Below, in pieces: positions 1 through 47,326 of a stretch of 47,326 bases of DNA. Positions within the stretch are counted from its first letter, which is position 1. The number at the start of each line of letters is the position of its first letter. The stretch is taken from sequence record OM418626.1; one strand, written 5' to 3'. The notes under the pieces were generated by a model that did not search any database, had not been told where the DNA came from, and saw only the letters and a list, made by a program, of their open reading frames with translations. The stretch is from Escherichia phage Lambda imm434. A program made the translations under genes and the position numbers.

Positions 1-189
1 GGGCGGCGACCTCGCGGGTTTTCGCTATTTATGAAAATTTTCCGGTTTAAGGCGTTTCCGTTCTTCTTCGTCATAACTTAATGTTTTTATTTAAAATACC
101 CTCTGAAAAGAAAGGAAACGACAGGTGCTGAAAGCGAGCTTTTTGGCCTCTGTCGTTTCCTTTCTCTGTTTTTGTCCGTGGAATGAACA
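1..189 (+). promoter_or_regulatory. cos: Left genome terminus: 12-nt cohesive end (gggcggcgacct) and cosB terminase-binding region upstream of nu1
   Basis: Window begins with the lambda left cohesive-end sequence; nu1 starts at 190. Terminus and cosB assignment is from established knowledge of lambda. Confidence 0.8.
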
Positions 190-709
190 ATGGAAGTCAA
201 CAAAAAGCAGCTGGCTGACATTTTCGGTGCGAGTATCCGTACCATTCAGAACTGGCAGGAACAGGGAATGCCCGTTCTGCGAGGCGGTGGCAAGGGTAAT
301 GAGGTGCTTTATGACTCTGCCGCCGTCATAAAATGGTATGCCGAAAGGGATGCTGAAATTGAGAACGAAAAGCTGCGCCGGGAGGTTGAAGAACTGCGGC
401 AGGCCAGCGAGGCAGATCTCCAGCCAGGAACTATTGAGTACGAACGCCATCGACTTACGCGTGCGCAGGCCGACGCACAGGAACTGAAGAATGCCAGAGA
501 CTCCGCTGAAGTGGTGGAAACCGCATTCTGTACTTTCGTGCTGTCGCGGATCGCAGGTGAAATTGCCAGTATTCTCGACGGGCTCCCCCTGTCGGTGCAG
601 CGGCGTTTTCCGGAACTGGAAAACCGACATGTTGATTTCCTGAAACGGGATATCATCAAAGCCATGAACAAAGCAGCCGCGCTGGATGAACTGATACCGG
701 GGTTGCTGA

Positions 710-735
<26 letters not shown>
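190..735 (+). CDS. nu1: Terminase small subunit
   Basis: ORF track 190..735 (181 aa, MEVNKKQLADIFGASIRTIQNWQEQG..., helix-turn-helix N-terminus); first gene after cos; recognised as lambda Nu1. Confidence 0.9.
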
Positions 736-4416
<3,681 letters not shown>

Positions 4417-4436
<20 letters not shown>

Positions 4437-5736
4437 TCTCCCGCATATTGCCAGCATGGCCTTTAATGAGCCGCTGATGCTTGAACCCGCCTATGCGCGG
4501 GTTTTCTTTTGTGCGCTTGCAGGCCAGCTTGGGATCAGCAGCCTGACGGATGCGGTGTCCGGCGACAGCCTGACTGCCCAGGAGGCACTCGCGACGCTGG
4601 CATTATCCGGTGATGATGACGGACCACGACAGGCCCGCAGTTATCAGGTCATGAACGGCATCGCCGTGCTGCCGGTGTCCGGCACGCTGGTCAGCCGGAC
4701 GCGGGCGCTGCAGCCGTACTCGGGGATGACCGGTTACAACGGCATTATCGCCCGTCTGCAACAGGCTGCCAGCGATCCGATGGTGGACGGCATTCTGCTC
4801 GATATGGACACGCCCGGCGGGATGGTGGCGGGGGCATTTGACTGCGCTGACATCATCGCCCGTGTGCGTGACATAAAACCGGTATGGGCGCTTGCCAACG
4901 ACATGAACTGCAGTGCAGGTCAGTTGCTTGCCAGTGCCGCCTCCCGGCGTCTGGTCACGCAGACCGCCCGGACAGGCTCCATCGGCGTCATGATGGCTCA
5001 CAGTAATTACGGTGCTGCGCTGGAGAAACAGGGTGTGGAAATCACGCTGATTTACAGCGGCAGCCATAAGGTGGATGGCAACCCCTACAGCCATCTTCCG
5101 GATGACGTCCGGGAGACACTGCAGTCCCGGATGGACGCAACCCGCCAGATGTTTGCGCAGAAGGTGTCGGCATATACCGGCCTGTCCGTGCAGGTTGTGC
5201 TGGATACCGAGGCTGCAGTGTACAGCGGTCAGGAGGCCATTGATGCCGGACTGGCTGATGAACTTGTTAACAGCACCGATGCGATCACCGTCATGCGTGA
5301 TGCACTGGATGCACGTAAATCCCGTCTCTCAGGAGGGCGAATGACCAAAGAGACTCAATCAACAACTGTTTCAGCCACTGCTTCGCAGGCTGACGTTACT
5401 GACGTGGTGCCAGCGACGGAGGGCGAGAACGCCAGCGCGGCGCAGCCGGACGTGAACGCGCAGATCACCGCAGCGGTTGCGGCAGAAAACAGCCGCATTA
5501 TGGGGATCCTCAACTGTGAGGAGGCTCACGGACGCGAAGAACAGGCACGCGTGCTGGCAGAAACCCCCGGTATGACCGTGAAAACGGCCCGCCGCATTCT
5601 GGCCGCAGCACCACAGAGTGCACAGGCGCGCAGTGACACTGCGCTGGATCGTCTGATGCAGGGGGCACCGGCACCGCTGGCTGCAGGTAACCCGGCATCT
5701 GATGCCGTTAACGATTTGCTGAACACACCAGTGTAA
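4417..5736 (+). CDS. C: Prohead protease / minor capsid protein C (ClpP/SppA-like), probable GTG start
   Basis: Long ORF ending 5736; in-frame GTG at 4417 just before B stop gives VTAELRNLPHIASMAF...; lambda gene order. Confidence 0.8.
5131..5736 (+). CDS. nu3: Capsid scaffolding protein Nu3, nested in-frame in the 3' part of C
   Basis: In-frame ATG at 5131 (MDATRQMFAQKV...) sharing the C reading frame and stop; known lambda C/nu3 nesting. Confidence 0.75.
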   Translation: MDATRQMFAQKVSAYTGLSVQVVLDTEAAVYSGQEAIDAGLADELVNSTDAITVMRDALDARKSRLSGGRMTKETQSTTVSATASQADVTDVVPATEGENASAAQPDVNAQITAAVAAENSRIMGILNCEEAHGREEQARVLAETPGMTVKTARRILAAAPQSAQARSDTALDRLMQGAPAPLAAGNPASDAVNDLLNTPV

Positions 5737-5745
5737 GGGATGTTT

Positions 5746-6078
5746 ATGACGAGCAAAGAAACCTTTACCCATTACCAGCCGCAGGGCAACAGTGACCCGG
5801 CTCATACCGCAACCGCGCCCGGCGGATTGAGTGCGAAAGCGCCTGCAATGACCCCGCTGATGCTGGACACCTCCAGCCGTAAGCTGGTTGCGTGGGATGG
5901 CACCACCGACGGTGCTGCCGTTGGCATTCTTGCGGTTGCTGCTGACCAGACCAGCACCACGCTGACGTTCTACAAGTCCGGCACGTTCCGTTATGAGGAT
6001 GTGCTCTGGCCGGAGGCTGCCAGCGACGAGACGAAAAAACGGACCGCGTTTGCCGGAACGGCAATCAGCATCGTTTAA
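5746..6078 (+). CDS. D: Head decoration protein D
   Basis: ATG at 5746 ([20 protein letters not shown]...) within ORF 5740..6078. Confidence 0.9.
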
Positions 6079-6133
6079 CTTTACCCTTCATCACTAAAGG
6101 CCGCCTGTGCGGCTTTTTTTACGGGATTTTTTT

Positions 6134-7159
6134 ATGTCGATGTACACAACCGCCCAACTGCTGGCGGCAAATGAGCAGAAATTTAAGTTTGATCCGCTGT
6201 TTCTGCGTCTCTTTTTCCGTGAGAGCTATCCCTTCACCACGGAGAAAGTCTATCTCTCACAAATTCCGGGACTGGTAAACATGGCGCTGTACGTTTCGCC
6301 GATTGTTTCCGGTGAGGTTATCCGTTCCCGTGGCGGCTCCACCTCTGAATTTACGCCGGGATATGTCAAGCCGAAGCATGAAGTGAATCCGCAGATGACC
6401 CTGCGTCGCCTGCCGGATGAAGATCCGCAGAATCTGGCGGACCCGGCTTACCGCCGCCGTCGCATCATCATGCAGAACATGCGTGACGAAGAGCTGGCCA
6501 TTGCTCAGGTCGAAGAGATGCAGGCAGTTTCTGCCGTGCTTAAGGGCAAATACACCATGACCGGTGAAGCCTTCGATCCGGTTGAGGTGGATATGGGCCG
6601 CAGTGAGGAGAATAACATCACGCAGTCCGGCGGCACGGAGTGGAGCAAGCGTGACAAGTCCACGTATGACCCGACCGACGATATCGAAGCCTACGCGCTG
6701 AACGCCAGCGGTGTGGTGAATATCATCGTGTTCGATCCGAAAGGCTGGGCGCTGTTCCGTTCCTTCAAAGCCGTCAAGGAGAAGCTGGATACCCGTCGTG
6801 GCTCTAATTCCGAGCTGGAGACAGCGGTGAAAGACCTGGGCAAAGCGGTGTCCTATAAGGGGATGTATGGCGATGTGGCCATCGTCGTGTATTCCGGACA
6901 GTACGTGGAAAACGGCGTCAAAAAGAACTTCCTGCCGGACAACACGATGGTGCTGGGGAACACTCAGGCACGCGGTCTGCGCACCTATGGCTGCATTCAG
7001 GATGCGGACGCACAGCGCGAAGGCATTAACGCCTCTGCCCGTTACCCGAAAAACTGGGTGACCACCGGCGATCCGGCGCGTGAGTTCACCATGATTCAGT
7101 CAGCACCGCTGATGCTGCTGGCTGACCCTGATGAGTTCGTGTCCGTACAACTGGCGTAA
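6134..7159 (+). CDS. E: Major capsid protein E
   Basis: ATG at 6134 (MSMYTTAQLLAANEQKF...) within ORF 6107..7159; lambda gpE. Confidence 0.92.
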   Translation: MSMYTTAQLLAANEQKFKFDPLFLRLFFRESYPFTTEKVYLSQIPGLVNMALYVSPIVSGEVIRSRGGSTSEFTPGYVKPKHEVNPQMTLRRLPDEDPQNLADPAYRRRRIIMQNMRDEELAIAQVEEMQAVSAVLKGKYTMTGEAFDPVEVDMGRSEENNITQSGGTEWSKRDKSTYDPTDDIEAYALNASGVVNIIVFDPKGWALFRSFKAVKEKLDTRRGSNSELETAVKDLGKAVSYKGMYGDVAIVVYSGQYVENGVKKNFLPDNTMVLGNTQARGLRTYGCIQDADAQREGINASARYPKNWVTTGDPAREFTMIQSAPLMLLADPDEFVSVQLA

Positions 7160-7200
7160 TCATGGCCCTTCGGGGCCATTGTTTCTCTGTGGAGGAGTCC

Positions 7201-7599
7201 ATGACGAAAGATGAACTGATTGCCCGTCTCCGCTCGCTGGGTGAACAACTGAACCGTGATGTCAGCCTGACGGGGACGAAAGAAGAACTGGCGCTCCGTG
7301 TGGCAGAGCTGAAAGAGGAGCTTGATGACACGGATGAAACTGCCGGTCAGGACACCCCTCTCAGCCGGGAAAATGTGCTGACCGGACATGAAAATGAGGT
7401 GGGATCAGCGCAGCCGGATACCGTGATTCTGGATACGTCTGAACTGGTCACGGTCGTGGCACTGGTGAAGCTGCATACTGATGCACTTCACGCCACGCGG
7501 GATGAACCTGTGGCATTTGTGCTGCCGGGAACGGCGTTTCGTGTCTCTGCCGGTGTGGCAGCCGAAATGACAGAGCGCGGCCTGGCCAGAATGCAATAA
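7201..7599 (+). CDS. FI: DNA packaging protein FI
   Basis: ATG at 7201 (MTKDELIARLRSLGEQL...) within ORF 7162..7599. Confidence 0.85.
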   Translation: MTKDELIARLRSLGEQLNRDVSLTGTKEELALRVAELKEELDDTDETAGQDTPLSRENVLTGHENEVGSAQPDTVILDTSELVTVVALVKLHTDALHATRDEPVAFVLPGTAFRVSAGVAAEMTERGLARMQ

Positions 7600-7610
7600 C
7601 GGGAGGCGCT

Positions 7611-7964
7611 GTGGCTGATTTCGATAACCTGTTCGATGCTGCCATTGCCCGCGCCGATGAAACGATACGCGGGTACATGGGAACGTCAGCCACCATTACA
7701 TCCGGTGAGCAGTCAGGTGCGGTGATACGTGGTGTTTTTGATGACCCTGAAAATATCAGCTATGCCGGACAGGGCGTGCGCGTTGAAGGCTCCAGCCCGT
7801 CCCTGTTTGTCCGGACTGATGAGGTGCGGCAGCTGCGGCGTGGAGACACGCTGACCATCGGTGAGGAAAATTTCTGGGTAGATCGGGTTTCGCCGGATGA
7901 TGGCGGAAGTTGTCATCTCTGGCTTGGACGGGGCGTACCGCCTGCCGTTAACCGTCGCCGCTGA
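7611..7964 (+). CDS. FII: Head-tail connector protein FII
   Basis: ORF 7611..7964 (117 aa); lambda gene order. Confidence 0.85.
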   Translation: MADFDNLFDAAIARADETIRGYMGTSATITSGEQSGAVIRGVFDDPENISYAGQGVRVEGSSPSLFVRTDEVRQLRRGDTLTIGEENFWVDRVSPDDGGSCHLWLGRGVPPAVNRRR

Positions 7965-7975
7965 AAGGGGGATGT

Positions 7976-8554
7976 ATGGCCATAAAAGGTCTTGAGCAGG
8001 CCGTTGAAAACCTCAGCCGTATCAGCAAAACGGCGGTGCCTGGTGCCGCCGCAATGGCCATTAACCGCGTTGCTTCATCCGCGATATCGCAGTCGGCGTC
8101 ACAGGTTGCCCGTGAGACAAAGGTACGCCGGAAACTGGTAAAGGAAAGGGCCAGGCTGAAAAGGGCCACGGTCAAAAATCCGCAGGCCAGAATCAAAGTT
8201 AACCGGGGGGATTTGCCCGTAATCAAGCTGGGTAATGCGCGGGTTGTCCTTTCGCGCCGCAGGCGTCGTAAAAAGGGGCAGCGTTCATCCCTGAAAGGTG
8301 GCGGCAGCGTGCTTGTGGTGGGTAACCGTCGTATTCCCGGCGCGTTTATTCAGCAACTGAAAAATGGCCGGTGGCATGTCATGCAGCGTGTGGCTGGGAA
8401 AAACCGTTACCCCATTGATGTGGTGAAAATCCCGATGGCGGTGCCGCTGACCACGGCGTTTAAACAAAATATTGAGCGGATACGGCGTGAACGTCTTCCG
8501 AAAGAGCTGGGCTATGCGCTGCAGCATCAACTGAGGATGGTAATAAAGCGATGA
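7976..8554 (+). CDS. Z: Tail completion protein Z
   Basis: ORF 7976..8554 (192 aa). Confidence 0.85.
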   Translation: MAIKGLEQAVENLSRISKTAVPGAAAMAINRVASSAISQSASQVARETKVRRKLVKERARLKRATVKNPQARIKVNRGDLPVIKLGNARVVLSRRRRRKKGQRSSLKGGGSVLVVGNRRIPGAFIQQLKNGRWHVMQRVAGKNRYPIDVVKIPMAVPLTTAFKQNIERIRRERLPKELGYALQHQLRMVIKR

Positions 8555-8946
8555 AACATACTGAACTCCGTGCAGCCGTACTGGATGCACTGGAGAAGCA
8601 TGACACCGGGGCGACGTTTTTTGATGGTCGCCCCGCTGTTTTTGATGAGGCGGATTTTCCGGCAGTTGCCGTTTATCTCACCGGCGCTGAATACACGGGC
8701 GAAGAGCTGGACAGCGATACCTGGCAGGCGGAGCTGCATATCGAAGTTTTCCTGCCTGCTCAGGTGCCGGATTCAGAGCTGGATGCGTGGATGGAGTCCC
8801 GGATTTATCCGGTGATGAGCGATATCCCGGCACTGTCAGATTTGATCACCAGTATGGTGGCCAGCGGCTATGACTACCGGCGCGACGATGATGCGGGCTT
8901 GTGGAGTTCAGCCGATCTGACTTATGTCATTACCTATGAAATGTGA
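8551..8946 (+). CDS. U: Tail terminator protein U
   Basis: ORF 8551..8946 (131 aa), start overlaps Z stop. Confidence 0.85.
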
Positions 8947-8953
8947 GGACGCT

Positions 8954-9694
8954 ATGCCTGTACCAAATCCTACAATGCCGGTGAAAGGTGCCGGGACCAC
9001 CCTGTGGGTTTATAAGGGGAGCGGTGACCCTTACGCGAATCCGCTTTCAGACGTTGACTGGTCGCGTCTGGCAAAAGTTAAAGACCTGACGCCCGGCGAA
9101 CTGACCGCTGAGTCCTATGACGACAGCTATCTCGATGATGAAGATGCAGACTGGACTGCGACCGGGCAGGGGCAGAAATCTGCCGGAGATACCAGCTTCA
9201 CGCTGGCGTGGATGCCCGGAGAGCAGGGGCAGCAGGCGCTGCTGGCGTGGTTTAATGAAGGCGATACCCGTGCCTATAAAATCCGCTTCCCGAACGGCAC
9301 GGTCGATGTGTTCCGTGGCTGGGTCAGCAGTATCGGTAAGGCGGTGACGGCGAAGGAAGTGATCACCCGCACGGTGAAAGTCACCAATGTGGGACGTCCG
9401 TCGATGGCAGAAGATCGCAGCACGGTAACAGCGGCAACCGGCATGACCGTGACGCCTGCCAGCACCTCGGTGGTGAAAGGGCAGAGCACCACGCTGACCG
9501 TGGCCTTCCAGCCGGAGGGCGTAACCGACAAGAGCTTTCGTGCGGTGTCTGCGGATAAAACAAAAGCCACCGTGTCGGTCAGTGGTATGACCATCACCGT
9601 GAACGGCGTTGCTGCAGGCAAGGTCAACATTCCGGTTGTATCCGGTAATGGTGAGTTTGCTGCGGTTGCAGAAATTACCGTCACCGCCAGTTAA
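8954..9694 (+). CDS. V: Major tail tube protein V (C-terminal Ig-like domain)
   Basis: ATG at 8954 ([14 protein letters not shown]...) within ORF 8924..9694. Confidence 0.9.
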
Positions 9695-9709
9695 TCCGGA
9701 GAGTCAGCG

Positions 9710-10132
9710 ATGTTCCTGAAAACCGAATCATTTGAACATAACGGTGTGACCGTCACGCTTTCTGAACTGTCAGCCCTGCAGCGCATTGAGCATCTCGCCC
9801 TGATGAAACGGCAGGCAGAACAGGCGGAGTCAGACAGCAACCGGAAGTTTACTGTGGAAGACGCCATCAGAACCGGCGCGTTTCTGGTGGCGATGTCCCT
9901 GTGGCATAACCATCCGCAGAAGACGCAGATGCCGTCCATGAATGAAGCCGTTAAACAGATTGAGCAGGAAGTGCTTACCACCTGGCCCACGGAGGCAATT
10001 TCTCATGCTGAAAACGTGGTGTACCGGCTGTCTGGTATGTATGAGTTTGTGGTGAATAATGCCCCTGAACAGACAGAGGACGCCGGGCCCGCAGAGCCTG
10101 TTTCTGCGGGAAAGTGTTCGACGGTGAGCTGA
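9710..10132 (+). CDS. G: Tail assembly chaperone G
   Basis: ORF 9710..10132 (140 aa); contains slippery heptamer near its 3' end. Confidence 0.9.
   Translation: MFLKTESFEHNGVTVTLSELSALQRIEHLALMKRQAEQAESDSNRKFTVEDAIRTGAFLVAMSLWHNHPQKTQMPSMNEAVKQIEQEVLTTWPTEAISHAENVVYRLSGMYEFVVNNAPEQTEDAGPAEPVSAGKCSTVS
10108..10114 (+). promoter_or_regulatory. Programmed -1 ribosomal frameshift slippery site G GGA AAG producing the G-T fusion
   Basis: Heptamer gggaaag at 10108-10114 is phased as G-GGA-AAG in the G frame; T ORF opens in the -1 frame at 10114. Confidence 0.85.
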
Positions 10133-10548
10133 GTTTTGCCCTGAAACTGGCGCGTGAGATGGGGCGACCCGACTGGCGTGCCATGCTTGCCGGGATGTCA
10201 TCCACGGAGTATGCCGACTGGCACCGCTTTTACAGTACCCATTATTTTCATGATGTTCTGCTGGATATGCACTTTTCCGGGCTGACGTACACCGTGCTCA
10301 GCCTGTTTTTCAGCGATCCGGATATGCATCCGCTGGATTTCAGTCTGCTGAACCGGCGCGAGGCTGACGAAGAGCCTGAAGATGATGTGCTGATGCAGAA
10401 AGCGGCAGGGCTTGCCGGAGGTGTCCGCTTTGGCCCGGACGGGAATGAAGTTATCCCCGCTTCCCCGGATGTGGCGGACATGACGGAGGATGACGTAATG
10501 CTGATGACAGTATCAGAAGGGATCGCAGGAGGAGTCCGGTATGGCTGA
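10114..10548 (+). CDS. T: T-frame segment of tail assembly chaperone GT (expressed only as G-T fusion by -1 frameshift)
   Basis: ORF 10114..10548 (144 aa) in the -1 frame relative to G, overlapping the G 3' end; conserved tail chaperone arrangement. Confidence 0.8.
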   Translation: MFDGELSFALKLAREMGRPDWRAMLAGMSSTEYADWHRFYSTHYFHDVLLDMHFSGLTYTVLSLFFSDPDMHPLDFSLLNRREADEEPEDDVLMQKAAGLAGGVRFGPDGNEVIPASPDVADMTEDDVMLMTVSEGIAGGVRYG

Positions 10549-13102
10549 ACCGGTAGGCGATCTGGTCGTTGATTTGAGTCTGGATGCGGCCAGATTTGAC
10601 GAGCAGATGGCCAGAGTCAGGCGTCATTTTTCTGGTACGGAAAGTGATGCGAAAAAAACAGCGGCAGTCGTTGAACAGTCGCTGAGCCGACAGGCGCTGG
10701 CTGCACAGAAAGCGGGGATTTCCGTCGGGCAGTATAAAGCCGCCATGCGTATGCTGCCTGCACAGTTCACCGACGTGGCCACGCAGCTTGCAGGCGGGCA
10801 AAGTCCGTGGCTGATCCTGCTGCAACAGGGGGGGCAGGTGAAGGACTCCTTCGGCGGGATGATCCCCATGTTCAGGGGGCTTGCCGGTGCGATCACCCTG
10901 CCGATGGTGGGGGCCACCTCGCTGGCGGTGGCGACCGGTGCGCTGGCGTATGCCTGGTATCAGGGCAACTCAACCCTGTCCGATTTCAACAAAACGCTGG
11001 TCCTTTCCGGCAATCAGGCGGGACTGACGGCAGATCGTATGCTGGTCCTGTCCAGAGCCGGGCAGGCGGCAGGGCTGACGTTTAACCAGACCAGCGAGTC
11101 ACTCAGCGCACTGGTTAAGGCGGGGGTAAGCGGTGAGGCTCAGATTGCGTCCATCAGCCAGAGTGTGGCGCGTTTCTCCTCTGCATCCGGCGTGGAGGTG
11201 GACAAGGTCGCTGAAGCCTTCGGGAAGCTGACCACAGACCCGACGTCGGGGCTGACGGCGATGGCTCGCCAGTTCCATAACGTGTCGGCGGAGCAGATTG
11301 CGTATGTTGCTCAGTTGCAGCGTTCCGGCGATGAAGCCGGGGCATTGCAGGCGGCGAACGAGGCCGCAACGAAAGGGTTTGATGACCAGACCCGCCGCCT
11401 GAAAGAGAACATGGGCACGCTGGAGACCTGGGCAGACAGGACTGCGCGGGCATTCAAATCCATGTGGGATGCGGTGCTGGATATTGGTCGTCCTGATACC
11501 GCGCAGGAGATGCTGATTAAGGCAGAGGCTGCGTATAAGAAAGCAGACGACATCTGGAATCTGCGCAAGGATGATTATTTTGTTAACGATGAAGCGCGGG
11601 CGCGTTACTGGGATGATCGTGAAAAGGCCCGTCTTGCGCTTGAAGCCGCCCGAAAGAAGGCTGAGCAGCAGACTCAACAGGACAAAAATGCGCAGCAGCA
11701 GAGCGATACCGAAGCGTCACGGCTGAAATATACCGAAGAGGCGCAGAAGGCTTACGAACGGCTGCAGACGCCGCTGGAGAAATATACCGCCCGTCAGGAA
11801 GAACTGAACAAGGCACTGAAAGACGGGAAAATCCTGCAGGCGGATTACAACACGCTGATGGCGGCGGCGAAAAAGGATTATGAAGCGACGCTGAAAAAGC
11901 CGAAACAGTCCAGCGTGAAGGTGTCTGCGGGCGATCGTCAGGAAGACAGTGCTCATGCTGCCCTGCTGACGCTTCAGGCAGAACTCCGGACGCTGGAGAA
12001 GCATGCCGGAGCAAATGAGAAAATCAGCCAGCAGCGCCGGGATTTGTGGAAGGCGGAGAGTCAGTTCGCGGTACTGGAGGAGGCGGCGCAACGTCGCCAG
12101 CTGTCTGCACAGGAGAAATCCCTGCTGGCGCATAAAGATGAGACGCTGGAGTACAAACGCCAGCTGGCTGCACTTGGCGACAAGGTTACGTATCAGGAGC
12201 GCCTGAACGCGCTGGCGCAGCAGGCGGATAAATTCGCACAGCAGCAACGGGCAAAACGGGCCGCCATTGATGCGAAAAGCCGGGGGCTGACTGACCGGCA
12301 GGCAGAACGGGAAGCCACGGAACAGCGCCTGAAGGAACAGTATGGCGATAATCCGCTGGCGCTGAATAACGTCATGTCAGAGCAGAAAAAGACCTGGGCG
12401 GCTGAAGACCAGCTTCGCGGGAACTGGATGGCAGGCCTGAAGTCCGGCTGGAGTGAGTGGGAAGAGAGCGCCACGGACAGTATGTCGCAGGTAAAAAGTG
12501 CAGCCACGCAGACCTTTGATGGTATTGCACAGAATATGGCGGCGATGCTGACCGGCAGTGAGCAGAACTGGCGCAGCTTCACCCGTTCCGTGCTGTCCAT
12601 GATGACAGAAATTCTGCTTAAGCAGGCAATGGTGGGGATTGTCGGGAGTATCGGCAGCGCCATTGGCGGGGCTGTTGGTGGCGGCGCATCCGCGTCAGGC
12701 GGTACAGCCATTCAGGCCGCTGCGGCGAAATTCCATTTTGCAACCGGAGGATTTACGGGAACCGGCGGCAAATATGAGCCAGCGGGGATTGTTCACCGTG
12801 GTGAGTTTGTCTTCACGAAGGAGGCAACCAGCCGGATTGGCGTGGGGAATCTTTACCGGCTGATGCGCGGCTATGCCACCGGCGGTTATGTCGGTACACC
12901 GGGCAGCATGGCAGACAGCCGGTCGCAGGCGTCCGGGACGTTTGAGCAGAATAACCATGTGGTGATTAACAACGACGGCACGAACGGGCAGATAGGTCCG
13001 GCTGCTCTGAAGGCGGTGTATGACATGGCCCGCAAGGGTGCCCGTGATGAAATTCAGACACAGATGCGTGATGGTGGCCTGTTCTCCGGAGGTGGACGAT
13101 GA
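10541..13102 (+). CDS. H: Tail tape measure protein
   Basis: ORF 10541..13102 (853 aa), coiled-coil-rich with Gly-rich C-terminal part. Confidence 0.92.
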   Translation: MAEPVGDLVVDLSLDAARFDEQMARVRRHFSGTESDAKKTAAVVEQSLSRQALAAQKAGISVGQYKAAMRMLPAQFTDVATQLAGGQSPWLILLQQGGQVKDSFGGMIPMFRGLAGAITLPMVGATSLAVATGALAYAWYQGNSTLSDFNKTLVLSGNQAGLTADRMLVLSRAGQAAGLTFNQTSESLSALVKAGVSGEAQIASISQSVARFSSASGVEVDKVAEAFGKLTTDPTSGLTAMARQFHNVSAEQIAYVAQLQRSGDEAGALQAANEAATKGFDDQTRRLKENMGTLETWADRTARAFKSMWDAVLDIGRPDTAQEMLIKAEAAYKKADDIWNLRKDDYFVNDEARARYWDDREKARLALEAARKKAEQQTQQDKNAQQQSDTEASRLKYTEEAQKAYERLQTPLEKYTARQEELNKALKDGKILQADYNTLMAAAKKDYEATLKKPKQSSVKVSAGDRQEDSAHAALLTLQAELRTLEKHAGANEKISQQRRDLWKAESQFAVLEEAAQRRQLSAQEKSLLAHKDETLEYKRQLAALGDKVTYQERLNALAQQADKFAQQQRAKRAAIDAKSRGLTDRQAEREATEQRLKEQYGDNPLALNNVMSEQKKTWAAEDQLRGNWMAGLKSGWSEWEESATDSMSQVKSAATQTFDGIAQNMAAMLTGSEQNWRSFTRSVLSMMTEILLKQAMVGIVGSIGSAIGGAVGGGASASGGTAIQAAAAKFHFATGGFTGTGGKYEPAGIVHRGEFVFTKEATSRIGVGNLYRLMRGYATGGYVGTPGSMADSRSQASGTFEQNNHVVINNDGTNGQIGPAALKAVYDMARKGARDEIQTQMRDGGLFSGGGR

Positions 13103-13428
13103 AGACCTTCCGCTGGAAAGTGAAACCCGGTATGGATGTGGCTTCGGTCCCTTCTGTAAGAAAGGTGCGCTTTGGTGATGGCTATTCTCAGCGAGCGCCT
13201 GCCGGGCTGAATGCCAACCTGAAAACGTACAGCGTGACGCTTTCTGTCCCCCGTGAGGAGGCCACGGTACTGGAGTCGTTTCTGGAAGAGCACGGGGGCT
13301 GGAAATCCTTTCTGTGGACGCCGCCTTATGAGTGGCGGCAGATAAAGGTGACCTGCGCAAAATGGTCGTCGCGGGTCAGTATGCTGCGTGTTGAGTTCAG
13401 CGCAGAGTTTGAACAGGTGGTGAACTGA
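13099..13428 (+). CDS. M: Tail tip protein M
   Basis: ORF 13099..13428 (109 aa). Confidence 0.85.
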   Translation: MKTFRWKVKPGMDVASVPSVRKVRFGDGYSQRAPAGLNANLKTYSVTLSVPREEATVLESFLEEHGGWKSFLWTPPYEWRQIKVTCAKWSSRVSMLRVEFSAEFEQVVN

Positions 13429-14126
13429 TGCAGGATATCCGGCAGGAAACACTGAATGAATGCACCCGTGCGGAGCAGTCGGCCAGCGTGGTGCTCTGGG
13501 AAATCGACCTGACAGAGGTCGGTGGAGAACGTTATTTTTTCTGTAATGAGCAGAACGAAAAAGGTGAGCCGGTCACCTGGCAGGGGCGACAGTATCAGCC
13601 GTATCCCATTCAGGGGAGCGGTTTTGAACTGAATGGCAAAGGCACCAGTACGCGCCCCACGCTGACGGTTTCTAACCTGTACGGTATGGTCACCGGGATG
13701 GCGGAAGATATGCAGAGTCTGGTCGGCGGAACGGTGGTCCGGCGTAAGGTTTACGCCCGTTTTCTGGATGCGGTGAACTTCGTCAACGGAAACAGTTACG
13801 CCGATCCGGAGCAGGAGGTGATCAGCCGCTGGCGCATTGAGCAGTGCAGCGAACTGAGCGCGGTGAGTGCCTCCTTTGTACTGTCCACGCCGACGGAAAC
13901 GGATGGCGCTGTTTTTCCGGGACGTATCATGCTGGCCAACACCTGCACCTGGACCTATCGCGGTGACGAGTGCGGTTATAGCGGTCCGGCTGTCGCGGAT
14001 GAATATGACCAGCCAACGTCCGATATCACGAAGGATAAATGCAGCAAATGCCTGAGCGGTTGTAAGTTCCGCAATAACGTCGGCAACTTTGGCGGCTTCC
14101 TTTCCATTAACAAACTTTCGCAGTAA
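13428..14126 (+). CDS. L: Tail tip protein L
   Basis: ORF 13428..14126 (232 aa); start overlaps M stop by one base (tgatg). Confidence 0.88.
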   Translation: MQDIRQETLNECTRAEQSASVVLWEIDLTEVGGERYFFCNEQNEKGEPVTWQGRQYQPYPIQGSGFELNGKGTSTRPTLTVSNLYGMVTGMAEDMQSLVGGTVVRRKVYARFLDAVNFVNGNSYADPEQEVISRWRIEQCSELSAVSASFVLSTPTETDGAVFPGRIMLANTCTWTYRGDECGYSGPAVADEYDQPTSDITKDKCSKCLSGCKFRNNVGNFGGFLSINKLSQ

Positions 14127-14131
14127 ATCCC

Positions 14132-24508: not shown

Positions 24509-25399
24509 CTAGATCCCTCTGAAAAAATCTTCCGAGTTTGCTAGGCACTGATACATAACTCTTTTCCAATAATTGGGGAAGTCATTCAAATCTATAATAG
24601 GTTTCAGATTTGCTTCAATAAATTCTGACTGTAGCTGCTGAAACGTTGCGGTTGAACTATATTTCCTTATAACTTTTACGAAAGAGTTTCTTTGAGTAAT
24701 CACTTCACTCAAGTGCTTCCCTGCCTCCAAACGATACCTGTTAGCAATATTTAATAGCTTGAAATGATGAAGAGCTCTGTGTTTGTCTTCCTGCCTCCAG
24801 TTCGCCGGGCATTCAACATAAAAACTGATAGCACCCGGAGTTCCGGAAACGAAATTTGCATATACCCATTGCTCACGAAAAAAAATGTCCTTGTCGATAT
24901 AGGGATGAATCGCTTGGTGTACCTCATCTACTGCGAAAACTTGACCTTTCTCTCCCATATTGCAGTCGCGGCACGATGGAACTAAATTAATAGGCATCAC
25001 CGAAAATTCAGGATAATGTGCAATAGGAAGAAAATGATCTATATTTTTTGTCTGTCCTATATCACCACAAAATGGACATTTTTCACCTGATGAAACAAGC
25101 ATGTCATCGTAATATGTTCTAGCGGGTTTGTTTTTATCTCGGAGATTATTTTCATAAAGCTTTTCTAATTTAACCTTTGTCAGGTTACCAACTACTAAGG
25201 TTGTAGGCTCAAGAGGGTGTGTCCTGTCGTAGGTAAATAACTGACCTGTCGAGCTTAATATTCTATATTGTTGTTCTTTCTGCAAAAAAGTGGGGAAGTG
25301 AGTAATGAAATTATTTCTAACATTTATCTGCATCATACCTTCCGAGCATTTATTAAGCATTTCGCTATAAGTTCTCGCTGGAAGAGGTAGTTTTTTCAT
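24509..25399 (-). CDS. ea31: Ea31, HNH-type endonuclease-like protein
   Basis: ORF 24509..25399 (296 aa); motif CPFCGDIGQTKNIDHFLPIAHYPEFSVMPINLVPSCRDCN; start overlaps ea59 stop (ATGA). Confidence 0.85.
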   Translation of the reverse strand: MKKLPLPARTYSEMLNKCSEGMMQINVRNNFITHFPTFLQKEQQYRILSSTGQLFTYDRTHPLEPTTLVVGNLTKVKLEKLYENNLRDKNKPARTYYDDMLVSSGEKCPFCGDIGQTKNIDHFLPIAHYPEFSVMPINLVPSCRDCNMGEKGQVFAVDEVHQAIHPYIDKDIFFREQWVYANFVSGTPGAISFYVECPANWRQEDKHRALHHFKLLNIANRYRLEAGKHLSEVITQRNSFVKVIRKYSSTATFQQLQSEFIEANLKPIIDLNDFPNYWKRVMYQCLANSEDFFRGI

Positions 25400-26973
25400 T
25401 GTACTTTACCTTCATCTCTGTTCATTATCATCGCTTTTAAAACGGTTCGACCTTCTAATCCTATCTGACCATTATAATTTTTTAGAATGGTTTCATAAGA
25501 AAGCTCTGAATCAACGGACTGCGATAATAAGTGGTGGTATCCAGAATTTGTCACTTCAAGTAAAAACACCTCACGAGTTAAAACACCTAAGTTCTCACCG
25601 AATGTCTCAATATCCGGACGGATAATATTTATTGCTTCTCTTGACCGTAGGACTTTCCACACGCAGGATTTTGGAACCTCTTGCAGTACTACTGGGGAAT
25701 GAGTTGCAATTATTGCTACACCATTGCGTGCATCGAGTAAGTCGCTTAATGTTCGTAAAAAAGCAGAGAGCAAAGGTGGATGCAGATGAACCTCTGGTTC
25801 ATCGAATAAAACTAATGACTTTTCGCCAACGACATCTACTAATCTTGTGATAGTAAATAAAACAATTGCATGTCCAGAGCTCATTCGAAGCAGATATTTC
25901 TGGATATTGTCATAAAACAATTTAGTGAATTTATCATCGTCCACTTGAATCTGTGGTTCATTACGTCTTAACTCTTCATATTTAGAAATGAGGCTGATGA
26001 GTTCCATATTTGAAAAGTTTTCATCACTACTTAGTTTTTTGATAGCTTCAAGCCAGAGTTGTCTTTTTCTATCTACTCTCATACAACCAATAAATGCTGA
26101 AATGAATTCTAAGCGGAGATCGCCTAGTGATTTTAAACTATTGCTGGCAGCATTCTTGAGTCCAATATAAAAGTATTGTGTACCTTTTGCTGGGTCAGGT
26201 TGTTCTTTAGGAGGAGTAAAAGGATCAAATGCACTAAACGAAACTGAAACAAGCGATCGAAAATATCCCTTTGGGATTCTTGACTCGATAAGTCTATTAT
26301 TTTCAGAGAAAAAATATTCATTGTTTTCTGGGTTGGTGATTGCACCAATCATTCCATTCAAAATTGTTGTTTTACCACACCCATTCCGCCCGATAAAAGC
26401 ATGAATGTTCGTGCTGGGCATAGAATTAACCGTCACCTCAAAAGGTATAGTTAAATCACTGAATCCGGGAGCACTTTTTCTATTAAATGAAAAGTGGAAA
26501 TCTGACAATTCTGGCAAACCATTTAACACACGTGCGAACTGTCCATGAATTTCTGAAAGAGTTACCCCTCTAAGTAATGAGGTGTTAAGGACGCTTTCAT
26601 TTTCAATGTCGGCTAATCGATTTGGCCATACTACTAAATCCTGAATAGCTTTAAGAAGGTTATGTTTAAAACCATCGCTTAATTTGCTGAGATTAACATA
26701 GTAGTCAATGCTTTCACCTAAGGAAAAAAACATTTCAGGGAGTTGACTGAATTTTTTATCTATTAATGAATAAGTGCTTACTTCTTCTTTTTGACCTACA
26801 AAACCAATTTTAACATTTCCGATATCGCATTTTTCACCATGCTCATCAAAGACAGTAAGATAAAACATTGTAACAAAGGAATAGTCATTCCAACCATCTG
26901 CTCGTAGGAATGCCTTATTTTTTTCTACTGCAGGAATATACCCGCCTCTTTCAATAACACTAAACTCCAACAT
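25396..26973 (-). CDS. ea59: Ea59, ABC/OLD-type ATPase with about 190-aa N-terminal extension
   Basis: ORF 25396..26973 (525 aa); Walker A FIGRNGCGKTT, signature-like MSSGH, Walker B LVLFDEPEVHLHP, H-loop IATHSP. Confidence 0.85.
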   Translation of the reverse strand: MLEFSVIERGGYIPAVEKNKAFLRADGWNDYSFVTMFYLTVFDEHGEKCDIGNVKIGFVGQKEEVSTYSLIDKKFSQLPEMFFSLGESIDYYVNLSKLSDGFKHNLLKAIQDLVVWPNRLADIENESVLNTSLLRGVTLSEIHGQFARVLNGLPELSDFHFSFNRKSAPGFSDLTIPFEVTVNSMPSTNIHAFIGRNGCGKTTILNGMIGAITNPENNEYFFSENNRLIESRIPKGYFRSLVSVSFSAFDPFTPPKEQPDPAKGTQYFYIGLKNAASNSLKSLGDLRLEFISAFIGCMRVDRKRQLWLEAIKKLSSDENFSNMELISLISKYEELRRNEPQIQVDDDKFTKLFYDNIQKYLLRMSSGHAIVLFTITRLVDVVGEKSLVLFDEPEVHLHPPLLSAFLRTLSDLLDARNGVAIIATHSPVVLQEVPKSCVWKVLRSREAINIIRPDIETFGENLGVLTREVFLLEVTNSGYHHLLSQSVDSELSYETILKNYNGQIGLEGRTVLKAMIMNRDEGKVQ

Positions 26974-27543
26974 ATAGTAACCCTTAATTTTATTAAAATA
27001 ACCGCAATTTATTTGGCGGCAACACAGGATCTCTCTTTTAAGTTACTCTCTATTACATACGTTTTCCATCTAAAAATTAGTAGTATTGAACTTAACGGGG
27101 CATCGTATTGTAGTTTTCCATATTTAGCTTTCTGCTTCCTTTTGGATAACCCACTGTTATTCATGTTGCATGGTGCACTGTTTATACCAACGATATAGTC
27201 TATTAATGCATATATAGTATCGCCGAACGATTAGCTCTTCAGGCTTCTGAAGAAGCGTTTCAAGTACTAATAAGCCGATAGATAGCCACGGACTTCGTAG
27301 CCATTTTTCATAAGTGTTAACTTCCGCTCCTCGCTCATAACAGACATTCACTACAGTTATGGCGGAAAGGTATGCATGCTGGGTGTGGGGAAGTCGTGAA
27401 AGAAAAGAAGTCAGCTGCGTCGTTTGACATCACTGCTATCTTCTTACTGGTTATGCAGGTCGTAGTGGGTGGCACACAAAGCTTTGCACTGGATTGCGAG
27501 GCTTTGTGCTTCTCTGGAGTGCGACAGGTTTGATGACAAAAAA

Positions 27544-27577
27544 TTAGCGCAAGAAGACAAAAATCACCTTGCGCTAA
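27544..27577 (-). terminator. sib: sib / tI hairpin (RNase III retroregulation site and int terminator)
   Basis: Inverted repeat ttagcgcaag ... cttgcgctaa downstream of int on the leftward transcript; position consistent with lambda sib. Confidence 0.6.
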
Positions 27578-27723
27578 TGCTCTGTTACAGGTCACTAATA
27601 CCATCTAAGTAGTTGATTCATAGTGACTGCATATGTTGTGTTTTACAGTATTATGTAGTCTGTTTTTTATGCAAAATCTAATTTAATATATTGATATTTA
27701 TATCATTTTACGTTTCTCGTTCA

Positions 27724-27738
27724 GCTTTTTTATACTAA
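27724..27738. other. attP: attP core (common core O of POP')
   Basis: Exact 15-bp core gcttttttatactaa about 75 bp from the int 3' end. Confidence 0.9.
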
Positions 27739-27811
27739 GTTGGCATTATAAAAAAGCATTGCTTATCAATTTGTTGCAACGAACAGGTCACTATCAGTCA
27801 AAATAAAATCA

Positions 27812-28882
27812 TTATTTGATTTCAATTTTGTCCCACTCCCTGCCTCTGTCATCACGATACTGTGATGCCATGGTGTCCGACTTATGCCCGAGAAGATGTT
27901 GAGCAAACTTATCGCTTATCTGCTTCTCATAGAGTCTTGCAGACAAACTGCGCAACTCGTGAAAGGTAGGCGGATCCCCTTCGAAGGAAAGACCTGATGC
28001 TTTTCGTGCGCGCATAAAATACCTTGATACTGTGCCGGATGAAAGCGGTTCGCGACGAGTAGATGCAATTATGGTTTCTCCGCCAAGAATCTCTTTGCAT
28101 TTATCAAGTGTTTCCTTCATTGATATTCCGAGAGCATCAATATGCAATGCTGTTGGGATGGCAATTTTTACGCCTGTTTTGCTTTGCTCGACATAAAGAT
28201 ATCCATCTACGATATCAGACCACTTCATTTCGCATAAATCACCAACTCGTTGCCCGGTAACAACAGCCAGTTCCATTGCAAGTCTGAGCCAACATGGTGA
28301 TGATTCTGCTGCTTGATAAATTTTCAGGTATTCGTCAGCCGTAAGTCTTGATCTCCTTACCTCTGATTTTGCTGCGCGAGTGGCAGCGACATGGTTTGTT
28401 GTTATATGGCCTTCAGCTATTGCCTCTCGGAATGCATCGCTCAGTGTTGATCTGATTAACTTGGCTGACGCCGCCTTGCCCTCGTCTATGTATCCATTGA
28501 GCATTGCCGCAATTTCTTTTGTGGTGATGTCTTCAAGTGGAGCATCAGGCAGACCCCTCCTTATTGCTTTAATTTTGCTCATGTAATTTATGAGTGTCTT
28601 CTGCTTGATTCCTCTGCTGGCCAGGATTTTTTCGTAGCGATCAAGCCATGAATGTAACGTAACGGAATTATCACTGTTGATTCTCGCTGTCAGAGGCTTG
28701 TGTTTGTGTCCTGAAAATAACTCAATGTTGGCCTGTATAGCTTCAGTGATTGCGATTCGCCTGTCTCTGCCTAATCCAAACTCTTTACCCGTCCTTGGGT
28801 CCCTGTAGCAGTAATATCCATTGTTTCTTATATAAAGGTTAGGGGGTAAATCCCGGCGCTCATGACTTCGCCTTCTTCCCAT
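27812..28882 (-). CDS. int: Integrase (tyrosine recombinase)
   Basis: ORF 27812..28882 (356 aa, MGRRRSHERRDLPPNLYIRNNGYYCYRDPRTGKEF...); lambda Int. Confidence 0.93.
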   Translation of the reverse strand: MGRRRSHERRDLPPNLYIRNNGYYCYRDPRTGKEFGLGRDRRIAITEAIQANIELFSGHKHKPLTARINSDNSVTLHSWLDRYEKILASRGIKQKTLINYMSKIKAIRRGLPDAPLEDITTKEIAAMLNGYIDEGKAASAKLIRSTLSDAFREAIAEGHITTNHVAATRAAKSEVRRSRLTADEYLKIYQAAESSPCWLRLAMELAVVTGQRVGDLCEMKWSDIVDGYLYVEQSKTGVKIAIPTALHIDALGISMKETLDKCKEILGGETIIASTRREPLSSGTVSRYFMRARKASGLSFEGDPPTFHELRSLSARLYEKQISDKFAQHLLGHKSDTMASQYRDDRGREWDKIEIK

Positions 28883-29078
28883 TTCTGATCCTCTTCAAAA
28901 GGCCACCTGTTACTGGTCGATTTAAGTCAACCTTTACCGCTGATTCGTGGAACAGATACTCTCTTCCATCCTTAACCGGAGGTGGGAATATCCTGCATTC
29001 CCGAACCCATCGACGAACTGTTTCAAGGCTTCTTGGACGTCGCTGGCGTGCGTTCCACTCCTGAAGTGTCAAGTACAT
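28860..29078 (-). CDS. xis: Excisionase
   Basis: ORF 28860..29078 (72 aa, MYLTLQEWNARQRRPRSLETVRRWV...), overlapping int start. Confidence 0.9.
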   Translation of the reverse strand: MYLTLQEWNARQRRPRSLETVRRWVRECRIFPPPVKDGREYLFHESAVKVDLNRPVTGGLLKRIRNGKKAKS

Positions 29079-29090
29079 CGCAAAGTCTCC

Positions 29091-29104
29091 GCAATTACAC
29101 GCAA
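29091..29104 (-). promoter_or_regulatory. CII-binding direct repeat TTGC-N6-TTGC of promoter PI
   Basis: Minus-strand ttgcgtgtaattgc immediately upstream of the xis start. Confidence 0.65.
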
Positions 29105-29373
29105 GAAAAAACCGCCATCAGGCGGCTTGGTGTTCTTTCAGTTCTTCAATTCGAATATTGGTTACGTCTGCATGTGCTATCTGCGCCCATATCATCCAGT
29201 GGTCGTAGCAGTCGTTGATGTTCTCCGCTTCGATAACTCTGTTGAATGGCTCTCCATTCCATTCTCCTGTGACTCGGAAGTGCATTTATCATCTCCATAA
29301 AACAAAACCCGCCGTAGCGAGTTCAGATAAAATAAATCCCCGCGAGTGCGAGGATTGTTATGTAATATTGGGT

Positions 29374-29655
29374 TTAATCATCTATATGTTTTGTACAGAG
29401 AGGGCAAGTATCGTTTCCACCGTACTCGTGATAATAATTTTGCACGGTATCAGTCATTTCTCGCACATTGCAGAATGGGGATTTGTCTTCATTAGACTTA
29501 TAAACCTTCATGGAATATTTGTATGCCGACTCTATATCTATACCTTCATCTACATAAACACCTTCGTGATGTCTGCATGGAGACAAGACACCGGATCTGC
29601 ACAACATTGATAACGCCCAATCTTTTTGCTCAGACTCTAACTCATTGATACTCAT
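29374..29655 (-). CDS. ea8.5: Ea8.5, small Cys-containing protein
   Basis: ORF 29374..29655 (93 aa); lambda gene order. Confidence 0.8.
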   Translation of the reverse strand: MSINELESEQKDWALSMLCRSGVLSPCRHHEGVYVDEGIDIESAYKYSMKVYKSNEDKSPFCNVREMTDTVQNYYHEYGGNDTCPLCTKHIDD

Positions 29656-29846
29656 TTATAAACTCCTTGCAATGTATGTCGTTTCAGCTAAACGGTATCA
29701 GCAATGTTTATGTAAAGAAACAGTAAGATAATACTCAACCCGATGTTTGAGTACGGTCATCATCTGACACTACAGACTCTGGCATCGCTGTGAAGACGAC
29801 GCGAAATTCAGCATTTTCACAAGCGTTATCTTTTACAAAACCGATC

Positions 29847-30395
29847 TCACTCTCCTTTGATGCGAATGCCAGCGTCAGACATCATATGCAGATACTCACC
29901 TGCATCCTGAACCCATTGACCTCCAACCCCGTAATAGCGATGCGTAATGATGTCGATAGTTACTAACGGGTCTTGTTCGATTAACTGCCGCAGAAACTCT
30001 TCCAGGTCACCAGTGCAGTGCTTGATAACAGGAGTCTTCCCAGGATGGCGAACAACAAGAAACTGGTTTCCGTCTTCACGGACTTCGTTGCTTTCCAGTT
30101 TAGCAATACGCTTACTCCCATCCGAGATAACACCTTCGTAATACTCACGCTGCTCGTTGAGTTTTGATTTTGCTGTTTCAAGCTCAACACGCAGTTTCCC
30201 TACTGTTAGCGCAATATCCTCGTTCTCCTGGTCGCGGCGTTTGATGTATTGCTGGTTTCTTTCCCGTTCATCCAGCAGTTCCAGCACAATCGATGGTGTT
30301 ACCAATTCATGGAAAAGGTCTGCGTCAAATCCCCAGTCGTCATGCATTGCCTGCTCTGCCGCTTCACGCAGTGCCTGAGAGTTAATTTCGCTCAC
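29847..30395 (-). CDS. ea22: Ea22
   Basis: ORF 29847..30395 (182 aa). Confidence 0.8.
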   Translation of the reverse strand: MSEINSQALREAAEQAMHDDWGFDADLFHELVTPSIVLELLDERERNQQYIKRRDQENEDIALTVGKLRVELETAKSKLNEQREYYEGVISDGSKRIAKLESNEVREDGNQFLVVRHPGKTPVIKHCTGDLEEFLRQLIEQDPLVTIDIITHRYYGVGGQWVQDAGEYLHMMSDAGIRIKGE

Positions 30396-30613
30396 TTCGA
30401 ACCTCTCTGTTTACTGATAAGTTCCAGATCCTCCTGGCAACTTGCACAAGTCCGACAACCCTGAACGACCAGGCGTCTTCGTTCATCTATCGGATCGCCA
30501 CACTCACAACAATGAGTGGCAGATATAGCCTGGTGGTTCAGGCGGCGCATTTTTATTGCTGTGTTGCGCTGTAATTCTTCTATTTCTGATGCTGAATCAA
30601 TGATGTCTGCCAT
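30392..30613 (-). CDS. orf73: Orf73, TraR/DksA-like C4 zinc-finger protein
   Basis: ORF 30392..30613 (73 aa) with CxxC...CxxC (CCECG ... CRTCASC); stop overlaps ea22 start (ATGA). Confidence 0.65.
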   Translation of the reverse strand: MADIIDSASEIEELQRNTAIKMRRLNHQAISATHCCECGDPIDERRRLVVQGCRTCASCQEDLELISKQRGSK

Positions 30614-30838
30614 CTTTCATTAATCCCTGAACTGTTGGTTAATACGCTTGAGGGTGAATGCGAATAATAAAAAAGGAGCCTGTAGCTCCCTGATGATTTT
30701 GCTTTTCATGTTCATCGTTCCTTAAAGACGCCGTTTAACATGCCGATTGCCAGGCTTAAATGAGTCGGTGTGAATCCCATCAGCGTTACCGTTTCGCGGT
30801 GCTTCTTCAGTACGCTACGGCAAATGTCATCGACGTTT

Positions 30839-31024
30839 TTATCCGGAAACTGCTGTCTGGCTTTTTTTGATTTCAGAATTAGCCTGACGGGCAATGCTGC
30901 GAAGGGCGTTTTCCTGCTGAGGTGTCATTGAACAAGTCCCATGTCGGCAAGCATAAGCACACAGAATATGAAGCCCGCTGCCAGAAAAATGCATTCCGTG
31001 GTTGTCATACCTGGTCTCTCTCAT
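30839..31024 (-). CDS. Orf61 hypothetical protein
   Basis: ORF 30839..31024 (61 aa); matches lambda orf61 position. Confidence 0.5.
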   Translation of the reverse strand: MRETRYDNHGMHFSGSGLHILCAYACRHGTCSMTPQQENALRSIARQANSEIKKSQTAVSG

Positions 31025-31196
31025 CTGCTTCTGCTTTCGCCACCATCATTTCCAGCTTTTGTGAAAGGGATGCGGCTAACGTATGAAATTCTTCGTCTGT
31101 TTCTACTGGTATTGGCACAAACCTGATTCCAATTTGAGCAAGGCTATGTGCCATCTCGATACTCGTTCTTAACTCAACAGAAGATGCTTTGTGCAT
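31005..31196 (-). CDS. Orf63 hypothetical protein
   Basis: ORF 31005..31196 (63 aa); matches lambda orf63 position. Confidence 0.5.
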   Translation of the reverse strand: MHKASSVELRTSIEMAHSLAQIGIRFVPIPVETDEEFHTLAASLSQKLEMMVAKAEADERDQV

Positions 31197-31351
31197 ACAG
31201 CCCCTCGTTTATTATTTATCTCCTCAGCCAGCCGCTGTGCTTTCAGTGGATTTCGGATAACAGAAAGGCCGGGAAATACCCAGCCTCGCTTTGTAACGGA
31301 GTAGACGAAAGTGATTGCGCCTACCCGGATATTATCGTGAGGATGCGTCAT
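31169..31351 (-). CDS. Orf60a hypothetical protein
   Basis: ORF 31169..31357 with start taken at 31351; adjacent to exo. Confidence 0.5.
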
Positions 31352-32028
31352 CGCCATTGCTCCCCAAATACAAAACCAATTTCAGCCAGTGCCTCGTCCA
31401 TTTTTTCGATGAACTCCGGCACGATCTCGTCAAAACTCGCCATGTACTTTTCATCCCGCTCAATCACGACATAATGCAGGCCTTCACGCTTCATACGCGG
31501 GTCATAGTTGGCAAAGTACCAGGCATTTTTTCGCGTCACCCACATGCTGTACTGCACCTGGGCCATGTAAGCTGACTTTATGGCCTCGAAACCACCGAGC
31601 CGGAACTTCATGAAATCCCGGGAGGTAAACGGGCATTTCAGTTCAAGGCCGTTGCCGTCACTGCATAAACCATCGGGAGAGCAGGCGGTACGCATACTTT
31701 CGTCGCGATAGATGATCGGGGATTCAGTAACATTCACGCCGGAAGTGAATTCAAACAGGGTTCTGGCGTCGTTCTCGTACTGTTTTCCCCAGGCCAGTGC
31801 TTTAGCGTTAACTTCCGGAGCCACACCGGTGCAAACCTCAGCAAGCAGGGTGTGGAAGTAGGACATTTTCATGTCAGGCCACTTCTTTCCGGAGCGGGGT
31901 TTTGCTATCACGTTGTGAACTTCTGAAGCGGTGATGACGCCGAGCCGTAATTTGTGCCACGCATCTTCCCCCTGTTCGACAGCTCTCACATCGATCCCGG
32001 TACGCTGCAGGATAATGTCCGGTGTCAT
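31348..32028 (-). CDS. exo: Lambda exonuclease (Red alpha)
   Basis: ORF 31348..32028 (226 aa, [40 protein letters not shown]...). Confidence 0.93.
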
Positions 32029-32810
32029 GCTGCCACCTTCTGCTCTGCGGCTTTCTGTTTCAGGAATCCAAGAGCTTTTACTGCTTCGGCCTGTGTCAGT
32101 TCTGACGATGCACGAATGTCGCGGCGAAATATCTGGGAACAGAGCGGCAATAAGTCGTCATCCCATGTTTTATCCAGGGCGATCAGCAGAGTGTTAATCT
32201 CCTGCATGGTTTCATCGTTAACCGGAGTGATGTCGCGTTCCGGCTGACGTTCTGCAGTGTATGCAGTATTTTCGACAATGCGCTCGGCTTCATCCTTGTC
32301 ATAGATACCAGCAAATCCGAAGGCCAGACGGGCACACTGAATCATGGCTTTATGACGTAACATCCGTTTGGGATGCGACTGCCACGGCCCCGTGATTTCT
32401 CTGCCTTCGCGAGTTTTGAATGGTTCGCGGCGGCATTCATCCATCCATTCGGTAACGCAGATCGGATGATTACGGTCCTTGCGGTAAATCCGGCATGTAC
32501 AGGATTCATTGTCCTGCTCAAAGTCCATGCCATCAAACTGCTGGTTTTCATTGATGATGCGGGACCAGCCATCAACGCCCACCACCGGAACGATGCCATT
32601 CTGCTTATCAGGAAAGGCGTAAATTTCTTTCGTCCACGGATTAAGGCCGTACTGGTTGGCAACGATCAGTAATGCGATGAACTGCGCATCGCTGGCATCA
32701 CCTTTAAATGCCGTCTGGCGAAGAGTGGTGATCAGTTCCTGTGGGTCGACAGAATCCATGCCGACACGTTCAGCCAGCTTCCCAGCCAGCGTTGCGAGTG
32801 CAGTACTCAT
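32025..32810 (-). CDS. bet: Beta single-strand annealing protein (Red beta)
   Basis: ORF 32025..32810 (261 aa, [37 protein letters not shown]...). Confidence 0.93.
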
Positions 32811-32815
32811 TCGTT

Positions 32816-33232
32816 TTATACCTCTGAATCAATATCAACCTGGTGGTGAGCAATGGTTTCAACCATGTACCGGATGTGTTCTGCCATGCGCTCCTGAAAC
32901 TCAACATCGTCATCAAACGCACGGGTAATGGATTTTTTGCTGGCCCCGTGGCGTTGCAAATGATCGATGCATAGCGATTCAAACAGGTGCTGGGGCAGGC
33001 CTTTTTCCATGTCGTCTGCCAGTTCTGCCTCTTTCTCTTCACGGGCGAGCTGCTGGTAGTGACGCGCCCAGCTCTGAGCCTCAAGACGATCCTGAATGTA
33101 ATAAGCGTTCATGGCTGAACTCCTGAAATAGCTGTGAAAATATCGCCCGCGAAATGCCGGGCTGATTAGGAAAACAGGAAAGGGGGTTAGTGAATGCTTT
33201 TGCTTGATCTCAGTTTCAGTATTAATATCCAT
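32816..33232 (-). CDS. gam: Gam, RecBCD inhibitor
   Basis: ORF 32816..33232 (138 aa, [36 protein letters not shown]...). Confidence 0.92.
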
Positions 33233-33330
33233 TTTTTATAAGCGTCGACGGCTTCACGAAACATCTTTTCATCGCCAATAAAAGTGGCGATAGTGAATTT
33301 AGTCTGGATAGCCATAAGTGTTTGATCCAT
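33187..33330 (-). CDS. kil: Kil, host cell-division (FtsZ) inhibitor
   Basis: Internal ATG at 33330 of ORF 33187..33456 gives 47 aa [47 protein letters not shown]. Confidence 0.75.
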
Positions 33331-33463
33331 TCTTTGGGACTCCTGGCTGATTAAGTATGTCGATAAGGCGTTTCCATCCGTCACGTAATTTACGGGTGAT
33401 TCGTTCAAGTAAAGATTCGGAAGGGCAGCCAGCAACAGGCCACCCTGCAATGGCATATTGCAT
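33299..33463 (-). CDS. cIII: CIII, FtsH protease inhibitor
   Basis: Start at 33463 gives [54 protein letters not shown]. Confidence 0.88.
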   Translation of the reverse strand: MQYAIAGWPVAGCPSESLLERITRKLRDGWKRLIDILNQPGVPKNGSNTYGYPD

Positions 33464-33535
33464 GGTGTGCTCCTTATTTATACATAACGAAAAACGCCTC
33501 GAGTGAAGCGTTATTGGTATGCGGTAAAACCGCAC

Positions 33536-33904
33536 TCAGGCGGCCTTGATAGTCATATCATCTGAATCAAATATTCCTGATGTATCGATATCGGTAATTC
33601 TTATTCCTTCGCTACCATCCATTGGAGGCCATCCTTCCTGACCATTTCCATCATTCCAGTCGAACTCACACACAACACCATATGCATTTAAGTCGCTTGA
33701 AATTGCTATAAGCAGAGCATGTTGCGCCAGCATGATTAATACAGCATTTAATACAGAGCCGTGTTTATTGAGTCGGTATTCAGAGTCTGACCAGAAATTA
33801 TTAATCTGGTGAAGTTTTTCCTCTGTCATTACGTCATGGTCGATTTCAATTTCTATTGATGCTTTCCAGTCGTAATCAATGATGTATTTTTTGATGTTTG
33901 ACAT
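33536..33904 (-). CDS. ea10: Ea10
   Basis: ORF 33536..33904 (122 aa); lambda gene order. Confidence 0.8.
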   Translation of the reverse strand: MSNIKKYIIDYDWKASIEIEIDHDVMTEEKLHQINNFWSDSEYRLNKHGSVLNAVLIMLAQHALLIAISSDLNAYGVVCEFDWNDGNGQEGWPPMDGSEGIRITDIDTSGIFDSDDMTIKAA

Positions 33905-34086
33905 CTGTTCATATCCTCACAGATAAAAAATCGCCCTCACACTGGAGGGCAAAGAAGATTTCCAATAATCAGAACAAGTCGGCTCCTGTTTAGTTACGAG
34001 CGACATTGCTCCGTGTATTCACTCGTTGGAATGAATACACAGTGCAGTGTTTATTCTGTTATTTATGCCAAAAATAAAGGCCACTA

Positions 34087-34287
34087 TCAGGCAGCTTTGT
34101 TGTTCTGTTTACCAAGTTCTCTGGCAATCATTGCCGTCGTTCGTATTGCCCATTTATCGACATATTTCCCATCTTCCATTACAGGAAACATTTCTTCAGG
34201 CTTAACCATGCATTCCGATTGCAGCTTGCATCCATTGCATCGCTTGAATTGTCCACACCATTGATTTTTATCAATAGTCGTAGTCAT
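34087..34287 (-). CDS. ral: Ral, restriction alleviation protein
   Basis: ORF 34087..34287 (66 aa, MTTTIDKNQWCGQFKRCNGCKLQSECMVKPEEMFP...). Confidence 0.85.
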   Translation of the reverse strand: MTTTIDKNQWCGQFKRCNGCKLQSECMVKPEEMFPVMEDGKYVDKWAIRTTAMIARELGKQNNKAA

Positions 34288-34481
34288 ACGGATAGTCCTG
34301 GTATTGTTCCATCACATCCTGAGGATGCTCTTCGAACTCTTCAAATTCTTCTTCCATATATCACCTTAAATAGTGGATTGCGGTAGTAAAGATTGTGCCT
34401 GTCTTTTAACCACATCAGGCTCGGTGGTTCTCGTGTACCCCTACAGCGAGAAATCGGATAAACTATTACAACCCCTACAGT

Positions 34482-35036
34482 TTGATGAGTATAGAAATGG
34501 ATCCACTCGTTATTCTCGGACGAGTGTTCAGTAATGAACCTCTGGAGAGAACCATGTATATGATCGTTATCTGGGTTGGACTTCTGCTTTTAAGCCCAGA
34601 TAACTGGCCTGAATATGTTAATGAGAGAATCGGTATTCCTCATGTGTGGCATGTTTTCGTCTTTGCTCTTGCATTTTCGCTAGCAATTAATGTGCATCGA
34701 TTATCAGCTATTGCCAGCGCCAGATATAAGCGATTTAAGCTAAGAAAACGCATTAAGATGCAAAACGATAAAGTGCGATCAGTAATTCAAAACCTTACAG
34801 AAGAGCAATCTATGGTTTTGTGCGCAGCCCTTAATGAAGGCAGGAAGTATGTGGTTACATCAAAACAATTCCCATACATTAGTGAGTTGATTGAGCTTGG
34901 TGTGTTGAACAAAACTTTTTCCCGATGGAATGGGAAGCATATATTATTCCCTATTGAGGATATTTACTGGACTGAATTAGTTGCCAGCTATGATCCATAT
35001 AATATTGAGATAAAGCCAAGGCCAATATCTAAGTAA
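34482..35036 (+). CDS. sieB: SieB superinfection exclusion protein (membrane protein)
   Basis: ORF 34482..35036 (184 aa) on the + strand, convergent with N; hydrophobic segments MYMIVIWVGLLLLSP and HVWHVFVFALAFSLAINV. Confidence 0.75.
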   Translation: MMSIEMDPLVILGRVFSNEPLERTMYMIVIWVGLLLLSPDNWPEYVNERIGIPHVWHVFVFALAFSLAINVHRLSAIASARYKRFKLRKRIKMQNDKVRSVIQNLTEEQSMVLCAALNEGRKYVVTSKQFPYISELIELGVLNKTFSRWNGKHILFPIEDIYWTELVASYDPYNIEIKPRPISK

Positions 35037-35360
35037 CTAGATAAGAGGAATCGATTTTCCCTTAATTTTCTGGCGTCCACTGCATGTTATGCCGCGTTCG
35101 CCAGGCTTGCTGTACCATGTGCGCTGATTCTTGCGCTCAATACGTTGCAGGTTGCTTTCAATCTGTTTGTGGTATTCAGCCAGCACTGTAAGGTCTATCG
35201 GATTTAGTGCGCTTTCTACTCGTGATTTCGGTTTGCGATTCAGCGAGAGAATAGGGCGGTTAACTGGTTTTGCGCTTACCCCAACCAACAGGGGATTTGC
35301 TGCTTTCCATTGAGCCTGTTTCTCTGCGCGACGTTCGCGGCGGCGTGTTTGTGCATCCAT
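35037..35360 (-). CDS. N: Antitermination protein N
   Basis: ATG at 35360 gives MDAQTRRRERRAEKQAQWKAANPLLVGVSAKPVNRPILSLNRKPKSRVESALNPIDLTVLAEYHKQIESNLQRIERKNQRTWYSKPGERGITCSGRQKIKGKSIPLI (107 aa). Confidence 0.93.
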   Translation of the reverse strand: MDAQTRRRERRAEKQAQWKAANPLLVGVSAKPVNRPILSLNRKPKSRVESALNPIDLTVLAEYHKQIESNLQRIERKNQRTWYSKPGERGITCSGRQKIKGKSIPLI

Positions 35361-35517
35361 CTGGATTCTCCTGTCAGTTAGCTTTGGTGGTGTGTGGCAG
35401 TTGTAGTCCTGAACGAAAACACCCCGCAATGGCACATTGGCAGCTAATCCGGATTCGCACTTCCGGCCAATGCTTCGTTTCGTATCACACACACCAAAGC
35501 CTTCTGCTTTGAATGCT

Positions 35518-35548
35518 GCCCTTCTTCAGGGCTTAATTTTTAAGAGCC
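35518..35548 (-). promoter_or_regulatory. nutL: nutL (boxB hairpin gccctgaagaagggc plus adjacent boxA-like sequence)
   Basis: Minus-strand gccctgaagaagggc hairpin upstream of N, preceded by gctcttaaaaattaa. Confidence 0.8.
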
Positions 35549-35593
35549 TCACCTTCAATGGTGGTCAGTGCGTCCTGCTGATGGCTTAAAATT

Positions 35594-35661
35594 ACAAGGA
35601 AGATTGTATGTTGTAAACAATAAATATTGTAAAAAGGGGCGTGAAAAACAAACTCCATTGT
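35594..35661. promoter_or_regulatory. 434-type left operator/promoter region (three ACAA-N6-TTGT sites; OL/PL)
   Basis: acaaggaagattgt (35594-35607), acaataaatattgt (35617-35630), acaaactccattgt (35648-35661); ACAA-N6-TTGT is the phage 434 operator consensus. Confidence 0.85.
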
Positions 35662-35711
35662 TTTTAAACGGAAAATAGTTTGTTTTTTTGTTATCGAGAT
35701 TGAGGTGGGGA

Positions 35712-37064
<1,353 letters not shown>

Positions 37065-37072
37065 GACATTCC

Positions 37073-37104
37073 CGCTCTTACACATTCCAGCCCTGAAAAA
37101 GGGC
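37073..37104 (+). promoter_or_regulatory. nutR: nutR (boxA cgctctta, boxB gccctgaaaaagggc)
   Basis: boxA at 37073-37080 and boxB hairpin at 37090-37104 immediately after cro. Confidence 0.85.
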
Positions 37105-37183
37105 ATCAAATTAAACCACACCTATGGTGTATGCATTTATTTGCATACATTCAATCAATTGTTATCTAAGGAAATACTTACAT

Positions 37184-37477
37184 ATGGTTCGTGCAAACAA
37201 ACGCAACGAGGCTCTACGAATCGAGAGTGCGTTGCTTAACAAAATCGCAATGCTTGGAACTGAGAAGACAGCGGAAGCTGTGGGCGTTGATAAGTCGCAG
37301 ATCAGCAGGTGGAAGAGGGACTGGATTCCAAAGTTCTCAATGCTGCTTGCTGTTCTTGAATGGGGGGTCGTTGACGACGACATGGCTCGATTGGCGCGAC
37401 AAGTTGCTGCGATTCTCACCAATAAAAAACGCCCGGCGGCAACCGAGCGTTCTGAACAAATCCAGATGGAGTTCTGA
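37184..37477 (+). CDS. cII: CII transcriptional activator
   Basis: ATG at 37184 gives MVRANKRNEALRIESALLNKIAMLGTEKTAEAVGVDKSQISRWKRDWIPKFSMLLAVLEWGVVDDDMARLARQVAAILTNKKRPAATERSEQIQMEF. Confidence 0.93.
   Translation: MVRANKRNEALRIESALLNKIAMLGTEKTAEAVGVDKSQISRWKRDWIPKFSMLLAVLEWGVVDDDMARLARQVAAILTNKKRPAATERSEQIQMEF
37193..37206 (-). promoter_or_regulatory. CII-binding TTGC-N6-TTGC repeat of promoter PRE (inside the 5' end of cII, opposite strand)
   Basis: Minus-strand ttgcgtttgtttgc spanning cII codons 4-8. Confidence 0.75.
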
Positions 37478-37498
37478 GGTCATTACTGGATCTATCAA
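37422..37498 (-). ncRNA. oop: oop antisense RNA overlapping the cII 3' end, with intrinsic terminator
   Basis: Minus-strand hairpin cgctcgg / ccgggcg (37429-37449) followed by U-run; position matches lambda oop by offset. 5' end is approximate. Confidence 0.55.
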
Positions 37499-37509
37499 CA
37501 GGAGTCATT

Positions 37510-38409
37510 ATGACAAATACAGCAAAAATACTCAACTTCGGCAGAGGTAACTTTGCCGGACAGGAGCGTAATGTGGCAGATCTCGATGATGGTTACGCCA
37601 GACTATCAAATATGCTGCTTGAGGCTTATTCGGGCGCAGATCTGACCAAGCGACAGTTTAAAGTGCTGCTTGCCATTCTGCGTAAAACCTATGGGTGGAA
37701 TAAACCAATGGACAGAATCACCGATTCTCAACTTAGCGAGATTACAAAGTTACCTGTCAAACGGTGCAATGAAGCCAAGTTAGAACTCGTCAGAATGAAT
37801 ATTATCAAGCAGCAAGGCGGCATGTTTGGACCAAATAAAAACATCTCAGAATGGTGCATCCCTCAAAACGAGGGAAAATCCCCTAAAACGAGGGATAAAA
37901 CATCCCTCAAATTGGGGGATTGCTATCCCTCAAAACAGGGGGACACAAAAGACACTATTACAAAAGAAAAAAGAAAAGATTATTCGTCAGAGAATTCTGG
38001 CGAATCCTCTGACCAGCCAGAAAACGACCTTTCTGTGGTGAAACCGGATGCTGCAATTCAGAGCGGCAGCAAGTGGGGGACAGCAGAAGACCTGACCGCC
38101 GCAGAGTGGATGTTTGACATGGTGAAGACTATCGCACCATCAGCCAGAAAACCGAATTTTGCTGGGTGGGCTAACGATATCCGCCTGATGCGTGAACGTG
38201 ACGGACGTAACCACCGCGACATGTGTGTGCTGTTCCGCTGGGCATGCCAGGACAACTTCTGGTCCGGTAACGTGCTGAGCCCGGCCAAACTCCGCGATAA
38301 GTGGACCCAACTCGAAATCAACCGTAACAAGCAACAGGCAGGCGTGACAGCCAGCAAACCAAAACTCGACCTGACAAACACAGACTGGATTTACGGGGTG
38401 GATCTATGA
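37510..38409 (+). CDS. O: Replication initiator O
   Basis: ORF 37510..38409 (299 aa, MTNTAKILNFGRGNFAGQERNVADLDDGYARLSNMLLEAYSG...); contains ori iterons. Confidence 0.93.
   Translation: MTNTAKILNFGRGNFAGQERNVADLDDGYARLSNMLLEAYSGADLTKRQFKVLLAILRKTYGWNKPMDRITDSQLSEITKLPVKRCNEAKLELVRMNIIKQQGGMFGPNKNISEWCIPQNEGKSPKTRDKTSLKLGDCYPSKQGDTKDTITKEKRKDYSSENSGESSDQPENDLSVVKPDAAIQSGSKWGTAEDLTAAEWMFDMVKTIAPSARKPNFAGWANDIRLMRERDGRNHRDMCVLFRWACQDNFWSGNVLSPAKLRDKWTQLEINRNKQQAGVTASKPKLDLTNTDWIYGVDL
37858..37943 (+). repeat. ori: ori-lambda iterons (four about 19-bp O-binding repeats) inside the O coding sequence, followed by an AT-rich stretch
   Basis: Repeats atccctcaaaacgagggaa / atcccctaaaacgagggat / catccctcaaattgggggat / tatccctcaaaacagggggac, then an A-rich run at about 37950-37990. 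Confidence 0.85.
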
Positions 38410-39107
38410 AAAACATCGCCGCACAGATGGTTAACTTTGACCGTGAGCAGATGCGTCGGATCGCCAACAACATGCCGGAACAGTACGACGAAAAGCCGCA
38501 GGTACAGCAGGTAGCGCAGATCATCAACGGTGTGTTCAGCCAGTTACTGGCAACTTTCCCGGCGAGCCTGGCTAACCGTGACCAGAACGAAGTGAACGAA
38601 ATCCGTCGCCAGTGGGTTCTGGCTTTTCGGGAAAACGGGATCACCACGATGGAACAGGTTAACGCAGGAATGCGCGTAGCCCGTCGGCAGAATCGACCAT
38701 TTCTGCCATCACCCGGGCAGTTTGTTGCATGGTGCCGGGAAGAAGCATCCGTTACCGCCGGACTGCCAAACGTCAGCGAGCTGGTTGATATGGTTTACGA
38801 GTATTGCCGGAAGCGAGGCCTGTATCCGGATGCGGAGTCTTATCCGTGGAAATCAAACGCGCACTACTGGCTGGTTACCAACCTGTATCAGAACATGCGG
38901 GCCAATGCGCTTACTGATGCGGAATTACGCCGTAAGGCCGCAGATGAGCTTGTCCATATGACTGCGAGAATTAACCGTGGTGAGGCGATCCCTGAACCAG
39001 TAAAACAACTTCCTGTCATGGGCGGTAGACCTCTAAATCGTGCACAGGCTCTGGCGAAGATCGCAGAAATCAAAGCTAAGTTCGGACTGAAAGGAGCAAG
39101 TGTATGA
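38406..39107 (+). CDS. P: Replication protein P (DnaB helicase loader)
   Basis: ORF 38406..39107 (233 aa), start overlaps O stop. Confidence 0.92.
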   Translation: MKNIAAQMVNFDREQMRRIANNMPEQYDEKPQVQQVAQIINGVFSQLLATFPASLANRDQNEVNEIRRQWVLAFRENGITTMEQVNAGMRVARRQNRPFLPSPGQFVAWCREEASVTAGLPNVSELVDMVYEYCRKRGLYPDAESYPWKSNAHYWLVTNLYQNMRANALTDAELRRKAADELVHMTARINRGEAIPEPVKQLPVMGGRPLNRAQALAKIAEIKAKFGLKGASV

Positions 39108-39394
39108 CGGGCAAAGAGGCAATTATTCATTACCTGGGGACGCATAATAGCTTCTGTGCGCCGGACGTTGCCGCGCTAACAGGCGCAACAGTAACCAGCA
39201 TAAATCAGGCCGCGGCTAAAATGGCACGGGCAGGTCTTCTGGTTATCGAAGGTAAGGTCTGGCGAACGGTGTATTACCGGTTTGCTACCAGGGAAGAACG
39301 GGAAGGAAAGATGAGCACGAACCTGGTTTTTAAGGAGTGTCGCCAGAGTGCCGCGATGAAACGGGTATTGGCGGTATATGGAGTTAAAAGATGA
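39104..39394 (+). CDS. ren: Ren (Rex exclusion resistance)
   Basis: ORF 39104..39394 (96 aa) after P. Confidence 0.8.
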   Translation: MTGKEAIIHYLGTHNSFCAPDVAALTGATVTSINQAAAKMARAGLLVIEGKVWRTVYYRFATREEREGKMSTNLVFKECRQSAAMKRVLAVYGVKR

Positions 39395-39467
39395 CCATCT
39401 ACATTACTGAGCTAATAACAGGCCTGCTGGTAATCGCAGGCCTTTTTATTTGGGGGAGAGGGAAGTC

Positions 39468-39908
39468 ATGAAAAAACTAACCTTTGAAATTCGATCTCCA
39501 GCACATCAGCAAAACGCTATTCACGCAGTACAGCAAATCCTTCCAGACCCAACCAAACCAATCGTAGTAACCATTCAGGAACGCAACCGCAGCTTAGACC
39601 AAAACAGGAAGCTATGGGCCTGCTTAGGTGACGTCTCTCGTCAGGTTGAATGGCATGGTCGCTGGCTGGATGCAGAAAGCTGGAAGTGTGTGTTTACCGC
39701 AGCATTAAAGCAGCAGGATGTTGTTCCTAACCTTGCCGGGAATGGCTTTGTGGTAATAGGCCAGTCAACCAGCAGGATGCGTGTAGGCGAATTTGCGGAG
39801 CTATTAGAGCTTATACAGGCATTCGGTACAGAGCGTGGCGTTAAGTGGTCAGACGAAGCGAGACTGGCTCTGGAGTGGAAAGCGAGATGGGGAGACAGGG
39901 CTGCATGA
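39468..39908 (+). CDS. ninB: NinB (Orf recombination mediator)
   Basis: ATG at 39468 (MKKLTFEIRSPAHQQNAIHAV...) within ORF 39450..39908. Confidence 0.8.
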   Translation: MKKLTFEIRSPAHQQNAIHAVQQILPDPTKPIVVTIQERNRSLDQNRKLWACLGDVSRQVEWHGRWLDAESWKCVFTAALKQQDVVPNLAGNGFVVIGQSTSRMRVGEFAELLELIQAFGTERGVKWSDEARLALEWKARWGDRAA

Positions 39909-40777
39909 TAAATGTCGTTAGTTTCTCCGGTGGCAGGACGTCAGCATATTTGCTCTGGCTAATGGAGCAAAAGCGACGGGCAGGTAAAGACGTGCATTAC
40001 GTTTTCATGGATACAGGTTGTGAACATCCAATGACATATCGGTTTGTCAGGGAAGTTGTGAAGTTCTGGGATATACCGCTCACCGTATTGCAGGTTGATA
40101 TCAACCCGGAGCTTGGACAGCCAAATGGTTATACGGTATGGGAACCAAAGGATATTCAGACGCGAATGCCTGTTCTGAAGCCATTTATCGATATGGTAAA
40201 GAAATATGGCACTCCATACGTCGGCGGCGCGTTCTGCACTGACAGATTAAAACTCGTTCCCTTCACCAAATACTGTGATGACCATTTCGGGCGAGGGAAT
40301 TACACCACGTGGATTGGCATCAGAGCTGATGAACCGAAGCGGCTAAAGCCAAAGCCTGGAATCAGATATCTTGCTGAACTGTCAGACTTTGAGAAGGAAG
40401 ATATCCTCGCATGGTGGAAGCAACAACCATTCGATTTGCAAATACCGGAACATCTCGGTAACTGCATATTCTGCATTAAAAAATCAACGCAAAAAATCGG
40501 ACTTGCCTGCAAAGATGAGGAGGGATTGCAGCGTGTTTTTAATGAGGTCATCACGGGATCCCATGTGCGTGACGGACATCGGGAAACGCCAAAGGAGATT
40601 ATGTACCGAGGAAGAATGTCGCTGGACGGTATCGCGAAAATGTATTCAGAAAATGATTATCAAGCCCTGTATCAGGACATGGTACGAGCTAAAAGATTCG
40701 ATACCGGCTCTTGTTCTGAGTCATGCGAAATATTTGGAGGGCAGCTTGATTTCGACTTCGGGAGGGAAGCTGCATGA
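39905..40777 (+). CDS. ninC: NinC (PAPS reductase/phosphoadenosine phosphosulfate reductase-like)
   Basis: ATG at 39905 ([20 protein letters not shown]...) within ORF 39845..40777. Confidence 0.75.
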
Positions 40778-40947
40778 TGCGATGTTATCGGTGCGGTGAA
40801 TGCAAAGAAGATAACCGCTTCCGACCAAATCAACCTTACTGGAATCGATGGTGTCTCCGGTGTGAAAGAACACCAACAGGGGTGTTACCACTACCGCAGG
40901 AAAAGGAGGACGTGTGGCGAGACAGCGACGAAGTATCACCGACATAA
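40774..40947 (+). CDS. ninD: NinD small Cys-rich protein
   Basis: 57-codon ORF atgatgcgatgttatcggtgc... ending taa at 40945-40947 (translated by hand; under the ORF-track length cut-off). Confidence 0.6.
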
Positions 40948-41096
40948 TCTGCGAAAACTGCAAATACCTTCCAACGAAACGCACCAGAAATAAACCCAAG
41001 CCAATCCCAAAAGAATCTGACGTAAAAACCTTCAACTACACGGCTCACCTGTGGGATATCCGGTGGCTAAGACGTCGTGCGAGGAAAACAAGGTGA
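40914..41096 (+). CDS. ninE: NinE
   Basis: ORF 40914..41096 (60 aa). Confidence 0.65.
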
Positions 41097-41263
41097 TTGA
41101 CCAAAATCGAAGTTACGAACAAGAAAGCGTCGAGCGAGCTTTAACGTGCGCTAACTGCGGTCAGAAGCTGCATGTGCTGGAAGTTCACGTGTGTGAGCAC
41201 TGCTGCGCAGAACTGATGAGCGATCCGAATAGCTCGATGCACGAGGAAGAAGATGATGGCTAA
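41093..41263 (+). CDS. ninF: NinF (Cys-rich), probable GTG start
   Basis: In-frame GTG at 41093 within ORF 41051..41263; start choice uncertain (ATG at 41051 is the alternative). Confidence 0.55.
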
Positions 41264-41867
41264 ACCAGCGCGAAGACGATGTAAAAACGATGAATGCCGG
41301 GAATGGTTTCACCCTGCATTCGCTAATCAGTGGTGGTGCTCTCCAGAGTGTGGAACCAAGATAGCACTCGAACGACGAAGTAAAGAACGCGAAAAAGCGG
41401 AAAAAGCAGCAGAGAAGAAACGACGACGAGAGGAGCAGAAACAGAAAGATAAACTTAAGATTCGAAAACTCGCCTTAAAGCCCCGCAGTTACTGGATTAA
41501 ACAAGCCCAACAAGCCGTAAACGCCTTCATCAGAGAAAGAGACCGCGACTTACCATGTATCTCGTGCGGAACGCTCACGTCTGCTCAGTGGGATGCCGGA
41601 CATTACCGGACAACTGCTGCGGCACCTCAACTCCGATTTAATGAACGCAATATTCACAAGCAATGCGTGGTGTGCAACCAGCACAAAAGCGGAAATCTCG
41701 TTCCGTATCGCGTCGAACTGATTAGCCGCATCGGGCAGGAAGCAGTAGACGAAATCGAATCAAACCATAACCGCCATCGCTGGACTATCGAAGAGTGCAA
41801 GGCGATCAAGGCAGAGTACCAACAGAAACTCAAAGACCTGCGAAATAGCAGAAGTGAGGCCGCATGA
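41253..41867 (+). CDS. ninG: NinG / Rap Holliday-junction endonuclease
   Basis: ORF 41253..41867 (204 aa, Cys-rich with basic Lys/Arg/Glu tract). Confidence 0.8.
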
Positions 41868-42070
41868 CGTTCTCAGTAAAAACCATTCCAGACATGCTCG
41901 TTGAAGCATACGGAAATCAGACAGAAGTAGCACGCAGACTGAAATGTAGTCGCGGTACGGTCAGAAAATACGTTGATGATAAAGACGGGAAAATGCACGC
42001 CATCGTCAACGACGTTCTCATGGTTCATCGCGGATGGAGTGAAAGAGATGCGCTATTACGAAAAAATTGA
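41864..42070 (+). CDS. ninH: NinH
   Basis: ORF 41864..42070 (68 aa). Confidence 0.7.
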
Positions 42071-42713
42071 TGGCAGCAAATACCGAAATATTTGGGTAGT
42101 TGGCGATCTGCACGGATGCTACACGAACCTGATGAACAAACTGGATACGATTGGATTCGACAACAAAAAAGACCTGCTTATCTCGGTGGGCGATTTGGTT
42201 GATCGTGGTGCAGAGAACGTTGAATGCCTGGAATTAATCACATTCCCCTGGTTCAGAGCTGTACGTGGAAACCATGAGCAAATGATGATTGATGGCTTAT
42301 CAGAGCGTGGAAACGTTAATCACTGGCTGCTTAATGGCGGTGGCTGGTTCTTTAATCTCGATTACGACAAAGAAATTCTGGCTAAAGCTCTTGCCCATAA
42401 AGCAGATGAACTTCCGTTAATCATCGAACTGGTGAGCAAAGATAAAAAATATGTTATCTGCCACGCCGATTATCCCTTTGACGAATACGAGTTTGGAAAG
42501 CCAGTTGATCATCAGCAGGTAATCTGGAACCGCGAACGAATCAGCAACTCACAAAACGGGATCGTGAAAGAAATCAAAGGCGCGGACACGTTCATCTTTG
42601 GTCATACGCCAGCAGTGAAACCACTCAAGTTTGCCAACCAAATGTATATCGATACCGGCGCAGTGTTCTGCGGAAACCTAACATTGATTCAGGTACAGGG
42701 AGAAGGCGCATGA
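42048..42713 (+). CDS. ninI: NinI Ser/Thr protein phosphatase (calcineurin-like metallophosphatase)
   Basis: ATG at 42048 within ORF 41973..42713; motifs GDLHG, GDLVDRG, GNHE typical of PPP-family phosphatases. Confidence 0.85.
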
Positions 42714-43333
42714 GACTCGAAAGCGTAGCTAAATTTCATTCGCCAAAAAGCCCGATGATGAGCGACTCACCACGGGCCACGGCTTCTGACTCTCTTTCCG
42801 GTACTGATGTGATGGCTGCTATGGGGATGGCGCAATCACAAGCCGGATTCGGTATGGCTGCATTCTGCGGTAAGCACGAACTCAGCCAGAACGACAAACA
42901 AAAGGCTATCAACTATCTGATGCAATTTGCACACAAGGTATCGGGGAAATACCGTGGTGTGGCAAAGCTTGAAGGAAATACTAAGGCAAAGGTACTGCAA
43001 GTGCTCGCAACATTCGCTTATGCGGATTATTGCCGTAGTGCCGCGACGCCGGGGGCAAGATGCAGAGATTGCCATGGTACAGGCCGTGCGGTTGATATTG
43101 CCAAAACAGAGCTGTGGGGGAGAGTTGTCGAGAAAGAGTGCGGAAGATGCAAAGGCGTCGGCTATTCAAGGATGCCAGCAAGCGCAGCATATCGCGCTGT
43201 GACGATGCTAATCCCAAACCTTACCCAACCCACCTGGTCACGCACTGTTAAGCCGCTGTATGACGCTCTGGTGGTGCAATGCCACAAAGAAGAGTCAATC
43301 GCAGACAACATTTTGAATGCGGTCACACGTTAG
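42710..43333 (+). CDS. Q: Late gene antiterminator Q
   Basis: ORF 42710..43333 (207 aa) with Cys-rich zinc-binding segment; precedes the late promoter. Confidence 0.9.
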
Positions 43334-43375
43334 CAGCATGATTGCCACGGATGGCAACATATTAACGGCATGATA

Positions 43376-43404
43376 TTGACTTATTGAATAAAATTGGGTA
43401 AATT
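43376..43404 (+). promoter_or_regulatory. Late promoter PR-prime (-35 ttgact, 17-bp spacer, -10 taaatt) with qut region
   Basis: ttgact at 43376-43381 and taaatt at 43399-43404 downstream of Q. Confidence 0.8.
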
Positions 43405-43410
43405 TGACTC

Positions 43411-43604
43411 AACGATGGGTTAATTCGCTCGTTGTGGTAGTGAGATGAAAAGAGGCGGCGCTTACTACCGATTCCGCCTAGTTGGTCACTTCGACGTATC
43501 GTCTGGAACTCCAACCATCGCAGGCAGAGAGGTCTGCAAAATGCAATCCCGAAACAGTTCGCAGGTAATAGTTAGAGCCTGCATAACGGTTTCGGGATTT
43601 TTTA
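43411..43604 (+). ncRNA. 6S late leader transcript ending at terminator tR-prime
   Basis: Hairpin aatcccgaaac ... gtttcgggatt (43545-43598) followed by ttttt; Q-dependent readthrough is established lambda biology. Confidence 0.7.
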
Positions 43605-43639
43605 TATCTGCACAACAGGTAAGAGCATTGAGTCGATAA
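43445..43639 (+). CDS. Orf64 hypothetical small ORF within the late leader
   Basis: ORF 43445..43639 (64 aa); overlaps the 6S region, coding status doubtful. Confidence 0.3.
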   Translation: MKRGGAYYRFRLVGHFDVSSGTPTIAGREVCKMQSRNSSQVIVRACITVSGFFISAQQVRALSR

Positions 43640-44009
43640 TCGTGAAGAGTCGGCGAGCCTGGTTAGCCAGTGCTCTTTCCGTTGTGCTGAATTAAGCGAA
43701 TACCGGAAGCAGAACCGGATCACCAAATGCGTACAGGCGTCATCGCCGCCCAGCAACAGCACAACCCAAACTGAGCCGTAGCCACTGTCTGTCCTGAATT
43801 CATTAGTAATAGTTACGCTGCGGCCTTTTACACATGACCTTCGTGAAAGCGGGTGGCAGGAGGTCGCGCTAACAACCTCCTGCCGTTTTGCCCGTGCATA
43901 TCGGTCACGAACAAATCTGATTACTAAACACAGTAGCCTGGATTTGTTCTATCAGTAATCGACCTTATTCCTAATTAAATAGAGCAAATCCCCTTATTGG
44001 GGGTAAGAC

Positions 44010-44333
44010 ATGAAGATGCCAGAAAAACATGACCTGTTGGCCGCCATTCTCGCGGCAAAGGAACAAGGCATCGGGGCAATCCTTGCGTTTGCAATGGCGT
44101 ACCTTCGCGGCAGATATAATGGCGGTGCGTTTACAAAAACAGTAATCGACGCAACGATGTGCGCCATTATCGCCTGGTTCATTCGTGACCTTCTCGACTT
44201 CGCCGGACTAAGTAGCAATCTCGCTTATATAACGAGCGTGTTTATCGGCTACATCGGTACTGACTCGATTGGTTCGCTTATCAAACGCTTCGCTGCTAAA
44301 AAAGCCGGAGTAGAAGATGGTAGAAATCAATAA
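44010..44333 (+). CDS. S: Holin/antiholin S (dual start: S107 at Met1, S105 at Met3)
   Basis: ORF 44010..44333 (107 aa, [34 protein letters not shown]...). Confidence 0.93.
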
Positions 44334-44793
44334 TCAACGTAAGGCGTTCCTCGATATGCTGGCGTGGTCGGAGGGAACTGATAACGGACGTCAGAAAACC
44401 AGAAATCATGGTTATGACGTCATTGTAGGCGGAGAGCTATTCACTGATTACTCCGATCACCCTCGCAAACTTGTCACGCTAAACCCAAAACTCAAATCAA
44501 CAGGCGCCGGACGCTACCAGCTTCTTTCCCGTTGGTGGGATGCCTACCGCAAGCAGCTTGGCCTGAAAGACTTCTCTCCGAAAAGTCAGGACGCTGTGGC
44601 ATTGCAGCAGATTAAGGAGCGTGGCGCTTTACCTATGATTGATCGTGGTGATATCCGTCAGGCAATCGACCGTTGCAGCAATATCTGGGCTTCACTGCCG
44701 GGCGCTGGTTATGGTCAGTTCGAGCATAAGGCTGACAGCCTGATTGCAAAATTCAAAGAAGCGGGCGGAACGGTCAGAGAGATTGATGTATGA
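44317..44793 (+). CDS. R: Endolysin R (lytic transglycosylase)
   Basis: ORF 44317..44793 (158 aa, [35 protein letters not shown]...). Confidence 0.93.
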
Positions 44794-45251
44794 GCAGAGT
44801 CACCGCGATTATCTCCGCTCTGGTTATCTGCATCATCGTCTGCCTGTCATGGGCTGTTAATCATTACCGTGATAACGCCATTACCTACAAAGCCCAGCGC
44901 GACAAAAATGCCAGAGAACTGAAGCTGGCGAACGCGGCAATTACTGACATGCAGATGCGTCAGCGTGATGTTGCTGCGCTCGATGCAAAATACACGAAGG
45001 AGTTAGCTGATGCTAAAGCTGAAAATGATGCTCTGCGTGATGATGTTGCCGCTGGTCGTCGTCGGTTGCACATCAAAGCAGTCTGTCAGTCAGTGCGTGA
45101 AGCCACCACCGCCTCCGGCGTGGATAATGCAGCCTCCCCCCGACTGGCAGACACCGCTGAACGGGATTATTTCACCCTCAGAGAGAGGCTGATCACTATG
45201 CAAAAACAACTGGAAGGAACCCAGAAGTATATTAATGAGCAGTGCAGATAG
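44790..45251 (+). CDS. Rz: Spanin inner-membrane subunit Rz (i-spanin)
   Basis: ORF 44790..45251 (153 aa) with N-terminal transmembrane segment and coiled-coil. Confidence 0.9.
45010..45192 (+). CDS. Rz1: Spanin outer-membrane lipoprotein Rz1 (o-spanin), embedded in the +1 frame of Rz
   Basis: ORF 45010..45192 (60 aa) entirely inside Rz; lipobox VVGC and proline-rich [18 protein letters not shown]. Confidence 0.88.
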
Positions 45252-45282
45252 AGTTGCCCATATCGATGGGCAACTCATGCAA

Positions 45283-45576
45283 TTATTGTGAGCAATACAC
45301 ACGCGCTTCCAGCGGAGTATAAATGCCTAAAGTAATAAAACCGAGCAATCCATTTACGAATGTTTGCTGGGTTTCTGTTTTAACAACATTTTCTGCGCCG
45401 CCACAAATTTTGGCTGCATCGACAGTTTTCTTCTGCCCAATTCCAGAAACGAAGAAATGATGGGTGATGGTTTCCTTTGGTGCTACTGCTGCCGGTTTGT
45501 TTTGAACAGTAAACGTCTGTTGAGCACATCCTGTAATAAGCAGGGCCAGCGCAGTAGCGAGTAGCATTTTTTTCAT
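45283..45576 (-). CDS. bor: Bor lipoprotein (serum-resistance moron)
   Basis: ORF 45283..45576 (97 aa) with lipoprotein signal MKKMLLATALALLITGCAQ. Confidence 0.9.
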   Translation of the reverse strand: MKKMLLATALALLITGCAQQTFTVQNKPAAVAPKETITHHFFVSGIGQKKTVDAAKICGGAENVVKTETQQTFVNGLLGFITLGIYTPLEARVYCSQ

Positions 45577-45865
45577 GGTGTTATTCCCGATGCTTTTTGA
45601 AGTTCGCAGAATCGTATGTGTAGAAAATTAAACAAACCCTAAACAATGAGTTGAAATTTCATATTGTTAATATTTATTAATGTATGTCAGGTGCGATGAA
45701 TCGTCATTGTATTCCCGGATTAACTATGTCCACAGCCCTGACGGGGAACTTCTCTGCGGGAGTGTCCGGGAATAATTAAAACGATGCACACAGGGTTTAG
45801 CGCGTACACGTATTGCATTATGCCAACGCCCCGGTGCTGACACGGAAGAAACCGGACGTTATGAT

Positions 45866-46399
45866 TTAGCGTGGAAAGATTTGTGTAGTGTTCTGAATGC
45901 TCTCAGTAAATAGTAATGAATTATCAAAGGTATAGTAATATCTTTTATGTTCATGGATATTTGTAACCCATCGGAAAACTCCTGCTTTAGCAAGATTTTC
46001 CCTGTATTGCTGAAATGTGATTTCTCTTGATTTCAACCTATCATAGGACGTTTCTATAAGATGCGTGTTTCTTGAGAATTTAACATTTACAACCTTTTTA
46101 AGTCCTTTTATTAACACGGTGTTATCGTTTTCTAACACGATGTGAATATTATCTGTGGCTAGATAGTAAATATAATGTGAGACGTTGTGACGTTTTAGTT
46201 CAGAATAAAACAATTCACAGTCTAAATCTTTTCGCACTTGATCGAATATTTCTTTAAAAATGGCAACCTGAGCCATTGGTAAAACCTTCCATGTGATACG
46301 AGGGCGCGTAGTTTGCATTATCGTTTTTATCGTTTCAATCTGGTCTGACCTCCTTGTGTTTTGTTGATGATTTATGTCAAATATTAGGAATGTTTTCAC
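45866..46399 (-). CDS. Hypothetical protein (lambda right-end ORF, AT-rich)
   Basis: ORF 45866..46399 (177 aa); position matches a right-end lambda ORF. Confidence 0.6.
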
Positions 46400-46561
46400 T
46401 TAATAGTATTGGTTGCGTAACAAAGTGCGGTCCTGCTGGCATTCTGGAGGGAAATACAACCGACAGATGTATGTAAGGCCAACGTGCTCAAATCTTCATA
46501 CAGAAAGATTTGAAGTAATATTTTAACCGCTAGATGAAGAGCAAGCGCATGGAGCGACAAA

Positions 46562-46768
46562 ATGAATAAAGAACAATCTGCTGATGATCCCTCCGTGGAT
46601 CTGATTCGTGTAAAAAATATGCTTAATAGCACCATTTCTATGAGTTACCCTGATGTTGTAATTGCATGTATAGAACATAAGGTGTCTCTGGAAGCATTCA
46701 GAGCAATTGAGGCAGCGTTGGTGAAGCACGATAATAATATGAAGGATTATTCCCTGGTGGTTGACTGA
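46562..46768 (+). CDS. Hypothetical small protein
   Basis: ORF 46562..46768 (68 aa). Confidence 0.4.
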
Positions 46769-46932
46769 TCACCATAACTGCTAATCATTCAAACTATTTA
46801 GTCTGTGACAGAGCCAACACGCAGTCTGTCACTGTCAGGAAAGTGGTAAAACTGCAACTCAATTACTGCAATGCCCTCGTAATTAAGTGAATTTACAATA
46901 TCGTCCTGTTCGGAGGGAAGAACGCGGGATGT

Positions 46933-47127
46933 TCATTCTTCATCACTTTTAATTGATGTATATGCTCTCTTTTCTGACGTTAGTCTCCGACGGCAGGCTT
47001 CAATGACCCAGGCTGAGAAATTCCCGGACCCTTTTTGCTCAAGAGCGATGTTAATTTGTTCAATCATTTGGTTAGGAAAGCGGATGTTGCGGGTTGTTGT
47101 TCTGCGGGTTCTGTTCTTCGTTGACAT
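46933..47127 (-). CDS. Hypothetical small protein with ribbon-helix-helix-like pattern
   Basis: ORF 46933..47127 (64 aa): basic N-terminus, RNIRFPNQMIEQINIALEQKG ... NFSAWVIEACRRRL consistent with beta-strand plus two helices. Confidence 0.35.
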   Translation of the reverse strand: MSTKNRTRRTTTRNIRFPNQMIEQINIALEQKGSGNFSAWVIEACRRRLTSEKRAYTSIKSDEE

Positions 47128-47326
47128 GAGGTTGCCCCGTATTCAGTGTCGCTGATTTGTATTGTCTGAAGTTGTTTTTACGTTAAGTTGATGCAGATCA
47201 ATTAATACGATACCTGCGTCATAATTGATTATTTGACGTGGTTTGATGGCCTCCACGCACGTTGTGATATGTAGATGATAATCATTATCACTTTACGGGT
47301 CCTTTCCGGTGATCCGACAGGTTACG

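What the first reader, a model, noticed from the sequence alone, without database searches (positions are those of the whole stretch)
24509..26973. Ea59-Ea31: ABC/OLD-type ATPase plus HNH nuclease pair with the architecture of a two-gene anti-phage defence module
Two co-oriented genes share a 4-bp ATGA stop/start overlap at 25396-25399, implying a co-translated operon. Ea59 (525 aa) has Walker A FIGRNGCGKTT, signature-like MSSGH, Walker B/D-loop LVLFDEPEVHLHP and H-loop IATHSP, preceded by a roughly 190-aa N-terminal domain of unknown function. Ea31 (296 aa) has an HNH-type motif with flanking CxxC pairs (CPFCGD...IDHF...NLVPSCRDCN). An ATPase of this class partnered with an HNH nuclease is the layout of Septu (PtuA/PtuB) and resembles other OLD-family defence systems. 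The genes sit in the dispensable, AT-rich b2 region, which fits an accessory payload that may exclude competing phages or target DNA. I cannot say whether this has already been tested experimentally.
Basis: partly seen in the sequence, partly recalled or inferred. Interest (0 to 1): 0.8.

Follow-up and report, generated by a model that had tools for sequence, protein, structure and literature searches.

The report
Lambda ea59-ea31: Septu-like ATPase-nuclease pair
Two long-known but functionally unassigned genes of phage lambda (ea59 and ea31) encode an ATPase and an HNH nuclease, and they belong to a widespread, mobile two-gene module related to the Septu anti-phage system, so lambda probably carries a weapon against rival phages whose role has not been tested.

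Summary
The window is phage lambda. ea59 (25396-26973, minus strand, 525 aa) and ea31 (24509-25399, minus strand, 296 aa) overlap by ATGA, and the quoted motifs are present and invariant among homologues. Defence-system profiles support the Septu reading. Ea59 matches PADLOC PDC-M01A (8e-202) and one PtuA model (8.8e-185) over its full length, and its predicted fold matches PtuA best. Ea31 matches PDC-M01B (5.8e-113) but resembles PtuB only in the HNH core (7e-9). The pair is a discrete 2.77-kb cassette (24336-27106) that is 93.5% identical to part of a Klebsiella integrative island. The ATPase-HNH order and the stop/start overlap hold in every related locus examined, and several loci lie beside other candidate conflict genes. 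The pair differs from structurally characterised Septu in three ways: a family-specific 185-aa N-terminal domain on the ATPase, a longer nuclease, and a reported ATP-dependent nuclease activity. The genes, their dispensability, their domain names and a 1982 lambda endonuclease are already known. I found no paper that links them to defence or tests it. Verdict: a real Septu-like member in a model phage, of moderate interest, with its biological role still inferred.

The parts
24336..27106 (-). Mobile cassette: 133-bp 5' leader, ea59, ea31 and 173 bp of 3' flank
   Evidence: blastn finds 93.5% nucleotide identity over window 27106..24336 with a Klebsiella integrative island (L014 8293-11064). 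Homology stops on both sides, and ea47 is not included.
25396..26973 (-). ea59 CDS, 525 aa: PtuA-like ABC ATPase
   Evidence: ORF. Pfam AAA_21 1.3e-16 and AAA_15 8e-13. PADLOC PDC-M01A 8e-202 and PtuA1|PtuA PDLC00282 8.8e-185, both full length. Foldseek top hits are PtuA.
26419..26973 (-). Ea59 N-terminal domain (res 1-185), beta-rich, family-specific, function unknown (candidate sensor or regulator)
   Evidence: No Pfam family even at E<=10. AF2 predicts strands 3-58 and 159-180 plus helices 89-150. There are 1421 50%-identity cluster representatives, and in nearly all of the 150 best hits listed the domain sits at the N-terminus; full-length hits are about 500-545 aa. Invariant residues include D26, W28, N29 and D30.
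26365..26397 (-). Walker A / P-loop FIGRNGCGKTT (res 193-203)
   Evidence: Sequence; G195-T203 invariant in 35 homologues.
25831..26127 (-). Helical insertion in the ATPase (res 283-381), including the signature-like MSSGH at 25870-25884
   Evidence: AF2 helices 283-381; S365, S366, G367 and H368 invariant.
25777..25815 (-). Walker B / D-loop LVLFDEPEVHLHP (res 387-399)
   Evidence: D391, E392, H396 and H398 invariant. The stretch aligns with the Walker B region of retron PtuA (LIDEIELHLHP).
25693..25710 (-). H-loop IATHSP (res 422-427)
   Evidence: A423-P427 invariant; aligned to IITTHSP of PtuA.
25414..25542 (-). Ea59 C-terminal helices (res 478-520), candidate docking site for the nuclease
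   Evidence: AF2 helices 478-520. The role is inferred by analogy with the PtuA C-terminal extension that clamps PtuB (PMC12819146) and was not tested here.
25396..25399 (-). ATGA stop/start overlap (translational coupling)
   Evidence: The stop of the ATPase gene overlaps the start of the HNH gene by 1, 4 or 7 bp in 14 of 14 related loci examined.
24509..25399 (-). ea31 CDS, 296 aa: HNH (His-Me finger) nuclease subunit
   Evidence: ORF. PADLOC PDC-M01B 5.8e-113. PHROG 10378 HNH endonuclease 4.9e-152. RefSeq names it 'HNH endonuclease'. Listed as 'ATP-dependent nuclease EA31' in PMC5714182.
24959..25078 (-). HNH core with two CxxC zinc pairs (res 108-147: CPFC...DH...N...CRDCN)
   Evidence: C108, C111, D121, H122, N138, C143, C146 and N147 invariant in 30 homologues. 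This 61-aa stretch alone hits PtuB1|PtuB PDLC00342 at 7e-9. The family profile's best PDB match is PtuB 22bv_F at E=0.023.
24539..24793 (-). Ea31 C-terminal helical bundle (res 203-287), candidate ATPase-binding domain
26974..27106 (-). Conserved 5' leader of the cassette, with RBS TAAGGG (26986-26981) and a weak promoter candidate TTGCCG(27022-27017)-16 nt-TATTTT(27000-26995)
   Evidence: The leader is conserved with Klebsiella and two viral contigs. The promoter candidate scores only 8/12 and the consensus scan did not call it, so it is speculative.

Best explanation
ea59-ea31 is a self-contained, horizontally mobile two-gene module of the Septu (PtuA/PtuB) kind. In my model Ea59 is a catalytically intact ABC-type ATPase that oligomerises and holds the Ea31 HNH nuclease, so that ATP binding or hydrolysis by Ea59 gates nucleic-acid cleavage by Ea31. 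The family-specific N-terminal domain of Ea59 is the most likely place where a trigger is sensed. Its biological role is most likely conflict between mobile elements: restriction or abortive exclusion of competing phages, either in lambda lysogens or in cells where lambda itself is replicating. Shown here: the gene anatomy, the conserved catalytic motifs, homology to PtuA/PDC-M01 models, strict pairing with translational coupling, the cassette's mobility, and its residence in integrative islands. Taken from the literature: lambda specifies an endonuclease, and Ea31 is an ATP-dependent nuclease. Inferred: complex formation through the C-terminal helices, the sensing role of the N-terminal domain, the substrate in vivo (DNA as in the 1982 enzyme, or tRNA as in Septu EcB88 and retron-Eco7), and the anti-phage phenotype.
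For: PADLOC: Ea59 hits PDC-M01A at 8e-202 and PtuA1|PtuA at 8.8e-185 over its full length; Ea31 hits PDC-M01B at 5.8e-113; the Ea31 HNH core hits PtuB1|PtuB at 7e-9. PDC-M01 calls coincide with Septu calls in Bacillus cereus genomes (PMC11811056). Foldseek of the Ea59 model (pLDDT 79) is dominated by PtuA chains among its best hits: retron-Eco7 3.4e-8 and E. coli Septu 8eea 3.1e-5. Sequence profiles against PDB give retron PtuA at 1e-6 for Ea59 and PtuB as the best hit for Ea31. All ATPase and HNH catalytic residues are invariant. The ATPase gene lies directly upstream of the HNH gene in all 23 related loci with room to see it. The stop/start overlap holds in 14 of 14 loci, and identities of the two proteins co-vary with rho=0.97. 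The cassette is 93.5% identical between lambda and a Klebsiella island. Its neighbours are typical of defence islands: integrases, AlpA, anti-restriction, CbeA, ScoMcrA-like HNH, a second AAA_15/21 pair, a CTD1-MComp1-SMC triad and a DUF87 ATPase. Both genes are dispensable for lambda growth. Septu requires both the Walker and the HNH motifs for defence (PMC13096335). The literature records a lambda endonuclease and 'ATP-dependent nuclease EA31'.
Against: No phage-restriction phenotype for lambda ea59-ea31 or any PDC-M01 member was found in the searchable literature. Ea31 resembles PtuB only in about 50 residues of HNH core; it has no NCBIfam TIGR02646 hit and no convincing fold match. Ea59 scores 49.7 bits against a cut-off of 500 for the retron PtuA equivalog, and TM-scores to PtuA are only about 0.3. 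In a prophage, attP (27724-27738) separates ea59 from pL, and no consensus promoter was found upstream of ea59. Expression in lysogens, which classical prophage-mediated defence needs, is therefore unproven. From textbook knowledge, the Ea proteins are early lytic proteins made from pL. The reported ATP dependence contrasts with the ATP inhibition of stand-alone E. coli Septu.
Confidence: 0.65

Rival explanations
1. It is a lytic-phase accessory nuclease that serves lambda's own development, for example by attacking host or competitor DNA or processing replication or recombination intermediates. It would be expressed only from N-antiterminated pL transcripts after infection or excision, and would not protect lysogens.
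For: ea59 lies downstream of int-xis-attP on the leftward strand. It is therefore co-transcribed with the pL operon only when the genome is circular. The consensus scan found no promoter between attP and ea59. 'Ea' denotes early proteins (textbook knowledge). [quoted passage not shown]
Against: The genes are dispensable for plaque formation. The same cassette, with its own 133-bp leader, sits in non-phage integrative islands in Klebsiella, E. coli, Vibrio, Shewanella and Vreelandella, where no pL-type operon reads into it. This argues for an autonomous function that is independent of the host element.
Confidence: 0.2
2. It is a selfish addiction or stabilisation module (toxin-antitoxin-like). 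The nuclease would be a toxin restrained by the ATPase, and the pair would mainly ensure retention of the element that carries it rather than defence.
For: The best Pfam match is AAA_21, described as 'putative AbiEii toxin, Type IV TA system'. Retron-associated PtuAB is the cytotoxic unit once released (PMC12819146). The pair is always inherited together with translational coupling. It lies on mobile islands beside other TA genes such as CbeA.
Against: b-region deletions and replacements of lambda are easily obtained and stable, and DE3 derivatives carry a truncated ea59 without ea31. No post-segregational effect has been reported. TA-like behaviour and abortive-infection defence are also not mutually exclusive.
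Confidence: 0.08
3. It is a member of another ABC-ATPase defence family (OLD, Gabija, PARIS or a type I-A retron effector) rather than Septu-like.
For: Ea59 gives partial hits to AriA (2.1e-17), to an OLD nuclease structure 6p74 (2e-5) and to a retron Eco8 effector model.
Against: These hits cover only the Walker B to H-loop segment. No Toprim or DUF4435 domain is present in either protein. The partner is an HNH protein. No reverse transcriptase ORF lies next to the pair (the neighbours are ea47 and int), and no Rfam family matches within the cassette or its flanks. The full-length matches are to PDC-M01A and PtuA.
Confidence: 0.04

Closest known systems
Stand-alone Septu (PtuA/PtuB), e.g. E. 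coli ATCC 25922 (PDB 8EE4/8EEA) and Septu EcB88
   Same: Both are two-gene ATPase-then-HNH operons. The ATPase is of the ABC/AAA_15/AAA_21 type with a helical insertion. The HNH partner has a C-terminal helical domain. PADLOC PtuA and PtuB models hit Ea59 and Ea31. The fold of Ea59 matches PtuA. In Septu both sets of motifs are needed for defence.
   Different: Ea59 has an extra 185-aa N-terminal domain: its Walker A lysine is K201, against K43 in EcB88. Ea31 is 296 aa, against about 215 aa for the solved retron-type/TIGR02646 PtuB chains, and matches PtuB only in the HNH core. The lambda enzyme is described as ATP-dependent, whereas ATP inhibits stand-alone PtuAB nicking and that PtuA lacks ATPase activity. 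No defence phenotype is known.
Type I-A retron effectors PtuAB (Ec78/Eco7, Ec83)
   Same: These are the best sequence and structure matches in the PDB for Ea59. Their PtuA also has an N-terminal extension and an active ATPase.
   Different: No reverse transcriptase, ncRNA or msDNA accompanies ea59-ea31. The NCBIfam PtuA equivalog scores 49.7 bits against a cut-off of 500. The N-terminal domain of Ea59 is longer and has no recognisable counterpart in any family library (no Pfam match).
PADLOC candidate system PDC-M01 (unpublished candidate in PADLOC-DB v2)
   Same: This is the family to which both proteins belong by full-length, very strong matches (8e-202 and 5.8e-113).
   Different: Nothing differs at the sequence level. 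However, PDC-M01 is only a computational candidate, described as unpublished and often co-called with Septu. I found no experimental validation.
Lambda-specified endonuclease of Benchimol, Lucko and Becker 1982 (J Biol Chem 257)
   Same: It is probably the same enzyme. [quoted passage not shown] Ea31 is listed as 'ATP-dependent nuclease EA31', and ea59 as 'ATP-dependent endonuclease'.
   Different: The paper is not held in the library. The assignment of the purified polypeptides to Ea59 and Ea31 therefore rests on my memory and on these secondary mentions. No biological role was assigned.
OLD-family systems (P2 Old, Gabija GajA, PARIS AriA/AriB)
   Same: They share a related ABC ATPase core coupled to a nuclease, and they are carried by phages and islands for inter-phage conflict.
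   Different: Their nuclease is Toprim or DUF4435, not HNH. Similarity to Ea59 is confined to the Walker B to H-loop segment.

Membership tests
Septu (PtuA/PtuB) | Two adjacent co-oriented genes, ATPase first and HNH nuclease second, inherited as a unit | tested here: met
   ATGA overlap. Same order in all 23 related loci with room to see it. Stop/start overlap in 14 of 14 loci and identity co-variation rho=0.97.
Septu (PtuA/PtuB) | PtuA: ABC-type AAA_15/AAA_21 ATPase with intact Walker A/B that matches PtuA profiles | tested here: met
   Pfam AAA_21 at 62 bits (cut-off 27) and AAA_15 at 49.2 bits (cut-off 32.1). PADLOC PtuA1|PtuA PDLC00282 at 8.8e-185 over residues 4-522. Motifs invariant. 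Foldseek best hits are PtuA chains.
Septu (PtuA/PtuB) | PtuB: HNH nuclease of the PtuB / TIGR02646 family | tested here: inconclusive
   The HNH core hits PtuB1|PtuB at 7e-9, and PtuB is the best PDB profile hit at E=0.023. However, there is no NCBIfam match, Pfam HNH scores 14.8 bits against a cut-off of 21.4, the full-length best hits are all PDC-M01B, and the fold searches are inconclusive. A seed search for PtuB homologues to build a profile-profile test failed.
Septu (PtuA/PtuB) | PtuA oligomer that clamps PtuB through the PtuA C-terminal extension and the PtuB C-terminal domain | not testable with these tools
   Only monomer predictions were possible. Both proteins end in confident helical segments, which is compatible with this feature but not diagnostic.
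Septu (PtuA/PtuB) | Confers resistance to phage, dependent on the Walker and HNH motifs | not testable with these tools
   No report found.
PADLOC PDC-M01 candidate | Both genes match PDC-M01A and PDC-M01B models and are adjacent | tested here: met
   8e-202 and 5.8e-113, both full length.
Type I-A retron (Septu type II) | Reverse transcriptase and ncRNA upstream of ptuA; PtuA equivalog NF041760 | tested here: not met
   No RT ORF near the pair. No Rfam family matches within the cassette or its flanks. NF041760 scores 49.7 bits against a cut-off of 500.
OLD / Gabija / PARIS | Toprim (or DUF4435) nuclease domain fused to or paired with the ABC ATPase | tested here: not met
   No Toprim or DUF4435 hit in Ea59 or Ea31. 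The partner is an HNH protein.

The most novel reading that the evidence does not exclude
The lambda pair is a Septu-type nuclease used in the opposite sense to the canonical one. A phage would deploy it from its own early (pL) operon during lytic growth, switch it on rather than off with ATP, and trigger it with single-stranded DNA sensed through the unique N-terminal domain of Ea59. It would then destroy co-infecting rivals or resident mobile elements. This would be an offensive or competitive use of a 'defence' system by the best-studied phage.
Probability: 0.2. Interest if true: 0.7.

Novelty: new member of a known kind. Interest (0 to 1): 0.45.

Why it matters
Lambda is the reference temperate phage, yet ea59 and ea31 have had no assigned biological role for about 40 years and are routinely deleted to make room in vectors. 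Placing them in the Septu/PDC-M01 family makes that old question directly testable, with simple plaque assays and motif mutants in the best genetic system available. It would also give the first tractable model for a very large, uncharacterised Septu-like subfamily: at least 1400 clusters at 50% identity share the Ea59-specific N-terminal domain. There is a practical side too. Wild-type lambda lysogens, b-region-deleted vectors and DE3 strains may differ in an active ATP-dependent nuclease, which could affect phage-host and phage-phage experiments.

Tried and rejected

2. I seeded a homologue search with a 53-aa PtuB fragment in order to build a PtuB profile for profile-profile comparison. It returned only four short fragments.

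3. I tried to read Benchimol et al. 1982 and two lambda reviews, but none is held in the library.

4. The name 'phage Hau3 resistance protein', given to a 54%-identical Ea59 homologue, could not be traced to a paper.

5. The consensus scan found no promoter or terminator at the cassette's ends. My hand-found promoter candidate scores only 8/12.

6. The tblastx comparison of viral loci with lambda was noisy. Only the longer matches (int, J, cro, O) are credible.

7. OLD, Gabija, PARIS and retron memberships were considered and rejected, for lack of a Toprim domain or a reverse transcriptase.

8. No repeats of note lie within the locus.

9. ea47 was considered as a possible third gene and rejected, because the cassette homology ends at 24336 and ea47 has no defence-model hit.
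Full report
**Observation.** The window is bacteriophage lambda in the coordinates of J02459/NC_001416, at 100% identity over 24300-27200. The ORF list gives ea59 at 25396..26973 (minus strand, 525 aa) and ea31 at 24509..25399 (minus strand, 296 aa). The minus-strand sequence shows the ATGA overlap at 25396-25399. The region is AT-rich, at 37-39% GC against 53-60% in the left arm. Both genes are dispensable: they were non-essential in a CRISPRi screen (PMC10695390) and are routinely replaced in engineered phages. An open frame of 525 codons at this composition has a chance probability of about 1e-16 (my calculation), and both proteins have many homologues.

**What the proteins are.**
- Ea59 passes Pfam's cut-offs for AAA_21 and AAA_15.
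- Against PADLOC-DB, Ea59 matches PDC-M01A (8e-202) and one model labelled PtuA1|PtuA (PDLC00282, 8.8e-185) from end to end. Matches to AriA, MADS3 and other PtuA models cover only the Walker B to H-loop part.
- In 35 homologues down to 52% identity, the Walker A (G195-T203), signature-like S365-H368, Walker B D391-E392, H398 and H-loop H425 residues are invariant. So are residues of the N-terminal domain such as D26, W28, N29 and D30.
- An AlphaFold2 model (pLDDT 79) shows four parts: a beta-rich N-terminal domain (about 1-185), the ATPase core with a long helical insertion (283-381), and C-terminal helices (478-520).
- The best Foldseek matches in the PDB are mostly PtuA chains. They come from type I-A retrons (3.4e-8) and from E. 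coli Septu (8eea, 3.1e-5). TM-scores are only about 0.3, as expected for a flexible multi-domain protein with an extra domain.
- Ea31 matches PDC-M01B (5.8e-113) and PHROG 10378 'HNH endonuclease'. C108, C111, D121, H122, N138, C143, C146 and N147 are invariant in 30 homologues.
- Ea31's relation to PtuB is limited to the HNH core. The 61-aa core hits PtuB1|PtuB at 7e-9, and a family profile finds PtuB as its best PDB match at E=0.023.
- Beyond the core the evidence is negative or weak: no NCBIfam hit, Pfam HNH below its cut-off, and fold searches that were not informative.

**A mobile, strictly paired module.**
- Ea31 homologues occur across Gammaproteobacteria.
- In every locus examined with room upstream, a 520-530-aa Ea59 homologue lies directly upstream (23 loci). 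These come from Vibrio, Shewanella, Vreelandella, E. coli and Klebsiella, plus viral contigs from the IMG/VR scan (9 of the 11 had upstream sequence and a full-length match).
- The ATPase stop overlaps the nuclease start by 1, 4 or 7 bp in 14 of 14 loci examined. The identities of the two proteins to lambda co-vary with rho=0.97.
- A Klebsiella integrative island shares 93.5% nucleotide identity with lambda exactly over 27106..24336. That span is 133 bp of leader, both genes and 173 bp of 3' flank, with homology ending on both sides and ea47 excluded. The pair is therefore a discrete cassette exchanged between a phage b region and a chromosomal island.
- The neighbours are those of defence or conflict islands. 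They include integrases, AlpA, RadC, anti-restriction, CbeA, ScoMcrA-like HNH, a second AAA_15/21 ATPase pair, a CTD1-MComp1-SMC triad and a DUF87 ATPase.
- In some viral contigs the pair lies near int or downstream of a J-like tail gene, as in lambda (noisy).
- The N-terminal domain of Ea59 has no Pfam family. It is found in 1421 cluster representatives at 50% identity. In nearly all of the 150 best hits listed it sits at the N-terminus, and the full-length hits are about 500-545 aa. The architecture is therefore stable and the family is large.

**What is already known.**
- RefSeq already names the genes 'AAA family ATPase' and 'HNH endonuclease'.
- A lambda-specified endonuclease was published in 1982 (Benchimol, Lucko, Becker). 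[quoted passage not shown]
- A classification of His-Me finger nucleases lists 'ATP-dependent nuclease EA31' (PMC5714182), and a CRISPRi table labels ea59 'ATP-dependent endonuclease'.
- I could not read the 1982 paper. That the purified enzyme consisted of the Ea59 and Ea31 polypeptides is my recollection, consistent with these mentions but not verified.
- PDC-M01 is an unpublished PADLOC candidate that is often co-called with Septu (PMC11811056).
- Searches for ea59 or ea31 together with defence, lysogen or Septu found no paper that proposes or tests an anti-phage role. No database name for these proteins mentions Septu.

**How it most likely works.**
- By homology with PtuAB, Ea59 should oligomerise through its ABC heads and helical insertion and hold Ea31 through C-terminal helices. 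In PtuAB a pair of PtuA C-terminal extensions sandwiches the helical C-terminal domain of PtuB (PMC12819146).
- In Septu, defence requires both the Walker motifs and the HNH motif (PMC13096335).
- Known substrates of the family are supercoiled DNA (nicking) and tRNA-Tyr.
- For the lambda enzyme the literature indicates ATP-dependent, single-strand-DNA-dependent DNA cleavage. This differs from the ATP-inhibited, ATPase-inactive stand-alone E. coli Septu and is closer to the ATPase-active retron PtuA.
- I infer that the N-terminal domain of Ea59 is the sensor or regulator, because it is the part that distinguishes this subfamily and it is conserved. This was not tested.

**Expression is the main uncertainty for the biological role.** attP (27724-27738) lies between int and ea59. 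In a prophage the pair is therefore cut off from pL. In a circular genome, N-antiterminated pL transcripts can read into it, and 'Ea' proteins are early lytic proteins (textbook knowledge). The consensus scan found no promoter upstream of ea59. However, the 133-bp leader travels with the cassette into islands that have no pL-like operon. Its proximal part, GTTATTTTAAT followed by a TAAGG ribosome-binding site, is conserved even in an 87%-identical relative. A weak promoter candidate (TTGCCG-16 nt-TATTTT, 8/12) can be placed there by eye, but it is speculative. Both a lysogen-protecting role and a lytic-phase competitive role therefore remain open.

**Comparison and membership.** The pair meets the Septu criteria of gene order, coupling and a PtuA-type ATPase. 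The PtuB criterion is inconclusive, since only the core is shared. Complex architecture and phenotype could not be tested. The pair fully meets the PDC-M01 candidate definition. It fails the type I-A retron criteria: no reverse transcriptase, no Rfam match within the cassette, and an NCBIfam PtuA score of 49.7 against 500. It also fails the OLD/Gabija/PARIS criterion, because it has no Toprim or DUF4435 domain. I therefore describe it as a Septu-like (PDC-M01-type) ATPase-HNH module rather than as canonical Septu.

**Verdict.** The genes, their dispensability, their domains and a nuclease activity are old knowledge, and the family is already catalogued computationally. What appears to be missing is the explicit link to Septu-type immunity and any test of it. 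Confidence is 0.65 that the module acts in inter-phage or mobile-element conflict through an ATP-gated HNH nuclease. It is about 0.9 that the pair is a PtuA-like ATPase plus HNH nuclease complex. Interest is moderate (0.45): not surprising to a defence-system specialist, but it turns a 40-year-old loose end of lambda biology into a simple experiment and offers a model for a large uncharacterised subfamily.

Noticed in passing
window 22686-23918 (-), ea47: The 410-aa protein encoded by the next gene downstream has no Pfam, NCBIfam or PADLOC family and only an 'unknown function' PHROG (19262). It lies outside the cassette shared with Klebsiella, so it is a separate orphan accessory gene of the b region.
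   Followed up: partly
window 22316-22514 (+): An Rfam family IS009 (a candidate small RNA) matches full length at 224 bits, inside the 3' part of the tail-fibre assembly gene tfa/orf-194.
   Followed up: no
window 24389-24390 and 24336: The GenBank record marks a misc_recomb site at 24389/24390, only about 50 bp from the 3' end of the cassette homology with Klebsiella (24336). I did not establish whether the two are related.
   Followed up: no
L010 2326-7076 (E. coli island next to the Ea59/Ea31 homologues): A three-gene set, CTD1 (PF20276), MComp1 (PF20289) and a 797-aa SMC_N/AAA_23 ATPase, sits about 3 kb upstream of the pair in an integrase/AlpA/RadC island. It looks like another conflict system.
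   Followed up: no
L014 1583-4647 and 19263-20891 (Klebsiella island): The island that carries the 93.5%-identical cassette also holds a second AAA_15/AAA_21 ATPase (717 aa) with a 302-aa partner, and ScoMcrA-like HNH genes. This suggests a defence-island setting.
   Followed up: no
P0202: A 54%-identical Ea59 homologue from Ectopseudomonas mendocina is named 'phage Hau3 resistance protein' by NCBI. If that name derives from an experiment, it would be direct evidence of anti-phage function for a relative. I could not trace it.
   Followed up: partly
phage DE3, BL21(DE3) genomes, phage O276: DE3 lysogens and some derivatives keep only about 1.0-1.3 kb of the cassette at its attP-proximal end (the 5' part of ea59 plus the upstream leader) and lack ea31. 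Common expression strains therefore lack a functional pair, while K-12 lambda lysogens have it.
   Followed up: no
Sequences identical to lambda ea59/ea31 are deposited under unrelated organisms. Examples are 'Campylobacter phage CJLB-4' and partial proteins from Mycobacterium tuberculosis, Streptococcus pneumoniae, Listeria and Paenibacillus. These are most likely lambda control-DNA contamination of assemblies.
   Followed up: no

Follow-up and report, generated by a model that had tools for sequence, protein, structure and literature searches.

Phage lambda orf73 encodes a member of the TraR/DksA family and overlaps ea22

TraR, DksA and the lambda locus

The mechanism of the TraR family was solved structurally between 2017 and 2019. 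The closest described protein to the one studied here is TraR of the F plasmid (PDB 5W1S, 6N57/6N58 and 6PSQ-6PSV), a 73-aa protein whose gene sits in a conjugation operon. DksA of E. coli (PDB 1TJL, 5VSW and 7KHI) is about 151 aa long, contains a coiled coil of two helices and depends on ppGpp for full activity, and E. coli YbiI (PDB 2KGO) is a longer chromosomal protein. Phages also carry members of this family: P2 Orf82, VP882 Orf61, VHML Orf8, X. bovienii Gp34 and the 933W proteins Orf73 and L0141 belong with lambda Orf73, to which the Orf73 proteins of Stx phages show 94-97% identity. Lambda Orf73 itself was studied directly by Gopalkrishnan et al. (mBio 2022; PMC9239242), and phage TraR homologues were found to inhibit the rrnB P1 promoter in the same assays as lambda Orf73.

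When compared to F TraR, Orf73 has the same length (73 aa) and about 31-33% identity in Foldseek alignments. Both proteins carry DxxDxA at residues 3-8 in the N-terminal helix, a CxxC-x17-CxxC core with an RR pair downstream of its first CxxC, and a C-terminal helix. In the results given in PMC9239242, the inhibition of rrnB P1 by purified Orf73 in the absence of ppGpp had an IC50 of about 50 nM, equal to that of TraR; both proteins are independent of ppGpp and both are competitors of DksA, Orf73 having been assayed against labelled DksA for RNA polymerase. Unlike F TraR, Orf73 is the product of an early operon of a phage, contains two additional cysteines (C36 and C53) and, in the in vitro assays of PMC9239242, activated thrABC, argI and rpoH P3 little or not at all. 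With DksA, Orf73 has in common the PF01258 zinc finger and the secondary-channel site on RNA polymerase, and in both an acidic DxxDxA element extends towards the active site; however, Orf73 is half the size, has a single helix and is ppGpp-independent. We considered Orf73 as a DksA proper and ruled this out on its 73 aa, its lack of a coiled-coil hairpin and its activity without ppGpp. In YbiI, it is the zinc domain alone that aligns, with Orf73 residues 29-65 (E 1e-4; profile E 8e-9).

The window analyzed here is the whole 47,326-nucleotide sequence of Escherichia phage Lambda imm434 (OM418626.1). The original prediction, made from the sequence, had placed a 73-aa ORF at 30392-30613 with no strand given; we confirmed this ORF on the minus strand and identified it as phage lambda orf73. 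Its features are as follows:

30392..30613, minus strand: orf73 coding sequence, 73 codons and TGA, for a TraR-family secondary-channel factor of RNA polymerase
30590..30607, minus strand: DxxDxA motif (DIIDSA), codons 3-8, with which the N-terminal helix begins
30437..30511, minus strand: C4 zinc-finger core, CxxC-x17-CxxC, codons 35-59, aligned to the TraR cysteines
30473..30478, minus strand: RR pair, codons 46-47, aligned to TraR R48/R49 ('ARRK' stretch)

The ATG occupies 30613..30611 and the TGA 30394..30392, and translation of the ORF gives MADIIDSASEIEELQRNTAIKMRRLNHQAISATHCCECGDPIDERRRLVVQGCRTCASCQEDLELISKQRGSK. The minus-strand neighbours are int (27812..28882), xis, ea8.5, ea22, orf61, orf63, orf60a, exo, bet and gam, and this part of the genome is lambda's exo-xis region, transcribed from pL. 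A query of about 1.6 kb around orf73 (29800..31400) was 100% identical to HK630, DE3, Lambda KT232076 and Lambda imm21, and 99.9% identical to J02459 at equal coordinates; this query spans site 31016 but not site 31966. Between 28300 and 32900, the window departs from J02459 at these two sites only: it has C in place of T at 31016, where orf61 and orf63 overlap, and T in place of A at 31966, in exo. The J02459 feature table leaves orf73 without annotation, whereas newer lambda records label its product 'TraR/YbiI family protein' or 'DksA/TraR C4-type zinc finger domain-containing protein'. The same J02459 table names ea8.5, ea22, orf61, orf63 and orf60a all 'xis (excision;72)'.

A protein database search revealed 178 homologues, and tblastn matched Orf73 in 571 phage records; the phages with homologues include those of Klebsiella, Salmonella, Vibrio, Pseudomonas and Yersinia. 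Judging from the Pfam and PHROG matches described below and from these homologue counts, we take orf73 to be a genuine gene and reject a chance ORF. We also observed that 'Campylobacter phage CJLB-4' (MW057783.1, 48.4 kb) is 99.9% identical to lambda in the orf73 region and is probably lambda contamination, and that one Orf73-like protein in the database is assigned to a eukaryote set (P0005) and another to Bacillus cereus (P0103).

Family placement, predicted fold and conserved residues

The original prediction had assigned the protein to the TraR/DksA type and had named profile searches as a check; these searches placed Orf73 in that family. Pfam PF01258 (zf-dskA_traR) matched residues 33-64 with 34.8 bits (E 1.6e-8), above the gathering score of 24.9 bits, and PHROG phrog_54 ('DksA-like zinc-finger protein') matched residues 1-71 (E 7.8e-25). 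NCBIfam TIGR02419 (C4_traR_proteo, TraR family) was matched over profile positions 1-64 of 64 at 54.7 bits (E 1.1e-14), which is 5 bits short of its curated cut-off of 59.7 bits. The F-TraR equivalog NF010268 scored 28.3 bits, below its cut-off of 108, and the YbiI family model NF008243 scored 37.2 bits, well below its cut-off of 96; Orf73 as an orthologue of F TraR or of YbiI was ruled out by these equivalog scores far under the cut-offs. By the TIGR02419 shortfall together with the low equivalog scores, Orf73 is a clear homologue but a divergent member of the TraR family and not the F TraR orthologue, and we read it as a paralogue-level relative of F TraR, a different protein. With the single sequence as query, the best PDB sequence match was F-plasmid TraR (5w1s_M; E 2.2e-5, residues 1-64), and the family profile built from 43 sequences matched TraR in the PDB at E 5.8e-9 (residues 1-69). 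The PDB sequence search found no solved structure of Orf73 itself.

A single-sequence AlphaFold2 model of Orf73 (pLDDT 56, pTM 0.28) was too poor for a fold search and was discarded. The model built on the 43-sequence alignment (pLDDT 79.3) contains helices at residues 3-28, 44-49 and 57-71, it has one N-terminal helix, lacks the coiled-coil hairpin of DksA and shows the three-element layout of TraR, namely an N-terminal helix, a zinc domain and a C-terminal helix. A Foldseek search of the PDB with this model returned TraR in RNA polymerase complexes as the top match (6n57_M; probability 1.00, TM 0.52) and as the second (5w1s_M; probability 0.98, TM 0.51), followed by YbiI, DksA and DksA2. The best match had an E of only 9.7e-3 and an rmsd of 10.8 A, and the similarity of the predicted fold to TraR is modest. 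We attribute the large rmsd to helix angles in the model that differ from those of RNA-polymerase-bound TraR; free-state models likewise differ from bound TraR in their helix angles, and Orf73 was modelled on TraR and docked into RNA polymerase earlier (PMC8614690). Taken by sequence, motif and fold, Orf73 belongs to the TraR/DksA family.

Conservation was counted in 43 members of the Orf73 clade (57-97% identity). The N-terminal MADIIDSA aligns to MSDEADEA of TraR, and within it D3 is kept in 42 of the 43 members and D6 and A8 in all of them. The two CxxC pairs that had been read from the sequence, CCECG and CRTCASC, are both present in the product, in which cysteines occupy positions 35, 36, 38, 53, 56 and 59. 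C35, C38, C56 and C59, conserved in 43, 41, 43 and 42 of the 43 members, respectively, align with the zinc ligands of TraR and, by homology to TraR, presumably bind zinc. The RR pair is similarly conserved (R46 in 42/43; R47 in 41/43), and the TraR residues to which it aligns, R48/R49, are described in PMC9239242 as contacting the beta' rim helices and beta'Si3. Overall, D6, A8, C35, C56 and E64 are invariant (43/43), and D3, C38, R46, R47 and C59 nearly so.

The remaining two cysteines, C36 and C53, are extra. C53 is kept in 42/43 clade members, down to 57% identity, and is absent from F TraR; with C56 and C59 it makes a CxxCxxC triad (C53-x2-C56-x2-C59) that has no counterpart in F TraR. C36 is present in 18/43 members, all at least 68% identical to lambda, and is confined to the close E. 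coli group. This conservation pattern is a small addition made by the present analysis. The authors of the Orf73 study noted that the two extra cysteines may be why activation is missing (PMC9239242). It is in our estimate very improbable that C53, with or without C36, reshapes the globular domain by serving as an alternative zinc ligand or a redox-sensitive one; if true, it would account for Orf73 inhibiting without activating transcription, and could tie Orf73 activity to oxidative stress. The exo-xis region is reported to be implicated in peroxide-triggered Stx prophage induction (PMC4699033). A few homologues (among P0031, P0041, P0016 and P0029) have lost a cysteine (C38R or C38Y, C59R and C53G), and both homologues without C38 retain C36; prophage decay or sequencing errors may explain these losses.

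Action of Orf73 on RNA polymerase

The published experiments bear directly on what this protein does. In addition to rrnB P1, Orf73 inhibited rpsT P2, while the RNA-1 promoter was unaffected, and the variants D3N, D6N and D3A/D6A had lost activity or were defective (PMC9239242). Among the five phage homologues assayed with E. coli RNA polymerase, Orf73 was the most potent, the others having IC50 values of 250-800 nM, and induced Orf73 complemented a dksA deletion (PMC9239242). The same source reports that orf73 is expressed early, from pL, and that pL induction of Orf73 in a defective prophage lowered the rRNA precursor to 29% and rpsT mRNA to 45%, with slowed host growth; phage yield was 3-4 fold higher with intact orf73 than in lysogens carrying D3A/D6A or an in-frame deletion.

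These data also decide how the original prediction fared on function. Its proposal that the protein inhibits rRNA promoters early in infection agrees with what is published for Orf73 (rrnB P1, rpsT P2 and expression from pL), and two of its suggested experiments already exist in the literature, namely rrnB P1 transcription with purified protein, which gave inhibition, and ectopic expression, which slowed growth and lowered rRNA precursor and rpsT mRNA (PMC9239242). Family and function were therefore real and correctly read, but previously known by experiment, and the case serves as a positive control in which both had been inferred correctly from the sequence alone.

We conclude, with a probability of about 0.96, that lambda orf73 encodes a TraR-family secondary-channel factor that inhibits rRNA and ribosomal-protein promoters, slows host growth and raises phage yield. 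In the mechanism that we propose, orf73 is transcribed leftward from pL soon after infection or induction. Its product, which binds neither DNA nor ppGpp, enters host RNA polymerase through the secondary channel, where it occupies the site of DksA and TraR. The acidic N-terminal motif would then extend towards the active site, and the zinc domain and C-terminal helix may touch the rim helices, beta'Si3 and betaSi1, as in the TraR structures, from which we infer the exact contacts with RNA polymerase. The resulting conformational change would allosterically destabilise open complexes at kinetically sensitive promoters, such that rRNA and ribosomal-protein promoters are strongly inhibited, host growth is slower and resources are diverted to phage (3-4 fold more). 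RNA polymerase binding, inhibition of rrnB P1 and rpsT P2, dependence on D3/D6 and the effects on growth and yield are experimental results obtained by others, and the published rRNA and RNA polymerase competition tests support the secondary-channel explanation. A phage protein of 73 aa mimics the joint action of DksA and ppGpp, by which host ribosome synthesis is shut off without a stringent response and phage yield goes up.

The ea22 junction, alternative roles and upstream ORFs

The 3' end of orf73 overlaps the next gene, ea22, and the elements of this junction are:

29847..30395, minus strand: ea22 coding sequence, 182 aa (Pfam Ead_Ea22, PF13935, E 1.1e-28; a CDS in J02459)
30392..30395, minus strand: GTGA overlap of the ea22 GTG (30395..30393) with the orf73 TGA (30394..30392), read from the sequence
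30401..30405, minus strand: GAGGT resembling a Shine-Dalgarno sequence for ea22, within the final codons of orf73 and 5 nt upstream of the GTG

The overlap between the orf73 stop and the ea22 start had been noted earlier as ATGA; the overlap is real, but the tetranucleotide is GTGA, with a GTG start that J02459 also annotates. At the Shine-Dalgarno element the minus strand reads ...AACAGAGAGGTTCGAAGTGAGC, and OM418625 annotates the GAGGT as a ribosome-binding site. We examined 80 related IMG/VR loci, in which orf73 is 97-100% identical and which were used for synteny and the junction only, not for protein conservation. The GTGA junction and the GAGG were kept in 80/80 of them, as were the first residues of Ea22 (VSEIN...). 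Past about 13 conserved N-terminal residues, the body of ea22 is strongly mosaic in the loci with an untruncated ea22. In about 30 of the 80 loci (e.g., L004, L005, L008, L009 and L031), ea22 ends after five codons (VSEIN*), at a junction shared by E. coli prophage contigs in which …AATTAACT is joined to AGAAGCCAAAGATAAAATC…; orf73 and the GTGA overlap remain intact in these loci. Folding of the minus strand over 30340..30470 gave no sign of an RNA structure hiding the ea22 start (-33.8 kcal/mol; z = 0.43), as 129 of 200 shuffled sequences folded equally well. From the 4-nt overlap and the conservation of the junction and GAGG, translational coupling of ea22 to orf73 is plausible and, if true, could account for conflicting deletion phenotypes.

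Such a conflict exists over whether Orf73, still acting via RNA polymerase, mainly biases the phage towards lysogeny rather than raising lytic yield. In the Wegrzyn laboratory, deletion of orf73 led to lower host survival after infection and lower lysogenisation efficiency, and orf73 and ea22 were both classed as pro-lysogenic on these assays (PMC8614690); an earlier genetic study, as cited in PMC8614690 and PMC9239242, had found a phage-yield effect of opposite sign and a pro-lysogenic role. The point mutants and in-frame deletion, by contrast, gave the 3-4 fold higher yield with intact orf73 noted above, and the mBio authors ascribed the discrepancy to mutant construction and induction method and raised polar effects downstream (PMC9239242). 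Since orf73 overlaps the pro-lysogenic ea22 at GTGA, polarity on ea22 is a realistic confounder of the orf73 deletion phenotypes. We regard a mainly pro-lysogenic role as unlikely.

Another alternative is that Orf73 is part of a 'bin' function, together with ea22, ea8.5 and orf55, that mainly blocks initiation of host replication, for example through lower dnaA transcription. Earlier work cited in PMC9239242 ties orf73 and three neighbours to such a block, and Orf73 inhibited dnaA P2 and P1 in vitro, with IC50 values of about 420 nM and about 1.7 uM, respectively (PMC9239242). These values are, however, 8-30 fold above that for rrnB P1, and a weak drop, if any, was seen in dnaA mRNA with Orf73 from a single-copy prophage (PMC9239242). 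An effect on replication may also be indirect, via rRNA shut-off or supercoiling changes, and we consider replication as the main target to be improbable. Finally, there is practically no chance that the product is a generic small zinc ribbon that looks like TraR/DksA without acting on RNA polymerase. In favour of this reading, small phage proteins frequently have CxxC pairs, the TIGR02419 score lies slightly under its cut-off and the single-sequence AlphaFold2 model is poor (pLDDT 56). Against it, the TraR match is full-length and takes in the N-terminal DxxDxA besides the zinc finger, and published assays of in vitro transcription and of competition with DksA have already refuted it by showing that Orf73 binds RNA polymerase and inhibits specific promoters (PMC9239242).

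Two further observations concern the DNA upstream of orf73. Lambda orf61 (30839..31024, minus strand) and a 60-aa unannotated ORF (30712..30894, minus strand, other frame) both match phrog_303, orf61 as the N-terminal half and the 60-aa ORF as the C-terminal half of this 101-position profile. Lambda has a run of seven A's here (T7 at 30862..30868 on the plus strand) where 70/76 scorable related loci have six, and the six-A loci encode a single uninterrupted protein of about 93-103 aa. The split of lambda orf61 appears to be caused by a one-base homopolymer insertion; lambda Orf61 has been described as truncated (PMC8614690). Closer to orf73, a 31-aa ORF (30620..30715, minus strand; TAATGAAAGATG), for which searches of Pfam and PHROG gave no match, stops 6 nt before the start codon of orf73. 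In its length and position this ORF fits 'orf2313', a 31-aa peptide detected by lambda ribosome profiling according to PMC8614690.
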